DNA from: a virus
Virus record (IMG/VR): IMGVR_UViG_3300010222_000171
Coordinates: 4,817-68,816 of that record
Direction: 5' to 3' (one strand)
Length of the DNA: 64,000 nucleotides
Made by a program: the position numbers and the translations under genes. Below the pieces are notes generated by a model that saw only the letters and a program-made list of their open reading frames with translations, was not told where the DNA came from and did not search any database. Within the stretch, counting starts at the first letter, position 1. The number at the start of each line of letters is the position of its first letter. This document shows positions 1 through 64,000 of the stretch, in pieces.

Positions 1-11
1 AGCAACCAAAG

Positions 12-311
12 GTGATCGTCCCGATCTACGATGCACCCTACGATGCTTCGCGCCGCTTGGTCTACGATCTCCCTGAAAGTCGAGACGACGAGCTATCCCA
101 GTTTAACATACTGCTCGACGTGCTCGGAGTCGAGTTCGAGAACATGGAAGACCTCGCAGGGGAGGACGTTCCAGTAGCGTTCATCGCCGGCAACGTGTTG
201 ATCGATTGGAATGAAGTCGAAGACGAACTCGATAAGGGTGGGGAGTCTGCTGTCAATGTCGAGGAGACAACGATCAGTGGCGGCGATACCGATGAAGAGA
301 ATGACAGCTAA
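12..311 (+). CDS. acidic hypothetical protein, probably 5'-truncated by the window edge
   Basis: Frame is open from position 3 and the product has a D/E-rich halophilic composition. Confidence 0.6.
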   Translation: MIVPIYDAPYDASRRLVYDLPESRDDELSQFNILLDVLGVEFENMEDLAGEDVPVAFIAGNVLIDWNEVEDELDKGGESAVNVEETTISGGDTDEENDS

Positions 312-417
312 GTGTCTCTGCGAACCCTGTGGTCCGAACTGCTCTTGTAAGTGCCATGACCAAAAGCGAGACATGCGCGGCACCTTATCGAGTTGGGAAA
401 CCGGAATAGACCAATGA
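301..417 (+). CDS. Cys-rich microprotein (38 aa, metallothionein-like)
   Basis: ATG at 301 overlaps the upstream stop. Product MTAKCLCEPCGPNCSCKCH. Confidence 0.55.
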   Translation: MTAKCLCEPCGPNCSCKCHDQKRDMRGTLSSWETGIDQ

Positions 418-537
418 AGGGTCCCAGCTACGACGAAAAGTGGCGTCTTCCACAGGTGCGGCTTCCGAGTCCGTCGCTTGAGCTTCCCGCGTGCACGGGC
501 GTCTGCGCGGAGTAACCATACGTCAGCGGTTGCAGTC

Positions 538-579
538 ACCGGAGATTGGTCCACGGTGGTTCGATTCCACACTTCGGCA
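538..579 (+). ncRNA. tRNA-half-like element (acceptor-like stem plus T arm)
   Basis: CCGGAG 539-544 pairs with CTTCGG 572-577. GTGG-TTCGATT-CCAC forms a T arm at 556-570. No canonical D or anticodon arm. Confidence 0.4.
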
Positions 580-704
580 TCGGGATAACGTTCGACTTTG
601 GAAACTTGAGTCTTATCGCAAGACTTTAGTTCCCGCATCCCGACTCTTTGAGTGTAGCACGTCGGCGCTCAGAGAGGTGGCGGACGGCGTGACACAACCC
701 AACT

Positions 705-1793
705 ATGAGCAGATATGACAACTCGAACGGCGGTAGTAACGGCAGCAGCAACTACGACGACCGGATGGAGATTAAACTTCAGGACTACTCTACGGTTTCG
801 ATGGAGCCAGAGTCGGTCAACTATACATATCACAAAAAGTACGGTGAGAGCTTCATCGCTAACTTTGAGAACCTAAACATTCTCGACGGCATCGTGTTCC
901 AGCGGGAAGACAAGCCGGGGACCTGGAAGGTCTTTTCTGCCGGGAAGTTCTTCCACCTCAACCCGGAGGATGGTCTGGTCTACGAGAACTTCGATGATGA
1001 AGAAGGGTACTCTGGCGAGATGTCGGCCCAGGACGTGTTCGACCATCCGAGGGTCGCCGGGTTCTCTGAGACGTTCGACAAGGACTACTTCTACAAGCCG
1101 GTAGGCGTCGTGATCGAGAGTGGTGGCGATATTGTCGTTAACGAGGATCTGCTGGAAGAGGGTGACATGAGTGTAGTTAACAACCAGAGTGTCATTCCGG
1201 TTGGTGACGCTTCGATGATGCTGAGTTCCAAACCATGGACTCGCACCTTCGCAAAGAAGCTCACCGAAGAAGGTGACTCTCTCGTTCAGGACAACGGCAA
1301 AGAGGGAGACAAACGGAGCTACGACAGCCACAACTGGCTGACCACCGATGATCCGACGCTCCGTACCGAACTTGAAGGTCGGGAGCTGGAGCTGTGGATC
1401 ACGGAGGAAACCAGCACCTTCGATGGCGAAGAAGTGACGTACCAGACCCCGAACCTCCTCGATGTGAAGACTGGGAACTTCGTCACCATCGACAACGGAG
1501 TATCCAATGAGGGCGACGGCGAGTCGGAGCAGGCCGCTGCTGACGGCGGTACTACCACTCAGTCCACGTCGGGCGCGACGGAAACCGAATCCACTGAGTC
1601 GCCGGATCAGCCGGGCGACGAAAACGGACTGCCGGAGGGTGTGCCTGACAAGCTCGATAACCTGATCGACTACATGGCCCGGAACGGCAAGACCGACCCA
1701 GACCAGATTCGAAGCTTCTCCGAAGATGAAGTGGAGGACCCGGACGAGATCGACTGGGAGGCCGCCGCGGAGGTCGCGGAGCGGCGTTCCTAA
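705..1793 (+). CDS. acidic 362-aa protein upstream of the replication genes, function unknown
   Basis: Long ORF with halophilic composition and a low-complexity acidic linker before a C-terminal helical domain. Confidence 0.85.
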   Translation: MSRYDNSNGGSNGSSNYDDRMEIKLQDYSTVSMEPESVNYTYHKKYGESFIANFENLNILDGIVFQREDKPGTWKVFSAGKFFHLNPEDGLVYENFDDEEGYSGEMSAQDVFDHPRVAGFSETFDKDYFYKPVGVVIESGGDIVVNEDLLEEGDMSVVNNQSVIPVGDASMMLSSKPWTRTFAKKLTEEGDSLVQDNGKEGDKRSYDSHNWLTTDDPTLRTELEGRELELWITEETSTFDGEEVTYQTPNLLDVKTGNFVTIDNGVSNEGDGESEQAAADGGTTTQSTSGATETESTESPDQPGDENGLPEGVPDKLDNLIDYMARNGKTDPDQIRSFSEDEVEDPDEIDWEAAAEVAERRS

Positions 1794-1799
1794 TTCGCC

Positions 1800-1973
1800 A
1801 TGAGTCTGAAAAGCGCACTGTCTGGCGGAATGGTGGCTGGCATTGGCCTGCTTGCCCTGCTCTTCATCCTACTGGAGATACTGTTCTACCTCGCGCTACT
1901 GGTGGTCGTCTTCGGTGGGGCGTACTTCCTCCTCGAACACTTCGGCGTTCTCATGGTAGGGGTTCCGCTGTGA
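1800..1973 (+). CDS. small membrane protein (57 aa)
   Basis: MSLKSALSGGMVAGIGLLALLFILLEILFYLALLVVV is hydrophobic. GTGA overlap with the next gene. Confidence 0.65.
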   Translation: MSLKSALSGGMVAGIGLLALLFILLEILFYLALLVVVFGGAYFLLEHFGVLMVGVPL

Positions 1974-2194
1974 CCCTCTTCTACGACGAAGAGAGAGACG
2001 CGATAATCGAGAACCACCCCGACTTCGCGGAGTTCGATGACGAGGGTCGCCTCGTCCTTGAGATGGGTGAAGTCTCCCATGACGAGAAACGTCGGTCGCT
2101 ACTCAACGCGGCGGCAAGTGCGTTAGAAGCGTCTGAGGTGTACCGTCTGGCACAGGAACCAGAGATAGAGTGGGTTCCAAAAGAAGGACGGTAA
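1970..2194 (+). CDS. hypothetical protein
   Basis: Acidic ORF coupled to the upstream stop. Confidence 0.7.
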   Translation: MTLFYDEERDAIIENHPDFAEFDDEGRLVLEMGEVSHDEKRRSLLNAAASALEASEVYRLAQEPEIEWVPKEGR

Positions 2195-2224
2195 CTAAGC
2201 CAACAGCGTTCATCCTAACCTAAA

Positions 2225-3010
2225 ATGGTAACTCGACAAGACTGCCTCGACGGGCTTCGTGAGGCCGCTGAGATGCTTGGACACCCACCAAGCCGACCCG
2301 AGTATCGCAGGCTCCGCGATGAAAAAGACGTTGGCCCGTCTGTAACAAGCCTCCAGAACTACCTCGGTGGTACCTGGAACGCCGCTAAGGAAGAGGCGGG
2401 CTTGTCGGTTCACGGCGTCGGCGGCGCTCTCGACTTGAACGAAGACTACTTCGCTGAGGTTGAAACGAACGAACAGGCATACTGGCTTGGTATGCTCTAC
2501 GGTGATGGCTCCTTGTGTGAACCTGAAAAGGGGAACCCAATGTTGTCATTGGGACTACAAGAGCGAAATCACGTTGAAGCCTTCGTAGATGCCCTCGATG
2601 CTGAACACTCCGTCACCGAGAGCGGTCCGATATTCAGCGTCAGCATGAGGTGCGAGATTCTGTCACAAGACCTCCGCGGTCACGGTCTTGGTCCTGATAA
2701 GACTCACTCGGGTTCCTTACCTGAGTTGACCAGTGACAGTCTCCGGGCGGCGTTCGTTCGTGGCCTGTTCGATGCTGATGGACACGTCGGGCAACATCAG
2801 AGATTCAACATCACTGGAGCAAGTCGAGGCCGCTTCTTCGCCCTTCTCGGTTGGCTTCCTGTTGAGGGGACAATCGTTGACCGGAAAGATGGGGCTTTCA
2901 CATTGCGAGTCGGTGGTGCTGAGAGATTAGAACAACTCTACGGGTGGCTGTATCCTGAAGGAGTTGAGACACAACCAAAACTCGATAGAAAGTACAACAA
3001 TGTCAGATAG
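2225..3010 (+). CDS. free-standing LAGLIDADG homing endonuclease with N-terminal homing-endonuclease-associated repeat
   Basis: Two LAGLIDADG motifs (WLGMLYGDGSL and FVRGLFDADG). N-terminal TRQDCLDGLREAAEMLG...WNAAKEEAGL repeat domain. Confidence 0.9.
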   Translation: MVTRQDCLDGLREAAEMLGHPPSRPEYRRLRDEKDVGPSVTSLQNYLGGTWNAAKEEAGLSVHGVGGALDLNEDYFAEVETNEQAYWLGMLYGDGSLCEPEKGNPMLSLGLQERNHVEAFVDALDAEHSVTESGPIFSVSMRCEILSQDLRGHGLGPDKTHSGSLPELTSDSLRAAFVRGLFDADGHVGQHQRFNITGASRGRFFALLGWLPVEGTIVDRKDGAFTLRVGGAERLEQLYGWLYPEGVETQPKLDRKYNNVR

Positions 3011-3242
3011 AGCGATTCCCGAGACAGTCGAAGTGACTGCAACTCGGAAGGTAATGTTAGACGACTATGAACCTGTCTCGGCCCACATTAGCCAGACCTA
3101 CGACGTTCCCGAAGGTCTGAGTCGAGAAGAGTTCGAGGAGTTCCGCGAGAAGTGTCAGGACGACGTGATGGCTGCCGCTGAACAGGCTGCTATGCGCAGG
3201 CATGAAGAATATATTCGGGAGGAGGCGTTCGGTGATGACTGA
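3000..3242 (+). CDS. hypothetical protein
   Basis: ATG at 3000 overlaps the end of the endonuclease gene; acidic product. Confidence 0.7.
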   Translation: MSDRAIPETVEVTATRKVMLDDYEPVSAHISQTYDVPEGLSREEFEEFREKCQDDVMAAAEQAAMRRHEEYIREEAFGDD

Positions 3243-3453
3243 AGCAATCACCGTCCGACACGTCCGATTCCCCGGGCGTTGGGAAGTCCTCTACGTTGAC
3301 GGTGAAGCGGTGAAACGCGGCCATACAGTCGATGTTGGTCGTGTCCTCTCTGAAGTGGAAGGACATCAAGTAGAAGAAACCAGTAGCGAGTGGCGGGATG
3401 TGGACATCGAAGGGTATGGCCCGGAACGATATGAAGACATTCCCAGCGAGTAG
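3235..3453 (+). CDS. hypothetical protein
   Basis: ATG at 3235 overlaps the upstream stop; acidic product. Confidence 0.7.
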   Translation: MTEAITVRHVRFPGRWEVLYVDGEAVKRGHTVDVGRVLSEVEGHQVEETSSEWRDVDIEGYGPERYEDIPSE

Positions 3454-3574
3454 CACAACGCAGTAACTAACCACGACTTCTGCCGCTTCGCGGGCCGGTT
3501 CAAGAGCAAGGTTCCCCATCTTAACACTCCAGCCTTGCTCTGCCGAATGCCCGTGAAGTGGCGCGACACAACCA

Positions 3575-5041
3575 ATGGACATAGACAACATTCGCAATCC
3601 AAACCTGTACGAAGTATCACAATTAAGAGAGGATTGGGGCCTTTCCGGTGAAGTCGAAACGCATCTTGTGGTATTCCTTAGCTTCTTCGGCGGAGGATCG
3701 GTTATCATGACGGGCCTTTCCTCCGGTGGGAAGGATGCCGTTGTGTACGCGGCGGAATACTGCGTGCCCGATGATTGGGTGTTCGAGATGCCCACATCCA
3801 TGACTGAATCCTCGTTCTTCGAGATGCACAACAAGATCAACTCCTGTCCGGTACATCGCCACAAGGACATTTCGAACATCAAGAAGGGTTACCTGGAAGA
3901 CACTTGGAAGGCGCACGGAGAGGGTGATCCCATCAGCCGGACGTTCACCAAAGTCACTGGTGAAGAGCGGCGAGAAATTCAGCAAACACTCCACCCCCCT
4001 CATTGCCTGGTGCTGTTCTTGGCGTCGGACAACAAGCAGGTTGATCTCAACGACTATCCCGAGGTCCGGAATCGGGCGCTCGTGGTCGGAATCGATGATT
4101 CGAAAGAACTCACTGAACAAGTGAATACAAGGCAGGCAAAGCAAGAGGCGGGCGTTATCGAGTACAACATTTCTGAGGAACGGACCCAGGAAATTAGGGA
4201 GTACGTCTCCACGATCCCGATGCACACCTACGGTGGATCAAATGGGGTGGGTGGCTTCTTGAACCCGATCATGCCCGCGCTGGACAGGCAGAATCCACTT
4301 CCACAGCACTTCACCGAGGCGCGCCGTGACTTTCCCCGGCTGTCGGACTTCATGAAGAGCGTAACGCTCTTCCACTACGATGATCGGATCGAAGTGCCAC
4401 AGAAAATGTGGGATGGCGATAACCGCATCGACAACGATGTGACGTTGCTGGTGACGCCAGCCGACTCATGGCTCGGGATGCGGATCTTCGGAGAGAAGAT
4501 GGTTCTGTCGGCGCTGAACTTGCAGGACAAAGACTTCCAACTCCTCGATCTGCTCCGGTCGAATTACGGTGAACAATTCGATAAGGGTACGCTCCAGCAG
4601 ATGATGCGGCAACGTGGCTGGAACATCACAAATAGCGACGTGCAATCGTCGTTGAAGAACATGAAGACGAAAGGATACGTTAGGGTGGACAAGTCGGTGA
4701 CACCCTATGAGTGGTCGGCTGCCGAGTTCGCAAAGCAGGTCAATCGGGAGGTGAGCATCGATTGGCCCACGATCATCGAAGATGCTCGTGAATTAGTCCA
4801 CGAACACTATCCAAAGCCGGTGGCGATGGACTACGAGCAGCAAGCTCTCCAGGGCGAGGGGTTGCTCGTGACGCACCCGTTCACTGGTCAGACGGTAAAC
4901 CTGGAGGAAGAAGAGGCAAATGAACTGGAGAAAAAGGTCGAACAGCAAACAGAGAAAGAGAAACAGGTGATGGATCAAGACATCTTCAGCGATGACGGGG
5001 ACGATGATGGGTCTGGTCCGTCCCAGGGCACGCTAACATGA
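3575..5041 (+). CDS. P-loop AAA+/MCM-like ATPase, putative replicative helicase
   Basis: Walker A-like GLSSGGKD, a predicted C-terminal winged-helix segment (KGTLQQMMRQRG...SLKNMKTKGYV), and adjacency to the primase. Confidence 0.65.
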   Translation: MDIDNIRNPNLYEVSQLREDWGLSGEVETHLVVFLSFFGGGSVIMTGLSSGGKDAVVYAAEYCVPDDWVFEMPTSMTESSFFEMHNKINSCPVHRHKDISNIKKGYLEDTWKAHGEGDPISRTFTKVTGEERREIQQTLHPPHCLVLFLASDNKQVDLNDYPEVRNRALVVGIDDSKELTEQVNTRQAKQEAGVIEYNISEERTQEIREYVSTIPMHTYGGSNGVGGFLNPIMPALDRQNPLPQHFTEARRDFPRLSDFMKSVTLFHYDDRIEVPQKMWDGDNRIDNDVTLLVTPADSWLGMRIFGEKMVLSALNLQDKDFQLLDLLRSNYGEQFDKGTLQQMMRQRGWNITNSDVQSSLKNMKTKGYVRVDKSVTPYEWSAAEFAKQVNREVSIDWPTIIEDARELVHEHYPKPVAMDYEQQALQGEGLLVTHPFTGQTVNLEEEEANELEKKVEQQTEKEKQVMDQDIFSDDGDDDGSGPSQGTLT

Positions 5042-5199
5042 GTGAGCGACACCCCTACGCCGGGCCAAATACGATGACGCCCGGTGAAACAGCGGAAAAC
5101 GATCCGATGAGCGAAAAGTCGTACTGCCCAAACTGTGAAGAACACGTCGAGACGTTCCCCGACTCCGATGAATGTGTGAACTGCATGGAACGTGTTTGA
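5038..5199 (+). CDS. zinc-finger microprotein (53 aa)
   Basis: CPNC...CVNC. ATGA overlap with the helicase stop. Confidence 0.7.
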   Translation: MSERHPYAGPNTMTPGETAENDPMSEKSYCPNCEEHVETFPDSDECVNCMERV

Positions 5200-5201
5200 A
5201 G

Positions 5202-6410
5202 ATGAAACTCGATGAGGGGGTGTGGAAGGCGAGCGCAGTGTTCGCACCCGACTTTCCACGGCAGTCTTCGGACAATCGGACGATCCAATCGTCTCGTAGC
5301 AACCGGGTTGTCTTCTGTGAGTCGCTGGAGGCGGCGACCAGGAGCGAAATGCCGGGGTACTATTCGGTGTATTCGTTCCCACGGGGCCACTCCCGAGACG
5401 GCAACATTCCAAAGGTTGATTGCATCTTCATCGATCTCGACGTTGAGGGTGACGGCTACGACCCGAAGAACGGCACAACCGGCTTCGAAGCGTGGCGTCG
5501 AGATATGAGTGCGTTGCTGGCGAGGGCAAGAATGATTGCCGACGCTATTCTCGAATCGGAACAAGAACAACACTTCCGCGTTGCGCTTTCAGGTCACAAA
5601 GGGCTACACTTGTACCTGGATTTCCCCGAGGTTGCGCCAGCCAACGGGTCGTTTGAACAGTTCAAGAACGGCTTGAAAGAGTACGGTGAACAGGTCATGT
5701 CGTGGCTTGAGTCCACGGCAGGTGGTGTGAACATTGACCCCTGGGTTGATGTTGACGCCTCGGATCTCGGGCGGTTGGCCCGATACCCCAACACGGTTCA
5801 TCATGGGGCTGTCTACGATGATAAGACACGGTGGTGCGTTCCGATCACCGTCGAAGAGTTAGCAGAGCTTCGCGTTGAAGACTACCTGGAGCTGACCCTG
5901 GAACCGCGCTGGTCTGACGAGTTCAACCGAACGCCGTCAAAATCAGCGGGGAACAAGGTCGTCCAGATGATTCGGAACGCTGCGAAGACAGACACCCCCC
6001 CTCATCGAGTCGGAACCTCAAAGCCAAACTACTCAGCTATTGAAGAGTACGAAAGCCGAGCAAATGGAGATATTGAAGTAGAAGACATTCCATTCTTGAC
6101 GGCGAATTTTCCGTGCATCGTTGAGTTCTTGGAACGTGATGATGCTTGGGATTACGGGAACGCTTCGCACTTGATGGAATTGAACGTAATCTCCTTGCTC
6201 GTGGAAAAAAACGTTCCTCGAAGGGTTATCCACGAGCTATTCGAGGAGATCCCCGGATACGATGAGGGGATGACAGATGAGGCAATTGACGACGCAGTGG
6301 CAAGGGAGTACAAATCGTTCAACTGTAGCAGTATCGCTGACCGAGCGCAGCAGTTCTGCTTGGCAGAAGCTTGTAGTGTCTACAAGAGAAACGACGACAT
6401 TCAGAAATAG
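5202..6410 (+). CDS. archaeo-eukaryotic primase, PriS catalytic domain fused to a PriL-like Fe-S C-terminal domain
   Basis: Motifs IFIDLDVE, SGHKGLHLY and RLARYPNTVH. C-terminal FPCI...NC...FCLAEAC cysteines. Confidence 0.85.
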   Translation: MKLDEGVWKASAVFAPDFPRQSSDNRTIQSSRSNRVVFCESLEAATRSEMPGYYSVYSFPRGHSRDGNIPKVDCIFIDLDVEGDGYDPKNGTTGFEAWRRDMSALLARARMIADAILESEQEQHFRVALSGHKGLHLYLDFPEVAPANGSFEQFKNGLKEYGEQVMSWLESTAGGVNIDPWVDVDASDLGRLARYPNTVHHGAVYDDKTRWCVPITVEELAELRVEDYLELTLEPRWSDEFNRTPSKSAGNKVVQMIRNAAKTDTPPHRVGTSKPNYSAIEEYESRANGDIEVEDIPFLTANFPCIVEFLERDDAWDYGNASHLMELNVISLLVEKNVPRRVIHELFEEIPGYDEGMTDEAIDDAVAREYKSFNCSSIADRAQQFCLAEACSVYKRNDDIQK

Positions 6411-6455
6411 CAGTAGCAGTTGCGGTATCCCCCACAATAGGGACCAAAATACAAC

Positions 6456-7718
6456 TTGACAAACGAAACTACAATCAGTTCGCAGAAACGTCAGCAAGTG
6501 TTCACTCTCGTCCGTGACGGGGGCGCAACATACGCCGAACTTGCCGAAGCTCTGGACATCAGTAAGTCCACAGCCCGTGACCACATCAACAACCTCCAGA
6601 ACATCGACGGTGTTTCCCTTGGTGTTCGGGAGGTAAATGGTGTGTCAGAGTTCTACTACCGGCCTGACGCGAAAGAGCACCCCATCAACCCGGACCAACC
6701 AACGGGCGAGCCCCGCTCCAAGGCCGCTGTCACGAGGGACGCAAAAGAGAAGGTACACGAGCTGATTCAGTACCTCGACCGGGACCTGAACGGTCGCGCA
6801 CCTGCTGCCCCCGACACGGGCTTATCGGTTCGAGAAAGCCATGAGGACATGGTGTGCCACCGCTCCGACGACCACATCGGGGCGAAATACCATGACGAGT
6901 TCGGCAACGCGACGTTCTCTGCCGAAATTGGCATCGACCGTGTTCGGACTGTCTCGGAAAAGGTGTTCGACCTAAAAGAGCGTCAGGAAGCGGCTGGCGT
7001 GGACTTCGACACAATCCACATCGTGATGGGCGGCGACCACCTCGACGGTATTGGAATTTATTCTGACCAGCCGTTTGAGCAGGAATTGTCGCTCCCAGAA
7101 CAACTGACAATCGCATCAGATGTTTATATGGAGTTCATTGATCGGGCGTCAAAAGAGTTCGAATCAGTCCAGGTTATCTGCCAGAATGGAAATCATGGAG
7201 AGCTTCGCGGAGACGGTATGGGTCCTGACGACAACGTGGATACGGCGTTCTTCATGACGCTCGACCGCCGTGTTCGTGATAGGAACTACGATAATGTAAG
7301 ATTTGTTCGTTCACAATCACAGAACTTTACTAACTTCCCCATTCGGGGTACCAGTCTAAACGATTGTGAACACCGCGGCCACCTCCGTCACGGTCAAAAC
7401 AGTCTCGAACATATTGGAACCAGTGCAGGAAAGAAGCGGTGGCTCCAGTGGTATAACCAGCATGACTTCGATATTGCATATCGGGGCCATTACCATGCCT
7501 TCAAGATAGAAGGCATTGCCGGAAGCAAAGTTATCCAGTCTGGCGCAATTGTACCACCGTCTGACTTTGAAGAGTCAATTGCAGAGTGGAGCGAACCAGC
7601 CGCAACCGTTCATGGAGCGTCTGACGATAGACCTTGTACTTGGCTTTACCCAATTGATTTCGAAGATCCGGTAGTTGAAGACGATAATGACGAAGAAAAA
7701 ATAAACATGGCGCTATAA
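6456..7718 (+). CDS. HTH plus calcineurin-like metallophosphoesterase
   Basis: N-terminal HTH (TYAELAEALDISKSTARDHI). Motifs SDDHIG, GGDHLDG, GNHG, HG and GHYH. Confidence 0.85.
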   Translation: MTNETTISSQKRQQVFTLVRDGGATYAELAEALDISKSTARDHINNLQNIDGVSLGVREVNGVSEFYYRPDAKEHPINPDQPTGEPRSKAAVTRDAKEKVHELIQYLDRDLNGRAPAAPDTGLSVRESHEDMVCHRSDDHIGAKYHDEFGNATFSAEIGIDRVRTVSEKVFDLKERQEAAGVDFDTIHIVMGGDHLDGIGIYSDQPFEQELSLPEQLTIASDVYMEFIDRASKEFESVQVICQNGNHGELRGDGMGPDDNVDTAFFMTLDRRVRDRNYDNVRFVRSQSQNFTNFPIRGTSLNDCEHRGHLRHGQNSLEHIGTSAGKKRWLQWYNQHDFDIAYRGHYHAFKIEGIAGSKVIQSGAIVPPSDFEESIAEWSEPAATVHGASDDRPCTWLYPIDFEDPVVEDDNDEEKINMAL

Positions 7719-7743
7719 GACTCCAAACCGATAAGATTAAGTC
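7719..7743 (+). promoter_or_regulatory. dyad promoter motif copy
   Basis: GACTCCA-N11-TTAAGTC in an intergenic position. Confidence 0.55.
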
Positions 7744-7785
7744 TTTCCGATCCCTTGTCTCTGGTAGACAATACTTAATCGGTCA

Positions 7786-8139
7786 ATGCCGGAAACACAC
7801 TCCCGAGACGGTAAACGAGTTGAACAGTTTGTTGTAACTGACAATCCACATGAAAGATACCGGACGAGGGACCCGTGGACTAACAAAAGGCTTGATAACG
7901 GCATCCCAATCCTTAAGAGCACTGACGTTGGAAATGTAGTCATCAAAGAAATCAAATATAGCATTGTTAATTGCCCCGAGTGTGGCATTCCAGCCCGTTA
8001 TACTGCTCAATCAGAGCCAGTTTGTCCCAACTGTGGGATGATTTGTACCGGAATGGATACCACACCCAAAGAGGATATTATCCGAGATGCAAAGGCTGCT
8101 GGACGGATCAATGGAAATAACAACGAAACTACAGCATGA
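7786..8139 (+). CDS. zinc-ribbon protein
   Basis: CPECG...CPNCG. Confidence 0.8.
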   Translation: MPETHSRDGKRVEQFVVTDNPHERYRTRDPWTNKRLDNGIPILKSTDVGNVVIKEIKYSIVNCPECGIPARYTAQSEPVCPNCGMICTGMDTTPKEDIIRDAKAAGRINGNNNETTA

Positions 8140-8191
8140 GTAACCGACGCACAAAAAAAAACAAACAGTTTCACATAGCGACACGCCGACC

Positions 8192-8875
8192 GTGCTCATC
8201 AACGAAGTGGGGGAATATGTTGAAGTAAACGATGCTGCGTTGGATTTGCACGGGTACGACAGAAAACAGTTTGAGGGGATGATGGTGACGGAGCTGGCTG
8301 ACACTGATCCACTTAAACATGGGAAATTCTTAGAGAAAGCACTTAACGGCGAAAAAGAACCGGAAGTGTTTATCACAAACCATGCTAACGGCCACCAGTT
8401 GAAAATCCGGGTAGAAACTGAAACAATAGAAATAGACGGTGACACGTACATTGTCTCTGAACACGAAATGGTGGAGGTCTTGGATGAAACTCCCCAAGGC
8501 TCCAAAGGAAATGGTGATGGGGGTAATCCAGACTATGATCTAAACCTTGCCCACATCCCTGATCGGGAGATCGCGGAGATCAGTAACAATATCCGAATTG
8601 ATTCCCCAAGCGGCGAAGTGACTCTCGGATCGATCATGCTTGATCTCGCTGTCATGCACAACGAAATCGAGCAAACGAAAACGGGGGCCTACCACCTCTA
8701 CCTTGCACTCGATGATCGGTTGGCTGAGGAAGAAAAGCGAGACGGCAACGAAGCGGCGTGCGAAATCATTCGAGAAGTCAAAGAAACGGCCTTTGGTTTG
8801 TTCCTTCGAATCGAACGCGGCGACGAAGAACTACACGGCGACAGACCTGGAAAATACTCAGGATACTTCAACTAA
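8192..8875 (+). CDS. PAS-domain protein; the true start may be ATG 8136 via -1 slippage on A9
   Basis: VLINEVGEYVEVNDAALDLHGYDRKQFEGMMVTEL matches the PAS signature. Confidence 0.75.
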   Translation: MLINEVGEYVEVNDAALDLHGYDRKQFEGMMVTELADTDPLKHGKFLEKALNGEKEPEVFITNHANGHQLKIRVETETIEIDGDTYIVSEHEMVEVLDETPQGSKGNGDGGNPDYDLNLAHIPDREIAEISNNIRIDSPSGEVTLGSIMLDLAVMHNEIEQTKTGAYHLYLALDDRLAEEEKRDGNEAACEIIREVKETAFGLFLRIERGDEELHGDRPGKYSGYFN

Positions 8876-8877
8876 CC

Positions 8878-9183
8878 ATGCTCCGAGAAGAAACACTAAC
8901 CGAGATCGGTAGACGTGAGTACGAGGAACCTGACGGTGAGTTCCTCGAAGTGATAAAGAATACCAGAAACAGCCTTATCGTGCTGACGAGGGTCGAACCC
9001 GATAAGGGGGGCGGAGAAGAAGTGGAACCGCCGATAGAACCAGCAGGGTACAGTGTATCGTCTCTCAAAGAAGAGCTTGAAGAGCGGGACCTGACTGAGG
9101 AAGAGTTGCAGGCCCTTATCGAGTCCGAAAAGGACGGCAAGGGCCGGACGACAGCGTTCTCCGCAATCGAAAGTCAACAATGA
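8878..9183 (+). CDS. hypothetical protein with a small C-terminal helical module
   Basis: Acidic ORF ending LIESEKDGKGRTTAFSAIE. Confidence 0.75.
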   Translation: MLREETLTEIGRREYEEPDGEFLEVIKNTRNSLIVLTRVEPDKGGGEEVEPPIEPAGYSVSSLKEELEERDLTEEELQALIESEKDGKGRTTAFSAIESQQ

Positions 9184-9302
9184 ACTGGAACTACTGGCTA
9201 CCGTGGAGAAGTAGTAGTACCGACAAAGAATCAGAATCGGAAAGAATAGTTATAGAGGGAGAGGGGCCGGAGCGGATTGTCGTAAACAAAAGCGAAGACT
9301 GA
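9180..9302 (+). CDS. 40-aa microprotein
   Basis: ATGA and TGATG overlaps with both neighbours. Confidence 0.5.
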   Translation: MNWNYWLPWRSSSTDKESESERIVIEGEGPERIVVNKSED

Positions 9303-9487
9303 TGTTCAAACTGTTCGTTGAACACGAACTTGTTGACGGCAAAGTGGTCGTAGAAGAGTTCGAAGGGGTAGAGTCGTTCAACAACCCACCAATGAGTAAC
9401 AAACTCCAGCTTTCTTTCAGTGACGATGATCGGGATGAAAAAATATTGGATTATGGAACAGTGGTCCGTGGAGAAGTCAACAAATGA
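9302..9487 (+). CDS. hypothetical protein
   Basis: Coupled acidic ORF. Confidence 0.65.
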   Translation: MFKLFVEHELVDGKVVVEEFEGVESFNNPPMSNKLQLSFSDDDRDEKILDYGTVVRGEVNK

Positions 9488-9798
9488 GTGAACAACCGCA
9501 CCCAACGAACCAAGTAGAAGAACCAGACTCGCCTGAAATACTCGATGAGGCGGCGAGTGCTGTCTACGAACGTTCCGACAAATACGGGGAGCCGGAGGAT
9601 TCCTTCGATACCATCGCAGAGCTATGGAATGGGTTCCTTCGGGGAGGAGGGGTCGCTGACCCGAACCTCGATGGAGCTGATGTTGCGAACATGATGGTTC
9701 TGTTGAAGGTGGCTCGGAACTCTCAAGGCCACTACCATGAGGACAACTGGGTCGATATAGCAGGCTACGCTGAGAGCGGGGCAAGAGTCGAAAAATGA
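9484..9798 (+). CDS. DUF6378 family protein (dNTP diphosphohydrolase-like helical domain)
   Basis: R..KYGEPEDSFDTIAELW...DVANMMVLLKVAR...HEDNWVDIAGYA signature. Confidence 0.85.
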   Translation: MSEQPHPTNQVEEPDSPEILDEAASAVYERSDKYGEPEDSFDTIAELWNGFLRGGGVADPNLDGADVANMMVLLKVARNSQGHYHEDNWVDIAGYAESGARVEK

Positions 9799-9801
9799 AA
9801 A

Positions 9802-9999
9802 ATGGAAAGCAGTAAGGCGCAACAGTGGGCCTTCATTTTCGAGACCTTCGGAAAGGAAAACTTGCGGCAGATGTTGTTCAAGGCTGCTGCAAATAAAGAC
9901 GAGGATGGCCGCGTTGTTATCGAGTTCGACGGAATGAAGGCAATGGACGTGTCCGAGCACTATGCTAAAATGGAAGAAAAGTTAGCTGATGAGACATGA
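9802..9999 (+). CDS. hypothetical protein
   Basis: Short coupled ORF. Confidence 0.6.
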   Translation: MESSKAQQWAFIFETFGKENLRQMLFKAAANKDEDGRVVIEFDGMKAMDVSEHYAKMEEKLADET

Positions 10000-10186
10000 T
10001 TATAATTTCCCCCCAGACTGGGAGGCAATGACAAACGAAGAAAAGAACGAATGGTTTCACCAGGAGCGGGCGCGGCGGCAAGCCACCTCCCAGGATACCA
10101 ACTTCAATCAGAATCACGAAAAAGGAAAAGAACGCAGGGATCGGCGGGTTGGGGCGCGAAACGAAACTCGGGATGTAAAAGAATGA
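9989..10186 (+). CDS. hypothetical protein
   Basis: Overlaps both neighbours by a few nucleotides. Confidence 0.65.
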   Translation: MRHDYNFPPDWEAMTNEEKNEWFHQERARRQATSQDTNFNQNHEKGKERRDRRVGARNETRDVKE

Positions 10187-11184
10187 GCGAAATCCACACC
10201 GACGAATCGATAGCAGGAATAGAACCCGGAACAGAACTGACTGTTTCCGACGAAAAGATGGAAAGGGGCTTGGAATACGTATCAAAGTCCAGAATTAAGC
10301 TATATCGTCAATGTCCATTCAAATTTGCGATGAAATATTGGATGGAAGAACGACCGCCTGGAACGATGGCAACAGAGCGCGGTTCTCGGGTCCACCTTGT
10401 CTTCGAGAGATTCCACGAGAACCTGAAGGAGTACATCGCTGAGAACGGCGATAAGCCCGAGAGGTTCACACCGCTGATGCCTAATACCGGAAACGAAACT
10501 CAGTGGTTGGACTACATCTCAAACTTCTGGAAATTTGAGATGAGGAGATTGCGGGAGACTGATAGAACGTATGACTTCGCTTCTTCGAGGATTCCATCTG
10601 AGCAATTCAGTATGGATGATAGAGCAGTGGTACAGGCATGGGAACCCCTCGAAGTCGAAGCAGAGTTCTGGATGGGAGAACCACCTGATGACTACGACGG
10701 AGATCCCGACTACGTAGACGAGTCCGGCCCACCTGTCGGGGACATCCCTTGGATGGGAAAGGCTGACGTGGTGCTGAACAGTGCCAGCGTTCCCGGTGTT
10801 ACTGGCTCCGGTGTTACCATCCTCGACTACAAAACTGGTGACTGTCCAACTATCAAATACGAGGGAGCGCCGTTCCTTGATGATGTGATGGAAGACGTGA
10901 TGCTCGAAACAGAGTTCTACTCGTGGCTTGCCAGATCAATCTACGACGTAGATGCAGTCGCAATCTATTATCCTCGTGATGACGAACTTGTTATTGGGGA
11001 ACAAGGCGTTCAGGAACGTCGGTTCAAGATTAAGGAAGCCGCTCTCGGGATGCAAGAACTTCCCGAAGAATTGAACGAAAACGGCGAGCCGAACAACTTC
11101 GAACGCGATGAGGGGAATCTCTGCCATTGGGGGAGCGGCAAGTGTTGGTTTTATGACATTTGTGAAAGTGAACAAGGTAAGTAG
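10183..11184 (+). CDS. Cas4/AddB-like PD-(D/E)xK nuclease with Fe-S staple
   Basis: SKSRIKLYRQCPFKF, GKAD, ILDYKTG and C-terminal LCHWGSGKCWFYDIC. Confidence 0.85.
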   Translation: MSEIHTDESIAGIEPGTELTVSDEKMERGLEYVSKSRIKLYRQCPFKFAMKYWMEERPPGTMATERGSRVHLVFERFHENLKEYIAENGDKPERFTPLMPNTGNETQWLDYISNFWKFEMRRLRETDRTYDFASSRIPSEQFSMDDRAVVQAWEPLEVEAEFWMGEPPDDYDGDPDYVDESGPPVGDIPWMGKADVVLNSASVPGVTGSGVTILDYKTGDCPTIKYEGAPFLDDVMEDVMLETEFYSWLARSIYDVDAVAIYYPRDDELVIGEQGVQERRFKIKEAALGMQELPEELNENGEPNNFERDEGNLCHWGSGKCWFYDICESEQGK

Positions 11185-11189
11185 TACCA

Positions 11190-11789
11190 ATGAGTTCAAT
11201 GTACGATGAAAAACACAAAACCGAAGAATGGCTCTGTGAACAGTTTCGGGAAAAAGATAGAGATGTAAATGATATAGCAAAAGAGGTAGGAGTTTCATCG
11301 ACTACTATCTCCCGTTGGATTGACAATCATGAACTAATCCGAAAAAGGCACGATGAAGAACTGCTCAAAGAAAAATATCTTAAAGAGAATGAAACGTTAG
11401 TAGAAATTGCAAATGAAATAGGATGTAGTCAAAGTCCTGTTAGAAAGACATTGAAAGAGGCTGGCGTAGAAATGAAAACGCGCTCTGATTACGCTTTACC
11501 ATCACTTCACGTTCGTCCCTCTGGTCACGTCTACATATCTGAAACACTGAATAGAGAAACTTCACAGGTCCAACTCCACCGACTAACAGCAATTGCTGAA
11601 TATGGATGGGAAGAAGTTACACAAGAAGATACAGTAGTTCACCATAAGAATTGCATCCCTTGGGATAATCGCCCATCAAACCTGGAAGTGATGCAACGAG
11701 ATGAACATACCAGACTTCACGATAACCCGCGAAGGTTGCGTAGCCTCGACCCTGAGTGGTCGCAATACGAACTTATCCGAACCGACTAA
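11190..11789 (+). CDS. HNH homing endonuclease with tandem N-terminal HTH repeats
   Basis: HRL...VVHHKNCIPWDNRPSNLEVM...H. More AT-rich than its flanks. Confidence 0.9.
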   Translation: MSSMYDEKHKTEEWLCEQFREKDRDVNDIAKEVGVSSTTISRWIDNHELIRKRHDEELLKEKYLKENETLVEIANEIGCSQSPVRKTLKEAGVEMKTRSDYALPSLHVRPSGHVYISETLNRETSQVQLHRLTAIAEYGWEEVTQEDTVVHHKNCIPWDNRPSNLEVMQRDEHTRLHDNPRRLRSLDPEWSQYELIRTD

Positions 11790-11965
11790 TGCCAAGACCA
11801 GAAACAGTAACACTTGAACTCCGTCGAGATTCAGCAGAAAAGCTTCTCGGACTAATCACCAATCCTGGTGATTTCAATTCTCACGAACCACCAATGGCCT
11901 ACGAACGCCGGATGGCCGTGGCGCAACGAATAGAACGGCAGATCGACCCGGTACCAAAACCGTAG
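11789..11965 (+). CDS. hypothetical protein
   Basis: TAATG overlap with the HNH stop. Confidence 0.6.
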   Translation: MPRPETVTLELRRDSAEKLLGLITNPGDFNSHEPPMAYERRMAVAQRIERQIDPVPKP

Positions 11966-12061
11966 ATGGTCATTGACTATCGGATTGTATTGCTGTGGCT
12001 GTTTTCGTTTTTCTTCTACGGTCTGTTGATGTACCTTGCCGCGTTCTATGTGAACCTTTGA
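11966..12061 (+). CDS. 31-aa single-pass membrane microprotein
   Basis: MVIDYRIVLLWLFSFFFYGLLMYLAAFYVNL, directly after the upstream stop. Confidence 0.5.
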   Translation: MVIDYRIVLLWLFSFFFYGLLMYLAAFYVNL

Positions 12062-12068
12062 TTCATAA

Positions 12069-12093
12069 GACTTAACCTTCCCCGACTCTATTC
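12069..12093 (+). promoter_or_regulatory. promoter motif copy with degenerate right half
   Basis: TAAGACTTAA followed by a GC-rich structured leader. Confidence 0.5.
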
Positions 12094-12172
12094 TTTAATC
12101 CAGGGACAAACCCTGGGTGTCCCGAAACCGCCCCCAGTCAGCGAGGCTGCGGCGGCGGGGCATAACCTACCT

Positions 12173-12337
12173 ATGACAGTGGAATTAGAACTCTCAGACG
12201 ACGAAGCGGAATGGTTGTTGACAGTGCTACAGAATAACGCGAATGCGGTCGAACCGGGACACGCTGCCCGGTGGACAAAAGCGGCAGCTTCTCGCATTGA
12301 TAGCATCAGAGAGACTGTCGAAGAGCAAATGGAATAA
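12173..12337 (+). CDS. 54-aa hypothetical protein
   Basis: Acidic ORF with TAATG overlap into the next gene. Confidence 0.6.
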   Translation: MTVELELSDDEAEWLLTVLQNNANAVEPGHAARWTKAAASRIDSIRETVEEQME

Positions 12338-12714
12338 TGTACCCACACATTGAGCCAAAACTCACGATCAAGAAGACGATCAGCCATCCAACGCAGCAGG
12401 ACAAGGTGTACGGGTTCGAAGCCAGGAACACCATGCTCGGACGGGCTGCTGTCGTGCTGAAAGAAGATGCAATCAGTAGAGCTGGTGTTCACGTTCCAGG
12501 GAAAGCCCACGACTTTATCCTGGAAAATGACGGAGAGCTTGTCGTGCTTGATGGGGAAGACGTGCTAACGATGGAGGCATCGGACTTCGAAGAAGAAAGC
12601 AAGTTGAATACACTCAAAGGAGGCGGTGGCACGGCTACGATGCACACTGTCCAACCAAGCAGTGGCAGCTTCAAATACTGGGATAAAGACATCGTGGAGA
12701 TAACCGGATGGTAG
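12337..12714 (+). CDS. hypothetical protein
   Basis: Coupled ORF. Confidence 0.75.
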   Translation: MYPHIEPKLTIKKTISHPTQQDKVYGFEARNTMLGRAAVVLKEDAISRAGVHVPGKAHDFILENDGELVVLDGEDVLTMEASDFEEESKLNTLKGGGGTATMHTVQPSSGSFKYWDKDIVEITGW

Positions 12715-12724
12715 TTCTCTAAAC

Positions 12725-12973
12725 ATGACTGACCACGACTTTGAGGCGACCGTCGAGACTGACCACGGGACGTTCACCTTCAGTGGTGACAACCCGAGGA
12801 CTGTCTCCGCACAGGCCGCTCGGATGCCGGTCGTGATGCACCGAAATCAAATCGAGACTCAGACTGACCTTGACAGTCCCATCCAGCGGTATCTGGAGGC
12901 AATAGCGGAAAAGGAGGAAAAAAATGAAAGAATTGGAGAGGAAGAAACGCAACGACCACACTTCACCCCATGA
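12725..12973 (+). CDS. hypothetical protein
   Basis: Acidic ORF. Confidence 0.7.
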   Translation: MTDHDFEATVETDHGTFTFSGDNPRTVSAQAARMPVVMHRNQIETQTDLDSPIQRYLEAIAEKEEKNERIGEEETQRPHFTP

Positions 12974-13170
12974 CCGAGACTGACAGCAGAACCAAAATAG
13001 ATAGAACGTTGGTAAAGTGCCCAAACAGATGTTTCCTGTTCAATGGCTTCGGGAAGGGCATTAGAGTCTCCCGCCAGTTTAGGTGGATTGACGAAGCCGA
13101 CGCCGATGTCGGCACGAGAAACTACTGTGAACAGTGTGGCGCTGAACTAATCAAGGCTCAAAATAACTGA
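12970..13170 (+). CDS. zinc-finger microprotein
   Basis: CPNRC...CEQCG; ATGA overlap. Confidence 0.65.
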   Translation: MTETDSRTKIDRTLVKCPNRCFLFNGFGKGIRVSRQFRWIDEADADVGTRNYCEQCGAELIKAQNN

Positions 13171-13195
13171 TGCAAGAAAACGAGGTGTTCAACTA

Positions 13196-15292
13196 ATGTC
13201 AGAAAGCTTGTACGTGGTGACTACCGAAACACTGTATCCGAATGACACTGAGTTCGAGAGTGTGATCGTCAGACTCTACGGGCGGAACCGAGATCAGGAA
13301 GCAATCACGGTGACAGTCACAGGGTTCGAGCCGTATTTCCTGGCTGAGAAGTCAGAAACCGATAAGGTGCCGCCGGCCAAGCACCAGGACCTTATCGGGT
13401 ACGAAGATGTGGATACGGACCCACTCTCTGAACGGTTCGACCACAACCCTACGGAGTTGGTGAAGGTGATCGCCAAGTACCCGCATTCGGTGCGGGATCT
13501 CCGGAACAGGTTCGACCGGACCTGGAGCGCCGATACGATTTTCACCGAACGCTTCAGGATCGATCACGAGATTAGGACCGGCGTCAGAGTCCCGACCGAT
13601 CAGCGCCGCGATAACCACATTATTGTAGAGAAAGATGATGTGGAGCCTGTCGAGATCAAAGACGTAGAACCGCGTGTTTTGACTCTCGACATTGAAACTG
13701 ACGACCGTGGCGCGGGCTTCCCGGACCCAGGCGATGCGCGGATATTGAGTATTGCAGCATATGATTCATACGACGACGAGTATACTGTGTTCCTCGATTT
13801 GGCCGGCGACGACCTTATCGAGTTCTTCGATGTAGATAATTTCCTCCAAACTCCAAGTGGGAACCTCAAAGAAGAGGTCACACTGGACGATCTCGGGATG
13901 ACCGAGCCTGACAGGTTGGAGTTCGCTGACACCGAGACTGGGATGCTCACACTGTTTGCGAACTACGTGAAGGACAGAGATCCGGATCTTATCACCGGCT
14001 GGAACAGCGGCGACTCATCGAATGATGGCTTCGACTTACCCCACATAATTGAACGCATGGGGAATGTCGGTGTGACGGTGACGAGGCTCAGTCGGGAACG
14101 TGAGGTAGAAGTAAAGGAACACGGCGACGACTACAAGCCGAGTATTAGGGGTCGTGCGCTCTACGACCTGATGGATGGGTGGGGTGACACTCAGCTATCT
14201 GAACCGCGCTCCTACGCTCTTGACGATGTTGCTGAAGGCTCGCTCGATAATACCAAGATAGAACACGAAGAACAGGACTACTACGAGATGTACCGGGACG
14301 ACCCTGTGAAGTTCGTGAATTACAACGCCCGCGACGTGGGGCTGACGGTCGGGATTAACGAAGAAGAAGGAGTCCTATCATTCAAGAAGCGACTCAAAGA
14401 CATTATTGGAGTCGATTGGCGTCGTACCCATGAAAACAACGAGTTCATCGAGATGGCAGTACGCCGGAAGTGCGCTGAACGCGGACTGTCAATGATTACT
14501 GCCTACGATAATCCCTACGTGGGTGGAGATACTGATGCAGTGAACTACGAAGGGGCGTACGTCTTCCCTTCGTTCTCGGGTTTGAAAGAGAACGTTGTCG
14601 GGATTGACCTCGAATCGCTCTATCCACGGACACAGCAGATGCTGAATGTGTCTCCTGATGCTCGAATCGAGAAGGCTGAAGCTCTTGTGGAAGACATTCC
14701 GTTTTTGGAAGGGGAGAACGGCCAAGCCTTCAGAAATGATGTTGACGGCATTATGAGAGAACTGATTACTGATTATATGAAACTGAAGGCGAATTTCAAA
14801 AAGGAACGAAATCAGGCAGACCCCGGAACAGAAAAAAGGGAAAAACTGGCTGAAGTGTATAGTGTCACAAAAACTATAGTAAATAGTTTCTATGGGTACG
14901 GGGGGTGGAATCGTTCTCCACTCTACAACCCCCACGATGCCGCCGCTGTCACCCTTACAGGGCAGGCTGTTATCAAAAGGACAGCCAAATATATCGATGA
15001 AGAAACCGAGGGAAGTGTGTCATACGGTGACACGGATAGCGTCTACTGTAAGTGGCCCGACACTTGGGGACAAGTCAAGACTCTCGAAACCGTTGAAGAA
15101 CATTGCGAACACCTGAACAATTCTATCTATCCGCTGTTGTGTAAAAAGTACGGAATCGGCCCCGAGAACAATCGCTGGCAGATGGAGTTGGAAAAGCTCG
15201 GAACTATGTTTATGTCAGGAAGTAAGAAAAGATATACGACCCTAACTCGCTGGTCTGAGGGGATGGACTTTAATGAGGTGTTAGTAGAATGA
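13196..15292 (+). CDS. polB: family B DNA polymerase, N-terminal part (3'-5' exonuclease, palm, fingers)
   Basis: DIETD, WNSGDSSNDGFD, YNARDV, DLESLYP, KTIVNSFYG, YGDTDS and KKRY motifs. Confidence 0.95.
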   Translation: MSESLYVVTTETLYPNDTEFESVIVRLYGRNRDQEAITVTVTGFEPYFLAEKSETDKVPPAKHQDLIGYEDVDTDPLSERFDHNPTELVKVIAKYPHSVRDLRNRFDRTWSADTIFTERFRIDHEIRTGVRVPTDQRRDNHIIVEKDDVEPVEIKDVEPRVLTLDIETDDRGAGFPDPGDARILSIAAYDSYDDEYTVFLDLAGDDLIEFFDVDNFLQTPSGNLKEEVTLDDLGMTEPDRLEFADTETGMLTLFANYVKDRDPDLITGWNSGDSSNDGFDLPHIIERMGNVGVTVTRLSREREVEVKEHGDDYKPSIRGRALYDLMDGWGDTQLSEPRSYALDDVAEGSLDNTKIEHEEQDYYEMYRDDPVKFVNYNARDVGLTVGINEEEGVLSFKKRLKDIIGVDWRRTHENNEFIEMAVRRKCAERGLSMITAYDNPYVGGDTDAVNYEGAYVFPSFSGLKENVVGIDLESLYPRTQQMLNVSPDARIEKAEALVEDIPFLEGENGQAFRNDVDGIMRELITDYMKLKANFKKERNQADPGTEKREKLAEVYSVTKTIVNSFYGYGGWNRSPLYNPHDAAAVTLTGQAVIKRTAKYIDEETEGSVSYGDTDSVYCKWPDTWGQVKTLETVEEHCEHLNNSIYPLLCKKYGIGPENNRWQMELEKLGTMFMSGSKKRYTTLTRWSEGMDFNEVLVE

Positions 15293-16032
15293 AAAACCAA
15301 CATGGTGGAAATAGACCGTGGACGGACAAAGAAACACTAAAAGAGGCGTACTATCGGTTAGGAAAACAAAAGTTAATAGCAGAAGAAATGGGCTGTTCAA
15401 AAGGAACAATAGAAAACTGGTTTGCTCGCCACGAGATAGAAACTTTCAACGGACACCCATCGAGAGATTTGTATAATGAAGAAAAACTACGTGAGCTATA
15501 CGAACAAGAAAATTCAATAATTAGAGTTCTTGAACGGTTGCCCAACACTACCAGTTGTAAGGCTGTTTGTGACTGGTTAGATAATTTTGGGATTGAGACA
15601 AACCCAAACCATGTTACTGAGGGAGAAAAAGAGACCTTTGAGTGTCCCATTTGTGAGGAAGAATTTGAGAGATTCCTATCGAAAGTCGAAGGTAAAGTAG
15701 AGAAACCGTGTTGCAGTAAGAAGTGTGCCGCTAAGTGGGTCTCGAAACGATACTCAGGTGAAAACAGCCCATCTTGGAAGGGTGGGTATCAGCAGAATTA
15801 TAGCGGAAAGTGGAGAAGAAAAAGGAAAAAAGTAAGAAATAGAGATGAAGTTTGCCAACGGTGTGGGAAAGAGTCTGACCGAGAGTTAGACGTTCATCAT
15901 ATTAAGCCAGTTCGGTCGTTCGAAGACCCGGACGATGCTCATTGTCTCGATAACCTTGTAGCGTTGTGTCGTGGTTGTCACGGAAAAATAGAACCTTTAC
16001 CCGAAAGCGAACAGAGAAAAATAGTCCAATGA
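15289..16032 (+). CDS. HNH homing endonuclease inserted within polB
   Basis: Tandem HTH repeats, CPIC...CCSKKC zinc finger, and CQRCG...DVHHIKP...NLVALCRGCH. ATGA overlaps at both ends. Confidence 0.92.
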   Translation: MKNQHGGNRPWTDKETLKEAYYRLGKQKLIAEEMGCSKGTIENWFARHEIETFNGHPSRDLYNEEKLRELYEQENSIIRVLERLPNTTSCKAVCDWLDNFGIETNPNHVTEGEKETFECPICEEEFERFLSKVEGKVEKPCCSKKCAAKWVSKRYSGENSPSWKGGYQQNYSGKWRRKRKKVRNRDEVCQRCGKESDRELDVHHIKPVRSFEDPDDAHCLDNLVALCRGCHGKIEPLPESEQRKIVQ

Positions 16033-16661
16033 GTCAAACGATGAAGATAACAGAGGCGAAAGGTCGGGAAGACGTAAATGTGGGTCATGTAGATATAGTC
16101 GGATATGACTGCTTAAAATCTAACACAGCCAAAATTTCATCTGAAGTACAGGAAGAGGTGTTGGAAAAAATCGTTCGCGGAGCTAACGAATCGGAGATCG
16201 TGGAGACGGTACATCAAGCTGCGGCGTCAATTGATGCCAAAGACCCCGACTGGGACTACATTGGTATCCCGCAAGGGCTCGGCCAGCGCATTGACCCTGA
16301 GAATCCCGGCGAAGAAAATACGTATTTGTGGTCTTTAAGGGGAGATCACCCCAAGGGGGAGGCGCCAAGGGCGGCATGGTTTGCTAATCATCTTCTTGAC
16401 GTGGAGCTTGCACAGGGCGATAAACCGAAACGGGCAGTACTCAAGCCTACTCACACCGTAAACGGAGACGAAGTAGACGTAATTGCTTACAATTCAAGCC
16501 GCGACCTTGACGGCGTTGATCTTACGATTGATCCTATCGAGATGCAGCGAAAGTGTCTCGAAAATCCCCTGGAGGATATTCTCGAATCAATCGGAATTGA
16601 ACTCGGCGCGGCGATGCAAGGAAAGGTACAGAGCCAAGAGTCGCTGGGAGCGTTCATGTAA
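16029..16661 (+). CDS. polB: family B DNA polymerase, C-terminal (thumb) part
   Basis: DIVGYDCLKSN corresponds to the GxExVRRD motif that normally follows KKRY. Also contains RAAWFAN and GDKPK. Confidence 0.85.
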   Translation: MSQTMKITEAKGREDVNVGHVDIVGYDCLKSNTAKISSEVQEEVLEKIVRGANESEIVETVHQAAASIDAKDPDWDYIGIPQGLGQRIDPENPGEENTYLWSLRGDHPKGEAPRAAWFANHLLDVELAQGDKPKRAVLKPTHTVNGDEVDVIAYNSSRDLDGVDLTIDPIEMQRKCLENPLEDILESIGIELGAAMQGKVQSQESLGAFM

Positions 16662-16663
16662 CA

Positions 16664-17080
16664 ATGATTCACGAAGCAAAAGATACCTTAGTGGAAAGAG
16701 GATTCGAGGAGGTCAAACAATTCGAAGACAGTCACGGGACTATCGGCTACGCTCTGACTTATCGAGGCGAGAACTATATCTTGGTTGCCAAAGAGTATGC
16801 CCACAACAGGTTGGCATCCTTTATCGCCGTACTGGTCCGGTGCTACTACGAAGATGCAGACTTCATCTTCTACAATAATAGCGAAGATTTGTACTATGTC
16901 TTCGATGGAAAGTACCTGGAAGGGCACGCCACCCCCTCATCGGGTCCCAGCAAGAAACGAGACTGTTCCTGGCGAGAAATCGGCCTCGATCATGGAGCAG
17001 AGCTTGATGCGTTTATCCGCAATGAGGAATCACCAGAAACTCTCGCCGGAAGTAACGCCGAACTGGGGGTGTTCACATGA
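16664..17080 (+). CDS. hypothetical protein
   Basis: 138-aa ORF coupled to polB-C. Confidence 0.75.
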   Translation: MIHEAKDTLVERGFEEVKQFEDSHGTIGYALTYRGENYILVAKEYAHNRLASFIAVLVRCYYEDADFIFYNNSEDLYYVFDGKYLEGHATPSSGPSKKRDCSWREIGLDHGAELDAFIRNEESPETLAGSNAELGVFT

Positions 17081-17087
17081 GAAATGA

Positions 17088-17213
17088 GTGAGTATTGCGT
17101 GTTCTGTGAAGACGGAAACCTGTCCTCACTGTGACGGCCCGCTCTACAAACGTCACTGCAAAATCTGCTGTGAACAGTGTGGTATAATTAGAGATTGTTC
17201 CGACCCATTCTAA
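17088..17213 (+). CDS. HVO_2523-like zinc-finger microprotein
   Basis: CPHCDGPLYKRHCKICCEQCGIIRDCSDPF matches the haloarchaeal small zinc-finger pattern. Start codon uncertain (GTG). Confidence 0.65.
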   Translation: MSIACSVKTETCPHCDGPLYKRHCKICCEQCGIIRDCSDPF

Positions 17214-17215
17214 TC

Positions 17216-18181
17216 ATGACAGAACTCAAAAAGTATCCCAGCATCAGCCGTATCGGTCACGAAGACAACAACGGAATCCTCGAAGACGGCCACATCGTCG
17301 TGAAAGAAAAATTAGATGGGGCTAACTTTAGACTGATGGGGGACCATCACCTCGACCCCGGTTATCGAGATGAGGAGCGGGAACTGGTCTTCGGTTCGCG
17401 CAACGTAGAATACAAGAACGAGAAAGACATAGACAAGAACTTCGACCACGCTGTTGAGTACGTCCGAGAAGAGGTAGACCTCGACGGTCTTCTGGAAGCA
17501 GAGACTAAATGGGGACCGCTTGTCGTCTTTGGTGAGGCGATGCATCCCCATACCCTTGAGTATCAATGGGATGATACGCCCCCCTTCATCGGATTTGATG
17601 TGTATGCAGTTCAGCCCGATGTGTTCTTGGACTGGGAAGAAGCGCGGAGCATTATCGGACAAATGTCCTTACCGACAACGCCGGTAGTGTATGAAGGTCC
17701 CGCTGACGGGTTCAAGAAGAAATATGGTCTGAACGAGTGGTCAAAACAAGTCTCGTCAGCGTACCGCAACGGTCTGCCAGAGGGGATTGTCATCAGGAAC
17801 GAAGATACAGGACAGACCGCGAAACTCCGAACACAGCAGTTCAAGGAAGCTCACGGAACGCAATCTGTTACGAACCCAGACGAGTACGAACCTTCGGACT
17901 CAGAGATTCTGGCGCGGAAATTTACGACCGAAGCTCGTGTTCTCAAGATGGTTCACAAATACGAAAATCGGAGTCTCACCATCGAAATGTCAATCATGGA
18001 AAGTTTGTGGGAAGACGTGTTCGAGGACATTATCGAAGAAGAGTTCTCAACGATCTTTCTTGGAAACTACGACCTCAACACCAAAGAGTTCCGCTCTGAG
18101 GTAGCAAGTATTACTGCTGATGTTCTTCAGTCGTACCTCGAACGGCCAGACGATTCGGTTCTCAACCAGGTGACTTCCTAA
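17216..18181 (+). CDS. ATP-dependent RNA ligase (Rnl2-like nucleotidyltransferase)
   Basis: YPSI N-terminus, KEKLDGANFR (motif I), FGEAM, FIGFDV, EGIVIR and AKLR. Confidence 0.85.
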   Translation: MTELKKYPSISRIGHEDNNGILEDGHIVVKEKLDGANFRLMGDHHLDPGYRDEERELVFGSRNVEYKNEKDIDKNFDHAVEYVREEVDLDGLLEAETKWGPLVVFGEAMHPHTLEYQWDDTPPFIGFDVYAVQPDVFLDWEEARSIIGQMSLPTTPVVYEGPADGFKKKYGLNEWSKQVSSAYRNGLPEGIVIRNEDTGQTAKLRTQQFKEAHGTQSVTNPDEYEPSDSEILARKFTTEARVLKMVHKYENRSLTIEMSIMESLWEDVFEDIIEEEFSTIFLGNYDLNTKEFRSEVASITADVLQSYLERPDDSVLNQVTS

Positions 18182-18618
18182 TGGATCGCCGCAGTTTCCT
18201 TAGTGGAATCATCTCGTCAGTAGCGGCTGCGGTGGCGGGATGTAGTGGCACAGAAAATGATTGTGAGACACCCCACGGCTCGACAGCAAACTGTGGTTCC
18301 TGCTCCGCCTGTAAAGAGTTAGAGAATTACTGTGCAGAGGTAATCGATACAGAATACACGAAAGATAAAGCGGCGGAAATGGGGGAGTTGTTGCGACCAG
18401 AAATCCACGAGTGGTCCGACGACTGCCACTTCCGTCGAGAAATTGATGAAGAACATCTTGGCGAGGTACAAAATTGGTTCGATGATCTAACCTATACGAT
18501 CAGTTCGTCATTCAATCGCGGCACGCTTACAGTCGATGTGAGTGTTTATCCACCGCTGCCGAAGCTGCCGAAAAATGCAGTAGATGTGACCGTTGAGGTG
18601 GACAAAACCAAAACATGA
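18181..18618 (+). CDS. Tat-exported lipoprotein
   Basis: MDRRSFL twin-arginine motif and AVAGC lipobox, followed by a Cys-rich segment. Confidence 0.8.
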   Translation: MDRRSFLSGIISSVAAAVAGCSGTENDCETPHGSTANCGSCSACKELENYCAEVIDTEYTKDKAAEMGELLRPEIHEWSDDCHFRREIDEEHLGEVQNWFDDLTYTISSSFNRGTLTVDVSVYPPLPKLPKNAVDVTVEVDKTKT

Positions 18619-18833
18619 TAGATAGAAACCCGTTCCTTGATGCGTTCCATATTGGAATTACCGGCAGCCTATTCCTTGCAGGAATTGCATTGCTGACCTT
18701 CTCGGCTACGGCCCTAATTATCATTGCTCTGTGGGGATTTATTTTCTCTGTGGTTATCCCGCCGATCCTCGCATGGTATTACGACCGGGGTTTTGAGATT
18801 CCAGGTTGGTTCTTACGGACCCCCAAAGAGTAA
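18615..18833 (+). CDS. small membrane protein (two TM segments)
   Basis: Two hydrophobic stretches; ATGA overlap. Confidence 0.7.
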   Translation: MIDRNPFLDAFHIGITGSLFLAGIALLTFSATALIIIALWGFIFSVVIPPILAWYYDRGFEIPGWFLRTPKE

Positions 18834-18849
18834 GATTGAAAAACTCGAT

Positions 18850-18861
18850 GGGGGGGGGGGG
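18850..18861 (+). repeat. G12 homopolymer
   Basis: Twelve consecutive G in intergenic DNA. Confidence 0.9.
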
Positions 18862-18891
18862 CGGTTCGGTCTATCTGTTCTATATAAAGAG

Positions 18892-18950
18892 AAAAATTCC
18901 CTCAACAGGGTATAGAGGATCAAATCTATACTCTGTTGAGGGGGATTTTT
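18892..18950. repeat. long inverted repeat
   Basis: CCCTCAACAGGGTATAGA 18899-18916 versus TCTATACTCTGTTGAGGG 18925-18942 (one mismatch), flanked by A and T tracts. Confidence 0.85.
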
Positions 18951-18974
18951 ATATTTGGAAGCCGAAAGAAAAGT

Positions 18975-19112
18975 ATGCAGCTAAGTCCACGTCAAGTGGC
19001 CTTCGTGAAGTCAGAAATGAAGCGTGTTATGAACGACGATGCGCGTCAGCCAACTGAAAAAGTTGAGGCTGAACGCATCAAAGAACAAGCAGATTCCGCA
19101 ATCACCGAGTAA
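18975..19112 (+). CDS. 45-aa microprotein, probably leaderless
   Basis: MQLSPRQVAFVKSEMKR..., with TTTTTATAT about 25 nt upstream. Confidence 0.55.
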   Translation: MQLSPRQVAFVKSEMKRVMNDDARQPTEKVEAERIKEQADSAITE

Positions 19113-19169
19113 CCAATATCGTCAGAATAGAAGAGTGCCCACCCGCTAACCCACTCAGTGAATGCAGTA

Positions 19170-19514
19170 TCAATATTCTATATCAAAGTTCTCGACAAGC
19201 TCGTCGTTTAGACAAGTACCGTTGTAATATACTTCAGCCAAATGTCTGCCAAACTTCCCTTTACCCCGGATTTCAAGCCGAAGTGGGTACTGTTCACTAT
19301 TTGTAGCCCGTAACCAGGACTGCACAAACTCTTTTTCTTTCACTCCCCTTTTATATTCCTCGGAATCATGAGGGGTGCCATACGTTTCGTGAGTGTCAAC
19401 GCCAACTAACCGAATTGTAGTGTCAAACGTGACCCCGAAACCAAGAAAACAAGTAACTTTGAGTGTATCGCCGTCTACAACTTGGGTGTGTTTGGCTCGA
19501 ACAGAAAAGGTCAT
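19170..19514 (-). CDS. thermonuclease (SNase-like) family protein
   Basis: VVDGDTL, IRLVGVDTHE and GKFGRHLAEV motifs. Confidence 0.9.
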   Translation of the reverse strand: MTFSVRAKHTQVVDGDTLKVTCFLGFGVTFDTTIRLVGVDTHETYGTPHDSEEYKRGVKEKEFVQSWLRATNSEQYPLRLEIRGKGKFGRHLAEVYYNGTCLNDELVENFDIEY

Positions 19515-20560
19515 GAATACTTTTCGTGCCAAGCGAGAATGCCGTGTTGTGGTGTATAAACGCGGACTGGCGAAGCGTTGGGGTCGCCGGGGTCGACAAG
19601 GTCTGCGGCAACTACTTCTTCGTTCACGTAGTATCGCAGCGAACTGTGTTCCAGGGCATCGTCGTTGGGATCGACCAATGGGAGATCGTAGGTGTTGCCG
19701 TTCACGTGAACGCGCTTGAAGTAGAGGGGAGTTGGGTCTGCGAATTCCCAGTCATATGTGTACTCGAAGTGGGCTTCTCCTGACCCAGAAATGTGGTGTT
19801 TGAACTTGTTAGTCCCCTCACTGAGTCCGTTGAGCGTAACCCACGGGGACCATTCATTATCGTCAAGTTTCTGATCGTAAGACGCCGAGACATCGCCACT
19901 GACAGATGGGTTTTTGGTCTTGATTTTCTCTGTGTGAGTTTTTACCCGTTCGAATGTTGTGCGCATCCATACTTCGACTGGTTCATCTGGGTAGTTTGTC
20001 CAGCCGAGCGTCCAGTCGACGTGTCCCGTCCCCTCAACATCCATCATGTTGTCCCCCCGGTCTTTTTGTCGGGACCACGCTGCTAAGTAGTGGCGCGAAT
20101 CATCGGGTGGTAGTGTTGTCCCCCAATAGGTATTGGCATACGGGTCGTCACGATTGAATTTATCGTCATCTGTCGAGCCACTGTCGAATAGTGATCCGTT
20201 TGGATCGTAGGCAGACCACGAAAATCCAAGGACCGGATCTTGATCGTTTGGTGGGTATTCGGGGACTGTGAAGTGATTAAAGAGCATGATATACCGATGC
20301 GGATACCACTCACTTCCTGGTGGGTCGTTGTCGAGATCTAAAGTTCCCGAGTCATCACGGTCGACACCAGTGACCTTGTTTGTGGTTTGACTGTATTCCT
20401 CTTCTTCCCACTCTCGTTCGTCGGTGTCTCCTTTCCATCGACACTTGGCGGATAAAATGTTGATATTTTTTTCGGTCGTGATTTCTGTCTCGTCGCTGGT
20501 CGTCCATTTGCTCCCGTCGTAGTCGCTGACGAAGAAAGTATCATTTTCTGTCTTAGCCAT
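19511..20560 (-). CDS. putative tail fibre / receptor-binding protein
   Basis: Last structural gene of the tail operon; T/D/W-rich beta-type composition. Confidence 0.55.
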   Translation of the reverse strand: MAKTENDTFFVSDYDGSKWTTSDETEITTEKNINILSAKCRWKGDTDEREWEEEEYSQTTNKVTGVDRDDSGTLDLDNDPPGSEWYPHRYIMLFNHFTVPEYPPNDQDPVLGFSWSAYDPNGSLFDSGSTDDDKFNRDDPYANTYWGTTLPPDDSRHYLAAWSRQKDRGDNMMDVEGTGHVDWTLGWTNYPDEPVEVWMRTTFERVKTHTEKIKTKNPSVSGDVSASYDQKLDDNEWSPWVTLNGLSEGTNKFKHHISGSGEAHFEYTYDWEFADPTPLYFKRVHVNGNTYDLPLVDPNDDALEHSSLRYYVNEEVVAADLVDPGDPNASPVRVYTPQHGILAWHEKYS

Positions 20561-20569
20561 ACTTACAAC

Positions 20570-21130
20570 TTATAGATCATCTCGAATCCACGTTTCACCC
20601 TCTGAGGGGTTAGACGGGTCAGAGCTACGGACCGGAATTGTCAACTTAGTTGAGACGTTCGCCTCATCGGGGTTGATCGTTGCGGGAGCGTCCGTTCCTG
20701 AGTGGTCGTGGTCCGCGAGTTCAGAATACTCGGCAAAATTTGGATTGTGGTCTTCGTTGCCGTGTGGCTCGTCAGCCGTGTTGTCATTTACCCAATCTTT
20801 GATGTCGCTCCAGTGGTAGCCGTCGACTTTATCTGCGTTATCGGCGTAATCTGCTGCGTTGACGACCCCATCGCCATCGGTGTCAATATCGTTCCCCTTG
20901 TAGGTTGAAGCGTCAGCGTCGTTCGCGGAATCGGCCTTGTCAACTACACCGTCACCATCAGAGTCGAGCCGGTCAAATTCGTCTGCATGATTGTTGATGG
21001 CCTGGATCACCGAATACCACCACCAATCAAAGTGCTCCGACTGCGGCCTCTCGTTTGACTCGAAATTGAGAGAAGTCGCTGGTTTGTTTCCTGTATCGCC
21101 GTGGCTGTAACTGAATCTATCTCTTGACAT
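20570..21130 (-). CDS. tail fibre protein with DxDxDG motifs
   Basis: DSDGDG and DTDGDG motifs plus an ADNADKVDGYH fibre motif shared with the 23058-25007 product. Confidence 0.6.
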   Translation of the reverse strand: MSRDRFSYSHGDTGNKPATSLNFESNERPQSEHFDWWWYSVIQAINNHADEFDRLDSDGDGVVDKADSANDADASTYKGNDIDTDGDGVVNAADYADNADKVDGYHWSDIKDWVNDNTADEPHGNEDHNPNFAEYSELADHDHSGTDAPATINPDEANVSTKLTIPVRSSDPSNPSEGETWIRDDL

Positions 21131-21149
21131 TACTAATTAGTATGAAATT

Positions 21150-21725
21150 TTACTCAACAACAGACGACCATGTGCCATCTTCCCACCCTTTTAGGCTGCT
21201 ATCATCGCCAGCGAAGGCGAACGTACCAACCTCGATGAGGTTCACTTTCGCGTCTGCTGAAACGCATTTGTCCAATAAATCTGCAATTTCCGACTTTGTA
21301 AGCGGGTTTCCAGAAAAAGTGGAACCATCCACTTTGAGCGTAATTACCTTCGAAGGGCTTTGGGGGGGAGTAATCATCTCCACACTACCAGCCCCCACTT
21401 TCAGGATTGAAAGAGCGGCAGATGCAAAATATTCGTATGTAGTATCGCTACCTTGAGCTAAAAATTCTCCCTGAATGCGCTTTCGCAGTTTACGATCACC
21501 CTCATCAGTTTTTCTTTTTACACCAACATATCTCCCCAACTTTTCAAGCTCTTTGCCCGTCGCTGTTGGGAGAAACCTGTTTTCGTATAGTTCTTCAATC
21601 TCAAGGTTTAGCCGACTATTTTCTTGGCTACTCACTAAGAGCAATTTGTAAAGGTCGGTTCCGGGTTTTACATCGATGGGATGGTCCCAGTTATCGACGA
21701 TGTCCGGCTCCTGTTTTGAGTGCAT
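21150..21725 (-). CDS. baseplate wedge-associated protein (gpI-like)
   Basis: ATGKELEKLGRYVGVKRKTDEGDRKLRKRI, typical of proteins that partner baseplate J. Confidence 0.6.
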   Translation of the reverse strand: MHSKQEPDIVDNWDHPIDVKPGTDLYKLLLVSSQENSRLNLEIEELYENRFLPTATGKELEKLGRYVGVKRKTDEGDRKLRKRIQGEFLAQGSDTTYEYFASAALSILKVGAGSVEMITPPQSPSKVITLKVDGSTFSGNPLTKSEIADLLDKCVSADAKVNLIEVGTFAFAGDDSSLKGWEDGTWSSVVE

Positions 21726-22402
21726 TAGTGGATCATCCCCATATCAAGGGAGTAGAGAGAGTTATAACCGCTATATTCGAAAATTCTCATACGATACCAA
21801 CCCCCCTCATCGAGTGGAACACCTGAAACTTCGTGGATTTGGTCCTCATTTGTGACTTGGATTATTTCAGATTTTTCATCTATTAATTCATTTCCACTTT
21901 TGTCGTATTCGATTTGTACCAGTGCGCATGGGTTTTTTGAATTATCAACAGAACTTCCGCGAACTACCATTGTATCCTCACTACCGAGAACTCTGAACTG
22001 TTTTACCCACGGGGTGTGCCAAGAGGCCGTTTCATCGCTCCAAGTGACATCATAATCGATTAAATCTAAAGAGGTTCTTTCATTGTACGTAAATGAAGAA
22101 ACCGCTTTGATGTGTGACGAAACGTTAGAGGGGGCGTGGTTAGCCGCAGACCTGGAACTGTTAGATGTGATTGGTTTAGAATGAGAGTTTGGGGACCGAT
22201 ACACAGAAATCAGACTTTTAACTGAACTATCGATAGTTCCGACATGAGAACTGGTAGTAGAAAATGTAGAGAAGACAGTAGAAGAATTAGATGTAACGGC
22301 GCTTGTGTGGCTGTTTACTGATCTGTAGATAGTATCATTGCCAATGATGAAATCTCCTATGGGGTTTTCACCAAGCCTGGAAAGGTTGTTTGTAGACTTC
22401 AT
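21725..22402 (-). CDS. virion structural protein, Ser-rich N-half
   Basis: Located in the tail operon; likely start ATG 22402. Confidence 0.6.
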   Translation of the reverse strand: MKSTNNLSRLGENPIGDFIIGNDTIYRSVNSHTSAVTSNSSTVFSTFSTTSSHVGTIDSSVKSLISVYRSPNSHSKPITSNSSRSAANHAPSNVSSHIKAVSSFTYNERTSLDLIDYDVTWSDETASWHTPWVKQFRVLGSEDTMVVRGSSVDNSKNPCALVQIEYDKSGNELIDEKSEIIQVTNEDQIHEVSGVPLDEGGWYRMRIFEYSGYNSLYSLDMGMIH

Positions 22403-22430
22403 CAAATGATTGGGTATGTCACGGGTCAGA

Positions 22431-22631
22431 TCATTCGTCGGGCAACAAGTCGTTCTCGTCCAGCACGGCGATGACGTACTCCTCAAATGGGCTTAGGTTG
22501 TTCCAGTCGATCTCGTTGGCGAGCTGCTTCAGTGGGTCGTCACCAACCGAGATCGTGCCGTCAGAAGTTCTCTCTGTGGCGCGGTTGAGGACCTCCTCGG
22601 GTGGACCGAAGAGATCTTCATTGACACTCAT
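22431..22631 (-). CDS. hypothetical protein
   Basis: Acidic coupled ORF. Confidence 0.65.
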   Translation of the reverse strand: MSVNEDLFGPPEEVLNRATERTSDGTISVGDDPLKQLANEIDWNNLSPFEEYVIAVLDENDLLPDE

Positions 22632-23056
22632 GGTGACACCACTTCAATTGACGCTGTATCAGATCCATTTTTACTTTCCACATCGATGGTGATGGTCTGA
22701 CTTGCTTCTTTTGTCGTTGTCAACGTTTCAGTGTGCTGTTCATTAGGATCGACTGCGATTGTCGTAACGAAATCTTCGTCGATTATTAGGTCAATGTCAG
22801 AAGTCGTTCTTGCGGTTGTCGTAATGGTAAGTGTGGCTTCGTCTTGCCCGCCGTTTTCGAGTTGAGATTTGTCGCTGTCTATCTGTGGGCTTGGCGTGAT
22901 GAAGTCACCACTCGCATCATCCAGGTAATCTCCTGGCTGGACGCTTTCACCGTCAGCGTTCACGGGGCTGTGTTCGGGGTGTTCAAAGTCCGAGTCAGCG
23001 ACGATAACGTTCTGTACGTCGTTGTTGTCGTCGACAACAGCATATTTTCCTGTCAT
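22628..23056 (-). CDS. putative tail fibre assembly protein
   Basis: Follows the fibre gene; KYAVVDDNNDVQNVIVAD N-terminus. Confidence 0.55.
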   Translation of the reverse strand: MTGKYAVVDDNNDVQNVIVADSDFEHPEHSPVNADGESVQPGDYLDDASGDFITPSPQIDSDKSQLENGGQDEATLTITTTARTTSDIDLIIDEDFVTTIAVDPNEQHTETLTTTKEASQTITIDVESKNGSDTASIEVVSP

Positions 23057-23057
23057 A

Positions 23058-25007
23058 TTACCACGACCGAACGACGACGAGCCCGTCAGCACCGTCGCCG
23101 CCTGATTTCCATCCGTTGGAGCTATAACCACCGCCACCGCCGCCGCCACCTGGGAAACCACCATTTTCTCCATCTGTATCGTCTTTGCCAGCACCACCTT
23201 CCATGTGTCCAGCAGATGTCCCAGGAGATGGACCGTCACCTACAACCCTGGTCCCAGTTGATCCGCCGTTCCCACCTCTGTCTTGACCGCCACCGCCACC
23301 GCCGCCAGCAGCGTACAGGGAACTGCCACCAGCTTTTCCACCCCGATCGGCCCCGCTGGCTCCACCCCAGTCGGCGCTGTTCCCACTACTGCTTGCTCCT
23401 TGTGACCCTACTGCGTCTGATGAGGTGCCGCCACCTTCTATGTGTCCTCCATTTCCACCATCACTGTATTCGCCACCTTTACCGCCGATTACTGTAATCA
23501 AATCTCCGAAGGAAGATGATCCACCGTCATATCCCGATTCGTTATCGCTTGATCCACCAGATCCACCAGATGCGACAGTGACAGAGACAGAATCGGGCAC
23601 GTTAGATGCTCGATAAAATCGTAGTGTGCGGCCACCACCGCCCCCGCCAGTGCCGTAGTACGGACTGCTATCGCTACCCGCACGCCCGCCACCGCCACCT
23701 GAGATCACGTCTACGGCAACGACGCTCACATTGTTGGGTTTGTTCCAGGTTCCCGAAGATGTGAACGTTTGGACATCAACACCGCCACTATCGTGTTCAC
23801 TCTCCAGCACGAAGTCAGCAGCGTGCTTGCCGTCAACCGTGTCAGCGTCGTCAGCAATGGGGACAGTCTCGGAAACTTGCTCAATTAGTAGGAGAGACTC
23901 ACTATCTCGAAGGGTAACCGCCCCGCCACTACCGTACAGGTGCGTCTCGACGCGCAGAGTATCGCCGCTGTTGACGGTGATCTGCTCCGTGAGATAGTTT
24001 GACGCCTCAGCGTGGCTTTCTCTACTCCGAACATAGCCGGACAACCCAAGGCGGTCACGCCTCGTTCCGTTGACAGAAAATTTGATGCCGGGATTTATTC
24101 GAGTATTTCCATTTGAGTCGTAGGACAGCATCGCATGAATCTTGTATGTCCCACCGTTGTCGAACGTAATCTGTCCAGGGCTGTTCGCGGGTTCGTGGCT
24201 GTACCCAGCGTCAACATCGAGTTGAACGTCCCACGGAATAACAGTCCACGAATTTTGATTAATGTTCGTAGAAGTGTCGGTGCTGCTGAAGCTGGCCGAG
24301 TTCTTTGGACGAGCGAGATCGTTCCCGTGGTAGCCATCGACCGTATCGGAGTCACCTGTAATATCAACGTTAGCGCCGTCTACAGCGGTTCGAGCCTCGT
24401 TGTCTGAATATCGGTTGTGAGTATCTTGCTCGGGCGTGTAACTTGCACTGTCGAGCTTGTCACTATCAATATTCGCCATCCAAGTGGCGAGCCACGTCCC
24501 GCTGTAGTCCATTACCTGCACATCCTCGTACACCCCTTCTGGGTTACTGTTTACTGAATTGGCAGTGTTGTTCGAAGTATCCACTTCGGCAACTTTCAGT
24601 GAGGGTTTTGTAGGAGCAGACCCCGTAGTGTTAACGACGTACCCAGCATCGTCACCAGATGTAGTCAGGTCAATATTAAGAAAAATATGATTTGTATCGT
24701 TATCAGTGAGGGCGAGCGTCGTTGCCGGAGCCTTAACCGAGAGGGTAGCTTCGGGCCATGAGGTCGCTGATCCGTCTTCATTGTGGTCCCGTTCGGTAAG
24801 GTCGGTTGCCCGAACCCGGAACTGGGCCTCGCCAAGAGCGACTTCCGGGACTGTATAATCCGGATTGAGAGATGGAGATTTGACAGAATACCCAACAGCG
24901 TTATCATTGTGGGCAAGCGCATTAAAATTGGCACCGTCGCCCCAATCGGCGTCGTCCTGGGTTTGTAGCCCCGTACCTGCATCCTCAGCAAAGACTTTCC
25001 ATGACAT
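23058..25007 (-). CDS. tail fibre / adhesin with Gly-rich C-terminal domain
   Basis: DxDTVDGxH motifs and a VQTFTSSGTWNKP...GGGGGG glycine-rich domain. Confidence 0.85.
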   Translation of the reverse strand: MSWKVFAEDAGTGLQTQDDADWGDGANFNALAHNDNAVGYSVKSPSLNPDYTVPEVALGEAQFRVRATDLTERDHNEDGSATSWPEATLSVKAPATTLALTDNDTNHIFLNIDLTTSGDDAGYVVNTTGSAPTKPSLKVAEVDTSNNTANSVNSNPEGVYEDVQVMDYSGTWLATWMANIDSDKLDSASYTPEQDTHNRYSDNEARTAVDGANVDITGDSDTVDGYHGNDLARPKNSASFSSTDTSTNINQNSWTVIPWDVQLDVDAGYSHEPANSPGQITFDNGGTYKIHAMLSYDSNGNTRINPGIKFSVNGTRRDRLGLSGYVRSRESHAEASNYLTEQITVNSGDTLRVETHLYGSGGAVTLRDSESLLLIEQVSETVPIADDADTVDGKHAADFVLESEHDSGGVDVQTFTSSGTWNKPNNVSVVAVDVISGGGGGRAGSDSSPYYGTGGGGGGRTLRFYRASNVPDSVSVTVASGGSGGSSDNESGYDGGSSSFGDLITVIGGKGGEYSDGGNGGHIEGGGTSSDAVGSQGASSSGNSADWGGASGADRGGKAGGSSLYAAGGGGGGGQDRGGNGGSTGTRVVGDGPSPGTSAGHMEGGAGKDDTDGENGGFPGGGGGGGGYSSNGWKSGGDGADGLVVVRSW

Positions 25008-25014
25008 AGAGTAA

Positions 25015-25392
25015 TTACTGCGGAAGGTTCACCGTATGCGTTAATACGGTGTTGTCCCCATCTTGGTTGAAAGTAACAGGCGCAAACCCTTCTTTTGGCG
25101 TAATCTGAGTACCGTTATTTGCCTGCGTATCGTTCCAAATGGCCGAGCTTTGAAGTGTCACAGGATGGTCAATGTCAGCGTCACTGCCAGTTACCTCAAA
25201 TTCGACTTTAAGAATTTTGTCGCCATCAATATCGAGCCACTGACAACGTGAATCGCCTGAAATCGAAACCCGAGTCTCTTCATTGTCAGAGTCGTCGTAA
25301 ACGGCAATGTAATCCCATTCGGGAGGGGTTGCTGTACTGCTAACTGCAAAGTCGCGCAGTGTTTGATAACCGCTTTCAAGAATTTCTGACAT
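25015..25392 (-). CDS. baseplate/tail structural protein
   Basis: Lies between baseplate J and the fibre gene. Confidence 0.6.
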   Translation of the reverse strand: MSEILESGYQTLRDFAVSSTATPPEWDYIAVYDDSDNEETRVSISGDSRCQWLDIDGDKILKVEFEVTGSDADIDHPVTLQSSAIWNDTQANNGTQITPKEGFAPVTFNQDGDNTVLTHTVNLPQ

Positions 25393-25394
25393 TA

Positions 25395-27215
25395 TTATTT
25401 CGTATTCGTGTTGACAGTAATAGAACTGTCGCGCGCGTTTGTTTGTGCAATTTCGCTACTCTGAACTTCAAGAACGTCGGCACCGCTTCCCAGAGACGTT
25501 GTATCGTCGGTGCCGTCTCCATCTTTGTCAATAGTCAAGGAATCGACTTCCCATATTCCATGTTCAGATGGATCAACAATTCGATTTTTCACTACCGCTT
25601 CGTAAACGTCTTCTCCGGGATTAGTACCGGGGATGAAACTACCATCAATATCGGTGCCACCGATATAGCCGATAATCAAAGACTTCACATCTTCGTCACC
25701 AATGTACGTATCATCAATGATGAGATCTACACTAATATTAAGGGTAAGCTCTGCCGGCGTAGACCAAGAATAGGTTTCGGTGGATGCTAACACGTCATCA
25801 GTAATTGTGTAGGTTACTTTATCTCCGTGAGCGCCACCATAATCCTGTGAATCTATTGCACTTGTATTGTGAAGAACTTTTGCGATTTCTTCTTTAGTCC
25901 CACCATGAATAACAGCCTCATACGAGTGGGAAGGAAGTCCGTCTTTTTCGTTCTCAGTTTTATTTTTAAACAGTTCGACAGATTGAACCCCATCTATTTT
26001 TTGAAGGGCAGACCCAATTGCTGTAGTGGTGGCAGAGCCGCCGATAACAGTATTATTGAGCGCCCGTTCGCGGAGATCTTCATCCCCTTCACGCTCTCGA
26101 CCGCTAATGAATTCGATTCGGTTTGTGTTAAGAAATTTCGGATTCCCCGTTGGGACAGGATTAGTTACAGAGTTAATACCAGACATGCCATTCGTTAAAA
26201 TGTCAATTGAATCTGCACTGACGTTGGTTTGGATTCCCGTCTCCACCGCTTCAATTGGGATAGTTGTAGCACTTGTCGCAATTTCGTCTACGTGTGTCGT
26301 AGCGGCGTCTCCTTTAGAGACAATACCAATATCTCCTTCAGTCAAATCTGGATACCCCTGATCTTCCAGATAAATAGTTTCTATCTCTGTCTGTTTTGAA
26401 GATGAAGCATAAAGTGTCGCTCTATCATCCCCATACAGCGACCATTCTACTTCGAGATGAACAGTATCATTAGCAGAGAGTGGAACATTTACTGTTTCCT
26501 GGCGCTCCTGTGAACCATCAGCGACTTCACGGATTCGAAGATCGTTGCTGCCTATATTAAGAACTACTTCTTTGTAGTTAGAGCCATTTTCTCGCTGGAA
26601 ACGGAACCCAATGACGCTATCGCCCTGGGGACGAAGGTCAATGTCAAAAATAGTACCAATCTTGAACGATTTAACACTATTAATGGCAACCCCGGAAGTG
26701 GCGGGCATTTCCAGTACGTAATTCCCAGTCATATCGTTACTGGAAACTACACTTGTGCTACCGGTATCCCCTTCCCAATTATTCAACGTCTGGTCTTCGA
26801 ACCCATCGATATGTTCTATCGAAGAGATCTCAGTTGTTTCAAAGACAATTGGATTAACGCCACCAGTCTGAACTAAAGTCCCTCTTGGGATTGTATAGTC
26901 ACTTGTGGGCGGATCAGCACGAGAAAAGCGAGAAACACCAGTAGCCCCCAACCCCCGTTTTCGAGTCAAACCAATAAGGTCTACTAATTTGTCAAGCTCT
27001 TCGCCGCTTGCATCATCGAGATACGCAGCTTCGTAGACTTTCTGGAGAGACTTTTCAATATTATCGGCAATGGTTTCTGCTTCTGACTGGAGCTGTGCAG
27101 TGACGAGATCTCCAGGCTCGGCTGTCATGCCGAGAATTCCTTCAAGGCTGTTTTCCATCATTTGCTGGATCTCGTCACCATCCAGCGTTTCGTATCCGTC
27201 TTGCGTGATTGGCAT
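25395..27215 (-). CDS. baseplate J-like wedge protein with an internal inserted domain
   Basis: ASGEELDKLVDLIGLTRK, IPRGTLVQT, GREREGDEDLRERA and GGSATTTAI motifs. Confidence 0.9.
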   Translation of the reverse strand: MPITQDGYETLDGDEIQQMMENSLEGILGMTAEPGDLVTAQLQSEAETIADNIEKSLQKVYEAAYLDDASGEELDKLVDLIGLTRKRGLGATGVSRFSRADPPTSDYTIPRGTLVQTGGVNPIVFETTEISSIEHIDGFEDQTLNNWEGDTGSTSVVSSNDMTGNYVLEMPATSGVAINSVKSFKIGTIFDIDLRPQGDSVIGFRFQRENGSNYKEVVLNIGSNDLRIREVADGSQERQETVNVPLSANDTVHLEVEWSLYGDDRATLYASSSKQTEIETIYLEDQGYPDLTEGDIGIVSKGDAATTHVDEIATSATTIPIEAVETGIQTNVSADSIDILTNGMSGINSVTNPVPTGNPKFLNTNRIEFISGREREGDEDLRERALNNTVIGGSATTTAIGSALQKIDGVQSVELFKNKTENEKDGLPSHSYEAVIHGGTKEEIAKVLHNTSAIDSQDYGGAHGDKVTYTITDDVLASTETYSWSTPAELTLNISVDLIIDDTYIGDEDVKSLIIGYIGGTDIDGSFIPGTNPGEDVYEAVVKNRIVDPSEHGIWEVDSLTIDKDGDGTDDTTSLGSGADVLEVQSSEIAQTNARDSSITVNTNTK

Positions 27216-27538
27216 TAAAAAGTTTCAGAGAACGCTTCAGAGGTGATGTACGTTATTTCAACTCTGTATTTGCTTTCGCCGTCGAAAATTCTACTTACCT
27301 GTACTGTTTTGATTTCATCCAAAATCGAGTATTCGGAGGCAACACGATAAACGACTGCGCGGATTTTTTCTCGATCCGTTTTAGCCCCGCTTGTGTCCTG
27401 CATTAACTGTCGCATCTTGAAGTGAATGTTTATTGCGACATCCTGCTCAAATTCATCAAGACCATCGACGGTTTCGAAATCATTCCACGCAGTGCGTTGC
27501 AGATCGAAGTCTTCACCAATCAAATAATCAACCATCAT
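27215..27538 (-). CDS. baseplate wedge subunit (gp25/gpW-like)
   Basis: Size and position between the spike and baseplate J. Confidence 0.7.
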   Translation of the reverse strand: MMVDYLIGEDFDLQRTAWNDFETVDGLDEFEQDVAINIHFKMRQLMQDTSGAKTDREKIRAVVYRVASEYSILDEIKTVQVSRIFDGESKYRVEITYITSEAFSETF

Positions 27539-28095
27539 TCTGGCGGTCCTGTATTTTCAGATGAAGACGAATAAGACCCGGAACCGTCGCCAGTATCGTT
27601 GATCGTTCCATCTTGGTACGGGTGGATGTGTTCATCAAAGTCAATTCCGTCTATAATAATATTCCCAGAAGCCCCCGTTTCGGCGTTGATGATTCCATTT
27701 TCGGCTTTCACGTCAATATCTCCATCAGCCGTTGCAGAGACTTCGATATCGTTAGAAGCCTGAATGTTGATGTTGTATTTTTCTTCGCTTTCGGTCTTCC
27801 GTAGCTCAACGATTGTTTCTTCATCTAACTGAATCCTGACTTCTTCGGGCTTCAATTTAAGATCTTCTGGGAGCGCCTTCTCGCTGTCAATGTTAATTAC
27901 ACCCACAATGACACGAGTCCCACGCTCTAACTTTTCCATTACAACGTTTTGACCGATAGCTGGGGTCCGATGAAACCCGCCGAACGGTTTGATGAATGGG
28001 ACTTCTTTGTATTCTTTCCGGTGTCTGATTGGTTGGACATTGCACCGTACCACACCGTCAACGTTTTTCAGATTTGTAACAATTCCTTGTTCCAT
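27535..28095 (-). CDS. baseplate spike protein (gpV/gp45-like)
   Basis: N-terminal OB-like part (FHRTPAIGQNVV) and a C-terminal HIHPY metal-binding tip. Confidence 0.75.
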   Translation of the reverse strand: MEQGIVTNLKNVDGVVRCNVQPIRHRKEYKEVPFIKPFGGFHRTPAIGQNVVMEKLERGTRVIVGVINIDSEKALPEDLKLKPEEVRIQLDEETIVELRKTESEEKYNINIQASNDIEVSATADGDIDVKAENGIINAETGASGNIIIDGIDFDEHIHPYQDGTINDTGDGSGSYSSSSENTGPPE

Positions 28096-28097
28096 GA

Positions 28098-29486
28098 TTA
28101 GTCTCTTTCGACTATTCCACCTTCGAAGAACCCGCTGTGTCCTTCTCCAAGTGTCAAAATTTTGTCTTCTTCGCTGTCGGGGTTCGGATTAAACAGAACC
28201 GTCTTCGTTTGAATCTGTGAGAAATCAATGTTGTCGCCCGGCAAGAGGCTTACATCGAGGTGAGTTTCCCACCGCCCAGTTTGATGAATTCTGTGTTGAA
28301 CAGAATCTATTTCGTACCGCTCATTTCGCGGCACAGAGCCACAAAAGGTGTCATCTATTTTTTCTGGTTTGTGCCCAATTTCTCCCGTCGATGCCGTATA
28401 TGGTTCTTCAAAGTATTTGTTATGAGGAATAATGTGAATAGCATCTCCGGGTTTTACCTTTTTAAGATCAGTATGACTTCCAGACTTGCTTGCGTTAATT
28501 TGAACGGCGCCTGAGTTCTGATTTGACGTTTCTTCAATCAAGATGTTCTGGGCTTCTTTTTGGATATTTCTCCGTTTGATGTTCTCGTTTTTCGCTTCCA
28601 TCATGACCCCACTATCAATATCCATCCGTTCAGCAACCCCAACCACTTGATAGTCCATCTTATTTTTGTCATTTAGTGGGTTTACGGCGTCAAAGGCTTC
28701 AGACCAAGAAGCAGGACGGGCACCATCTTCGTCCATCCAATTACCGCGGAGCGTTACTCCCTTTATTGGAGAGCCCGAATGTCTGATATTTACATCCTTA
28801 TATCGCCACACACGTTCATCATTCGGGGCTGCAATATGTTCTTGGGAGAGAACATCACGATGACCAACCCAGAGGTTAAGGTCATTATCAACCCAACTGT
28901 TGAGGCGGTATTTGTTGTTTAGTTTGTAGATTGCACGAAGAGGACTAATGTTATCGAAGTCTTGTGCTGTAAGGCCGGTTTCGGTGGCATCTATCGTATC
29001 TTGTCCTCTTTGCTGTCTTGTTTTTTCCAACAAGGCAGAAGAACTGGGGTATTGAATTTCTTCGGGAAATGAAAATTTAATCCCGTTAAGAAGATTACTT
29101 TCTCGAATATCAAAAACGCGCTTGTAAGTCTGTTCAAGGGTAGACCCTTGAAAGTGATAGTCCACAACGCCCGAATCCAGCGACTTCTGGGGATCGTATA
29201 GCTCTACGTGAAAATATCTTTCTCCAAATTCGAGTCCGTCCGGGCTTGACATTAGACGAGAAACCACGGACCCGTCAACCAGGACTTCTACAATTCTTCG
29301 GCCGTAGAGATCTCCCTGGCTATCGTGGCTGTGCTCTTTAATTTGCTCACCAACAACCCCGTCAAACTTCGCACGACAATAGTTGAGCTTTCTATTTTCC
29401 TTTTTGAGTGTTAACGTAGTGGGTCTGTACTCTCCCCCAATATCTGGGAAGCGAACAGTCCAGTCATGCGAAGCATAGCAAGTCAT
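28098..29486 (-). CDS. baseplate hub protein (gpD-like)
   Basis: Position after the tape measure and tube-initiator genes; 462 aa. Confidence 0.65.
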   Translation of the reverse strand: MTCYASHDWTVRFPDIGGEYRPTTLTLKKENRKLNYCRAKFDGVVGEQIKEHSHDSQGDLYGRRIVEVLVDGSVVSRLMSSPDGLEFGERYFHVELYDPQKSLDSGVVDYHFQGSTLEQTYKRVFDIRESNLLNGIKFSFPEEIQYPSSSALLEKTRQQRGQDTIDATETGLTAQDFDNISPLRAIYKLNNKYRLNSWVDNDLNLWVGHRDVLSQEHIAAPNDERVWRYKDVNIRHSGSPIKGVTLRGNWMDEDGARPASWSEAFDAVNPLNDKNKMDYQVVGVAERMDIDSGVMMEAKNENIKRRNIQKEAQNILIEETSNQNSGAVQINASKSGSHTDLKKVKPGDAIHIIPHNKYFEEPYTASTGEIGHKPEKIDDTFCGSVPRNERYEIDSVQHRIHQTGRWETHLDVSLLPGDNIDFSQIQTKTVLFNPNPDSEEDKILTLGEGHSGFFEGGIVERD

Positions 29487-29494
29487 ATATAAGG

Positions 29495-30049
29495 CTATTT
29501 TGCCTCGGTGACAATTGGGTTACGACTGTTACTCTCGTACTCGTCATCTCCGGTTGAGACGAGATCAATCATGTACTCATACAATCGCTGTTTTGCATGG
29601 GGATCGTATCCCTGTTCTTTCCCCAATTCTCCTTTTTTGACGATGCAGGTTATCGCCCCACGAGGAACCAGTGGTGAAATAATTTCTACTTTGCCTTCGT
29701 GGTCAACTAATTGATTGAACGATCCGATTTCGTACTCAAGAACAACACCTGAAAGGTGGAATTCTCGATTTTTAATTTTATCTACCGTAATGTTCTCGCC
29801 TTCACACTGCCGCCCATCTCTTTCCAGCTTTTTTTCTTTCGTTTGGCTGAACCGGTCTGGATAATAGTCGGGAATAAATACTGCATTTGCATCTTCTTCA
29901 ACGTAGTAATCCCGAGCACTCGCACCAGACCGCGACTCATCGAGTGAGCGAATCTCTAATCCTGGCTGTTCAGATGGATCATCTGGGAGATAAACATCAT
30001 ATTCAGATGGTCGTGGTGAAGGGGCTTTTGCTGAAATTGGATTAGTCAT
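29495..30049 (-). CDS. tail tube initiator-like protein
   Basis: Directly follows the tape measure gene. Confidence 0.5.
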   Translation of the reverse strand: MTNPISAKAPSPRPSEYDVYLPDDPSEQPGLEIRSLDESRSGASARDYYVEEDANAVFIPDYYPDRFSQTKEKKLERDGRQCEGENITVDKIKNREFHLSGVVLEYEIGSFNQLVDHEGKVEIISPLVPRGAITCIVKKGELGKEQGYDPHAKQRLYEYMIDLVSTGDDEYESNSRNPIVTEAK

Positions 30050-30051
30050 AT

Positions 30052-32733
30052 CTAATCACCTGTTCTGGAGCTAAAGTTATCTCCTGACGCATTCACTGGG
30101 TTCTGAGCGGTATTCTCGGCACTAACACGTTCGAGAGTAGTCCGGAGGTTCTGCCTCGAAGCGTTGTCCATTTCCCCCTGGCTATTGATTGTGTACTCGC
30201 GGTTATCGTGATAGATGTTTTTGGTGCCACCACCAGCAGCAGTTCCAACGCCCAACGAAGAACCGCCCCCCATTCCGGGTCCATCAAGCGAAGATATACC
30301 TCCAAAGGCACCAACGGCTCCAAGACCCATAGTTAGCGCACTAACGAGAGCAAGGGTAGCCATAGTTGCTTGCCATGCAGTTGCTTGGTAGCCTTGAAGG
30401 ACAGTAATCACTCCACCGATGATTGGAGCAATCCCCTTGAAGGCAAACCAAATTGCTCCGGTAATCTTCGATACTTTCGCAAGTGCATACATCCACCCCA
30501 CCAACTGAATAAGAACCAACAAAAGGTCGTTTCTCATCCACTTTGAAACCTGCTGAAGCAAGACAAAGAACGGTGAGAAGGCCGTCACAACTATCGAAAT
30601 CGCCATCGACAGTTGGTAAAGTGTACTAATGATTCGGAGAACGTCTCGACCGAGTGAAACCAAAAAGTCTTGATTCTTTTCTGCTTTGTTAAGCAGGTCC
30701 TCGAAGAAACCGAGAAGGCCGCCGCCGATCAGGCGACCAAACCGAATCGAAAGCTGACTAATCGTTCCACGATTTCGGTTAACGATGTTGAAGAACTCTT
30801 GAATGCCTTCTGAAAGGTCATTTCCCATCGTGCTAAGAGTACCTTCAAAGTGCTGTAGCCCTTCCATCGAATCAGCAATCTCTTGGATCTGACCCGGAAT
30901 GGCGTCAAATAGCCGAGACTGGGCCGGAGCGAAAAGCTGCATCGTTGGCTGTGCAGCCTCAAATGCATCTTCTTTGAGGGCCTGAAGCTGTTCTTTTGCC
31001 TGCTTGAAAGAGCCACTCATGCTCTCAGCGTGGCCCAAAAGACCAAGGCCGATTATTCCTGCACCCGCTGTGGCTACTGAACCCATTGCCGCTGCAACGC
31101 CAAGAAGTTGGGTTCCGAGAGCGAAGAGAACAGGAAGGACAGCCGCCATTGCATTGTGAACCTGGGACATCGACGGCTTCAGCTTTCTGACAACCGAGCC
31201 ACTAAGTGACTCTACTTGGTTTCTGGTTGTTTTGAGCCGACGTACCGTCCGGAGAGACTTGCCCAATCCCCCGCCACCGCTTCTACTTGGCCCTGGGCTG
31301 ATGTCGGCATCGGCGTCGAGGTCGCCGTAGTCTTCCATATTAACGCTGGTTTGGACACCCATGTCAGTTAGACCAGCTTCTCGGCGCTTCTCTCGGTTAA
31401 AGCGCATAGGGTCGTCGTCACCGAAAGTTGCCTCTGTTAGACTTCCCTCAATGTCGTCCCTTTTCTTTACCCGTTCTGGGTCAAGACCGGCGTTTTCGAA
31501 AAGTTCTTTTTGCTGTTTTTCAATATTCCTAATAGCAGCTCCCAGATTATTATCTCCAGTGAGAAAACTAAGTTTATCCCTGTAAGCAAGGCCCTCACCA
31601 GAGTCCCCAGTCTCCAGCACGGGATGATCTGCGGCCATCGCACCGCGATCATGCGTACCGTGTCGCCTGGCCTCTTTAGCCGAAATCATTCCCCGACCTT
31701 CGCTATCGTAAAGTTCGCCATCGAAGTCACCAAAGTACTGAGTGCGAAGTCTGTCTTTGACAGCTTTTTGGGTTGATTTAGTATTTTCTTTGACTTCCTG
31801 CCGGAGAATTTCTTCCAAGCCCATGTCAGATTTCTGGAATTTTTCAAGTCCAGCCCCCTTTAGAACCTTGTCGCGTAGACGTTTTGCAAGGGCCTCTTTG
31901 GTACTTTGCTCCTTTTTAGTCTCTATGTCTCCGACTTTTCCATCAAAAACACCAGCTTCAGAAGCCTTGCGTTGAAGTTTGTTCCAAGACATTTGGCTCG
32001 GCGGTTCATCTACAATGTCAGTGTTGAACCGCCGATCAGTAACTCCCGTTTCATGTGCTCTTCTTTCCAGAGACTCGAAACTGAGATCATCTGGATCGAA
32101 GTCGCGGCCAATGTTTTTCAGGCCGCCCTGGAGAACATTTGCTTCGGCTGCGTCTTTCTGGATCTTTTGCCAAGAGCGGCTGTCAAGATCAACGTCTTCT
32201 TGGAAAAAGTTTGTCCGAAGAGAGTTCTTTCCTGGAAGGCCGGAGTCGCCAGTCAACCTCTTGACGGTGTTCTCGAAGTCACCAAATGTATCCCCAAGCT
32301 TGTCGCTATCCAGTTCAGGAGAACGACCCATTCTTGCGGCGTTAAGCCCCACGAGATCTGCCGCTTTCTTTTGGAGACGTTGACGGGAAAGAGAGCCATC
32401 GCCACCGGGAGGATCTCCACCAGTGCTGTCTCCACTACCAGTCTTCCCGTCAGGCTGAAGATGTTCGACTTGTACCTTAGTCTCGATTTCTTTGTCAAGA
32501 GCGGTTTCAATATCAGAAATTTGACGTTCTAACTTGTCAGCATTGAGTTCCAAATCTTCGAGTTCCTGAAGCTGTTCGACTACCTTTCCAATCTCTCCAG
32601 TGATTTCACTGGCGTCGAAATTAATGTCGACGCGATTAGAAAGTTTGTCAAGAGCAGCAAGCTCAGTACCAATGGCCGCAATTTCGGCCTGGACATCTTC
32701 CGCCTGAAGATTAATGTCAATATTAACAGCCAT
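30052..32733 (-). CDS. tape measure protein
   Basis: 893 aa, helical, with a hydrophobic C-half; follows the tail chaperones. Confidence 0.85.
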   Translation of the reverse strand: MAVNIDINLQAEDVQAEIAAIGTELAALDKLSNRVDINFDASEITGEIGKVVEQLQELEDLELNADKLERQISDIETALDKEIETKVQVEHLQPDGKTGSGDSTGGDPPGGDGSLSRQRLQKKAADLVGLNAARMGRSPELDSDKLGDTFGDFENTVKRLTGDSGLPGKNSLRTNFFQEDVDLDSRSWQKIQKDAAEANVLQGGLKNIGRDFDPDDLSFESLERRAHETGVTDRRFNTDIVDEPPSQMSWNKLQRKASEAGVFDGKVGDIETKKEQSTKEALAKRLRDKVLKGAGLEKFQKSDMGLEEILRQEVKENTKSTQKAVKDRLRTQYFGDFDGELYDSEGRGMISAKEARRHGTHDRGAMAADHPVLETGDSGEGLAYRDKLSFLTGDNNLGAAIRNIEKQQKELFENAGLDPERVKKRDDIEGSLTEATFGDDDPMRFNREKRREAGLTDMGVQTSVNMEDYGDLDADADISPGPSRSGGGGLGKSLRTVRRLKTTRNQVESLSGSVVRKLKPSMSQVHNAMAAVLPVLFALGTQLLGVAAAMGSVATAGAGIIGLGLLGHAESMSGSFKQAKEQLQALKEDAFEAAQPTMQLFAPAQSRLFDAIPGQIQEIADSMEGLQHFEGTLSTMGNDLSEGIQEFFNIVNRNRGTISQLSIRFGRLIGGGLLGFFEDLLNKAEKNQDFLVSLGRDVLRIISTLYQLSMAISIVVTAFSPFFVLLQQVSKWMRNDLLLVLIQLVGWMYALAKVSKITGAIWFAFKGIAPIIGGVITVLQGYQATAWQATMATLALVSALTMGLGAVGAFGGISSLDGPGMGGGSSLGVGTAAGGGTKNIYHDNREYTINSQGEMDNASRQNLRTTLERVSAENTAQNPVNASGDNFSSRTGD

Positions 32734-33054
32734 TATGAAGATTCTTCGTGAATTTGGTGATCTGGATTTTCTTCTTTGTTTATGTAGCGAACAGTTTCTT
32801 CTCGCTCAAAACCCCCCTGCCCGGCTGGACCACTTGATTTGGGGTTCCGCTGTCTCCCACTTTTGCCGCCCTGATTTCTGGCTTCTTCTCGCTGCCGCTT
32901 CTTTTCTTCAGCTTCCTTCTTTTGTGCCGCATCGAGAACCTGATTCTGAAACGGAGTAAGGTCTCCCAGATGATCGACTCCGGGAAGGTCGGTGACACCG
33001 TTTGCGTGGTTTTCGATCCGGTTCTTGAAGCTACTCGCTGCCCCCGTCTCTGCG
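32733..33054 (-). CDS. tail assembly chaperone, frameshifted extension (GT-type)
   Basis: Open +1 frame after TTT-CGC with no good start codon of its own. Confidence 0.75.
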
Positions 33055-33519
33055 AAAGGTTTCTGCACTTTCGGCGTCGGACGATATTTCGAGGACGCGC
33101 TCCGCAATAATTAGAGACTTTCCACCTTGAAGCATCGAGACGATCTCCTCGACCCCTTCCCGGTCTTCACCTTCAGCGATGCCCTGTGTAGTATCGATAC
33201 CCAGGACAGCAGCAGAGTGCATGATCTCAACGAAATCCTCGTCGAACTGGCCGGGGTCAATGTAATCGTCTTCGTCTTTTCCTTCTTCAAGCTGCTCTTT
33301 GGCCTCTTCCGCATCGATGTCAAGACGGTTCTCAAGGAACGCCGCAATTGGAAGAAACTCTTCGTCTGTCAGAGGCCGAACGTAAAGCTCGCCCTCCATA
33401 TCGTAGTACGTGAAGTCGATTGTATCGCGGAACTGATCTCCGCGAATAGCCATCTCACGCAGACGGCTAAGGTTTGTATCACTATTCTCTGCTTGTTCAG
33501 ATTCGCTGTTATCGGACAT
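33031..33519 (-). CDS. tail assembly chaperone (G-type)
   Basis: Lies between the tube and tape measure genes and contains TTT CGC near its end. Confidence 0.8.
   Translation of the reverse strand: MSDNSESEQAENSDTNLSRLREMAIRGDQFRDTIDFTYYDMEGELYVRPLTDEEFLPIAAFLENRLDIDAEEAKEQLEEGKDEDDYIDPGQFDEDFVEIMHSAAVLGIDTTQGIAEGEDREGVEEIVSMLQGGKSLIIAERVLEISSDAESAETFRRDGGSE
33052..33057 (-). other. +1 programmed frameshift site TTT-CGC
   Basis: In-frame TTT CGC; a +1 shift reads TTC GCA into the downstream ORF. Confidence 0.8.
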
Positions 33520-33595
33520 GAATAAGTTTGAATCGGTGAAAATCCGAAAAGAAAATAAAAACGTTAAGACCCGATGAGGGGGTGGCTCCGTCTCG

Positions 33596-34111
33596 CTACT
33601 GAGCCTGATCGCTTGAACGATCCATCGCAACCCAGTCGAACGCAGTTTCCGTTTCCTGCTCTGACCGACTCTCGTAGGACTCAGACGTTGCAAGGACGTG
33701 GAGATAACGTTCGTTTTCGCCGTTAATGTCGTGGTTGATGTTAATGGTGTGCGGCATCGGAACGCCAGCATCATCATAGAGGAAATCTACGATGTCCACT
33801 TCTTGCTGATTTCCGCCCTCATCGACGTACGTCTTGGTGGCATTCGATCCTTTGAACATCATTGTACCGGAGTACGAAATAGAAGTGACCGAATAGCCAC
33901 TTGCTTTCAGCGAAGACTCGCGGATCTCGGAGACTTCAACCTCTTTGGTTGTGTCAAGCCGAGAAATGGGGATCTGGATGTACTCTGCATCCTGCGAACC
34001 GCCACCATAACTCCCCTCAACGTTGGTAACTTCAGACGATGCGCCCCGCGAAACAACCAGCGTAATGTTCGCGGCGGATTCAATACGGTCAACAGTGCCA
34101 TTTCTTGCCAT
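33596..34111 (-). CDS. tail tube protein
   Basis: 171 aa, directly after the sheath gene. Confidence 0.75.
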   Translation of the reverse strand: MARNGTVDRIESAANITLVVSRGASSEVTNVEGSYGGGSQDAEYIQIPISRLDTTKEVEVSEIRESSLKASGYSVTSISYSGTMMFKGSNATKTYVDEGGNQQEVDIVDFLYDDAGVPMPHTININHDINGENERYLHVLATSESYESRSEQETETAFDWVAMDRSSDQAQ

Positions 34112-34138
34112 AATAACTTAGAATGAAAGAATTAAATC

Positions 34139-35443
34139 TTATCCGCCGTTCTCGATGGTGACGGTGTTCTCGATGTAGCGCAGTGGCTCAACGAGGTCAA
34201 TGGACATTTCCACGCCAACCGATGTTGCGTCTTCCTTCAAGACGTTGACATCGTAGCTGATGACAACCTGGGATTCAGCAAGCTCGGAAAGCTGATCGTT
34301 AATCATCCCGTTCAGCGTGTTCCTGACAACCTGATTGTTTAGCTTGCCGATGAACGGTTTCTGATTGTCCCGAGTGGTGTTGATGATGTAGTCAGCAACC
34401 AGTCGGTTGAAGCCGTAAGCAAGGTTATTCTCGTCCGTATTAGAATCCGAGACGGTAGTCGGGTCGTCAACAATCCGGACACCACGGGATTCGTTCGCCA
34501 GTGGGACAACATCTTCCGAGATTAGCGAACCACGCTCGGCGCGGTTCAGCGTTTCCGAAAGGTCCTTGTTGGTGCTCAGGCGCTTGTTGATCGGCGTGAC
34601 GGCGAGGCCAAGGTTGGCCTTGAAGCCAGCGTAGGAAGCCAGAGCTGAGGTGTTGTCCTCGAACCGGGTCGGATAAACGACCTGAGTTCGGCTGTCGTCG
34701 TAGTTCTGCGTGAAAGTGGCCGGGTCGAGGTTGATGTCGGCACCGCCAACACAAAGAGAAAGATCGTAGTTCTGCTCCATGTTAGCAACTTCGACGTTTG
34801 CCTTGTCTACGACATCTGTATTCTCCGAAATGGGAGCCAAGAAGTCGATAACGTCAGCGACCTCATTGACTGCTGTGTTAATTGCGGTGTGGTAATCAAA
34901 CGAATCGTAATCTACAGTGTCGTTGCCATCGTCGCCGTCACTGGGAATCGAAGGCAGTTCCAGGGTTCCACGAACCGGGTTAAAGAAACACTCGTCAGCG
35001 GCAGGCGTGTACGTAGACACATCATCGTAGACTGGATTGGTCCTCAGATCAGTGCCGTCAACGGACACTGAAACGTCATCTCTCCCCTCTCGTATTGGGG
35101 CATTGTCCAGCTGAATAGTAGTACTTCCAGCACCACTAATATCGTCAATGTGCCCATTGGATTCTGCAACAACAGCGTAAACGGGGTATGCTCCCTCGTT
35201 CAGAGCGTCGATGGCCGCCTGGGTCAGAAGGCTCGACTCTTTGGGGCCGAACCATTCGACCGCCTTTGAAGCGCGAGTTACCTGATAAACTTTCGTGGTG
35301 TCAGCAGCGTTCTCAGCGTTTGCGAGATCTGCCTGACCAACAATACAAAGATCGTTCGGGGCCGGGCCAAACGTCGGCACAGCCGCCGACGAGGTAACGT
35401 CCGTAACGATTCCGGGTTCGTTCTTATTTCCGTAAGTAGTCAT
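34139..35443 (-). CDS. tail sheath protein
   Basis: PGIVTDV N-terminus and C-terminal NRLVADY...FIGKLN...EPLRYI sheath motifs. Confidence 0.9.
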   Translation of the reverse strand: MTTYGNKNEPGIVTDVTSSAAVPTFGPAPNDLCIVGQADLANAENAADTTKVYQVTRASKAVEWFGPKESSLLTQAAIDALNEGAYPVYAVVAESNGHIDDISGAGSTTIQLDNAPIREGRDDVSVSVDGTDLRTNPVYDDVSTYTPAADECFFNPVRGTLELPSIPSDGDDGNDTVDYDSFDYHTAINTAVNEVADVIDFLAPISENTDVVDKANVEVANMEQNYDLSLCVGGADINLDPATFTQNYDDSRTQVVYPTRFEDNTSALASYAGFKANLGLAVTPINKRLSTNKDLSETLNRAERGSLISEDVVPLANESRGVRIVDDPTTVSDSNTDENNLAYGFNRLVADYIINTTRDNQKPFIGKLNNQVVRNTLNGMINDQLSELAESQVVISYDVNVLKEDATSVGVEMSIDLVEPLRYIENTVTIENGG

Positions 35444-35458
35444 GTTAAATTATATAAA

Positions 35459-35977
35459 TTACTGATTGAACTTGAACTGTTCATTCAAGGCTTCAATCTG
35501 ATCGCCGCCAGTAACGGTGATTGTGTGATCGCCGTGGAACCTCGCAGCAAGCATCAACTCTGCTTCTTTGGGTTCCGTAAACCGATTAGTCGGATTCCCA
35601 CCCGAAGCAAGTGCAACTTCTTTCAGCCCTTCGTGGAACCCTTGTGGGTCGTCACGAATGAGCCGAAGTTTGTTTTTGACTTTATTTTTCAATCGGCTTA
35701 CTTCTACTTCATCGTAGTGTCGAACTGCGAATTCAACTCGGGTCTTGAAGTCAAAATTGAGGTATCTTTCATACTCTTTTTTCCCGTCATTGTTAATGTC
35801 TCCAACAAAATCTCCTGCATGGGGAGAATTATGGAAATTCTTATCTTGGGTGTCCCAGTCTTCAATAAGTACTACAGGGACCGGGCGCTCGTCGTCCAAT
35901 CCAGATGTCTTGACGGGAACATTTACGACAGAAGAAATCTCTGACTGGATAGTACTAATTAGCTCCGTTTCATCCAT
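35459..35977 (-). CDS. tail terminator-like protein
   Basis: Canonical position before the sheath gene. Confidence 0.6.
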   Translation of the reverse strand: MDETELISTIQSEISSVVNVPVKTSGLDDERPVPVVLIEDWDTQDKNFHNSPHAGDFVGDINNDGKKEYERYLNFDFKTRVEFAVRHYDEVEVSRLKNKVKNKLRLIRDDPQGFHEGLKEVALASGGNPTNRFTEPKEAELMLAARFHGDHTITVTGGDQIEALNEQFKFNQ

Positions 35978-35983
35978 TGTGAG

Positions 35984-36583
35984 TTAGATTCCAGCAGAGC
36001 GCAACTCTTTCTGCATATGTTTTTCGACTTTCTGCTTGATAATCATACGAGAAACTTGTTCCAGGTAGATCTCTGCTGCTTCCATGAAGTGAATCCCCTC
36101 AAACCCCTTCTTTTCAAGTCCACCTTTGACAGCGAACGCTGCCATGACTTTTTCTTTGGTGTACTGCACAGCAAGTGCCTGCAACTGCGGGTCCCAATTG
36201 CCGATGTGGGCCAGTTTCGCTTTTGCTCGGGCTTGGGCGTTTGGGACAACTTCATCATCGACCCAATCGATAATGGCCTGAATTGGTGGGGAATTTCCTG
36301 GCCTTACACCATACTCGTTGATTTCAGCACTCGGCGCGTCGTTCCTAATTTTGCCCTGCCAGTGATAGGTTCTACTAAACCGGTTCTCATTTGTGCTGAA
36401 ACCACGTCGTAGCTTCTTTCGCCAAACACGATCAGCAGAAAGAACGACATTCTTCGCAACTTCTTCACCACGTTCAAGCATCCAATTCCCGGATTCTTTT
36501 AGTCCTTCATCTAAACCCCGTAAGAGGGCTGGTGCGACCTCTTCGGCGTTCTCAACTTCAATGTCGAGATCTATCTTAGACAT
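35984..36583 (-). CDS. neck / tail-completion protein (HK97 gp10-like)
   Basis: NDAPSAEINEYGVRPG motif and position. Confidence 0.65.
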   Translation of the reverse strand: MSKIDLDIEVENAEEVAPALLRGLDEGLKESGNWMLERGEEVAKNVVLSADRVWRKKLRRGFSTNENRFSRTYHWQGKIRNDAPSAEINEYGVRPGNSPPIQAIIDWVDDEVVPNAQARAKAKLAHIGNWDPQLQALAVQYTKEKVMAAFAVKGGLEKKGFEGIHFMEAAEIYLEQVSRMIIKQKVEKHMQKELRSAGI

Positions 36584-36584
36584 A

Positions 36585-36947
36585 TTATGGCTCGTGAAGA
36601 ACTTGATCTCCGAAAAACTCAACGTGAGTTTCGTATTTGGTAAACGCCTTTACCTCATACTTGTCACCGTCATAGACGATGCGATCATCTTCGCCTGGGG
36701 GGTCTGGGAGATCGTCACCAATTGCGACAATGAAAACGGGTCTATCTTGTTCGTAATCTCCAACCCGACTTTCATGTTCTGTATTCCGGTTTGGGTACGT
36801 CTTGACAGCCATTACAGTATGGCTGAATGAGTGTGTTTCAGTGGTATTGCCAAACTCGTTTTTTCCATCTTCACTGCGCTCCAGAACTTTCGCATTTCGG
36901 CCCAAGCGGTGAAGTTGAGCAATAACTTTCTGGTTGATATATGTCAT
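36585..36947 (-). CDS. head closure protein
   Basis: Size, beta-rich composition and position. Confidence 0.65.
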   Translation of the reverse strand: MTYINQKVIAQLHRLGRNAKVLERSEDGKNEFGNTTETHSFSHTVMAVKTYPNRNTEHESRVGDYEQDRPVFIVAIGDDLPDPPGEDDRIVYDGDKYEVKAFTKYETHVEFFGDQVLHEP

Positions 36948-37411
36948 ATATCAAAGCCATCACCAGCACCGCCGCCTGAACTGTTTTCTTTATCAAAAGA
37001 ACCCGCAACATACTCTCTGTCAGAGCGAATCGGAGAAGCCGTTTGCATGATAGTATCTGGTTCAAGGGCCTCAAGAGACTTCTGTGCGCTCCGAAACCAC
37101 TGTGTGACAGAGTTATTGTCTTTCGCCAGCAGCGCGTTCATGTCGATAGCGCCAACTTGAACATCCTGAGAATCAAGCTCACCAGTCTGAACTTTGGCAA
37201 ACAGACAAGTCCACCAGAACAATGCCTGCCCCCGTTCCGGGTTTGAAGAATCGAACCATTCGTAGTCTGGGCCAAGTGATTTTTCGACCCGAATATGAAG
37301 TTGGGCGCGGCGATATGCCACGTCGAGGCCGTCGTCAGACAGAGCTTGGACTGACGTATAGCCAGTCATATCTCGCACGTCTTGCTTTAGTTCAGTTTCG
37401 TTTAGAACCAT
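36944..37411 (-). CDS. head-tail adaptor protein
   Basis: First gene after the major capsid gene. Confidence 0.6.
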   Translation of the reverse strand: MVLNETELKQDVRDMTGYTSVQALSDDGLDVAYRRAQLHIRVEKSLGPDYEWFDSSNPERGQALFWWTCLFAKVQTGELDSQDVQVGAIDMNALLAKDNNSVTQWFRSAQKSLEALEPDTIMQTASPIRSDREYVAGSFDKENSSGGGAGDGFDI

Positions 37412-37441
37412 AAATCACTCAGACGGCCTCAATGGGCCAGT

Positions 37442-38407
37442 TTACTTGACCTCGGTCGCAGTGACTTCAACAGCAGCGAGCGGGTCGGCCATGCGGCAGC
37501 CGTAGTCGGCCTCGGCGTTCGCACCGAGAAGGTCGCCCGGCGACCGGACAACTGCACCGTTTGGTCGCGTGGCCTGAACCGGGCGCTCTTCGAGGAACTT
37601 GATCGGGGAGTCGTTCGACGCCTGCGTGACGTAGAACTTGTCGCCCGCCATCCACGGCGATTCGATGAGGGAGACGCCATCGATGACGATGTCGAGATCC
37701 TGAACGTCCGAGGACCGCATACCGTTTGCCATTGGAACGTGGTACTGCGCGTCCCACGAGATCTCGTCACGAAGGCTGCGCTTGAAGCTGTTCGAGACAA
37801 GCCCCACAAATGGCCCCTCCATCCCGTGATGAGTAAGGTGGCGCTTGGCCTCCTCGATGTGCTCGTGAGCCTCGTATGCGGTGTCGTCCGTACCGTCGTC
37901 ATCGAAGAGCGAATCGGTGTCCTCGAAAACGTGATCGTGGTTGTTCGTGAACGAGTATTCGCCGTAGTCACGAATGTCGTACCAGGCACCCGAGCCGTCG
38001 ATGATGCCGTTCTGGAGCGTGTTGTAGATAAGCTGCTCCTCGGTGTTCTTCGCACCTTCAAGCAGGCGCGTGAACTTCTGAACGATCTCATCCGAAGGCG
38101 TGCGGCGCACGTACTTCTGGGTCATTCCCAGAGACTTCGAGTACGTGGTGCCGCGAATGGTCATCCACTTGCCGTCTTCCCCTTCGTGCCGCATTGCACG
38201 GGGCTGCTCGCCCTCCGAAAGCTCGTCCCAGTAAACATCGTCCTGTTCCGCTTCCTGGTAAAAGGTCTGCTCAGAAACGGAATCCGCGAACATCTCACGG
38301 AACGGCTTCTCAGCGTCGTTGTAGCGGTCAAAGAGGACGCGGGCCTTTTCCAGAAGGTCGTCAATAGGCACACCGTCAGCGGTGTGCAGTTCATGTCTGC
38401 GTGCCAT
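37442..38407 (-). CDS. major capsid protein (HK97 fold)
   Basis: 321 aa with high-GC biased codons, located after protease, scaffold and decoration genes. Confidence 0.85.
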   Translation of the reverse strand: MARRHELHTADGVPIDDLLEKARVLFDRYNDAEKPFREMFADSVSEQTFYQEAEQDDVYWDELSEGEQPRAMRHEGEDGKWMTIRGTTYSKSLGMTQKYVRRTPSDEIVQKFTRLLEGAKNTEEQLIYNTLQNGIIDGSGAWYDIRDYGEYSFTNNHDHVFEDTDSLFDDDGTDDTAYEAHEHIEEAKRHLTHHGMEGPFVGLVSNSFKRSLRDEISWDAQYHVPMANGMRSSDVQDLDIVIDGVSLIESPWMAGDKFYVTQASNDSPIKFLEERPVQATRPNGAVVRSPGDLLGANAEADYGCRMADPLAAVEVTATEVK

Positions 38408-38442
38408 TTGAAATTAAAAATTAAATTAGCTGTTTTGACTCT

Positions 38443-38994
38443 TTACGCCGTCTCGTAGTGAGCGTCGATCTCAAGGAACAGCCGATCCTTGCTCACGTCC
38501 TGCGGGTTAACGCCATCGTCCATCGTGGTACAGGCAACGCCGAGCGCCTGGACGGCCTGACCCGCATTCGAAGGCGCCGTCTGCGTGAAGCCACCGCCAA
38601 CGTCCAGATAGACCGGCTCGCCAGGATCAAAGCTGGTGTCGTCATCGTCGTTGACCATTTCGATCCCCGAGCGGACGACAGTAGCGCGGTCCCCTGTAAG
38701 GGTGCGGTCTTCCGTGTAGACCTGCTCTTCAACGTCACTCCACGGGTGGTCCGTGACGTTAGAGAGATCAGCAGGCATGACTTCGCGCGGGAACAGAACA
38801 CCAATAGCCTGAACCGGCTGCGAGCCGTCATCGCTTGCGTCAGCGGCGGCGTCGGCCTCGACAAGCTGCGGCGGGTCAACCGTATGGTCAATCCCGACCG
38901 GGACGCCCTGATTTTTTCCCGTCACCTGGACGTTATCGATACCAGTCCGGTTAAGGGGCTGTTCTTCACCAGTCGCAATGTTAAAATCCGTCAT
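38443..38994 (-). CDS. capsid decoration / minor capsid protein
   Basis: Precedes the MCP; GEPVYLDVGGGFTQTAP motif. Confidence 0.7.
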   Translation of the reverse strand: MTDFNIATGEEQPLNRTGIDNVQVTGKNQGVPVGIDHTVDPPQLVEADAAADASDDGSQPVQAIGVLFPREVMPADLSNVTDHPWSDVEEQVYTEDRTLTGDRATVVRSGIEMVNDDDDTSFDPGEPVYLDVGGGFTQTAPSNAGQAVQALGVACTTMDDGVNPQDVSKDRLFLEIDAHYETA

Positions 38995-39016
38995 TAATTA
39001 CTTAAAAATGGCAGTT

Positions 39017-39463
39017 TTAGATGTTAAGACCCTGAACGTGGCTCAGAGCCTCTTCAGCGAAGTCTGCCTCATCTTCGTCCGGGTTGACTGGGGACTTTTT
39101 CCCCATGTCATCGAAGTCGGCTTCATTGCTGCCGTCTTCCTCGTCAGCCTCGGACTGATCCTGAACGAAGTCCTGCCAATCGCGGAGATCGCTGAAATCT
39201 TCGTCAGCCAGGTTCTCCTCAGTTAGTGGAACTTCATCGAACGTTTCAGCTTCAACGATCTCGTCGATGAGGGCCTCGCGCGCCTCCTCGAACTCTTCGA
39301 TAGTGCTTTCGTCAACGTCGTCAATTGCCTCTGCCGCCTGTTCGAACTCAGCGACGTTGGACTCCTGTGCAGTTTCGAACTCGCTAATCAGTTCCCGAAG
39401 CTCTTCTTCGGAAAAGTCAGCAAGTTCGCCGTCGTAAGTAACTTTGTTAAATTCGAGATCCAT
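39017..39463 (-). CDS. scaffold-like acidic protein
   Basis: Very acidic and helical, between protease and capsid genes. Confidence 0.6.
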   Translation of the reverse strand: MDLEFNKVTYDGELADFSEEELRELISEFETAQESNVAEFEQAAEAIDDVDESTIEEFEEAREALIDEIVEAETFDEVPLTEENLADEDFSDLRDWQDFVQDQSEADEEDGSNEADFDDMGKKSPVNPDEDEADFAEEALSHVQGLNI

Positions 39464-39464
39464 A

Positions 39465-40178
39465 TCAGAATTTAATTGTTTCTGTCGCAACCGCAAAGCC
39501 TTCCGTCACCGAGTTCTCGCCGGGCTTATTTTCTTCTCCCGCCGGGTCATTGAACTCAGCTTGTGCTTCCTCAACGGCTTCTGCGAAAGCAGCGTTGACG
39601 CCACCCTCATCGTAGCCGCCAGGAAAGTTCGTAGTCGAAAACTCGCGGAACTTTCCATTAACCATTTCTGGTTCACCATCGTCGTTCCGCTTTACTTCGT
39701 AGTTTTTGCCAAACCCAAGTGATCCATCTCGGATTGCAGGCGGATCATGGGTGTAGCGCGCAACTGCCTCTTGGTGATTTGTTGACCCTTCGATGTTCGG
39801 CGTCCGGGTCATCAGCATAAGTTTTTCTAACCGCTCTGAAAACCACGCCTCCTGAACTTCACCAATGCGGGCAAACGTATCCTGGCCGTTGTGGTCCTTG
39901 AGGTGGGGCGGATTTGGTCTGTAATCCTTGGAAGCAACGTTATTCAAAAATTCAGGAGTAATACGGACGCCGTTACGATCTTTTGGCGGTCCCGGTTCCA
40001 TTGCTCCAAAAATAACATCAACACTTTCGAGATTTCCTTCTTCGTCGTAGTTTTCACGAACCCCATGTTTGTTGAATCCAGTGCCGACCCTGTTTTTAAA
40101 TTCTTGATGATAGAAATCGACCCCCTCATCGGGTGTCGAAGCACTGAACGCAAGGCGTTCGTTAATGTTGAGTTGCAT
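39465..40178 (-). CDS. prohead protease
   Basis: HLKDH and GSLGF motifs, and position after the portal. Confidence 0.7.
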   Translation of the reverse strand: MQLNINERLAFSASTPDEGVDFYHQEFKNRVGTGFNKHGVRENYDEEGNLESVDVIFGAMEPGPPKDRNGVRITPEFLNNVASKDYRPNPPHLKDHNGQDTFARIGEVQEAWFSERLEKLMLMTRTPNIEGSTNHQEAVARYTHDPPAIRDGSLGFGKNYEVKRNDDGEPEMVNGKFREFSTTNFPGGYDEGGVNAAFAEAVEEAQAEFNDPAGEENKPGENSVTEGFAVATETIKF

Positions 40179-40184
40179 AAATAA

Positions 40185-40454
40185 TTAGAATGGGTTTATT
40201 TTGGAAATCTTGTCTGCTGTCCACAGCACAACACCACTAAGGCCAACCGTCACAGCGTTAATTACTGTAGTATTGCGCTTCACAGAACTCTGGAGATCAT
40301 TAATGTCGTTTTCGTTTTCGCTGACATCGTTGGAAATTTCCGATAACTGCCGTTCTATGTTCCGTGTGCGCTCGTTGATTTTACCTAACTGAGCATGGGA
40401 CCCCTGAACTTCTCTATGTATGTCTGAAAGTTGTTCTTGTTCGTCTTCATTCAT
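40185..40454 (-). CDS. coiled-coil protein with C-terminal TM segment (XhlA/holin-like)
   Basis: Heptad coiled coil followed by VINAVTVGLSGVVLW. Confidence 0.55.
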   Translation of the reverse strand: MNEDEQEQLSDIHREVQGSHAQLGKINERTRNIERQLSEISNDVSENENDINDLQSSVKRNTTVINAVTVGLSGVVLWTADKISKINPF

Positions 40455-40460
40455 GTTACG

Positions 40461-41972
40461 TCACCGTTCTTCCTCCGTTATTGATTTCTTGTTCCGGCCA
40501 TTGCTCGAATCAGCGCCGGGGTCTTGGCGTGACGTAACTTCTCCACCAGCGGAATCTGCCCCACCTTCTGTATCGGTCGGACTTCCGCCATTGGGGTTCT
40601 GAATGTTATCACCAACACCCGAAAGGGTAAGCAACGTCTCCATGTGATCGCCACTATCCCAGATGTCCGGCACCTCATTGGGGTCAATTCCAGCCCGCTC
40701 TGCAAACGCATCAGGTGTAAGCAGCCCGTTGTTGAACAGGTTCAGCAGTTTGTCGATTTCCAGCCGCTTTTCTGCGGAGCTGTGTTCGCCAAACTGGAAT
40801 TCTGGAACCACACCGTCGAAGTCTTCCAGTTTTGCGCTTTCATTTAGTAGACTCCGGAGAATCTGCTGCTCGACCACAGACTTGATGCGGTTCTGAAGCC
40901 GACTGGTCCGGCGCTTGAACGAAGGCATTGCAGCCGTTGCTTCTCCCTGCCCCGAAATTTCCATGTTCATCAGCACACGAGGGACACCAAGACCAGTTAC
41001 GACCCGGTTCTCGAAGTGTTTGAACGTTTTTTCGAGCCGCATTGCTCCCGAAGTGCTTGACGTAGAAGTAGCACCAACAAGTTCAGTGTCCACGTCGTGC
41101 GGGGCCGCAAGCATCGAATCGGGCTCGATGCTCTGGACGTTATCCATCCAGGCAGTGATCTGGTCTTCAGTCCAATTACTGTCCTCATTCCCGAGTTTCC
41201 AAAGAATCGGCGGGTATGCCTTAGTTGCGATGAACCGGGCATAGTCGATCTCCATATCACGGAGCATATCAGCAGGCTCCGCAATCGGTTCGATCAGTGA
41301 TCGCCCAAAGTCTTCAGTTGGTTGTTTTGAAAAATAGAGTTCTGCGACTTCGTGCGGTTCGTATTTAATGTCATCATCCCCTTCGAGGCTACCGCCACCG
41401 CCACCCTCGGGGGTTTCGAGTTTGTAAAATTCTAAATTGCCAAACTTATCTTCCTTCCGCTGCATCTTCTTTGTCGGAAGCAGTTTCGGCTTGAAAGTTT
41501 CGTCCTCAACGACCAGTTCCATAAAAGCGTGGCCGTCGATCATTGCGTATCGGACCCAATCGTTGAACACCGGCCAAAACGTCGAGTTCTCCAGCAGACG
41601 ACTGAGCTTTGTCGCACGCGACCCATCACCCTCAGAAGAACTCTGTCCCTCTGCGGCAACCTCAGCGGCATCTCCTGCTACTCCAGATTCCATTGCCGAA
41701 TCAAAATTTTGCGGCGCGATGTTGAATCCGTCCCCAACGGTCCAATCGATGAGGGTCATGATGCCCTCTTTGACGTGGGGATCGGTGTAGGCTATATCCC
41801 GATGTTCCTGGATTTTCTCTTTGGGAGCTGAAGCGGCTCTATCGCCACCAACAGAAGTCCCAGCACCGCTGGAATCTTTACGAATAACACCCTTTGGAGA
41901 GTCGGCATAGAACTCTGCATTTTCCCCTTCGGGAATCTGCGGTTCGACAAAGTTAGATTTTTTAGTTGACAT
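40461..41972 (-). CDS. portal protein
   Basis: 503 aa directly after the large terminase; LFNNGLLTPDAF motif near the C-terminus. Confidence 0.85.
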   Translation of the reverse strand: MSTKKSNFVEPQIPEGENAEFYADSPKGVIRKDSSGAGTSVGGDRAASAPKEKIQEHRDIAYTDPHVKEGIMTLIDWTVGDGFNIAPQNFDSAMESGVAGDAAEVAAEGQSSSEGDGSRATKLSRLLENSTFWPVFNDWVRYAMIDGHAFMELVVEDETFKPKLLPTKKMQRKEDKFGNLEFYKLETPEGGGGGSLEGDDDIKYEPHEVAELYFSKQPTEDFGRSLIEPIAEPADMLRDMEIDYARFIATKAYPPILWKLGNEDSNWTEDQITAWMDNVQSIEPDSMLAAPHDVDTELVGATSTSSTSGAMRLEKTFKHFENRVVTGLGVPRVLMNMEISGQGEATAAMPSFKRRTSRLQNRIKSVVEQQILRSLLNESAKLEDFDGVVPEFQFGEHSSAEKRLEIDKLLNLFNNGLLTPDAFAERAGIDPNEVPDIWDSGDHMETLLTLSGVGDNIQNPNGGSPTDTEGGADSAGGEVTSRQDPGADSSNGRNKKSITEEER

Positions 41973-43741
41973 TATCTGGGGTGTCTTCTTTTGTATCGCT
42001 TCGATTTTCCTGCATCTGAGCTTATCCCAAACGCCGATTCTTGTACTTGATTGCTCGGCCTCGTGTCCTCACGAGATACGCTGCCACCGCTCAACATTTC
42101 TTTGAATCCAGTCGCTTCAGATCCTTCGACCGTTTCCGGCTCTTGGTTTTCATAGCCGGAAACGTTCTCTCGCTGGTGTGGTTCTATTTCGCGCTCTTCG
42201 TCGTAGTTTGGCGGATAAGCACCGAGAACAAGCGCCATTGCCAAGTCGTCTTTTCCGTCCGGAGCGTGATCCTTTCCGCTAAACCGTGGCTTCGACGTTT
42301 CGTGACGTTGTTCTTTGACAACTGCCTCAAGCTGGTCTGTAATTTTGTCGTTCTCGTCTGGAACCAACGTAATGAGATCGTTGTGGAGGGCGTAGTTGAA
42401 GTCGCCCATCATCCGCTTCACTTCGTCTTTGTCAGAGAAGTTGAACCCGAACGCTTTGCGTCCAAGGCGCTTTTCAACTTCTTTCTGGAAACCCTTACCG
42501 GGGCCGGTCTTATCGAGATAGACCCGATCAACCCCCATGTTGTTCACAACACGGTGGATGTAGCGAGCTACAGTAGAAGGATCATCGACTCTGTGCGTGT
42601 TGATCCCCACAGCGGCGAGATCCTGAATGCTTAGACAAGTATGGAAGCGGAGATAACGCCGACCATTGACGTGCTCAAACACCGCAATTGCCGTATCGTC
42701 TCGGTCAACCCCGATGTCCACGCCCATAATCATATCGCCACCGAGTCGAGCGTGCGTAGCAGGGTGCCAGTACGCCTTTTCTCCGGTGGCCTTGCCCACT
42801 GGGCCTCGGGCCGGATCAACGCGCGCTGCGCCGCGCTCAACAGCTTTTCTGATCCCATCAGAAGTAAAGAACCGATACTCGTCAGCTATCGGTCTGCACA
42901 GATACTCCTGTGCGAACCCTTGGGGGTCTTGAGCGCGCTCGACTTCGACCGAACGAACGTCCATGTCGGGCCGAACCGGCTCAACATCTTGTTCAAGAAG
43001 CGACCGTTCAATGTCGATCTCTTCTGGGTTCTTGAAACTCGGCTGTTTGATAGCAATAACACCGTCAGTTCCACGAGGACTACCTTTCTGGTTCGTAGAA
43101 ATGAACGTATCATTGCTTGCCCTCGGCGTTGACACCTGGAGCATCTGGCGGTGGCTACCCAGGTTGATGAAAGGCATATACGCCTGCATCGTGGCTTTTT
43201 GATCCTTCAGCCACGCCATTTCGTCCACAAAAACTGTCTTTGCGGAATCCATTCCACGAGCAGACTTAGGATCGCCTGAAAACGCTCTGATAGTTGCGCC
43301 GTTCGGAAAAATTAACTTGCCATTGTTGTCTTTTTCCAGCCAATCCTCGACCGGCTCCGTGACAAACTTTGAAGACTTCAGCAGCGCCCGAATATCGGAA
43401 ATTCGCTCTTCTGACTGTCCTTTGGTCCGCGAAACAATCGCAAAGTTCGCTTCTGGTGTCGTAAAAGCATCAATCGCTATTGCAACACAGAAAATAAACG
43501 AGACACCGATCCGTCGCCCCTTGTAGACGTTAATGATCGAGTCGTCGCCGTAGAAATACGCATGGAGCAGCTTAGGCTGATACGGGTAGAAAAGTTCCAG
43601 ATCTTCCATTTCCCCGGTTTCCATGTTTCGGGTCCGGAAGACATCTTGAGAAATTTTCTCAGGAGAGGCTTCCCACCGCCGAAGTAGGGCATTTTTGTCC
43701 TGATTGCTATTATCAGCAACCGCATCAGCGAGCTTATCCAT
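41972..43741 (-). CDS. terL: terminase large subunit
   Basis: KGRRIGVS (Walker A), VFVDEMAW (Walker B), GVDIG...D and DDLAMAL nuclease motifs. Confidence 0.95.
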   Translation of the reverse strand: MDKLADAVADNSNQDKNALLRRWEASPEKISQDVFRTRNMETGEMEDLELFYPYQPKLLHAYFYGDDSIINVYKGRRIGVSFIFCVAIAIDAFTTPEANFAIVSRTKGQSEERISDIRALLKSSKFVTEPVEDWLEKDNNGKLIFPNGATIRAFSGDPKSARGMDSAKTVFVDEMAWLKDQKATMQAYMPFINLGSHRQMLQVSTPRASNDTFISTNQKGSPRGTDGVIAIKQPSFKNPEEIDIERSLLEQDVEPVRPDMDVRSVEVERAQDPQGFAQEYLCRPIADEYRFFTSDGIRKAVERGAARVDPARGPVGKATGEKAYWHPATHARLGGDMIMGVDIGVDRDDTAIAVFEHVNGRRYLRFHTCLSIQDLAAVGINTHRVDDPSTVARYIHRVVNNMGVDRVYLDKTGPGKGFQKEVEKRLGRKAFGFNFSDKDEVKRMMGDFNYALHNDLITLVPDENDKITDQLEAVVKEQRHETSKPRFSGKDHAPDGKDDLAMALVLGAYPPNYDEEREIEPHQRENVSGYENQEPETVEGSEATGFKEMLSGGSVSREDTRPSNQVQESAFGISSDAGKSKRYKRRHPR

Positions 43742-43799
43742 TAAAAATTATCGTTATTATGATTAATTGCCTTATGGTAAAAACGAAGTTGGAAAGCCG

Positions 43800-44063
43800 C
43801 TACTGACCGCCACCGCTCTGACCGCTACTGTCCTCATCGCCACCGACGACAACCCGAACGTTGTCGTCCATCTGGTTGTCGATAGTGCGAAGGTTGTTCG
43901 TGCCGACGATGCCCTGAATACCAAGACTAAGCTGGTCATTCAGATTGCGCTGTGCAAGGTACGACAGACCAACCTGAGCGAGAACCGCCAGGATCATTAC
44001 AGTCAGAACGCCCCCAACACCGAGCAGCGCAAGCTGGTTAATATCAATTGCCATGAAGTTCAC
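43800..44063 (-). CDS. small membrane protein (holin candidate)
   Basis: N-terminal hydrophobic helix LALLGVGGVLTVMILAVLAQVGL. Confidence 0.5.
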   Translation of the reverse strand: MNFMAIDINQLALLGVGGVLTVMILAVLAQVGLSYLAQRNLNDQLSLGIQGIVGTNNLRTIDNQMDDNVRVVVGGDEDSSGQSGGGQ

Positions 44064-44124
44064 CTCCCTTTTGAGTTCCGTTTTACGCCCCTCGCCGTCA
44101 CCGGCTTATAGGCATTCTTATCCG

Positions 44125-44313
44125 CTATTGGTTGATTTCTCGAAGCGACTCCGCTTCAGCGTAAATCCACGCTTCGCTTTCCCACTTTTCTAAAACACCA
44201 GCAGCCGCTCCCTCCTGGTCCTTTACTACAATCGAAATAACGCTATCTGGTTTGTCTACAATGTCACCAGCTAACGAATAAGAAATGCCAACCGGCTGAT
44301 CCGGATGGTCCAC
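44125..44313 (-). CDS. hypothetical protein
   Basis: Acidic ORF in the late operon. Confidence 0.6.
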   Translation of the reverse strand: MDHPDQPVGISYSLAGDIVDKPDSVISIVVKDQEGAAAGVLEKWESEAWIYAEAESLREINQ

Positions 44314-44318
44314 ATCAC

Positions 44319-44501
44319 TCAGTCCCTTCGACCACAGTCGTCGTGGTCACAAGGGCCGGGACTGCCCGGCTCTTTTGGACAGTCTTCTACACCACAATCC
44401 CCGTACTTCTGGGCCGTGGCTGCCATGAAGCCTTGAAGGAATCCTTCTCGAAAACCATCAGTGTACTCCAGTTTCACTTTTAGTTGATTATTAACCATCA
44501 A
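44319..44501 (-). CDS. hypothetical protein with Cys-rich tail
   Basis: CGVEDC...CDHDDC. Confidence 0.55.
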   Translation of the reverse strand: MMVNNQLKVKLEYTDGFREGFLQGFMAATAQKYGDCGVEDCPKEPGSPGPCDHDDCGRRD

Positions 44502-44601
44502 AAGTTAGGTTTTCTTCAAAGTCAACCTCTTCATCTTCTCGCGGCACGAGTTTTCCATCTTCATTAATTTCAAAATCAGAATACTTGGTCACGGTTGTCA
44601 T
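44491..44601 (-). CDS. 36-aa acidic microprotein
   Basis: ATGA overlap with the upstream stop. Confidence 0.5.
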   Translation of the reverse strand: MTTVTKYSDFEINEDGKLVPREDEEVDFEENLTFDG

Positions 44602-44870
44602 AGTTGAATGAGAAGCGTTTTTGGATTATCATGGTTTCGACCCGGAACCGCAACGGTCCCTGCCGGAATCTGTGTTATCTTTTTCACTTGGTAATGTAGC
44701 CCGTCGACGAACGCGATAAGGGGGTCGGGAAAGCTCCGCGCCAACTTATCGTACATTTCGTAGTCCATCACGGCTTCATCTGCTTCGTGTGTGACTACTT
44801 CGGCGTTTTCTACCAGTGAATAACTGGCTGAAAAGCGGCTCGTGCGGGGGCAAAAGGACGAATCATTCAT
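44598..44870 (-). CDS. hypothetical protein
   Basis: ATGAATGA overlap with the terS stop. Confidence 0.55.
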   Translation of the reverse strand: MNDSSFCPRTSRFSASYSLVENAEVVTHEADEAVMDYEMYDKLARSFPDPLIAFVDGLHYQVKKITQIPAGTVAVPGRNHDNPKTLLIQL

Positions 44871-45654
44871 CGAACCGTTCCGGATCATATTCTCCGTCTT
44901 CGCTGTTCAGCGCGTTCTGGGCCACGTCAGAAAGCACATCAGCCTTGTCAGCCTCAGAAGAAAGCGTATCCATCTTCTGTCGCTCCTTCGGCGTTAGGCC
45001 AAGCTCACGCATCTGATTCGTGATCTCAGACATCAAAAGGCGATACTCTCGCGCCAACGGGTTCTCGACTTCTTCAGTCTGGACGCCGTTTTCGGTCGGA
45101 ATTTCTTTGATGTGAACTTCGTGGTCATCCAGGTAATCTTCTTGCCGGAGCGAACGAACTTCGTTTACAGCGACACGTCGGAGAATACGATACCGAGCCG
45201 GGTCCTCAGACTGATCGGGCCAATCATAGATCTCCGGCCACTTCTCCATAATCTTATCGTACAACTCCTGCTCTTGGTCATCAAAGTCCATAATTAAATG
45301 TTTATCTTCCGCATCAGTTCCGTGGGTAATGTTAACAGTTCTGGGGTTCTCCAGATTATCCTGATTTTGCCGCCCCTGTTTTTCTACATCGCCGCCGTGT
45401 ACTTTGCAACACGCCGCATAGGCCCCCTTATCGAATTCGCCACAGTCGTAATCTGCCTCGTCCTTCTTCGCAGCCCGACGCTTGCAGTACCGCTGCGGTC
45501 CATCGTACTCGTCTGGCTGCTTTCCAATTTTCTGAAGACAATAAGCAGTTTCGAAGGGGATTTCGTGCTCGTTATAAAGTGGAGTCTCTAAATGCGCCTC
45601 ACTTATATCCTCCACTTCTTCCGGGGACGCCCCTGTGATCTCACCTGCTGCCAT
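44863..45654 (-). CDS. terS: terminase small subunit
   Basis: CKVHGG motif and C-terminal ENPLAREY...ELGLTPKER (P27-like). First gene of the late operon. Confidence 0.8.
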   Translation of the reverse strand: MAAGEITGASPEEVEDISEAHLETPLYNEHEIPFETAYCLQKIGKQPDEYDGPQRYCKRRAAKKDEADYDCGEFDKGAYAACCKVHGGDVEKQGRQNQDNLENPRTVNITHGTDAEDKHLIMDFDDQEQELYDKIMEKWPEIYDWPDQSEDPARYRILRRVAVNEVRSLRQEDYLDDHEVHIKEIPTENGVQTEEVENPLAREYRLLMSEITNQMRELGLTPKERQKMDTLSSEADKADVLSDVAQNALNSEDGEYDPERFDE

Positions 45655-45680
45655 TATAGTATATATTATATTGTATATGG
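45655..45680 (-). promoter_or_regulatory. late promoter for the terminase operon
   Basis: Very AT-rich TATAATATATA directly upstream of the terS ATG. Confidence 0.55.
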
Positions 45681-45690
45681 CCTATTACGG

Positions 45691-45715
45691 CGACCATTGA
45701 CGACCATTGATGACC
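45691..45715. repeat. tandem 10-mer CGACCATTGA x2 plus a partial copy
   Basis: Read directly from the sequence. Confidence 0.8.
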
Positions 45716-46807
45716 GAAACGGTTCAGTTTCTACTCTAAATACGTATTCTAAGTAGATTTAAAAACTCGATAAGTCCGGCATAGTGGTTTAGATGTTCTG
45801 GTTCAGATATACTAACCCAACAACAAACTGAATAGAATAATGGAAAATACCCATCCTGAATTGCGAGATCAAAAAGACCCCCAATTAAAAGAAAACAGTT
45901 GGGGAAACAACAACCAGAACGGGCAAAACTAAACTGGGGCAGTCTAAGTGACCTCCCCGGCACTACAATGAAAGCACACGCACTTATATACACGCCCCGA
46001 CTATGTTACGGCATCTGATATATTAACCGGCAATATTTGCCATAATGCGGAGAATATTGCCGATAGTTTCGTAATTTTCGCTCTCAAATCGGCAATTATC
46101 GGATCAAAATTTCTCGCGCGCAGATTTGACCCGATAAGTCGGGGTGGCGGCCTTAAAAGTGGGGCAAAATCGAGAAATTTTAAAATTCAGGTGGAGCTGT
46201 AAGACACCCCCCGACCTCTATTTGGCGTTCGGGGCGCGAAAATCAGGCTGAGACGGCACTATCATGCGATGTGGGTTACTAATCAAATACTGAGAGCCGA
46301 TCTGACCATGTTCCAAGTGGAATCCTGGCACCCATGGGACTCCGACACACACTGACAATCCTCCCTGACCGCCCCCTCATCGGGTTTGTCCCCCGTTCTC
46401 CCCGTTACTGGCCCTTTCAGTACCCTCAACGGCCCAGTTTGGATCTGTGGCATCCCGATTTAGTGACAAAATCCCGAGTTCTGGAGATTTTACCGTTCTG
46501 AAGGCCCCTCTCGGTAAATTAAACTCGGCTAAAACGTCGTAAAAACACCTAAAATGGGCAAAAATGTCCGGTTTCGGCCCCTTCAGGTATCGTTCATGCT
46601 TTCCGTTCTCTGAAACGGGGTGTGCCCCCAGAAATTGGCGGTTTTGGTAACTCTACTGTACGTTTTACACACACCGCCGCAGCCACACATCTGTAGGTAC
46701 AGCCGCTATGACGGGTGTGTTCCCGTACTTTAGGCGTACCTAATCCGTACCCGTTTCACTACCCGGGCGTACAACGCAGTCATGTATGTCATGATTCTTC
46801 ATGTATA

Positions 46808-46829
46808 CACCCCCGTTTCACCCCCGTTT
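46808..46829. repeat. tandem 11-mer CACCCCCGTTT x2
   Basis: Read directly; lies within a CCCGT-rich tract. Confidence 0.8.
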
Positions 46830-46955
46830 GGCCCCGTCATTCGTGCGTGCAATCTGTATACGGGTCGCGGTTGCGAACCTGCGTAAACGTCCCTGATTGT
46901 ACCCGTATAGGGCCCCGCCAGGTTTATATGTGTGAATCCAGTTGGAAAGTATGCA

Positions 46956-47999
46956 ATGTCGGAAATCCCGAACGTTGCGACGGCGGCGGATAGTGCGGCA
47001 ACTACGCGGTTCGAGACTGTCGAAATCAGGGGAGTTGAAGCCTGTGACGACGGTTCGTACAACGTGACGCTAAACGTTGCAGGAATTAAGGACGCGCCCA
47101 CCTATCAGGAAACTGATGCGGACGAAACGGGGTCCCAGGATTGGGTCGATCACCCGGAACACCCGGACCCGAATCCCCGTGAAGACCCCGCAGGCGCGGA
47201 AGCGGACGACGACGACCACCACCCGGATGCGGGTGGCACTGACGGAATCCCCACCAGGACTGTTGAAGACAGGACTGAATGGCAGGTAGAGGGGCGCTAC
47301 CTCTCCTACAACGAACTTCAGAAGATGGTCGGCAATCTGGAGATTCCGTACCCCGACGACACTTCCGGGGAAAACCTCGCAGAAACCCTGAAAACGGCAG
47401 CCTCCGGCACTGAATCGGACGGCCAGGATTCCGAAGACGAACCCGATAAGGCCGGCGAGGCAGACACCCCCGCATCCGGGGGGTCCGGAAACGGCCAAAA
47501 GCGAACGACAGACGAGGGAAGGACGAAATGGAAGGTAGAAGGCCGCTGGATGGGCTACAACGGACTTCAGAAGGCAATCAGCAAGGAACAGCGGAAGAGC
47601 CTTCCCGACAGCAAGGGAGACACGCTGGCAGAGGCTCTCAGAGGCGACGAATCAGGCAGTACGGGGTCCGACGAGGACGACCCCGAATCCGGGGTCCCCT
47701 CTCAGGAGGAATTGATCGAACTGGGTGTCAAACCCGATGAGGCGGCCACCGTCCAGCGGTATCGGAAATACAATGGCTGCTGTGAAGTCGAAAACTGCCC
47801 CTACGGGGCAAACAAGGGGTCAGATCGCTGCTACGATCACGAGGACACCGACGTGGACCGGATCGATCCCCCGAAGAAATCGACGGCGGCAATCGAAGTG
47901 AGCTATGAGGATCTGACCGAAGGTCAGAAGCGGGCCGCACGCGACCTGGTGTCGGAGAACGAGGACATGGACCTCAAAGAAGCGGTCCAGAAGGTGTAA
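46956..47999 (+). CDS. first early protein, with two copies of a small helical domain and a C-terminal Cys/His finger
   Basis: WQVEGRYLSYNELQK and WKVEGRWMGYNGLQK repeats; CCEVENC...CYDH. TTTATATG promoter about 25 nt upstream. Confidence 0.8.
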   Translation: MSEIPNVATAADSAATTRFETVEIRGVEACDDGSYNVTLNVAGIKDAPTYQETDADETGSQDWVDHPEHPDPNPREDPAGAEADDDDHHPDAGGTDGIPTRTVEDRTEWQVEGRYLSYNELQKMVGNLEIPYPDDTSGENLAETLKTAASGTESDGQDSEDEPDKAGEADTPASGGSGNGQKRTTDEGRTKWKVEGRWMGYNGLQKAISKEQRKSLPDSKGDTLAEALRGDESGSTGSDEDDPESGVPSQEELIELGVKPDEAATVQRYRKYNGCCEVENCPYGANKGSDRCYDHEDTDVDRIDPPKKSTAAIEVSYEDLTEGQKRAARDLVSENEDMDLKEAVQKV

Positions 48000-48008
48000 G
48001 GTCGCAAA

Positions 48009-48033
48009 GACTCAACCCCTCTGGGGTTGAATC
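48009..48033 (+). promoter_or_regulatory. dyad promoter motif copy before a leaderless gene
   Basis: GACTCAA-N11-TTGAATC immediately followed by ATG 48034. Confidence 0.7.
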
Positions 48034-48495
48034 ATGAGGCATCTGCCGATGACCACCTTCGGTGGTGACGGTAAGGCACCGGACCGGAGCGGAATTACCC
48101 GAAGCGATGCAGGACGACACAACCTACCAATGTCCGACGAAACCAACGTCGAAGACGTTGCACAGTGCGAAACCACCAACAACGAAGCTGGCACCTCAAA
48201 AGGGTGGAAACAGAGGCTCGAAGAGCTTCCAGAGACGGAACCCGAGGGGCCGACGATCCGAGACGACGAAGCCGAACGGCTTCGGCAGAGCTTGCCGGAC
48301 CTGCCGACCAAAGATGAGGCAAAACTGGGAGAGCTGTTCAAGGTCCCCAAAGGCCAGTTTGAAGGCTGCTCCCTGATCGACAGCGAAACCCCCGCCCTTA
48401 TCGAGTTCCACAGTGAGGCTCGGAAAGGGCCGAAGGGTTCCACCGACCAGGAGGTTCGGGAGGCAATCGAAGCGGTCGAGGGGCGATGGCTATGA
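48034..48495 (+). CDS. hypothetical protein
   Basis: Acidic ORF starting at the promoter motif. Confidence 0.7.
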   Translation: MRHLPMTTFGGDGKAPDRSGITRSDAGRHNLPMSDETNVEDVAQCETTNNEAGTSKGWKQRLEELPETEPEGPTIRDDEAERLRQSLPDLPTKDEAKLGELFKVPKGQFEGCSLIDSETPALIEFHSEARKGPKGSTDQEVREAIEAVEGRWL

Positions 48496-48749
48496 CGGAT
48501 CTCGAAAAGGGCAAAGCGACCATCGAGGCGCTGGACAAGGAGCCCGAAGGGAACGGCCCCCATGACAACAGGGCCGAAGAACTCGAAGACTGGTACGAGC
48601 ACTACATGGCAATTTCGGTCGAAGAGCTGGCGCTGGACTTCATGCTACGGGAGGCTTGCGAAGACGGTGAACCCCCGTTAGCTATGAGGATTGCAGCAGA
48701 GGACCGCATCCAAGAGGCAAAGGGGGCCTTGATGGGAGGAGGCGAATGA
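48486..48749 (+). CDS. hypothetical protein
   Basis: Acidic helical ORF. Confidence 0.7.
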   Translation: MAMTDLEKGKATIEALDKEPEGNGPHDNRAEELEDWYEHYMAISVEELALDFMLREACEDGEPPLAMRIAAEDRIQEAKGALMGGGE

Positions 48750-49018
48750 CGGACCTCGAACAAACCTTCGACATATCAAGGAACCCTTCGGACTACAGAC
48801 CATCGAATCACGTCTTCCAGCGAAAGAAAGAGCGACGAATGATCGACTACGACATCATTGGTGAGGCTATCGAAGATGGTGACGTGGTCGAAGTAGACCA
48901 AAACGACAACGGGAAACATGATGCCGTGATCCATTACGATTGGCTAAACTCGACGTTTAGGGTCGTAGTGGGAATTGAAGAGTGCATAGTTGAATCGGCC
49001 TACGAGATCCGAACGTAG
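48746..49018 (+). CDS. DUF4258-like (RelE/BrnT-fold) protein
   Basis: SNHVFQRKKER..IDYDIIGEAIEDG...FRVVV...IVESAY pattern. Confidence 0.6.
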   Translation: MTDLEQTFDISRNPSDYRPSNHVFQRKKERRMIDYDIIGEAIEDGDVVEVDQNDNGKHDAVIHYDWLNSTFRVVVGIEECIVESAYEIRT

Positions 49019-49022
49019 CAAA

Positions 49023-49046
49023 GACTTAACCCGTAAGGATTGAGTC
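49023..49046 (+). promoter_or_regulatory. dyad promoter motif copy
   Basis: GACTTAA-N10-TTGAGTC. Confidence 0.7.
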
Positions 49047-49047
49047 G

Positions 49048-49096
49048 TAAGCCAACTTCGGTCCCCTAACGGGGATTGGGGTTGGCTTTTTTTTTT
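49048..49096 (+). ncRNA. about 50-nt single-hairpin small RNA ending in T10
   Basis: 17-bp stem 49050-49066/49071-49087 with four G-U pairs, between the promoter motif and a T10 tract. Confidence 0.55.
49087..49096 (+). terminator. oligo-T terminator
   Basis: T10 directly after the hairpin. Confidence 0.65.
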
Positions 49097-49443
49097 GGTT
49101 CAAGTAATACCCCCACCACCCTCGGGTCTACCCTATAAGGGTGCCCCCCGTTTTGGGTGGCTACCACTGAGTAATATAACAGAGTCATACCAAGAGAAAC
49201 CGGCAGCGTTTGCTTGGAGCGAAACCAGATCACATACGCGCAAGGTGTACCGCAAGGTTTGAGCAGTCTCAAGTCTTCTATTGCCAGTTTTCGATACTGA
49301 GAGTTTAAGTCAGATATTAGAGAAAATTACGAGTATAGTCAGAGAAAAATTAAATTACCTGTGGTTATCGTAGGAGAAAAATCGCAAGACGGCAGCCGGA
49401 TTTCTATATCGACAGATATAAGTGTTAGTGGAAAAAACTCAGA

Positions 49444-50600
49444 GACACCTCGCTCCCGCACGGGGAGCTTGACCTCCTCGGCCCCACGCGCGGTACTGTG
49501 TGGGACGCCGAGGTGGTCCCCCTTGCCCGTATAAAGGCAAAGGTGGGAGGTTTCAGGGCCTTTGGCCCTTGCACGATACGCCCTTCGGGGTGTTCGGGCT
49601 TCTACCCGTAGCCTCGAAGGATAAATGGACGTGCCTTCGGACCAAGGCTGGTCCCTTTGGGACCTCGCTAATGTTAAGAAGGACTCAAGCGGGACGGTGA
49701 CAATGTACATCCCCTTCCGGGGATGGCGTGCCAGTCGCCGCCGAATATCTAAAGACCCCTGGGGCTTCTCCCCCGAAGTGAGGGGGTCGAGTTCGACCCA
49801 AATCCCTTCGTGTTAAGCAAGTTCATGTCGCGGTCTTCGGAAGAAGGCCTTGAAGTGAATCCCAATCTCGGCCCGGAGAGGTGATCGGTAATCTCGAAAG
49901 GGTATGAAGGGACGAAAGCAGAGAAGCTTCAGGGAATCGCGGGAGCCATGAGCGGTAGCTCATAGACAGCCCCATTATGGACCTCAAGGAGTCGAAGACT
50001 CGAACTGCAAAGTAAGACTCTTTGGCCCCGTAAGGGGACCGCCAGCCTTCCCTCCACCGAAAGGGGAGGCGGTATAAACTTCGGAGGGATTTATTAGAAC
50101 CCCCGAAGGGACCAGATGGCATTCCGAGTGAAGCTGACTCTTCTTTACTACGGAATCAAGCCGACGAAGACCGAACGACTCAGAGAGTCGAAGATGGCAC
50201 CGTGACAGAGCCAAAAACAGCCACGGGAAACCGGACGCTGAAGCTTTGGGAGAAGGTTCCGAGAGGAGTTCCGGCCTAAAGTGGAGTTCGGGCAATGGTC
50301 GTAGGATCAAGAATCCTCCCGATGAAGGGAGTTAGCCACTGACACCAATACGACCTAAGACGACTGGCGGAACGGAGGCTATTTCACTACGGTTCCTTCC
50401 GAAGCAAAGGGAGGAATAGCGAACGAGAAGCCAAGAGATAGCTTCAGCCTCTTACGGCGATGAAGTCACGCAACTGGTCAAAGCCGAGAGACAGCTTTGC
50501 CGGTTAGGGTTCGGAGGGATCGACCCTTCGGCCCCCGGCCCCCGATCCCCTCCGGGGAACCCTATGAGGGGGGTGACGCTGCTCTACTTAGTGAGCAGCA
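49444..50600 (+). ncRNA. candidate large (about 1.15 kb) structured noncoding RNA
   Basis: No acidic ORF. About 20 hairpins with UUCG/GNRA loops and plus-strand G-U pairs. TATA-like GATATAAG at 49415-49422. Confidence 0.6.
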
Positions 50601-50611
50601 CCTTTGGACCA

Positions 50612-51760
50612 ATGGATCTGAGCCAGACCCTTGCCGCAGAGCAGAGTACCGAAACCGAAGCCACCGCCGACAGCAGCGGCGGCAGCGACACCTCGGAATC
50701 AGAGATTCCGTTCGAGCCGAACGAAGGAACAGAGGGATACTTCCTCTTCTCCGAAGGGGGATCGCTCTGTACCGGAGTCACCGAAGACATCTACGGTTAC
50801 GACAGAGTGACGCAGCACCTCTCCTGGGGTGACAGCCTCGAAGACCTCGAAGAAGCTGGAAGTATCGAAGACTTCTGTGACGGCGCGGAGCTTGCCAAGC
50901 AGCAGAAGCTCAACCTCCTGTGGCTTCTGACGAAAGGCACCTTCGGTGCCATCCAGGGAGAGAAGAACGAAGGCTACGGCATGGGGTGGAACTCCGACCA
51001 CACCCCCCCTTCGATCTACGACAACGACGCCGTAGACCACGTTCCCTACCTCGATGTCTACAGCGACCTCCCAGCCTTCGACCACGAAACCCTCTCCGAC
51101 GAAGAGATCGAGGAACTGGAAGACCCCAACATGGAGGGTAGCGAAGGACTCGACATGGACAACTACGGTTCTTTGGACCGGGGTCCTGTCCTGCCTCGAA
51201 TCAACGGGGAACGGCTTCCCATCGTTGTCGAAGATGGCAACGAGGTTCAGAAGTTCCTGAAAGCGATAGACAGTATCGACTTCGATGAAATCACCTACTG
51301 TCCAGAGGACGGCGACCTTCAGGGGACACCGAGCCTCGGTCCTTCTGACGAAACCGATGAGGCCGTCGATGCCGAAGACAACACCTCTTCTGAAACTGAC
51401 TACGCCGACTTCAACCTCGCAGCAAACCCGGAAAAGGTAACGGAAGTTAGGACGAAGGCCCTTCGGGGTGACAACGGTTCCCCGGAGCAGCTTCACGTTT
51501 CTAACATCGATTCGCTCCGGACCATTCAGACAATGCTTCGGGCCGAACAGGAAGGCCCCCACCGTAGCTCCGCCATCGAACGGATCGAACAGCGGCGGAA
51601 CGCTCTTCAGAGCGGAGAAGAGAGCGAAGCCACCGAAGACAGCGACGACAGTGAAGAGTCGGAGTGGACCGAAGCCGACAAAGAACTCATGACGACCCTC
51701 ATCGAGTCGGGCCGAGCCGAAGATCTCAACGATGCGAAGCAGCAGATCGCTGCTCTGTAG
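50612..51760 (+). CDS. very acidic hypothetical protein
   Basis: Long ORF; likely start ATG 50612 after the last hairpin of the RNA. Confidence 0.8.
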   Translation: MDLSQTLAAEQSTETEATADSSGGSDTSESEIPFEPNEGTEGYFLFSEGGSLCTGVTEDIYGYDRVTQHLSWGDSLEDLEEAGSIEDFCDGAELAKQQKLNLLWLLTKGTFGAIQGEKNEGYGMGWNSDHTPPSIYDNDAVDHVPYLDVYSDLPAFDHETLSDEEIEELEDPNMEGSEGLDMDNYGSLDRGPVLPRINGERLPIVVEDGNEVQKFLKAIDSIDFDEITYCPEDGDLQGTPSLGPSDETDEAVDAEDNTSSETDYADFNLAANPEKVTEVRTKALRGDNGSPEQLHVSNIDSLRTIQTMLRAEQEGPHRSSAIERIEQRRNALQSGEESEATEDSDDSEESEWTEADKELMTTLIESGRAEDLNDAKQQIAAL

Positions 51761-51789
51761 CGGCGAAGTCTGTAGTCGAAAAACATAAA

Positions 51790-51813
51790 GACTTGGAATA
51801 GCTATCTTGAGTC
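51790..51813 (+). promoter_or_regulatory. dyad promoter motif copy
   Basis: GACTTGG-N10-TTGAGTC. Confidence 0.65.
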
Positions 51814-51816
51814 ATA

Positions 51817-51892
51817 GGTCCGGCGGGGTAGTGCCCCCTTCGGTTCGAGACTGACCGGACTCTTGCGGTGCAGTGCAGTGCAGAACGGAGGA
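51817..51892 (+). ncRNA. structured 5' leader (tRNA-like or HDV-like fold)
   Basis: GGTCCGG/CCGGACT 7-bp stem enclosing a GGGG/CCCC hairpin and a TCGG-TTCGAGA-CTGA arm. Confidence 0.45.
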
Positions 51893-51899
51893 CGTACAA

Positions 51900-52097
51900 A
51901 TGCCAGGATACCACAGCAGCGAAGGATACCGAAACGAACCGCTTGACGACAGAGACAGCGACGATCCGGAGTTCGAGGTGATTCCCGAATTTTCCAGTAA
52001 CACCGACTTCGGTGGCGAAGACCCCGCCATTGCTGACTCTGATCCCTATTCAGAGATGGCCCCGGCTTGGGACCTCGTAGAGAGGAATGACGTATGA
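51900..52097 (+). CDS. acidic microprotein
   Basis: GGAGG ribosome-binding site upstream of ATG 51900. Confidence 0.65.
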   Translation: MPGYHSSEGYRNEPLDDRDSDDPEFEVIPEFSSNTDFGGEDPAIADSDPYSEMAPAWDLVERNDV

Positions 52098-52216
52098 ATC
52101 TGAGAGACCACCTGGACGAAGAAATGCTGGAAGAGATGCTGGAAGAGATCGAAGAGAAGAAAAAGAAATCGAAGCGGGACAAAACGAAGTACGGCTCAAT
52201 GCTCAACGATGAGTGA
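52094..52216 (+). CDS. 40-aa charged microprotein
   Basis: ATGA overlap with the upstream stop; end overlaps the next start. Confidence 0.55.
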   Translation: MNLRDHLDEEMLEEMLEEIEEKKKKSKRDKTKYGSMLNDE

Positions 52217-52400
52217 CAATTCAACGTGGCAGTACGAAGTCGATACAGTTCAACGGGGCGGAATAACGGCGACGACCTTATCGCGTCGACATGGCGAAGT
52301 GAGCTATCCTGATGCCAGTGATGGTGACGCTCCGAATGACCAACACGATGAGGGGGACGACAACTTCGATCACCTCGGAATCCCTACTGGAGACTTCTGA
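52209..52400 (+). CDS. hypothetical protein
   Basis: Coupled ORF. Confidence 0.55.
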   Translation: MSDNSTWQYEVDTVQRGGITATTLSRRHGEVSYPDASDGDAPNDQHDEGDDNFDHLGIPTGDF

Positions 52401-52667
52401 ATGACACATTCAGATTACTATAGCTCAAAGAACCGGAATCAAGAACAGGAAATGAAAGAAATGCGAAGGATCGCCGCCGTTCTCGATGATTTCGTAGTGA
52501 AGTTCGATTTCAGAGGACTAACAGTAGAGCGAAGCGGCGACTCAATCCGAGTTCGGTCGAAGGACGGTAATGTTCTCGGCGGTTCAATGCTTATGGAATC
52601 TGCCTCAGTCTTGGAAATTTTCGATTGGCTCGAAAACAAAGCAGAATACTACGGTGACAACCAATGA
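52401..52667 (+). CDS. hypothetical protein
   Basis: Coupled ORF. Confidence 0.65.
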   Translation: MTHSDYYSSKNRNQEQEMKEMRRIAAVLDDFVVKFDFRGLTVERSGDSIRVRSKDGNVLGGSMLMESASVLEIFDWLENKAEYYGDNQ

Positions 52668-53152
52668 CAGATTTCGACAACTTCGACAGCAGAATCGTGT
52701 ACGACATGGAAGGGTGGATGCAAGAAAAGGTCGACACCGACCAGTTCACCAGAGCTACCGAAGCGACAGTGAAAACGAAAGCTAATCTGGTATATGATGA
52801 AGTGCTTCGGACAAACATCATTAACCTGGACGGGTTCCTTCATGGAACCTGGAGTGAACGAATCACCAACGAAATTGATCTCGGTAATAGGAAAACATTC
52901 GTCATAGACTTCAGAGAAGTAACGGCTAACCTTGATCTCCGAACCGATGAGCTGGTCAAAGCGGCAGAATCGAGGGCTGCCGAAGATAATAGCAAAGCTG
53001 CCTACGTGTTAGGGAACTGGGTTTACATTGCAAGGAAAGCAGATCACATACCTTCGGCACTTGCTATCGAAACTGCCTTCGAGCGAGTCAGTCAGCAACC
53101 CGATCAGCCTGACGATGCGACTAACGAAGAGCTCGGTGGGGGAAAGTATTAG
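52664..53152 (+). CDS. hypothetical protein
   Basis: Acidic ORF with ATGA overlap. Confidence 0.75.
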   Translation: MTDFDNFDSRIVYDMEGWMQEKVDTDQFTRATEATVKTKANLVYDEVLRTNIINLDGFLHGTWSERITNEIDLGNRKTFVIDFREVTANLDLRTDELVKAAESRAAEDNSKAAYVLGNWVYIARKADHIPSALAIETAFERVSQQPDQPDDATNEELGGGKY

Positions 53153-53156
53153 AAAA

Positions 53157-53741
53157 ATGGGAATCGACCTAAGCGAAACCATCGAAGCCGAGTGTAACGA
53201 CACTGAAAACACATCAAACGAAGCCCCGACTTTCGGTGATGAAATGTCATCGAAAGAGCTACAAGAGGCTTGTAGAGAGTATGCAGAGTGGGCTGTCGAA
53301 GCCTACGACACATTCGATGAGGCGGAGTTAGAAACAGTGACGGTCCAAGTTTCAAAGAGGCTGAAGCGCGCTGCTGGAAAGGCTGGCAAATCACAAAACG
53401 CCCCGACGCAGTTCTTCATGCGATTTGCTTGGAAAGCATACCAAAAATGGGGATGGGGGCGGCAATTCGAGGAAACAATTCGGCACGAACTTATTCACAT
53501 CAAGCAATACCAACAAACGGGAAGTGGGGGTCACGGCCCCGATTTCCGTCTCATGGCTGACGAAGTTGATGCCCCACGGCATTGTAGTCAGTTCCATGTA
53601 CACAAATACGGGATTTTCTGCTCAGAGTGTGACGATATGGTCACTGGACGCTTTCAGGAATGTAAAATGACCCGAAACCCGGAAAAGACAAGTAAAATCT
53701 CGAAGTGCTGTGGCGCTGACCTCTACTCGAAGGAACTTTAG
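53157..53741 (+). CDS. SprT-like zinc metalloprotease with zinc ribbon
   Basis: TIRHELIH (HExxH), GHGPDF and CSECDD...KCCG. Confidence 0.85.
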   Translation: MGIDLSETIEAECNDTENTSNEAPTFGDEMSSKELQEACREYAEWAVEAYDTFDEAELETVTVQVSKRLKRAAGKAGKSQNAPTQFFMRFAWKAYQKWGWGRQFEETIRHELIHIKQYQQTGSGGHGPDFRLMADEVDAPRHCSQFHVHKYGIFCSECDDMVTGRFQECKMTRNPEKTSKISKCCGADLYSKEL

Positions 53742-53753
53742 AACGAAGGCAAA

Positions 53754-53778
53754 GACTTATTATTCCAGGGATTAAGTC
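53754..53778 (+). promoter_or_regulatory. dyad promoter motif copy upstream of hammerhead A
   Basis: GACTTAT-N11-TTAAGTC. Confidence 0.7.
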
Positions 53779-53784
53779 TTAGAA

Positions 53785-53879
53785 TGGGCGAAAGGCTCTT
53801 GCTTGGAGCCTCGGATCGAGCTGGCCGCCGATCCCGCGAAGGCCCCTTATCGGTTTGGGGTCGGATGATGCCCATGGCC
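53785..53879 (+). ncRNA. type II hammerhead ribozyme A, variant core with inserted hairpin
   Basis: Stem II TGGGC/GCCCA, GAAA, stem III GGCTC/GAGCC, UC site at 53811-12, stem I GGATCG/CGATCC, core C-[insert]-GATGA and a pseudoknot. Confidence 0.6.
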
Positions 53880-53913
53880 CCAGAATGGGACGCAACCTAA
53901 CGGGGAAACAAAA

Positions 53914-54150
53914 ATGAACCAAGAACTACCAGAGAATTTCGGAACTATCGAAAAATCAGATGGAGTGTCAGAGATTACACCCTACATGGGATCATACGCC
54001 GATTTCAGCATCATAATGCGTCGGCCCATGAAGACTGAGATCAGGGTGTACTATCTTCGGAACCTCCGAGAAGACTGGGAATGGGTCGAAGATAGGTACG
54101 ACAAAGAACACGAAGAGGGGTTCATCCTGTTGAAGCGGAAGGCGAACTAA
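53914..54150 (+). CDS. hypothetical protein
   Basis: First ORF after hammerhead A. Confidence 0.7.
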   Translation: MNQELPENFGTIEKSDGVSEITPYMGSYADFSIIMRRPMKTEIRVYYLRNLREDWEWVEDRYDKEHEEGFILLKRKAN

Positions 54151-54518
54151 TGAAAAGTGAAGACACCGCCGAAGAAACAAACCCGGATGACCCCCACTTC
54201 GGGGAGAGCACCCTCGATGGACCAAGGGCCAGCGTATCCTTCTACGTTCGGAGGCCCCTTAACGACTATACCGAACTCGAAGAGGTATTTGAGTTCTACG
54301 TGACTGAACCCTACTATGACCAGGCAGAGCGTAGCGGGGTTCCGGGAGTCCGGTACTATATTACTATGGAAGCAAGAACCGGACGGCCCGGAGTGGATAA
54401 CGAAAAGTTCAAAGACGGAGTAATGCCGATTCACAAAATCCCTGACGAAGTGAAGTACCGAGCGAAGAGGATTCTGGACTTTGTGGAGTTCCCACCTAAC
54501 GGAGAACAAGATGAGTGA
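54150..54518 (+). CDS. hypothetical protein
   Basis: TAATG overlap. Confidence 0.7.
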   Translation: MKSEDTAEETNPDDPHFGESTLDGPRASVSFYVRRPLNDYTELEEVFEFYVTEPYYDQAERSGVPGVRYYITMEARTGRPGVDNEKFKDGVMPIHKIPDEVKYRAKRILDFVEFPPNGEQDE

Positions 54519-54666
54519 CGCTGCTAATCCCATTGGAGACGGCGAAGCAGAGTTCTGTGACAATTGCGGCGAAGCGTATCGGCATAGATCTGTCCTCCCT
54601 GGCGGCATTTGGAACGATTACTGTCCAACCTGTCTTGAAGACTACATGAACCGTGATCCAAAATAG
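54511..54666 (+). CDS. zinc-finger microprotein
   Basis: CDNCG...CPTC. Confidence 0.7.
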   Translation: MSDAANPIGDGEAEFCDNCGEAYRHRSVLPGGIWNDYCPTCLEDYMNRDPK

Positions 54667-54674
54667 CATACACG

Positions 54675-54779
54675 ATGAGTGAATCCTGCAACCACTGTGA
54701 TGCTACATTCAGTGGAATGTTTGCCGAAGAGAAGCTACGAGAACACAATAATAGACACCATTCAACACAAGCACTATGA
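54675..54779 (+). CDS. C2H2-like microprotein (34 aa)
   Basis: CNHC...HNNRHH; ATGA overlap. Confidence 0.55.
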   Translation: MSESCNHCDATFSGMFAEEKLREHNNRHHSTQAL

Positions 54780-55021
54780 CAGATCTTCACCCAACCAGAT
54801 TCTTCGAGGCATCGAGTAATACAATCGAGTACCTCATCGAAGAATGGGCTGATGATGAAGAAGAAAAACTGCTTCGAGAGGCTGGTGAGTTAATCACTGA
54901 AGCTGAAGGAGATATATTTGAGCAAAGAAAATGTCCTGATTGCTCAAAAGTGGTTTTCGGGACAGATGTAAAGGATGCAAATACTCGATTCAAAGATCAC
55001 CAATCAGCAATTCACAAATGA
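54776..55021 (+). CDS. hypothetical protein with C2H2-like C-terminus
   Basis: CPDC...HQSAIH. Confidence 0.65.
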   Translation: MTDLHPTRFFEASSNTIEYLIEEWADDEEEKLLREAGELITEAEGDIFEQRKCPDCSKVVFGTDVKDANTRFKDHQSAIHK

Positions 55022-55221
55022 CAGAAACACCATACGACTTCATCGATACCGAAGCGAACAGTGACGATGAACAAACCGGCGAGGCGCACCCCATGAGTGG
55101 CCCGGCAGGGGGGCATTACCGGAAGAGAGAAGTACAGCGACGGATCGAAATGCTGGAGGAGGAGGAAGATAACCGAGGCTTCCTCGGTCGTGGATTCCAT
55201 GCATTAAAAAATATGCTGTGA
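55018..55221 (+). CDS. hypothetical protein
   Basis: ATGA overlap; acidic product. Confidence 0.6.
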   Translation: MTETPYDFIDTEANSDDEQTGEAHPMSGPAGGHYRKREVQRRIEMLEEEEDNRGFLGRGFHALKNML

Positions 55222-55222
55222 A

Positions 55223-55246
55223 GACTCATTAAAGCAATCCTGAGTC
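55223..55246 (+). promoter_or_regulatory. dyad promoter motif copy before a leaderless gene
   Basis: GACTCAT-N10-CTGAGTC followed by ATG 55247. Confidence 0.7.
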
Positions 55247-55372
55247 ATGAATGAACCAATTGATTACCTCACATTCGAGGAACGGCGCGAAGTTCGGAAC
55301 GCACAGCGCACCATTGCGGCAATGGTGAATCCAACGATGCAGGATGCGGTCAAACTCGTCAACAATGAGTGA
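55247..55372 (+). CDS. 41-aa microprotein
   Basis: Starts at the promoter motif and overlaps the GHKL gene start. Confidence 0.55.
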   Translation: MNEPIDYLTFEERREVRNAQRTIAAMVNPTMQDAVKLVNNE

Positions 55373-58193
55373 AAAAATACAGAAACTCGCAACGGTCGAA
55401 CAGGACTCAGATATTGTACAAGAAGATGATTGGAGCGAAGCCCCGGTTATCAATAACACTGGGAACGCAACTGTTCGTGACTTCGATGCAGCAAGCGAAG
55501 ATCATCCCCTGGTCCAGTATGCCGGAGAGAAGGCACGGAAGACGGACATCTCCGGTGGTGGAGAGTTCGTTTCCGAAGAAATCTACCAGGGCGACGAAGC
55601 GTTCCCAAGAGAGTGGCTACAGAATCACGAAACGGCCTGCATCCGGCGCTGTAAGATGGTCGTTTCACTAAGTGACGAGTATCCCGACGATTGGCTGACT
55701 CAGACCGTCCTCATGGACCCCGAAACGGGTGAGACGGTCGAAGACCCCGAAGATGTAGATGGCAATGCGGCAGCGATGGAAGTACCCCGCCCAATGAACG
55801 AGATCATCGAGGCTGCCCGAAGCCTCGGCTACGATCCGACGATCACTTGGGACGTGTATCTTGACGAGCGGAAAATCATTACCGAAGACAACGGGATCGG
55901 AATGACTCCCAGGGAATTTTGGGAAGTGTTCAAGTCCCCCTTCAGCTCCGGTTCTGGTGTGGATTCTGAAACTGGGGGGAACTTCGGAATCGGCTCTAAC
56001 TCCGTCGAGAAGGCTCATGGAGAAGACGGTGCTGCGAAGGTCACGACGAAAACCCCCCGGCCCGGAAACCACGAAGGTTATCAGGCATATTCATACCGGG
56101 GAGGGGCAACGGCAATTAATGGCGAAGTCCCTGATGGGTTCCACGGAACCCGTTTCGAGATTCCCGTTCGTGAAGGGTTCGACCTGTCCAAGATGCAGCA
56201 TTGGATAGAAAAGTACACCGACAAGCTCCGCGTTCCGGTGTTGTATCGAGAACACGATGCTGGTTCAACGCCGGTCGAAGAAGAATACGAAGAAACGGTT
56301 TTCGTTAAAGACTTCGATGATCCGCCTATTGTCATCGAACGGCCCGGCGAGTTCAGCTTAGTTGCCGGCCCTGATGTGTGTCCCCGAACCAGCTTCCGTG
56401 AACCGGACAATACTAATACCTATTTGGTGTCAATGGAGATTGACCGAAACACGAAGGCGTCCATCTCGACGATGTACGATGTCGTGATCCAGATTCACGA
56501 CGAACAAGGCCGGATCGTGGCAGGCCCTCATCGGGGCTACCATTCCCATAACGGCAAGGTCTACAAGACAGGACAGAACGAAAAACTACTCGACGATCTC
56601 CACGAAGATGACGTTGTATCGCCACAGCCTACTGGAGATCGTGACAGGCTGAAGAAAACCGACGAAAGCTACGACTTTTTCAATTATATTGAAAAGATCG
56701 TCAAGTCGGAAGAGATCAATCAGGTATCTCATGTTGCGGATCGTATGAAGGATGCTGACCACCCCGGCGATGCGATTCGGGGCGAAAAGGGTGACTGGGA
56801 CCTGTTCAGAAAGACCATTAGTGAGAATGGACCAAGACACGCCACTGACCAAAGGAATAGGTTTGGGAATTTTCTAAATGACAGAGATGAGTTCCCCGAC
56901 TTTACTGATAGTGAAATTGATAAAATGTTTTGCCTGTTCGATGAGTTCGAACACTGCTATCAGGGACCCGGTAGTTCCAATCGGAAACGGGGGAGAGAAG
57001 AAAGGACTATTGGTTATATCTTGTCAAGCCTCGATCCCGACGCGATTTACATGGCCGCTTCTACTGGTGGCAACTTTAGTGATAGGTTCCGGGTTATCGA
57101 AAACACATACGATAACCCCGAAGTGGTCGTCATTAACACCGCCAGCAACTACGACACTTACGCCGAAAACTTCGGCTTCAAAGTGCTAAAAGAAGTCCCA
57201 GTGACCCAACCCGATGAGGGCGAGGACCATGACTACAATGTTACAGATAATATTCACGAACGTCATGTGAATAAGGGAAGTAGCTACCAATCAAAGCCTG
57301 ACAGTGTTCTGGATCGGGCACTGAAAATTAGAAACAGTGCCGATAACACGAGTATCGACCTTCGACTTAGCATTGCTGATGCTCAGGAACGGCTGGAAAA
57401 TTATAGTAGCTTCAGCGGTGCTAATTCAAAGAAACTCGTCCTGTTCCCGAGAACTGCTGACGAGAACATCAGCGACCACTACGGAATGGCAAAGTACGCG
57501 GCCATCGCTTCGGTGAACAAGAAAGAGTACGACCAGTTGGCTCACTATGACAATGTAATGACGTACCAGGAGTTCAAAGAGTGGTCACGGTCGGCGCTGA
57601 TTGCCACTACTGACGGGGTAATGACGCCGAAAAAGCTTGTCGAGGATGATCGGATGGTAGTCCTTCTGTACCGGAGGCGTTGTCGGAGTGGCCCCATCGA
57701 GAAAGATGAAGCTCGGTTCCTAATGGACGAGAAAGAAGACCTTCGGAACCTTTACTTGGAAGATATTCGAGATCAAGTACACTGGGCTGATCATCTCGAC
57801 GGCTACGATGGTGGTTGGGACGGCGACGACCGAGGCAACGTTGACGATGCCGATAAGCCCGATATGTTGTTAGCTGTAGCTGGTCCGAAGGTGCTGCGCC
57901 GTGCACACTGGGCTATCCATCAGTTGGACATATCCCGCCGAAGTATCGAAGGTCTTCGGTTGGGGAGAAATCGTATAAAAGAATTACCGATCACGTGGGG
58001 CACTCTCGATGGGTCCCAAAGTAAGTACAAGCTCATGGTTGACACCCCGAACTGGGACAACGACAGTGAAATTTACGAGATGATCCCGACGAACCGCGAC
58101 AAGTTCAAGGCTCAGATGTATTTGGCATTCCATGACATGGGCATCGATCCATCGAACTACGAGAACGAAGAGCTTCGAGAGATGTGTTCCTAA
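55365..58193 (+). CDS. large GHKL (Hsp90/MORC-like) ATPase protein, rIIA-like
   Basis: REWLQN, EDNGIGM, GNFGIG and GTRF GHKL motifs in the N-terminal third. Confidence 0.85.
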   Translation: MSEKIQKLATVEQDSDIVQEDDWSEAPVINNTGNATVRDFDAASEDHPLVQYAGEKARKTDISGGGEFVSEEIYQGDEAFPREWLQNHETACIRRCKMVVSLSDEYPDDWLTQTVLMDPETGETVEDPEDVDGNAAAMEVPRPMNEIIEAARSLGYDPTITWDVYLDERKIITEDNGIGMTPREFWEVFKSPFSSGSGVDSETGGNFGIGSNSVEKAHGEDGAAKVTTKTPRPGNHEGYQAYSYRGGATAINGEVPDGFHGTRFEIPVREGFDLSKMQHWIEKYTDKLRVPVLYREHDAGSTPVEEEYEETVFVKDFDDPPIVIERPGEFSLVAGPDVCPRTSFREPDNTNTYLVSMEIDRNTKASISTMYDVVIQIHDEQGRIVAGPHRGYHSHNGKVYKTGQNEKLLDDLHEDDVVSPQPTGDRDRLKKTDESYDFFNYIEKIVKSEEINQVSHVADRMKDADHPGDAIRGEKGDWDLFRKTISENGPRHATDQRNRFGNFLNDRDEFPDFTDSEIDKMFCLFDEFEHCYQGPGSSNRKRGREERTIGYILSSLDPDAIYMAASTGGNFSDRFRVIENTYDNPEVVVINTASNYDTYAENFGFKVLKEVPVTQPDEGEDHDYNVTDNIHERHVNKGSSYQSKPDSVLDRALKIRNSADNTSIDLRLSIADAQERLENYSSFSGANSKKLVLFPRTADENISDHYGMAKYAAIASVNKKEYDQLAHYDNVMTYQEFKEWSRSALIATTDGVMTPKKLVEDDRMVVLLYRRRCRSGPIEKDEARFLMDEKEDLRNLYLEDIRDQVHWADHLDGYDGGWDGDDRGNVDDADKPDMLLAVAGPKVLRRAHWAIHQLDISRRSIEGLRLGRNRIKELPITWGTLDGSQSKYKLMVDTPNWDNDSEIYEMIPTNRDKFKAQMYLAFHDMGIDPSNYENEELREMCS

Positions 58194-58217
58194 TGTAACA
58201 GTTCGAAACAATGATCC

Positions 58218-58337
58218 ATGAAAATAGTCTCACTACCACCGGCAACTGATCGGGGACCGAACCCTCACGAACGAATCGATTCTGACAATTACATGGATCT
58301 CACAGAACTGGAGGAAACAGACAATGGAGATACTTGA
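58218..58337 (+). CDS. 39-aa microprotein
   Basis: Short acidic ORF between the GHKL gene and the next gene. Confidence 0.4.
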   Translation: MKIVSLPPATDRGPNPHERIDSDNYMDLTELEETDNGDT

Positions 58338-59007
58338 GGAAAATAACACCAATTTCCTGGTACTGACCGACGACGGAAGTACAACGACGAAAACGAAATC
58401 CAGCAATCTGAACCAGCTACTATTCGGCTATGGCTTGTTCGATCTGCTCCAAGAAGGGAGTGAAATCTGGACACAAGAAACCGATAAGGGGGTGTTGCGG
58501 GTTATCCCTGGTAACGATGCCAGGGAGTACACCATCGATCCACCAAGCGTCCCGAATTTAGTTCTCGGAGCGCACCGTAAGACCGATCTCGTAGATGCGC
58601 TGATGGAAGCCTACGAAGCTGAAGGACGGGTAGACCCACAACCGATCATGAACCTCTACGAAGAAGTTCGTGATGGGATGGTCCGTGAAGAAGTGCTGGA
58701 CCCTTTCCACCCCCTTATCGGTTCCAATGTTTCGGTTCGAGAAAATGGCTGGTTCATCAACGGCCATCTCCTACTGACATACGAAGGCGAGTTCTATCAC
58801 TCCGAACACAAAAGTCGGAATCGATCAGGGTCAGTGATCGGAACCGGAACGTCGAACAAGGCCTACGAACAGGCAGTCTCCGAACCAGATGGCGAAATTT
58901 CTCGGTCGATCACTATTGACGGAGAACAGCGACGGCTCACGAACAGTGAGGTTGAGTTCATCACGAAGGCGCTGTGGGCAGTTGAAAATACTCCAGATCG
59001 GCGGTAA
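58324..59007 (+). CDS. hypothetical protein, possible rIIB-like partner
   Basis: GGAGG ribosome-binding site; lies just downstream of the GHKL gene. Confidence 0.7.
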   Translation: MEILEENNTNFLVLTDDGSTTTKTKSSNLNQLLFGYGLFDLLQEGSEIWTQETDKGVLRVIPGNDAREYTIDPPSVPNLVLGAHRKTDLVDALMEAYEAEGRVDPQPIMNLYEEVRDGMVREEVLDPFHPLIGSNVSVRENGWFINGHLLLTYEGEFYHSEHKSRNRSGSVIGTGTSNKAYEQAVSEPDGEISRSITIDGEQRRLTNSEVEFITKALWAVENTPDRR

Positions 59008-59014
59008 GTCATAA

Positions 59015-59039
59015 GATTTAACTTCTCACATCCCGAGTC
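59015..59039 (+). promoter_or_regulatory. dyad promoter motif copy
   Basis: GATTTAA-N11-CCGAGTC. Confidence 0.65.
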
Positions 59040-59059
59040 TTAGGATGAAAAGGCGGTTT

Positions 59060-59100
59060 TGTCCAAGTCGGCGTAGAGGGTTCGATTCCCTCTTGGACAT
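59060..59100 (+). ncRNA. tRNA-like minihelix (7-bp acceptor-like stem plus 5-bp T arm)
   Basis: TGTCCAA-gtcggcgta-GAGGG-TTCGATT-CCCTC-TTGGACA with perfect pairing. Confidence 0.7.
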
Positions 59101-59146
59101 TTAAGCACCTCTCGCGGTGCAATGATACAAGTAGCGGGACACGACC

Positions 59147-60064
59147 ATGATCTACTACGTAGTAGTTGACCGACACGGGGATGAAATAGCCCGGTACGAA
59201 ACGGAATATGGGGCCGCGAACCACATCAAAGATGTTGGGTTTGGCTCCCATCACCTCCACGTCAAGGAGGTTGAACAGGACGACGAAACAGCCGACGATT
59301 CTCAGACCACCATGAGCAACTACGACTTCATCCAAACCGACGACGAAGAGGACGACAACCAAGACAGCGACAGCTTCCAGTCGCAGACCTTCGACTGGGG
59401 CTACGGCGAACACAGCACGGCATCGGGCGACGATCTCGATGTGTTGGGTGGGCAAATTCGGGCCACGATGGACGAACTCGATGAGGGGGTGGACGGGGAG
59501 ATGGTCGCCGTTCTCGAAGACGCCCAGGAGCTTGTCGGGTCCGTTTCGATCAACGACTTCGAGTGCTCCCACCCTGACTGTGGGCTGAGTCACGGTCACG
59601 GCCCCAACAAGCACGACATTCGGAACAGTGTGAACAGTTCGGGGATCGAGGGCTTCAACATCACTGACGAGTTCGCTGACCAAATGGAGTTCGTTGCGAA
59701 CTGCCACTGTGGAGCAAACGAAGCGGGGATGCTGGTTCAGTTCTTCCACTACTTCAACATCCCAATGTTCTCCGACCAAGAAGAGTTCGAAGGGGTGCTG
59801 GAGATGGACGCCGACGTAGTGACGGACATCTACCGGGAAGTCAACGAGAACGGCGTCTCGGTAGCTGCCGCTGTCGCTCGGGTCGCCGTGCAGCGCAGCG
59901 TAGCCGAATCAGAGATCGCTCCCGCTGGCCTTTGGGAAGACCTGGGGGCGTTCATCGAGCGCCGACAGCACGTTGAGGGAGGCGCAAACAGCGCCCCCAT
60001 CGGTCAGGAAACCCAGTCGGTGATCGATTCCCACCGGGAAGCCATCGAAGCTGTGATCCAGTAG
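59147..60064 (+). CDS. acidic hypothetical protein with Cys/His metal-binding motifs
   Basis: CSHPDCGLSHGH and CHCG. Confidence 0.8.
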   Translation: MIYYVVVDRHGDEIARYETEYGAANHIKDVGFGSHHLHVKEVEQDDETADDSQTTMSNYDFIQTDDEEDDNQDSDSFQSQTFDWGYGEHSTASGDDLDVLGGQIRATMDELDEGVDGEMVAVLEDAQELVGSVSINDFECSHPDCGLSHGHGPNKHDIRNSVNSSGIEGFNITDEFADQMEFVANCHCGANEAGMLVQFFHYFNIPMFSDQEEFEGVLEMDADVVTDIYREVNENGVSVAAAVARVAVQRSVAESEIAPAGLWEDLGAFIERRQHVEGGANSAPIGQETQSVIDSHREAIEAVIQ

Positions 60065-60075
60065 TCGGCGGTAAA

Positions 60076-60099
60076 GACTCGTATTCGTTAGGTTGCGTC
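60076..60099 (+). promoter_or_regulatory. dyad promoter motif copy upstream of hammerhead C
   Basis: GACTCGT-N10-TTGCGTC. Confidence 0.65.
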
Positions 60100-60108
60100 T
60101 TTTGAAGC

Positions 60109-60178
60109 GGGCGAAACGCCGGGGATTCCCGGCGTCGGGAGCGAGATGGTCGCCGTTCCCCTGATGCTGCCCATGACT
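60109..60178 (+). ncRNA. type II hammerhead ribozyme C
   Basis: GGGC GAAA CGCCGGG-gatt-CCCGGCG TC GGGAGCG-loop-CGTTCCC CTGATGC T GCCC. Pseudoknot GGTCG/TGACT. Confidence 0.75.
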
Positions 60179-60211
60179 GCGGTGCGGGCTTGGGATGCAA
60201 CCTAATCACAA

Positions 60212-60361
60212 ATGTGTGCTAACGACACCCCTACGACGGTCGAAACGGACGAAACGGTTGAAGGAAAAAGCTACCCAGAAAAAGTACGGGCACAATATAA
60301 TACGACAGACATGGGTGCTATCATGTCAAGATTCTATGAAGCTGTCAGTTGGAGAGAATAA
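60212..60361 (+). CDS. 49-aa microprotein
   Basis: First ORF after hammerhead C. Confidence 0.5.
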   Translation: MCANDTPTTVETDETVEGKSYPEKVRAQYNTTDMGAIMSRFYEAVSWRE

Positions 60362-60367
60362 ATAACT

Positions 60368-60622
60368 ATGACAGTCTCACATCTTGATATGTTCTACGAG
60401 ACACGGGCTTCGACCCATGTCTCACCATCCGCGCCCTCATCGAGTCCAAACACAGAACTAAATTCCACTCCAACTGCGGCGGAGATACGGTTTGCTGACG
60501 GACCGAACCGCTTCATCGATGCAGAAGGGTTCGAAGCTCCAGATGGAAGCGGATTCGAAGTGGCTCGGTTCTTGATTCAGAGGGCGATGATGGACCCAGA
60601 TGCAGTAGTGGTACCTACCTGA
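60368..60622 (+). CDS. hypothetical protein
   Basis: ORF in the early operon. Confidence 0.6.
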   Translation: MTVSHLDMFYETRASTHVSPSAPSSSPNTELNSTPTAAEIRFADGPNRFIDAEGFEAPDGSGFEVARFLIQRAMMDPDAVVVPT

Positions 60623-60672
60623 TCGGTTCGGTCTTGTCGAGAATAGCGGCTACCCCATTCTGAGGTGAACAA

Positions 60673-61356
60673 ATGACCCCCGAGTTACAACCCTGGATAC
60701 AGAATCACTATCCAGACTACGTTTCGGCGTTGCGTCGAGTGGAAAAGACACGAACATTGTTGCTCTCGGGGAGTCCCGAGAAAGCAGGTGAAATTCTGAG
60801 GAAGGCATACGTTTTCGCCGTTCTCAGTATCAGGACTGGCCTCGAACGCCACGAAAAAGGATTCACCCAGTGGTCTTCGGGTATGGACATCCGAGAAGCT
60901 GCGAAGGAAACGGTCTATCCTAACCAGAAAGCTGACTGGATGGAAGAAACGTTCCGATCAGTCGATTGGAATCAGTTCGGTGAGGCGGTCCAGTGTCACT
61001 TCGAGAAGGGGCGACACGAAACAGTCCTCGATCTCGTTGTTGACAAACTCAAAGGAACTTCTTACCGGAAGGGTGGCTTCGTACTCTCAATGTCCGGTGG
61101 CTACGAGTTCATGTGCATTGATTCGCACGTTGCTGACTTCGCCGGACTGGAGGACCGTACAGGAAATTCCCTCAGCTTCAACTCAGCGGGGGGTTATCTG
61201 AACCAGTGCAGCAAAGTAGTTGCGAAGCTCCCGAACCCGCTGAACCTTCCGCCGTTCCTACTGCAATGGGCAATCTATGATTGGCAGCGAAGCGAACACG
61301 CTCGCCACATGGCTTTCTACCGTGAGGTGCTTCCAGAAATTCTCTTTGAAGGATAA
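60673..61356 (+). CDS. HhH-GPD-like DNA glycosylase family protein
   Basis: GAGGTG ribosome-binding site. KLKGTSYRKGGF hairpin-like motif followed by CIDSHV. Confidence 0.55.
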   Translation: MTPELQPWIQNHYPDYVSALRRVEKTRTLLLSGSPEKAGEILRKAYVFAVLSIRTGLERHEKGFTQWSSGMDIREAAKETVYPNQKADWMEETFRSVDWNQFGEAVQCHFEKGRHETVLDLVVDKLKGTSYRKGGFVLSMSGGYEFMCIDSHVADFAGLEDRTGNSLSFNSAGGYLNQCSKVVAKLPNPLNLPPFLLQWAIYDWQRSEHARHMAFYREVLPEILFEG

Positions 61357-61381
61357 GATTTAAGTTTGCAGAATCCGAGTC
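61357..61381 (+). promoter_or_regulatory. dyad promoter motif copy upstream of hammerhead B
   Basis: GATTTAA-N11-CCGAGTC. Confidence 0.65.
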
Positions 61382-61388
61382 TTAGTAA

Positions 61389-61497
61389 TGGGCGAAAGGC
61401 TGTATCATAATCCTCAACTCTTATTTAAATGAGTTGTGTCCTGTGTTACAGTCTCAGTTCGGGAGTAGCCATCCGAATCCTGAAGATGCCCACGGCT
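61389..61497 (+). ncRNA. type II hammerhead ribozyme B with a 42-nt stem III insert
   Basis: TGGGC GAAA GGCTGTA...TACAGTC TC A-GTTCGG-loop-CCGAAT-C CTGAAGA T GCCCA. Pseudoknot AGCC/GGCT. Confidence 0.8.
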
Positions 61498-61519
61498 CCA
61501 CGGGAAATCAACAATAACT

Positions 61520-61810
61520 ATGACTCAGTACGAAACAACCATTGACGGAACATGGGCAAAAGGCAAGCTAACAATTCGTCCTGGTGAATCCATTCGATTC
61601 GTAGGTAGTGTAACCGGCTCTTTGTTGGACGACACCGAACTTGTGTTCCATGCTGACGGAGAAGGGGCGTACAGGTATGCTAAAGGACAGATGAGCGACC
61701 ATGCTCACGAACAGACACAGGCGCTTATCGTAAAACACGCCGAACAGGCTCTCATAGACCGGGGGTTTGACATCGATCCACGGGTCGCATCGGAGGACTA
61801 CGAGCCATGA
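61520..61810 (+). CDS. hypothetical protein
   Basis: First ORF after hammerhead B. Confidence 0.7.
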   Translation: MTQYETTIDGTWAKGKLTIRPGESIRFVGSVTGSLLDDTELVFHADGEGAYRYAKGQMSDHAHEQTQALIVKHAEQALIDRGFDIDPRVASEDYEP

Positions 61811-61989
61811 CTCAGGAAGGAACGCCCCTTGCATGGGCCTTTGAGTATCGCCCAAAGGTAGATGGCGCTGACTGGCACAAAACGGTCCAGTTCAGCGACC
61901 CAAGAGAAAGCTTCTGCACCATTAACACTATGGAAATTAAAAATCTTCAACCACTGTACGCGGCCAGTGATAAAACGGAGAATGAATAA
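61807..61989 (+). CDS. hypothetical protein
   Basis: ATGA overlap. Confidence 0.6.
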   Translation: MTQEGTPLAWAFEYRPKVDGADWHKTVQFSDPRESFCTINTMEIKNLQPLYAASDKTENE

Positions 61990-62207
61990 TGATGGCGTAC
62001 ATCGAAATTCCACCGATCATCGTAAGCGCCCTCGGTTGGGTTGCTTGGATGCTGTGGGGGTCGTTCCTGTTCCTATATAACATAGATGGTGAGACGGTAA
62101 GCAATGCTATGCTGGCTGCTGGCGGTATTGCTTGCCTGTTCATGGGCACAGTCTTTGCACTGTTCTGGATCAACTGGCGGTACGGTCTCGTGGCGGTGAA
62201 AGCATGA
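61989..62207 (+). CDS. small membrane protein (two TM segments)
   Basis: Two hydrophobic segments. Confidence 0.7.
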   Translation: MMAYIEIPPIIVSALGWVAWMLWGSFLFLYNIDGETVSNAMLAAGGIACLFMGTVFALFWINWRYGLVAVKA

Positions 62208-62401
62208 GTGATAACACGCTAAAGTGCCCTGATTGCGGGCGTCAACTCCACGCTGTAGCTGAAGATGGTGAGTATCAAGGACTCTATAAGTGTTTCAATG
62301 GGCCAAAATATTGGAGAGAGACTGATAAAGGAGAGTTAGAGGATGTCTCTGACGAAAAACGCTCAGTTAACTCGGGCAAGGAGCGTGGTCCCGATGAGTA
62401 A
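62204..62401 (+). CDS. zinc-finger microprotein
   Basis: CPDCG; ATGA overlap. Confidence 0.65.
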   Translation: MSDNTLKCPDCGRQLHAVAEDGEYQGLYKCFNGPKYWRETDKGELEDVSDEKRSVNSGKERGPDE

Positions 62402-62543
62402 CTCAGACGATACCAGCCAGTGTAACACCTGCCGTGGAACTGGAATAATGACGATTGGTGGTCAGTTTTCGTGCTGGTGTCCATCGTGTAAAAATCGGTC
62501 AGTGGGTGAGGACACTGACAACGAAGAGTACCACAAGCCATGA
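62394..62543 (+). CDS. zinc-finger microprotein
   Basis: CNTCRGTG...CWCPSC. Confidence 0.65.
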   Translation: MSNSDDTSQCNTCRGTGIMTIGGQFSCWCPSCKNRSVGEDTDNEEYHKP

Positions 62544-62884
62544 CTGACGACCCCCCGGTGTGCCCCAACTGTGGGACAACAGGAAATGACCTGATAAAAG
62601 ATGGAAGCGGAATGTACTGCACCATCGTAGATTGTCGGGTAATCAAATTCGCGGGAGAGCATGACGAAAGTCAGCAGCCCCGTGATGCCATTGAGGGAAA
62701 AGACAACCAACAGGGCCACCCTCAGCACGTCGTCGGATTCAATGTCAAGCGGTTCTACGAGGACGGCGATAGCGGAGTGGTGCTGGAGTGTCCAAACTTC
62801 CGAAATCACTACCTCACCGACGAGGAAGCCGTAGCCCTCGCAGAGTTTCTGTTGGACGGAGCCAAGGAAGACAATGACAAGTAA
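62540..62884 (+). CDS. zinc-finger-containing hypothetical protein
   Basis: CPNCG...CTIVDC. Confidence 0.7.
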   Translation: MTDDPPVCPNCGTTGNDLIKDGSGMYCTIVDCRVIKFAGEHDESQQPRDAIEGKDNQQGHPQHVVGFNVKRFYEDGDSGVVLECPNFRNHYLTDEEAVALAEFLLDGAKEDNDK

Positions 62885-63098
62885 CTTCGAAGAAGGGGAC
62901 CGCGTTCGACATCCAGAGTTCGGACACGGGACCGTCACGGAAGCTCGACCGGGTAAACTGGTTGTTAGCTTCGACACTGGCGGAAAAGGATCAGAAATAG
63001 TCTCCACCCACCGGCTTGAGAAGGTCAAGCAAGGGGAAAGTGGCTACGTTCCTTGGTACAACAGATCAGACGAAGAAATCGAACACGAAAAACAATGA
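62874..63098 (+). CDS. small SH3/KOW-like beta-barrel protein (CarD/UvrD C-terminal-like)
   Basis: FEEGDRVRHPEFGHGTV...LVVSFD pattern. Confidence 0.6.
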   Translation: MTSNFEEGDRVRHPEFGHGTVTEARPGKLVVSFDTGGKGSEIVSTHRLEKVKQGESGYVPWYNRSDEEIEHEKQ

Positions 63099-63337
63099 AA
63101 GAAACAAGAATCATCGAACCCACCGGCGGCCTTGTCGTGGTCACTACTGCTGACGCCGACTACGAGTGTTACCATGACGTTCATACTGGCGATTGGCAAG
63201 TGACCTCAACAGAAGATAAACTGGTACAGGGAGACTGGATGCTAACGAAAGACGGGGCCATCAAGTACGCACTGACACAGGCTGGCGTCGTTGAAAATGT
63301 AAACTATGAACGAGCCCCAGACAGAACATCTGCGTAA
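63095..63337 (+). CDS. hypothetical protein
   Basis: ATGA overlap. Confidence 0.6.
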   Translation: MKETRIIEPTGGLVVVTTADADYECYHDVHTGDWQVTSTEDKLVQGDWMLTKDGAIKYALTQAGVVENVNYERAPDRTSA

Positions 63338-63788
63338 TGTAGCAATGTCTAAGATTGATACGTGGTGCGCTGAATGTAATGATATGGACGAGATCACCTT
63401 CAAAGTCGAGAAGCACCTCAAGCTCGGGAAGACGACTGGCCCCGACATCTACGAAACTAAGCCAATCCTCAAGCAGGACTACGACAACCTAACGGAAGAC
63501 CAAAAAGACCTCTGTATGGAGGTCCGACTCTGCGGAGAGTTGCCCGACGACGCCGAAACGGGGGAAGTCTACACGGCCAGCGAGTTGCTTCCCGACGACC
63601 ATCAGATTCCCAAGAAACGCGACCAAGAGGCACTGAAAAAGGCTGCTAAGACTGGCGAAGATGTCATCATCAGCGAGAGCCAAACAGGGTGCAACGACGA
63701 CGACGACAAAAAGTGCAGTCTCGACCGCGTTACCCGTGTCGCAACCCCTGATGGCAAAATCGAAAAACAGCGGACACACACCTATTGA
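63306..63788 (+). CDS. hypothetical protein with Cys pairs
   Basis: Acidic ORF; start may be internal (63345). Confidence 0.7.
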   Translation: MNEPQTEHLRNVAMSKIDTWCAECNDMDEITFKVEKHLKLGKTTGPDIYETKPILKQDYDNLTEDQKDLCMEVRLCGELPDDAETGEVYTASELLPDDHQIPKKRDQEALKKAAKTGEDVIISESQTGCNDDDDKKCSLDRVTRVATPDGKIEKQRTHTY

Positions 63789-63803
63789 AAGTAAGAATAC
63801 GTA

Positions 63804-64000
63804 ATGTACGAATCTGAACTCCAGAGCAACGTCTCTGATGCAATCATCAACGGCAACGTAGACGAAGTAACGCTTGGAATCACAGATAATCACCGCGCCG
63901 TCATCATCAAAGCTGACGGTAAGGATGCGGCATACACAGCCGATGAGGCCCGCCAATTGGTGTCGAAGCTTGAATCAATGGACGAAGAGCCGTGGCAGCG
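63804..64000 (+). CDS. hypothetical protein, truncated by the window end
   Basis: Open frame from ATG 63804 to the end of the window. Confidence 0.6.
   Translation, partial: MYESELQSNVSDAIINGNVDEVTLGITDNHRAVIIKADGKDAAYTADEARQLVSKLESMDEEPWQ

Follow-up and report, generated by a model that had tools for sequence, protein, structure and literature searches.

Results

A minihelix resembling the top half of tRNA lies in a viral mRNA leader

Downstream of a promoter of a haloarchaeal virus, we found a 40-nt element (59060–59099) that folds like the acceptor and T arms of a tRNA joined directly to each other. Its position is given within the window, the whole stretch of 64,000 nt of viral DNA that was analysed. 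The earlier note had described this one element; it proved to belong to a multi-copy family in related viruses, with strong covariation between its paired strands and with the architecture of the t-element that precedes 5S rRNA in the hosts. Weighing the analyses together, we give somewhat better than an even chance to the reading that the element is a processing signal for host enzymes, a viral t-element whose predicted cleavage would trim the leader and leave a hairpin-capped mRNA.

The source record is a 72-kb haloarchaeal myovirus, labelled as a provirus in IMG/VR, and the genes encoded by the virus include those for a terminase and a tail sheath. Proteins of the window are approximately 35–43% identical to proteins of HSTV-2, HRTV-7, HRTV-11, and HCTV-6, of the family Hafunaviridae. 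The element is intergenic, with a 227-aa gene (58324–59007) upstream and a 305-aa gene (59147–60064) downstream; the latter starts with the ATG at 59147 and belongs to phrog_30610, which has no assigned function. A comparison of the region with phages by megablast and blastn gave no match, and IMG/VR scans with three flanking proteins, one by one, returned no close relatives. A look-up of public sequencing runs listed no RNA data set containing the 2-kb stretch or the single gene. Elsewhere in the record, two intact viral tRNA genes are present at contig positions 4029–4178, about 640–790 nt upstream of the window start, namely tRNA-Thr(TGT) and tRNA-Ala(TGC, with G3:U70), 2 nt apart according to the ARAGORN coordinates. 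At positions 2225–3010 (+) of the window there is a homing-endonuclease-like gene that stands alone and matches Pfam HNH_repeat and LAGLIDADG_3. The features of the leader are as follows.

59013–59042, + strand: promoter of the HF2 class I intergenic-repeat type, from a column-for-column alignment with IR1c, IR2, IR4, and IR6
59043–59059, + strand: predicted start G59043 and 17-nt 5′ leader, from HF2 homology and MAFFT alignment
59060–59066, + strand: acceptor-like stem, 5′ strand TGTCCAA, from direct reading, Rfam alignment, and folding
59067–59075, + strand: linker GTCGGCGTA, 9 nt, with GG at 59070–71
59076–59092, + strand: T arm, in which GAGGG (59076–59080) pairs with CCCTC (59088–59092) around the loop TTCGATT (59081–59087)
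59093–59100, + strand: acceptor-like stem, 3′ strand TTGGACA (59093–59099), followed by U59100 in the discriminator position
59105–59120, + strand: GC hairpin GCACC-TCTCGC-GGTGC, 5 nt past the helix, found by RNAalifold with compensatory changes
59136–59149, + strand: conserved GGGACACGACC motif, immediately preceding the start codon (ATG, 59147) of the 305-aa gene

All 12 pairs of the element are Watson–Crick, seven in the acceptor-like stem and five in the T stem, and the stems, the TTCGATT loop, and the 9-nt linker containing GG match exactly what the earlier note had described. On the 3′ side one helix runs directly into the other, on the 5′ side they are bridged by GTCGGCGTA, and within GGTTCGATTCC (59079–59089) lies a canonical 7-nt T loop, UUCGAUU, with G–C closing pairs. 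The element contains neither a D arm nor an anticodon arm, as had also been claimed: the Rfam tRNA model (RF00005) aligned with it from end to end with both arms deleted, at 14.5 bits (E = 3.7 in 401 nt). An actual tRNA gene was considered and rejected, given that this score is below the gathering score of 29, that there is no full cloverleaf, and that ARAGORN calls no tRNA in the window. The linker GG is a candidate stand-in for the D-loop G18–G19, which would make a tertiary contact with the T loop.

When folded in isolation, the element adopted the described structure at −15.2 kcal/mol (z = −2.66). A descriptor was then applied that combined a TTCRAYY T loop, a T stem of at least 5 bp, an acceptor stem of at least 5 bp stacked on it without a gap, at least 12 Watson–Crick pairs, and a linker of 5–16 nt. 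It matched this single site in the window, and 1000 dinucleotide shuffles of the window yielded no match. Over its full length the leader has no exceptional stability (z = −0.85), and its minimum-energy fold replaces the acceptor stem by a pairing of UGUCC with GGACA near the AUG (59055–59064 with 59137–59146, GGUU.UGUCC with GGACA.CGACC). Because the extension of this long-range pairing is not conserved in the relatives L006 and L008, it is probably incidental.

Promoter, predicted start site, and layout of the leader

The promoter carries a TATA-like TTTAA at 59017–59021 and a GAGTCTTA motif (the “dyad”) directly before the start site, and about 10 similar promoter copies occur in this genome. 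Experiments on the class I repeats of HF2 have measured their activity as promoters and mapped where transcription begins, namely at the G of TTAG, which lies 26 nt beyond the initial base of the TATA motif (PMC8707807). With the same spacing and motif, the start here is predicted at G59043 by homology with these repeats. The element begins 17 nt past this predicted start and 18 nt past the end of the dyad promoter, in agreement with the earlier estimate of about 20 nt.

Most relatives have an acceptor-like stem (GGATG, GGGTG, or GAGTG) whose initial base coincides with the predicted first base of the RNA. MAFFT alignment revealed a 17-nt insertion in the window lineage compared with L010, L012, L015, L016, and L018. 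By this alignment, GGATGAAAAGGCGG is a vestige of the ancestral 5′ acceptor strand and linker seen in the relatives, and the insertion has moved a newly formed perfect helix downstream. That a full helix was rebuilt after the disruption argues for selection on the fold.

The layout around the element is constant. A promoter with TAAGACTTAAC and ...AGTCTTAG is followed by the minihelix, by 3–7 nt, by a GC hairpin, and by approximately 20 nt ending in GGGACACAACC, after which comes the ATG. The GC hairpin is found 3–7 nt after every viral copy, and the one at 59105–59120 appears in the leader's centroid fold. Regarding the last motif, GGGACACAACC-like sequences stand 0–12 nt before the start codons of leader-module genes (59136–59146 in the window, and many in relatives) and are also present in HSTV-2, the HF2 form being GTGACACCG; they do not resemble a Shine–Dalgarno sequence.

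One experimentally mapped end bears on the leader of HF2. The 5′ end T-4384 is located within the linker of the HF2 copy at 4375–4414 and 33 nt from the TATA-like motif, a greater distance than the 26 nt of the class I repeats; it is the only mapped 5′ end inside any copy, and none was reported at the expected tRNase Z site (PMC8707807). T-4384 may mark a genuine start, in which case the promoter-initiated RNA of HF2 would be without the 5′ acceptor strand, or it may be an end produced by processing.

The element belongs to a covarying family of viral leaders

To place the element in an evolutionary context, relatives were collected from a protein database through homology of the downstream protein and not through the RNA, so that the sample is unbiased as to structure. 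The element was present in every complete leader of the same gene among these relatives, with differing stem sequences. Close relatives (80–96% protein identity) share the helix of the window copy, L006 having one change in the linker, while in distant relatives (39–56% protein identity) the loop and the GG linker are kept and the stems are entirely different. Acceptor stems among the latter include GGATG/CATCC, GAGTG/CACTC, AGGGTA/TACCCT, CTCGAT/GTCGAG, and GCCTG/CAGGT, and T stems include GAGTGG/CCACTC, GGGTGG/CCACCC, GAAGGG/CCCTTC, and CGATGG/CCATCG. Across the relatives, stacks range from 5+6 to 8+5 bp (11–13 bp overall), compared with 7+5 bp for the copy at 59060–59099.

A gapless alignment of ten copies was 99.1% paired by cells, and nine of the 11 pairs had changed on both sides. 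From those ten viral copies only, with the window lineage left out, the covariance model R1 was built, and the window copy then scored 33 bits against it (E = 4.7e-6). Among the 19 copies that R1 collected, 99.5% of cells were paired and double changes were seen in 10 of 11 pairs; none of 500 shuffles reached the observed score, and slid controls were 49–62% paired. RNAalifold, run on a plain MAFFT alignment of whole leaders, recovered the same two helices unaided together with the downstream GC hairpin. Eight G·U wobble cells are valid on the + (mRNA) strand only and would be A·C mismatches on the other strand, which indicates that the selected fold is that of the sense RNA. The linker contains GG in all 19 aligned viral copies, and the loop is TTCGAYT in nearly every copy, the exceptions being TTCGAGT in one HSTV-2 copy and TTCGATC in L016b.

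Further copies were found in other leaders (L010 6624, L013 2723, L015 4651, L016 5581, and L018 4934). HF2 carries two, at 2906–2944 and 4375–4414, as does a complete 73-kb IMG/VR genome, and HSTV-2, HRTV-11, and HCTV-6 each have one clear copy and one partial match comprising the T arm only. A scan of genomes for the linker and T-arm pattern returned mostly bacterial sites that matched the model poorly, and a single further viral contig with a true member of the family. A Pfam scan of the genes downstream of six copies identified no family, and the approximately 440-aa gene that bears the second copy in relatives was not found in this genome; no gene-specific link emerged.

Two other structures were noted in HSTV-2 (L023) on the minus strand, at 57226–57180 and 54329–54287. 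They have stacked helices in the same layout, with the loop TTCACGA and 14-nt linkers containing TAAGAC, and they stand directly after stop codons with no AT-rich promoter. The R1 search did not detect these two elements, which may be a divergent subclass and are uncertain relatives.

The viral element shares its architecture with the t-element before host 5S rRNA

Tested on cellular genomes, the viral model R1 matched, from end to end, an element ending 3 nt before 5S rRNA in three haloarchaeal genomes, with 26–31 bits (E about 1e-6 on the loci); in Natrinema mahii two 5S-leader copies were matched, at 26.5 and 31 bits. The other two of these three genomes are Halobacteria that a genome scan had turned up. 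The whole-genome R1 scan of 41 Halobacteria, in which 150 candidates per genome were scored, was too insensitive and missed known copies. Targeted inspection upstream of 5S rRNA in the 29 sampled Halobacteria with upstream sequence revealed a full GGTTC(G/A)AnTCC T arm directly before 5S rRNA in 26, a slightly shorter one in one, and degraded ones in two. The minimal 39-nt form (5/10/6/7/6/5), which is the commonest viral layout, occurs in about half of the sampled Halobacteria. In the cellular alignment, these 5S elements have a 5+6 bp stack, GG in the linker, and the loop TTCGAT(T/C).

The published Haloferax primer itele1 (PMC4326828) matches the 5S-leader element in L094, which connects these sequences with the t-element literature. 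The earlier note had stated that tRNase Z of Haloferax cleaves a tRNA-like structure in the 5S leader, and PMC4326828 agrees: there and in PMC4946936, the t-element before 5S rRNA is described as cut by tRNase Z to give the 5′ end of 5S rRNA, and as a substrate of both RNase P and tRNase Z in vivo in Haloferax. The haloarchaeal t-element (Haloferax volcanii; Holzle et al. 2008, 2012, cited through PMC4326828) and the viral element share an acceptor-like stem of 5–7 bp stacked on a T stem of 5–6 bp. Both also have the loop UUCGAUU and a linker of 9–10 nt with GG, both are without D or anticodon arms, and both are followed after 3–7 nt by a stable helix, which is 5S rRNA in the one case and the hairpin in the other.

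The two differ in their setting and in the freedom of their stems. Cellular t-elements stand in the rRNA operon before 5S rRNA and have a near-invariant CCGAY/RUCGG stem, whereas the viral elements, as putative substrates, stand in promoter-adjacent mRNA leaders, have highly variable stems, and are followed by a hairpin and then by a coding sequence. Holzle et al. 2012 (Biochimie) reportedly saw no cleavage in vitro of further tRNA-like elements predicted in Haloferax. On the likeness in sequence and fold, the viral element and the 5S t-element would belong to the same structural class and probably share a mode of action. In the reverse test, which is weak, the model R2, built from cellular 5S t-elements and dominated by their invariant CCGAY/RUCGG stem, saw no more of the window copy than its T arm (15.1 bits, E = 0.7), and we therefore make no claim of common descent with the host element.

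A second, degenerate copy is present in the window.

539–577, + strand: degenerate second copy (R1, 17.2 bits, E = 0.15; R2, 22.1 bits, E = 0.013)

Thus, the window virus has one intact and one degenerate copy. The latter has a 5-bp acceptor stem with one G·U pair and a 4-bp T stem with a G·A mismatch, keeps the GGTTCGATTCC core, and has an ATTGGT linker nearer to the host 5S element than to the viral consensus. Downstream of it comes the promoter of gene 705–1793, and it overlaps a minus-strand promoter copy near 615. This copy may represent a capture from the host, or a 3′ processing signal for an upstream transcript containing tRNAs. Within a cellular genome, a good t-element with 7+6 bp, GG in its linker, and the loop TTCGATT was observed at L079 1499–1540 (Halobacteria genome G015), between two protein-coding genes and not beside rRNA; given this location, cellular mRNA-associated t-elements may exist.

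Hammerhead-like elements and true tRNAs occupy the equivalent position after related promoters

Directly past the 305-aa gene, a few nucleotides after a sibling promoter (about 60076), the Rfam model Hammerhead_II (RF02276) matched 60109–60175 (+) at 31.1 bits (E = 0.025), which is below its gathering score of 37. A Hammerhead_II match is found at the same place in L006 (3960–4026) and L008 (3243–3309), and HF2 has an annotated type II hammerhead before its helicase gene. The hammerheads that the earlier note had placed at sibling promoters thus have some support from this site (with its sub-gathering score), from two relatives, and from the HF2 annotation. In HF2, the order IR2, tRNA-Arg, CDS and the order IR3, tRNA-Asn, tRNA-Tyr, CDS place genuine tRNA genes between class I promoters and coding sequences. 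A tRNA, a tRNA mimic, or a ribozyme in this one position would in each case sever the 5′ part of the transcript. HF2 transcripts reach up to 35 kb by RT-PCR, compared with 0.5–9 kb on Northern blots, for which the authors invoked processing.

The HF2 tRNA genes have the same position relative to the same type of promoter, and their excision necessarily cuts the mRNA; they are complete, decodable, and detected by tRNA finders, whereas the viral element has no anticodon arm and cannot decode. Halovirus type II hammerheads occupy the equivalent slot after sibling promoters and would also remove the 5′ end of the transcript, but they are self-cleaving RNAs of unrelated fold that use no protein enzyme, and the match in the window remains sub-gathering.

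More distant parallels exist outside the archaea. Plant mitochondrial mRNA t-elements and the mascRNA of MALAT1/MEN-beta are likewise tRNA mimics inside longer transcripts; most of them keep the whole cloverleaf or nearly so and belong to eukaryotic or organellar transcripts, in contrast to the top half only, beside a promoter, in an archaeal virus. The tRNA-like structures of plant RNA viruses such as TYMV also represent viral mimicry of the acceptor/T half and elbow. They differ in being aminoacylated pseudoknots at the 3′ end of RNA genomes, whereas the present element belongs to the leader of a DNA virus and has no CCA and no identity elements. In general, embedded tRNA mimics bring RNase P and/or RNase Z to a transcript, whose ends are defined in this way (PMC4810234).

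Discussion

The earlier suggestion that the virus uses host tRNA-processing enzymes on this leader appears well motivated and is partly supported, since a covarying family shares the architecture of the haloarchaeal 5S-leader t-element. According to the proposed mechanism, transcription would begin at the predicted G59043 and the minihelix would fold in the mRNA leader, its linker GG possibly docking on the T loop as G18–G19 do in tRNA. Host tRNase Z would cut just after U59100, a site placed by the rules known for tRNase Z, and host RNase P just before U59060, the two cuts together releasing a minihelix of about 41 nt. The new 5′ end of the trimmed mRNA would lie 4 nt ahead of the GC hairpin at 59105–59120, with GGGACACGACC-ATG downstream, and this hairpin may shield the new 5′-monophosphate end. 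Read-through transcripts arriving from upstream would be trimmed to the same defined end as promoter-initiated ones, and sibling-promoter hammerheads and the post-promoter tRNA genes of HF2 would give an equivalent outcome. Several observations speak against this reading: a long-range pairing competes with the acceptor stem in the window leader, R2 sees only a T arm, the HF2 end T-4384 fits poorly, and further predicted elements of Haloferax were reportedly not cut.

The idea of RNase P and tRNase Z as joint cutters, which the earlier note had put forward, needs narrowing: the helix seems to begin at the transcription start in most relatives, so RNase P would be superfluous there. A wider generalisation is possible, though we regard it as doubtful: the early and middle promoters of hafunaviruses would be “insulator cassettes” composed of a promoter, a swappable RNA-cutting module, a protective hairpin, and a fixed translation-start motif. 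The module, at or just after +1, may be a hammerhead, a real tRNA, or a tRNA top half that host tRNase Z and RNase P would cut, and such cassettes may give every message the same processed 5′ end wherever transcription began. On this view, for copies with the helix at +1, the released 5′-triphosphate minihelix of about 40 nt might be a functional small RNA, for example one receiving CCA.

Several other readings of the element were weighed against cleavage. The minihelix could stay on the mRNA as an uncleaved 5′-terminal tRNA mimic, protective or promoting translation, for example by blocking 5′-to-3′ decay or by binding the ribosome or a host factor that recognises the tRNA elbow. With the helix at the predicted +1 in most relatives, the 5′-triphosphate end would indeed be base-paired; HF2 class I leaders without a T arm also open with a helix that pairs their GAGUG 5′ end, the only mapped HF2 5′ end belongs to an RNA that still has the T arm (PMC8707807), and many factors recognise the tRNA elbow (PMC4810234). 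However, a plain hairpin would suffice for protection, while the T-loop sequence, the GG linker, and the 11–13-bp stack are kept exactly as in a proven tRNase Z substrate. A separate hairpin always stands just downstream, which fits a cut between the two, and the helix of the window lineage is not at the 5′ end at all, so we consider this reading unlikely. It is quite improbable that the sequence acts primarily at the DNA level, as an initiator region or a regulator binding site with the RNA fold secondary, even though the 5′ acceptor strand overlaps the conserved start-site region in most relatives, mutation of that region (the gamma motif) abolishes the promoter activity of HF2 IR4 (PMC8707807), and the module always travels with a promoter. 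Compensatory changes tie the 5′ strand to a partner 30 nt downstream, the wobble pairs function on the sense strand only, and the same fold is found before cellular 5S rRNA; moreover, HSTV-2 and L015 have copies without an adjacent AT-rich promoter, and in the window a perfect helix was rebuilt 17 nt away from the start site.

Viral tRNA mimics that hijack tRNA-binding factors are known, and the tRNA genes and RtcB RNA ligase gene of HF2, together with the two tRNA genes here, would be compatible with a conflict over tRNA, in which the minihelix, released or embedded, could be a decoy that titrates a host tRNA-binding enzyme or a defence nuclease acting on tRNA acceptor ends or elbows. With only one or two copies in each genome, set in mRNA leaders at a fixed position relative to a hairpin and a start codon, the elements point instead to a role in cis, and the lack of an anticodon arm excludes the anticodon nucleases that the earlier note had in mind; we therefore hold the decoy to be very improbable. 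Hardly credible at all is a relic, whether of a tRNA gene that decayed or of an integration (att) site, or functionless chance complementarity. These viruses do carry tRNA genes and tRNA-derived attP sites, and the Rfam score alone is not significant, but the motif was absent from all 1000 shuffles and covaries across relatives whose downstream protein is only 35–56% identical, and its multiple copies always lie on the coding strand. A search of 185,579 species genomes and of IMG/VR gave no exact match to the 24-nt T arm plus 3′ strand, for which reason the att-site and host-copy readings were rejected; the multi-copy, coding-strand leader positions in relatives speak against them as well. By the comparative sequence data, the relic or chance reading appears effectively refuted.

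Cleavage of the leader by host enzymes, the reading that we favour, would extend what has been written about these repeats. The literature on the HF2 repeats describes them as promoters, and its “tRNA-like sequences” are tRNAscan-type genes or attP only and are said to need further study; in the searchable literature on these viruses we found no description of the top-half leader family. If the elements are cut, they would represent the first demonstration of t-elements in an archaeal virus and of their use on archaeal mRNAs instead of rRNA, and their cutting would explain how very long primary transcripts of the HF type become the shorter RNAs of Northern blots. Cultured carriers (HF2, HSTV-2, and relatives), together with the existing host enzymes and t-element tools of Haloferax, make the idea directly testable, and the 39–40-nt module could enlarge the t-element toolbox for haloarchaeal genetics. 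The occurrence of tRNA mimics, true tRNAs, and hammerheads in one post-promoter slot suggests that the trimming of 5′ ends is a principle by which this virus family organises its gene expression.

What the first reader, a model, noticed from the sequence alone, without database searches (positions are those of the whole stretch)
60109..60178. Hammerhead C: perfect stems but an A9-to-C core variant
Seen: 7-bp stems I and III and a 5-bp pseudoknot, with core CUGAUGC rather than CUGAUGA. Established: A9 forms a sheared pair with G12 and is highly conserved. Inference: this is a naturally attenuated or salt-adapted ribozyme giving partial cleavage, which could tune expression of the 60212-61356 operon.
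Basis: partly seen in the sequence, partly recalled or inferred. Interest (0 to 1): 0.62.

Follow-up and report, generated by a model that had tools for sequence, protein, structure and literature searches.

The report
Halovirus hammerhead ribozyme lacking core A9
A genuine self-cutting hammerhead RNA in a virus of salt-loving archaea has one essential core base changed (A to C), so it probably cuts slowly or not at all; a related virus lost the same base independently, which is a modest curiosity until tested at the bench.

Summary
Window 60109-60178 is a type II, pseudoknotted hammerhead with a C at core position 9, where A is expected.

It is not a chance match. Rfam Hammerhead_II scores it at 31.1 bits (E 6.5e-6 in its own genome). 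That is the same sub-threshold range (28-34 bits) as its relatives with a normal core.

It belongs to a clade found in five related ~72-kb haloarchaeal myoviruses. Covariation in that clade is strong: 95.6% of cells paired, 11 of 18 pairs changed on both sides, 0 of 500 shuffles as good. The clade has the same layout as HHphage of haloviruses HF1/HF2.

This U is typical of the clade.

Position 9 is A in 14 of 16 complete copies. The window's C is a derived singleton. The orthologue in a second virus has deleted A9, and a 99%-identical strain keeps that deletion, so this site tolerates loss of A9.

More distant relatives carry a tRNA top-half mimic at the same site. This points to RNA processing upstream of two conserved small genes.

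Whether the C attenuates, kills or barely affects cleavage is untested. Adaptive "tuning" is unsupported.

The same scan had already noted the two sister hammerheads on this window.

This is a new variant of a known kind, of moderate interest.

The parts
60109..60112 (+). Stem II, 5'-proximal strand GGGC (positions 11.4-11.1). It pairs with 60169-60172.
   Evidence: Sequence. Rfam alignment. Helix 1 of the family alignment is 96% paired.
60113..60116 (+). Core G12 A13 A14 plus A15.1 (GAAA).
   Evidence: Invariant in all 13 aligned copies.
60117..60134 (+). Stem III hairpin: CGCCGGG / CCCGGCG with loop GAUU.
   Evidence: The outer three pairs are 100% paired, and two of them change on both sides.
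60135..60136 (+). U16.1 and C17. The predicted scissile bond lies between 60136 and 60137.
   Evidence: Position in the Rfam and R1 alignments. Cleavage itself was not tested.
60137..60160 (+). Stem I hairpin: GGGAGCG / CGUUCCC (7 bp, one G-U) with a 10-nt loop at 60144-60153.
   Evidence: Helix 3 is 100% paired, and 6 of its 7 pairs change on both sides.
60161..60166 (+). Core C3 U4 G5 A6 U7 G8 (CUGAUG), canonical.
60167..60167 (+). Position 9 is C, where 14 of 16 family copies have A. This is the variant in question.
60168..60168 (+). Extra U between position 9 and G10.1. Twelve of the 16 complete copies carry it after an A9. The window's copy has it after C9. In G001 a U is the only base between G8 and G10.1.
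   Evidence: It is absent in both G003 copies, in G002 57652 and in HF1/HF2 HHphage.
60169..60172 (+). Stem II, 3'-proximal strand GCCC (positions 10.1-10.4).
60148..60152 (+). Pseudoknot strand in loop I (GGUCG).
   Evidence: It pairs with 60174-60178. The central 4 bp covary across copies as GGUC/GACU, GGCC/GGCC, GGAC/GUCC and AGCC/GGCU.
60174..60178 (+). Pseudoknot strand in the 3' tail (UGACU).
60087..60101 (+). 5' strand of a predicted 15-bp outer helix. It overlaps the AAAGAC...GUCUUU dyad / promoter-like motif.
   Evidence: MFE fold: -60 kcal/mol, z -3.35. It can form only in read-through transcripts. Prediction only.
60192..60206 (+). 3' strand of the predicted outer helix. It contains the conserved motif GGGAUGCAACCU just upstream of the start codon at 60212.
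60212..60622 (+). Two conserved small genes downstream (49 aa at 60212-60361, 84 aa at 60368-60622).
   Evidence: tblastn finds both in the same order after the orthologous element in related viruses, at 46-70% identity.
60673..61356 (+). A 227-aa gene. It resembles genes annotated as endonuclease III in haloviruses HATV-2 and HGTV-1.
   Evidence: 28-30% identity. No Pfam hit. Found in G002 only among the near relatives.
61389..61497 (+). Sister hammerhead B (core CUGAAGA-U-GCCC, long stem III). It closes the cassette.
   Evidence: R1 scores it at 25 bits, E 9.5e-5.
53785..53879 (+). Sister hammerhead A (core ...GAUGA-U-GCCC, with a hairpin inserted in the core).
   Evidence: R1 scores it at 20.5 bits.

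Best explanation
Element C is a true, syntenic member of a halovirus clade of type II hammerhead ribozymes. These ribozymes have a pseudoknot between loop I and the 3' tail, and the clade has the same layout as HHphage of HF1/HF2.

The element sits in the 148-nt gap between a 305-aa gene and a conserved pair of small genes. Its job there is to cut the viral RNA after 60136. The upstream piece would end in the GC-rich stem III hairpin with a 2',3'-cyclic phosphate. The downstream message would start with a 5'-OH and the stem I hairpin.

In this virus the adenine at core position 9 has become C. That removes the sheared A9-G12 pair next to the general base G12 and next to the A9/G10.1 metal site. 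All helices, the pseudoknot and the other 10 core bases are intact.

Most likely this is a slowed ribozyme. Any residual activity would depend on the molar K+ and high Mg2+ inside haloarchaea.

Shown: family membership, synteny, covariation, and the derived state of the C.

Inferred: that it is transcribed, that it still cleaves, and how much the rate drops.
For: - Rfam RF02276 gives a full-length match at 31.1 bits, E 6.5e-6 in its own genome.
- A model built on five clean copies finds 13 strong hits (E < 1e-8) in five related viruses and one metagenome contig (L126), plus weaker hits to three insert-bearing copies and a cut copy in L127.
- Covariation: 95.6% of cells paired, 11 of 18 pairs with double changes, 0 of 500 shuffles as good. 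Controls with the partner slid sideways pair at 39-56%.
- The orthologous element lies directly after the 305-aa gene homologue and before the orf49/orf84 homologues in G001-G004, L126 and L127.
- Stem I shows a compensatory A-U to G-C change between the window's copy and the G004 orthologue.
- Mincapviruses and G005 carry a tRNA top-half mimic at the same site. That argues the site is selected for RNA cleavage.
- HF1/HF2 HHphage shares the layout and the GGUC/GACC pseudoknot. The 5' end of its transcript was mapped within 3 nt of the cleavage site (PMC3088659).
- The saltern variant HHmeta, which has a core insertion, regains about 0.1 per min at 75-300 mM Mg2+.
- The G001 orthologue lacks A9, and a strain that differs at 82 of 8771 aligned positions (plus 9 gaps) also lacks it.
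- Folding C against A at 60167 gives the same secondary structure, with P(G12-C67) = 0.02.
Against: - A9 is A in 14 of 16 copies and is a strictly conserved core base. Core substitutions usually cost activity (PMC3088659, section 8), and some natural variants were inactive.
- No other record carries C9, so nothing shows that selection maintains it.
- No transcript or cleavage data exist.
- The score is below the Rfam gathering threshold.
- In read-through transcripts a predicted 15-bp outer helix would hold the two cleavage products together.
Confidence: 0.5

Rival explanations
1. It is a recently inactivated ribozyme. The A-to-C change killed catalysis. The helices look intact only because too little time has passed for further decay, or because the fold is kept for a role other than cutting, such as a structured leader or a protective hairpin.
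For: - The C is a singleton among 16 copies.
- No second record carries it.
- A9 pairs with the general base G12 (PMC11300833).
- Perreault et al. found natural core variants with no detectable activity.
- Half of the complete orthologues at this site carry some core defect: the window, G001 and G002. That fits relaxed constraint here.
Against: - The rest of the element has no defect. All four helices and 10 of 11 core bases are canonical.
- The A9-less G001 orthologue also keeps perfect helices and an 8-bp pseudoknot, and it is stable across two strains.
- The site is filled by another RNA-processing signal in viruses that lack the hammerhead, so cleavage appears to be needed there.
Confidence: 0.3
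2. The C is a base-calling or assembly error, or a minority allele, in a genome assembled from a metagenome. The real virus has the consensus A.
For: Only one record carries it. The closest relatives are known only from proteins 96%, 84% and 80% identical to the neighbouring gene, and their DNA could not be fetched.
Against: Single-base substitution errors are rare in assembled consensus sequence (general knowledge). An independent natural loss of A9 at the same site in another virus is confirmed in two assemblies, so such variants do occur.
Confidence: 0.1
3. It is a chance hammerhead-like motif with no RNA function.
For: The score is below the Rfam gathering score. The same Rfam search at a loose threshold also matches 11 of 14 control genomes.
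Against: - E 6.5e-6 in its own genome.
- Orthologues at the same site in six other sequences.
- Covariation in all four helices.
Confidence: 0.01

Closest known systems
Type II hammerhead ribozyme with a loop I / 3'-tail pseudoknot (Rfam RF02276; Perreault et al. 2011, PMC3088659)
   Same: - Order of parts: stem II strand, GAAA, stem III hairpin, H17, stem I hairpin, CUGANGA-like core, stem II strand, tail.
- The pseudoknot.
- Location in an intergenic region of a virus or prophage.
- Several copies per genome flanking genes.
   Different: - Position 9 is C rather than A.
- An extra U precedes G10.1.
- The score is 31.1 bits, under the 37-bit threshold.
- Activity is untested.
HHphage (haloviruses HF1/HF2) and HHmeta (solar-saltern viral DNA), variant type II hammerheads (PMC3088659, Figure 6)
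   Same: - Haloarchaeal virus setting.
- Type II layout.
- The same GGUC/GACC pseudoknot, read here in HF1/HF2 at 10290-10366.
- A core that departs from the consensus.
- Position just upstream of a gene, at or near the start of a transcript.
   Different: - Their departure is a 2-nt insertion beside C3. A9 is intact and there is no extra U.
- Here C3 to G8 are canonical and the change is at position 9.
- HHmeta was assayed. This element was not.
CChMVd (+) hammerhead with an extra A10 between A9 and G10.1 (De la Pena and Flores 2001, as cited in PMC1636495)
   Same: One extra nucleotide at exactly the same place in the core. It is tolerated with only a moderate loss of rate.
   Different: - It is a type III viroid ribozyme.
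- The extra base is A, not U.
- A9 itself is present.
Natural A6C hammerheads (phage Bcep176, PMC3088659; Naghdi et al. 2020, PMC7151607)
   Same: A single natural substitution of a conserved core adenine in a phage intergenic hammerhead. It leaves low activity and changes the metal-ion preference.
   Different: A different core position (6 rather than 9). It was tested at the bench and favours Mn2+. Nothing comparable is known for position 9.
tRNA top-half mimic (an element like the haloarchaeal t-element) at the syntenic site in Mincapviruses (HSTV-2, HRTV-7, HCTV-6) and in G005
   Same: The same intergenic slot, after the 305-aa gene homologue and before the small genes. It is followed by the same GGGAYRCAACCU motif. 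It is presumed to be an RNA-processing signal.
   Different: It would be cut by host enzymes that process tRNA, not by itself. It has no sequence or structural homology to the hammerhead.

Membership tests
Hammerhead ribozyme, type II (RF02276) | Three helices around a junction in the type II order, with stems I and III capped and stem II open. | tested here: met
   All three helices are supported by covariation.
Hammerhead ribozyme, type II (RF02276) | Core strand C3 U4 G5 A6 N7 G8 A9. | tested here: not met
   Positions 3 to 8 are canonical (CUGAUG, 60161-66). Position 9 is C (60167), and an extra U follows it.
Hammerhead ribozyme, type II (RF02276) | Core strand G12 A13 A14, the A15.1-U16.1 pair, and a non-G base at position 17. 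| tested here: met
   GAAA at 60113-16, U at 60135, C at 60136.
Hammerhead ribozyme, type II (RF02276) | G10.1-C11.1 as the first pair of stem II. | tested here: met
   G60169 pairs with C60112. P = 0.98 in the ensemble of the 76-nt core fragment, 0.73 in the 126-nt fold.
Hammerhead ribozyme, type II (RF02276) | [quoted passage not shown] | tested here: met
   60148-52 pairs with 60174-78. The central 4 bp covary (helix 4, 84.6% paired; the misses are register shifts in copies with a 3-bp stem II).
Hammerhead ribozyme, type II (RF02276) | A score at or above the Rfam gathering threshold (37 bits). | tested here: not met
   31.1 bits. Clade members with a canonical core score 28.1-33.6, so the shortfall belongs to the whole clade.
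Hammerhead ribozyme, type II (RF02276) | Site-specific self-cleavage that yields 2',3'-cyclic phosphate and 5'-OH ends. | not testable with these tools
   This needs in vitro transcription and kinetics, or mapping of RNA ends.
Halovirus hammerhead clade (HHphage-like) | Intergenic position in a Hafunaviridae-like haloarchaeal myovirus, with orthologues at the same site. | tested here: met
   - The neighbouring proteins match Mincapviruses at 34-38%.
- Orthologues are present in G001-G004, L126 and L127.
- HHphage has the same layout.
Halovirus hammerhead clade (HHphage-like) | The 2-nt insertion next to C3 (positions 2a/2b) that marks HHphage and HHmeta. | tested here: not met
   Stem I runs directly into C3 (60160 to 60161). 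No insertion is present.

The most novel reading that the evidence does not exclude
In this halovirus clade the extra U next to G10.1 can take over the partner role for G12. Adenine 9 then becomes dispensable. That would explain why A9 was lost twice, by substitution here and by deletion in G001, and only in lineages that carry the U. These RNAs would then be a distinct, still active hammerhead core variant that works at haloarchaeal salt and Mg2+ levels, rather than damaged copies.
Probability: 0.15. Interest if true: 0.6.

Novelty: new variant of a known kind. Interest (0 to 1): 0.4.

Why it matters
The hammerhead core is among the most strictly conserved RNA motifs, and natural exceptions are rare. 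Some of them, such as A6C and the HHmeta insertion, have shown altered metal-ion needs.

A natural hammerhead without A9, in an otherwise flawless and syntenically conserved ribozyme, gives a ready-made test set. Alongside it are a second independent A9 loss and canonical orthologues for comparison. Together they can show how far extreme ionic conditions relax the core.

They can also test whether the extra U buffers the loss of A9.

The whole halovirus clade scores under the Rfam threshold, so routine annotation misses these ribozymes.

If the C turns out to be a dead-end mutation or a read error, the element is simply one more halovirus hammerhead.

Tried and rejected
**Searches that found nothing useful**
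- Rfam at gathering threshold: no hit in the window.
- blastn of the region against phage records: no match.
- Locus searches with single proteins (the 305-aa and 949-aa proteins) in IMG/VR: nothing.
- Pattern scan of IMG/VR for the exact CUGAUGCUGC core: 117 stretches, about the number expected by chance. On inspection all were coding sequence except the window's own record.
- Scan for close copies of the stem I / core segment: only G004.
- Clade-wide pattern scan: only G001, G002 and G004 plus three false hits with no stems.
- Genome-contig scan: one distant locus with no hammerhead.
- No relatives are drawn for a virus record.

The contigs of the 96%, 84% and 80% relatives (P0001-P0003) could not be read.

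**Literature**
- No held paper gives rates for A9C or A9U. "Hammerhead redux" is not held.
- I therefore give no figure for the rate loss.

**Hypotheses tested and dropped**
- That C67 pairs with G12 and misfolds the core: P = 0.02.
- That cleavage exposes the start codon: accessibility is the same for the uncleaved leader and the 3' product, 0.58 in both.
- My first reading, that A9 is replaced by CU and this is not a simple substitution. I dropped it after aligning the family, because the U is typical of the clade.

Full report
**1. What is there**

The window belongs to a 72,184-base IMG/VR virus record. It encodes a terminase, portal, tail sheath, tape measure and DNA polymerase. Its nearest cultured relatives are haloarchaeal myoviruses of the genus Mincapvirus (HSTV-2, HRTV-7, HCTV-6), at 34-38% protein identity.

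The finding lies in the 148-nt gap between a 305-aa gene (59147-60064) and a 49-aa gene that starts at 60212.

Read directly, the parts are:
- GGGC at 60109-12.
- GAAA at 60113-16.
- A stem III hairpin at 60117-34 (7 Watson-Crick pairs plus A15.1-U16.1, loop GAUU).
- U at 60135 and C at 60136.
- A stem I hairpin at 60137-60 (7 bp with one G-U, 10-nt loop).
- CUGAUG at 60161-66.
- C at 60167.
- U at 60168.
- GCCC at 60169-72.
- A tail whose UGACU (60174-78) pairs with GGUCG (60148-52) in loop I.

This is the type II hammerhead order of parts.
- The stems are not strictly perfect. One G-U sits in stem I and two in the pseudoknot.
- An extra U lies between position 9 and stem II.
- The Rfam score is sub-threshold.

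**2. More than chance**

Rfam finds nothing at gathering threshold. With E-value reporting, Hammerhead_II matches over its full length at 31.1 bits. The E-value is 0.00096 in 2.5 kb, 0.025 for the whole window against all families, and 6.5e-6 in its own genome.

I read both.
- A, at 53785-53879, ends in GAUGA-U-GCCC.
- B, at 61389-61497, has CUGAAGA-U-GCCC.

Homologues of the 305-aa protein, aligned as A2, retrieved related loci from metagenomes and IMG/VR. In G001, G002, G003, G004, L126 and L127 a hammerhead follows the homologous gene directly. Homologues of the 49-aa and 84-aa genes follow it in G001-G004 and L126; the L127 contig ends inside the ribozyme.

I built a covariance model (R1) from five clean copies. 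It finds 13 hits with E < 1e-8. It also finds, more weakly, the copies that carry inserts.

On the 13-sequence alignment:
- 95.6% of cells pair.
- 11 of 18 pairs show changes on both sides.
- No shuffle out of 500 reaches the observed values.
- Sliding the partner by 1-3 columns drops pairing to 39-56%.

The pseudoknot covaries as GGUC/GACU, GGCC/GGCC, GGAC/GUCC and AGCC/GGCU. The element is a real, selected RNA structure.

**3. The core variant in its family context**

Taken alone, the sequence reads CUGAUG-CU-GCCC. My first reading was that A9 had been replaced by two bases.

The family alignment shows otherwise. The U before G10.1 is typical of the clade: 12 of the 16 complete copies have it after an A9, and the window's copy and G001's also keep a U there. 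It is absent in both G003 copies, in G002 57652 and in HF1/HF2 HHphage. An extra base at this exact place has a precedent in the CChMVd (+) hammerhead, where it causes only a moderate loss of rate (PMC1636495).

Against that background, 60167 is a plain A9-to-C change. Position 9 is A in 14 of 16 complete copies.

The second exception is the orthologue in G001, which reads CUGACG-U-GCCC. There A9 has been deleted, which leaves a U at position 9. A second assembly (L125) has the same sequence. It is 98.96% identical to G001 over 8.77 kb, with 82 mismatches. That loss is therefore real and inherited.

A third orthologue (G002, L130:4821-4895) has an A inserted after C3 and barely any stem II. 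This resembles the insertions near C3 in HHmeta and HHphage.

So three of the six complete orthologues at this site depart from the core consensus, and two of them lack A9. None of the ten paralogues at other sites lacks A9. With these numbers the contrast is suggestive only (one-sided Fisher p = 0.125, my own hand arithmetic).

No other IMG/VR record carries C9.

**4. What the C should do**

In crystal structures, including a pseudoknotted hammerhead, A9 forms a sheared pair with G12. That pair sits next to the G10.1-C11.1 pair (PMC11300833). G12 is the general base, and the A9/G10.1 site binds a metal ion (PMC6257768). A cytosine cannot make that pair.

Perreault et al. report that natural core variants range from slow, such as A6C at under 0.1 per min, to inactive.

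I found no held paper with rates for A9C, so I give no number.

Secondary-structure modelling shows no misfolding. C and A at 60167 give the same fold, and a G12-C67 pair has probability 0.02. Any effect should therefore be local and tertiary.

A precedent for rescue by the host's internal conditions exists. HHmeta is nearly inactive at 15 mM Mg2+ but reaches about 0.13 per min at 300 mM. Haloarchaea can hold very high internal Mg2+ and K+.

**5. What the element is for**

Three lines of evidence point to RNA processing.
- In Mincapviruses and in G005 the same slot holds a tRNA top-half mimic: a 7-bp acceptor-like stem plus a T-arm with a UUCGAGU or UUCAAUU loop. Neither ARAGORN nor Rfam calls it. 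A self-cutting RNA and a mimic of a host tRNA-processing substrate that can replace each other at one site argue that the site is selected for cleavage. This step is inference.
- In HF1/HF2 the 5' end of the transcript maps within 3 nt of the HHphage cleavage site. HF2 intergenic repeats are promoters, and its long transcripts appear to be processed (PMC8707807).
- Hammerheads C and B bracket the 60212-61356 cassette. This resembles the multi-hammerhead arrangements in prophages.

Upstream of C lies a conserved TAAGACTC...GTCTTT dyad that ends 6-10 nt before the ribozyme. It could be a promoter, a terminator or both. I could not decide which.

If transcription starts there, cleavage would remove a triphosphate leader of about 35 nt.

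If RNA reads through from the 305-aa gene, a predicted 15-bp outer helix (60087-60101 with 60192-60206; MFE -60 kcal/mol, z -3.35) would hold the two products together. The same helix would cover the GGGAUGCAACCU motif in front of the start codon.

**6. Verdict**

The element is a genuine member of a known kind: halovirus type II pseudoknotted hammerheads, closest to HHphage. It carries a core variant that none of the papers I read reports. I did not check the full alignments in Dataset S1 of Perreault et al.

The reading that it is "attenuated, salt-adapted and tunes expression" is plausible but untested.

My estimates:
- A slowed but still working ribozyme: about 0.5.
- A recently dead copy: about 0.3.
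- A read or assembly error: about 0.1.
- Chance: about 0.01.

The most novel reading still open is that the clade's extra U substitutes for A9. That would explain the two independent losses. I put it at about 0.15.

**7. Limits**

The DNA of the nearest relatives, whose neighbouring proteins are 96%, 84% and 80% identical, could not be examined. That was the only available check on the base itself.
- No transcript data were available.

Noticed in passing
L129:4828-4903 (G001) and L125:4828-4903: The orthologous hammerhead in a related virus reads CUGACG-U-GCCC, so A9 is deleted. Its helices are perfect and an 8-bp pseudoknot is possible. Two assemblies 98.96% identical over 8.77 kb share it.
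   Followed up: yes
L130:4821-4895 (G002): The orthologue at the same site has an A inserted between C3 and U4 and only about one stem II pair, while its pseudoknot is intact. This resembles the HHmeta/HHphage insertions next to C3.
   Followed up: partly
L134:4679-4722 (HSTV-2; the same in L120-L124) and L133:4844-4887 (G005): More distant relatives have a tRNA top-half mimic (7-bp acceptor-like stem plus a T-arm) at the syntenic intergenic site instead of a hammerhead. Neither ARAGORN nor Rfam calls it.
   Followed up: partly
window 60192-60203 and 53887-53898; also in G001, G004 and the Mincapvirus loci: The motif GGGAYRCAACCU recurs 10-20 nt upstream of start codons, after hammerheads and after tRNA-like elements alike. 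It is not a Shine-Dalgarno sequence, and its role is unknown.
   Followed up: partly
G001-G004 (loci L138-L142) and window 60109-60175: Every hammerhead of this halovirus clade scores 28-34 bits against Rfam RF02276, including those with a canonical core. That is under the 37-bit gathering score, so standard annotation misses the whole clade.
   Followed up: yes
window 60076-60103 and the equivalent stretch in the orthologues: A conserved dyad, TAAGACTC...(G)GTCTTT(T), lies directly between the stop codon of the 305-aa gene and the ribozyme. It could be a promoter, a U-tract terminator hairpin or a protein-binding site.
   Followed up: no
window 17195-18181: A 328-aa protein matches the Pfam RNA_ligase family (PF09414, E 7.5e-20). 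This is notable in a genome with several RNA-cleaving elements.
   Followed up: partly
window 59076-59092: A perfect T-arm-like hairpin (GAGGGUUCGAUUCCCUC on the + strand) lies in the leader of the 305-aa gene. It showed up as spurious minus-strand Rfam hits to plastid UTR families.
   Followed up: no
G004 35274-35351, minus strand (L162:15274-15351): A weak hit of the clade model (20.6 bits, E 0.002) has a ...UACGAAGA-U-GCC core. It may be another insert-bearing copy or a false hit.
   Followed up: no

Follow-up and report, generated by a model that had tools for sequence, protein, structure and literature searches.

The hammerhead ribozyme at positions 61389-61497 is, judged by its sequence, a real and conserved long-stem form of a known ribozyme type. 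Its long stem III is tentatively read, at slightly under even confidence, as the cis-acting folded 3' end that a transcript-cutting ribozyme would give to the upstream mRNA. The ribozyme would be one of several RNA-cutting signals punctuating the early viral transcripts, and the hairpin would act in cis as a folded, possibly protein-bound or protective, 3' end of the upstream RNA. Ancestrally, this RNA would have been the mRNA of a small gene for a 49-aa protein with two CxxC motifs, the partner of the ribozyme in a mobile cassette. In the present genome, a 166-nt deletion would have removed that gene and left a promoter beside the ribozyme.

The window, that is the whole stretch of 64,000 nt that was analysed, belongs to a virus record of 72,184 bp that is classed as a provirus and is 96% complete. 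The HSP90-like protein of the virus shares ~38% identity with its counterparts in the Mincapvirus haloviruses HRTV-7, HSTV-2 and HCTV-6, which indicates a Hafunaviridae-like virus of haloarchaea. The hammerhead lies in the early region between two genes, and its identical sequence is present in the independent assembly SRR2630167 (L061). The surrounding features are as follows.

60673-61356, plus strand: upstream gene of 227 aa, related to halovirus proteins annotated as endonuclease III
61355-61383, plus strand: viral dyad promoter motif AAGAY-N19-GTCTT, with a TATA-like TTAA at 61360-61363
61520-61810, plus strand: downstream gene of 96 aa, function unassigned

The 227-aa protein has no Pfam or PHROG match. 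It carries a helix-hairpin-helix-like motif, and a dCTP deaminase gene often adjoins its gene in relatives; it may be an enzyme of base repair or base modification.

When searched with a strict descriptor of type II hammerheads, the 64-kb window gave only two matches, at 60113 and 61394. The second consists of the following parts.

61389-61393, plus strand: 5' strand of stem II, pairing with 61488-61492
61394-61397, plus strand: core G12-A13-A14-A15.1
61398-61453, plus strand: extended stem III, a single imperfect hairpin of a 7-bp base and a 42-nt extension, kept in five viruses
61398-61404 with 61447-61453, plus strand: base of stem III, enclosing 42 nt
61405-61446, plus strand: AU-rich insert of 42 nt, 33% GC against 51% GC for the window
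61415-61420 with 61431-61436, plus strand: inner helix of the insert, with a loop of 10 nt
61454-61455, plus strand: U16.1-C17, with the cut predicted after 61455 from the hammerhead consensus
61456-61479, plus strand: stem I and its 10-nt loop, arms 61456-61462 with 61473-61479, beginning with A-C at 1.1-2.1 and then G-U
61480-61487, plus strand: core C3-A9 (CUGAAGA) and an extra U, common in these halovirus hammerheads
61488-61497, plus strand: 3' strand of stem II and 3' tail, of which 61494-61497 can pair with 61467-61470 in loop I

The core C3-U4-G5-A6-N7-G8-A9, G12-A13-A14, A15.1-U16.1 and H17 is complete, and all of it except N7 is invariant in five homologues. It is surrounded by a stem III of at least 7 bp, a stem I of 6 bp plus the A-C, and a stem II of 4-5 bp. 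Loops close stems I and III, and stem II is open, so that the type II permutation is present. The pseudoknot between loop I and the 3' tail has four invariant pairs and two more in some relatives (six pairs in L084), and other halovirus copies use different complementary words for it. In the relative L064, four pairs of stem I are changed on both sides. By core, topology and pseudoknot, the element is a type II hammerhead with predicted cleavage. The original prediction had described a canonical CUGAAGA/GAAA core, which the strict descriptor places where it was said to be, and an A-C mismatch at the base of stem I, which is present at 61456; the predicted cut after 61455 follows from the U16.1-C17 step.

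The 42-nt insert with its inner CAACUC/GAGUUG hairpin was given correct coordinates, but it is a continuation of stem III rather than a loop on top of it. Above the 7-bp base it comprises a U-U mismatch, four more pairs, a 5x5 internal loop, a 6-bp inner helix and a 10-nt loop. Stem III as a whole is a single imperfect hairpin of 58 nt and 24 rungs. It folds in isolation at -19.7 kcal/mol (z -5.37), and none of 200 shuffles was as stable. A bulge-helix-bulge intron was rejected on inspection, as the 3-4-3 geometry is lacking and the internal loop is either symmetric or, as in L064 and L101, closed. A kink-turn was rejected in the same way, the hairpin having no D box. An ORF of 14 codons runs from 61388 through the insert and was also dismissed, since relatives have ACG in place of its ATG and a stop at codon 6.

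The dyad pattern matches the window 10 times over both strands, against 0.76 expected, and the intergenic repeats of HF2 offer an analogy for its promoter role (PMC7230728). The copy at 61355-61383 is therefore treated as a putative promoter with a start near 61385-61390, from which a cut after 61455 would yield a 5' product of 66-71 nt. The fragment of roughly 70 nt claimed in the original prediction agrees with the length expected from this adjacent promoter motif, although its start is a predicted one; the same argument, and with it the same kind of start, underlies the about 30 nt given there for the other two copies. No run of five T occurs between the upstream promoter and the ribozyme. 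Once transcribed, the ribozyme would fold and then, as its intact core suggests, cut after 61455. The 5' product would carry the stem III hairpin of 58 nt at its end, together with a single overhanging base and a 2',3'-cyclic phosphate. The 3' product would be the downstream mRNA with a 5'-OH, so that the message of the 96-aa gene would begin with a 64-nt leader. In a read-through message from the 227-aa gene, the hairpin would form the end after cleavage. The 66-71-nt piece would thus be a consequence of the 166-nt deletion, and read-through messages from the upstream promoter would still be hairpin-ended. In HF1/HF2, the 5' end of a transcript was mapped at most 3 nt from the hammerhead cut (PMC3088659).

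Homologues with a long stem were found by following neighbouring proteins and with a covariance model. The long stem is present in five viruses, represented by the window, L062, L084, L064 and L101; L085 and L086 are the same virus type as L084. Among 25 type II hammerheads of haloviruses that were surveyed, stem III measures 57-58 nt with 34-39% GC in these five, and 16-24 nt with 58-82% GC in the other 20. The original prediction had made conservation of the insert in relatives one half of its own test, and four other viruses do carry the long stem. The hairpins of the window, L062 and L084 are 96-97% identical, and those of L064 and L101 are 64-68% identical to this group and to each other, which leaves three lineages only. 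All five hairpins fit one 24-rung register, in which 84% of the cells are paired, against 27-40% when the register is slid. Three pairs are altered on both sides, and the L101 hairpin is nearly perfect (z -7.95). The insert of the window matches that of L064 at 23/42 positions (P ~1e-4 against shuffles), a match that at the level of sequence shows homology and says nothing on selection. The conservation counts over the three lineages are suggestive of selection but fall short of proof.

Most related viruses do not have the long hairpin. HRTV-7 and HCTV-6 gave no match to the covariance model, and scans for the long-form pattern in viral contigs, metagenome contigs and prokaryote genomes gave none or chance matches only; the long homologues all came by way of neighbouring proteins. 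Phage records were searched at the nucleotide level with both the region and the ribozyme, without a real match, and neither this genome nor 483 kb of halovirus loci held a donor or second copy of the hairpin. In the L064 copy (7122-7233), the 5' strand of stem II is able to base-pair across the site of the cut, and the predicted probability of the active fold is low; this copy may be slow or inactive.

The same conservation also suits an unlikely but substantial rival, by which the hairpin is an RNA domain of its own, a decoy or scaffold for a host or viral protein whose end the ribozyme defines. Such a domain would work free in this genome and in L064, or attached to mRNA in L062, L084 and L101. 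The halovirus hammerheads would then include a subfamily with a conserved 58-nt protein-binding stem III domain, released or exposed by the ribozyme, a proposal held with the same limited confidence. Three lineages retain the length of 57-58 nt, the register and a mismatch at rung 16, and across them five basal and two inner pairs are invariant. Between lineages, the basal arms of stem III are identical at 50/72 positions, against 13/36 for the arms of stem I, and the synonymous sites of the upstream gene are only 38% identical between the window and L064. Moreover, two lineages without the 49-aa gene keep the hairpin beside a promoter motif. On the other hand, a protein-binding domain has no known partner and is absent from most of the related viruses. 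Rfam returns only weak generic-hairpin microRNA matches, which are far below threshold and differ from one homologue to the next. The comparison with synonymous sites is weakened by genome mosaicism, and paralogous ribozymes may have swapped stem I.

The reading as a folded 3' end of an upstream message is favoured by the gene context. Where the 49-aa gene is present, the hammerhead always lies directly 3' of it.

L062, 3733-3882, plus strand: 49-aa gene, two CxxC motifs
L084, 7790-7939, plus strand: 49-aa gene, two CxxC motifs
L101, 3942-4091, plus strand: 49-aa gene, two CxxC motifs
L052, 601-455, minus strand: 49-aa gene, two CxxC motifs

The stop codon of this gene marks the start of the ribozyme in L062, L084 and L101; the link was predicted from the first two and then borne out in the third. 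The L052 gene seems to lack the usual stop and to run on into the ribozyme. Hammerheads are likewise preceded by more distantly related CxxC genes in L065 and L066. The hairpin of L062 would end a transcript of ~235 nt. In L084 and L101, the nearest promoter motif is ~1.7 kb upstream, and the hairpin would accordingly end a polycistronic mRNA there. The original prediction had taken the insert for cargo released as a small RNA. As a general purpose this is not supported, because three of the four relatives carry the same hairpin behind the stop codon of the 49-aa gene; release as cargo is possible, though not the best reading.

The 49-aa gene was not found in the present genome. The window corresponds to L062 minus 166 nt between two AG dinucleotides, with the promoter fused to the old stop codon. 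Loss here is the simpler history, since the gene precedes the ribozyme in four viruses if L052 is counted, and this genome appears to have lost it by a 166-nt deletion. In L084, the hairpin is 97% identical, yet the proteins of the neighbouring genes are mostly 48-62% identical, which argues that gene and ribozyme move between viruses as a cassette. One observation speaks against a 3' end as the function: the hairpin is retained in L064, where no trace of the 49-aa gene is seen and a promoter-like dyad lies just upstream, an arrangement that suits a stand-alone RNA equally well. Since both the window and L064 have a promoter motif close upstream, a short free product is predicted in two lineages.

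End protection alone would be insufficient to explain the length of the stem, because a stem III that is short and GC-rich yields a blunt folded end too, and that of the L052 ribozyme measures only 16 nt. In favour of such protection, RNase R-type exonucleases require ~7 nt of single-stranded overhang (PMC12320835), although the relevant 3' exonuclease of haloarchaea is disputed (PMC10470531). The L052 ribozyme has the same loop I and stands behind the same 49-aa gene, which makes the extension dispensable.

This bears on a further reading, slightly more doubtful than a protein-binding domain, in which the extension is a tolerated passenger. An inverted repeat would have formed a single time at the stem III tip, where additions are tolerated by hammerheads, and been spread by the gene-plus-ribozyme cassette, the pairing of the repeat being kept by the need to avoid misfolding and by palindrome correction at the DNA level. 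Apart from the L052 orthologue, 19 other halovirus hammerheads apparently do without the extension. Its removal in silico left the pairing probabilities of stems I-III, and hence the predicted folding of the core, unchanged. Engineered aptamers are commonly joined at stem III (PMC12192606). Furthermore, the extension shows no strand asymmetry, and the copy of this genome has accumulated three private helix-weakening changes. Against a passenger, a neutral AU-rich 42-mer should vary in length, whereas the length is constant within 1 nt while 35-45% of the letters change. The insert match between the window and L064, which might be set against a passenger too, is a matter of homology and not of selection.

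The private changes were identified by comparison with L062 and L084.

61405, plus strand: stem III A-U changed to U-U
61456, plus strand: stem I pair 1.1-2.1 changed from G-C to A-C
second pair of stem I: softened

The pair 1.1-2.1 is G-C in L062, L084 and L064, and both the A-C and the G-U of the next pair are private to this genome among the five homologues. The folding energy of stem I is -6.9 kcal/mol here, against -10.8 kcal/mol. A mismatch at 1.1-2.1 slows hammerhead cleavage. The private changes suggest attenuation, or early decay after the loss of the 49-aa gene.

The lack of strand asymmetry also matters for the proposal that the insert acts as DNA or through the opposite strand, as a second promoter starting near the cut, an operator or a terminator of antisense transcription, with its TATA-like loop flanked by an inverted repeat. 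G-U is not favoured over A-C in the extension, whose minus strand folds as well in L064 and L101, so that its functional strand may be either one. In the window, L084, L064 and L101, a TTAA-like word in the loop lies 31-33 nt before the cut, and some hairpins terminate transcription in Haloferax (PMC7237163). The present hairpin folds on both strands. The TTAA-like word is interrupted by a G in L062, however, and the BRE position has no AA, unlike the dyad promoters of the virus. The genome holds no second copy, and the likeness of the insert to the HF2 promoter repeats is matched by 33% of shuffles. An HF2-like promoter repeat in the insert was accordingly rejected as a chance resemblance, and a DNA-level or opposite-strand role is considered quite improbable.

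Least probable of all is that the insert is an antisense RNA to a viral or host transcript, or an allosteric sensor of cleavage, that is a natural aptazyme. An AU-rich single-stranded loop of 8-10 nt is available, and engineered sensors are usually placed at stem III (PMC12192606). In contrast, the best hybrid of the 42-nt insert with the viral genome reaches -32.6 kcal/mol and is equalled by 8 of 40 shuffles, so that the complementarity to viral transcripts envisaged earlier yields no significant target in the viral genome. The sequence is locked in a hairpin of -20 kcal/mol, the loop has no conserved local partner and its letters differ between lineages. The base of stem III is paired at a probability of 0.92-1.0 in all contexts tested, leaving no weak communication helix, and the extension points away from where stems I and II touch and so should not switch catalysis. 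The hairpin has no match in plasmid and phage records. Likeness to CRISPR elements came down to a CRISPR-DR64 match at chance level (15.6 bits, E 1.7, minus strand, none in L101), with no match in plasmid records, and an RNA anti-CRISPR or CRISPR-derived RNA was rejected.

Indirect support for a processing role comes from the genomic slot itself. In other relatives, the same slot holds a tRNA-like element in place of the hammerhead, which marks it as a processing site. Elements resembling an acceptor and T-arm were observed in the window (59060-59101), L063 (1710-1780), L065 (3160-3215), L066 (10700-10750) and L084 (3240-3300 and 6235-6290). They share the promoter-proximal slot of the hammerheads and lie directly after the endonuclease III-like gene in three relatives.

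Several further ribozymes and repeats were noted in this virus group. A third hammerhead in the window, at 53786-53880 (53790), is of type II and has its core interrupted by a hairpin between C3 and G5; this layout recurs in L057 near 15897 on the minus strand and in L067 near 12905 and 8426. The inserted hairpin of the 53790 hammerhead is formed by the word CCCT(C/T)ATCG, the most over-represented 10-mer family genome-wide, which is found on both strands and also inside genes.

45424, 46373, 53843 and 58711, plus strand; 9009 and 58491, minus strand: examples of CCCT(C/T)ATCG in the window

The relatives G001, G002 and G003 each have their own variant of this word, which looks like a recognition site at the DNA level. 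The 60113 hammerhead is enclosed by a 12-bp inverted repeat (60086-60099 and 60193-60205); its 5' half is contained in a dyad promoter, and the 3' half recurs behind the 53790 hammerhead, near 53889-53902. In the 60113 hammerhead (60161-60167), C replaces A9, as it does in L062 near 2488, and its orthologues in L052, L063, L064 and L084 have A at this position. An extra U after A9 is also found in type II hammerheads of the unrelated viral contigs L015, L022, L023, L024 and L031, and L023 contains up to four type II hammerheads in tandem.

The role of hammerheads in prokaryotic viruses has been an open question since 2011. The viruses described here provide a natural comparison, in which the same ribozyme has a long or a short stem III after one and the same small gene, with an adjacent promoter or none, and is swappable with a tRNA-like element, so that the role of each cleavage product is made testable. 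Protein binding by the hairpin, if real, would make it a natural functional domain carried on stem III of a hammerhead; should it be only a 3'-end structure or a passenger, it would amount to a modest structural variant. Long-stem variants also escape Rfam. At the gathering threshold of 37 bits for RF02276 (Hammerhead_II), Rfam has no match anywhere in the window. Below threshold, there is no match for the 61389 copy, 31.1 bits for the short 60109 copy and a partial match of 13 bits in L101. The 61389 ribozyme is missed because its long stem III breaks the model. A description of a conserved long stem III in this group was not found in a literature search that lay mostly outside subscription journals.

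Halovirus type II hammerheads have been known since 2011, including those of HF1/HF2 (Perreault et al., PMC3088659). Like the type II class (RF02276; PMC3088659), the present ribozyme has the same permutation and core, a short stem II, a pseudoknot between loop I and the 3' tail and an intergenic position in a prokaryotic virus. It differs in its stem III of 58 nt compared to ~20 nt, the extra U after A9 and the A-C at 1.1-2.1. The HHphage hammerhead of HF2 (AF222060, 10292-10359) is likewise of type II and in the early region of a member of the Hafunaviridae (PMC3088659, PMC7230728), and it follows immediately on a stop codon, a short distance ahead of the next gene. Its stem III has 19 nt and a short insertion interrupts its core near C3, whereas the core here is unbroken and stem III is long. 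Engineered stem III aptazymes (PMC12192606) similarly have their stem III tipped with an additional RNA domain, a resemblance that is positional only; in contrast to them, the present ribozyme has no weak communication helix, no known ligand and no predicted switching. The haloarchaeal tRNA-like element is unrelated to the hammerhead in structure and occupies the same promoter-proximal slot in related viruses, where it probably does the same job of defining RNA ends. As a signal for RNase P and tRNase Z, the tRNA-like element requires host enzymes and leaves a different end chemistry.
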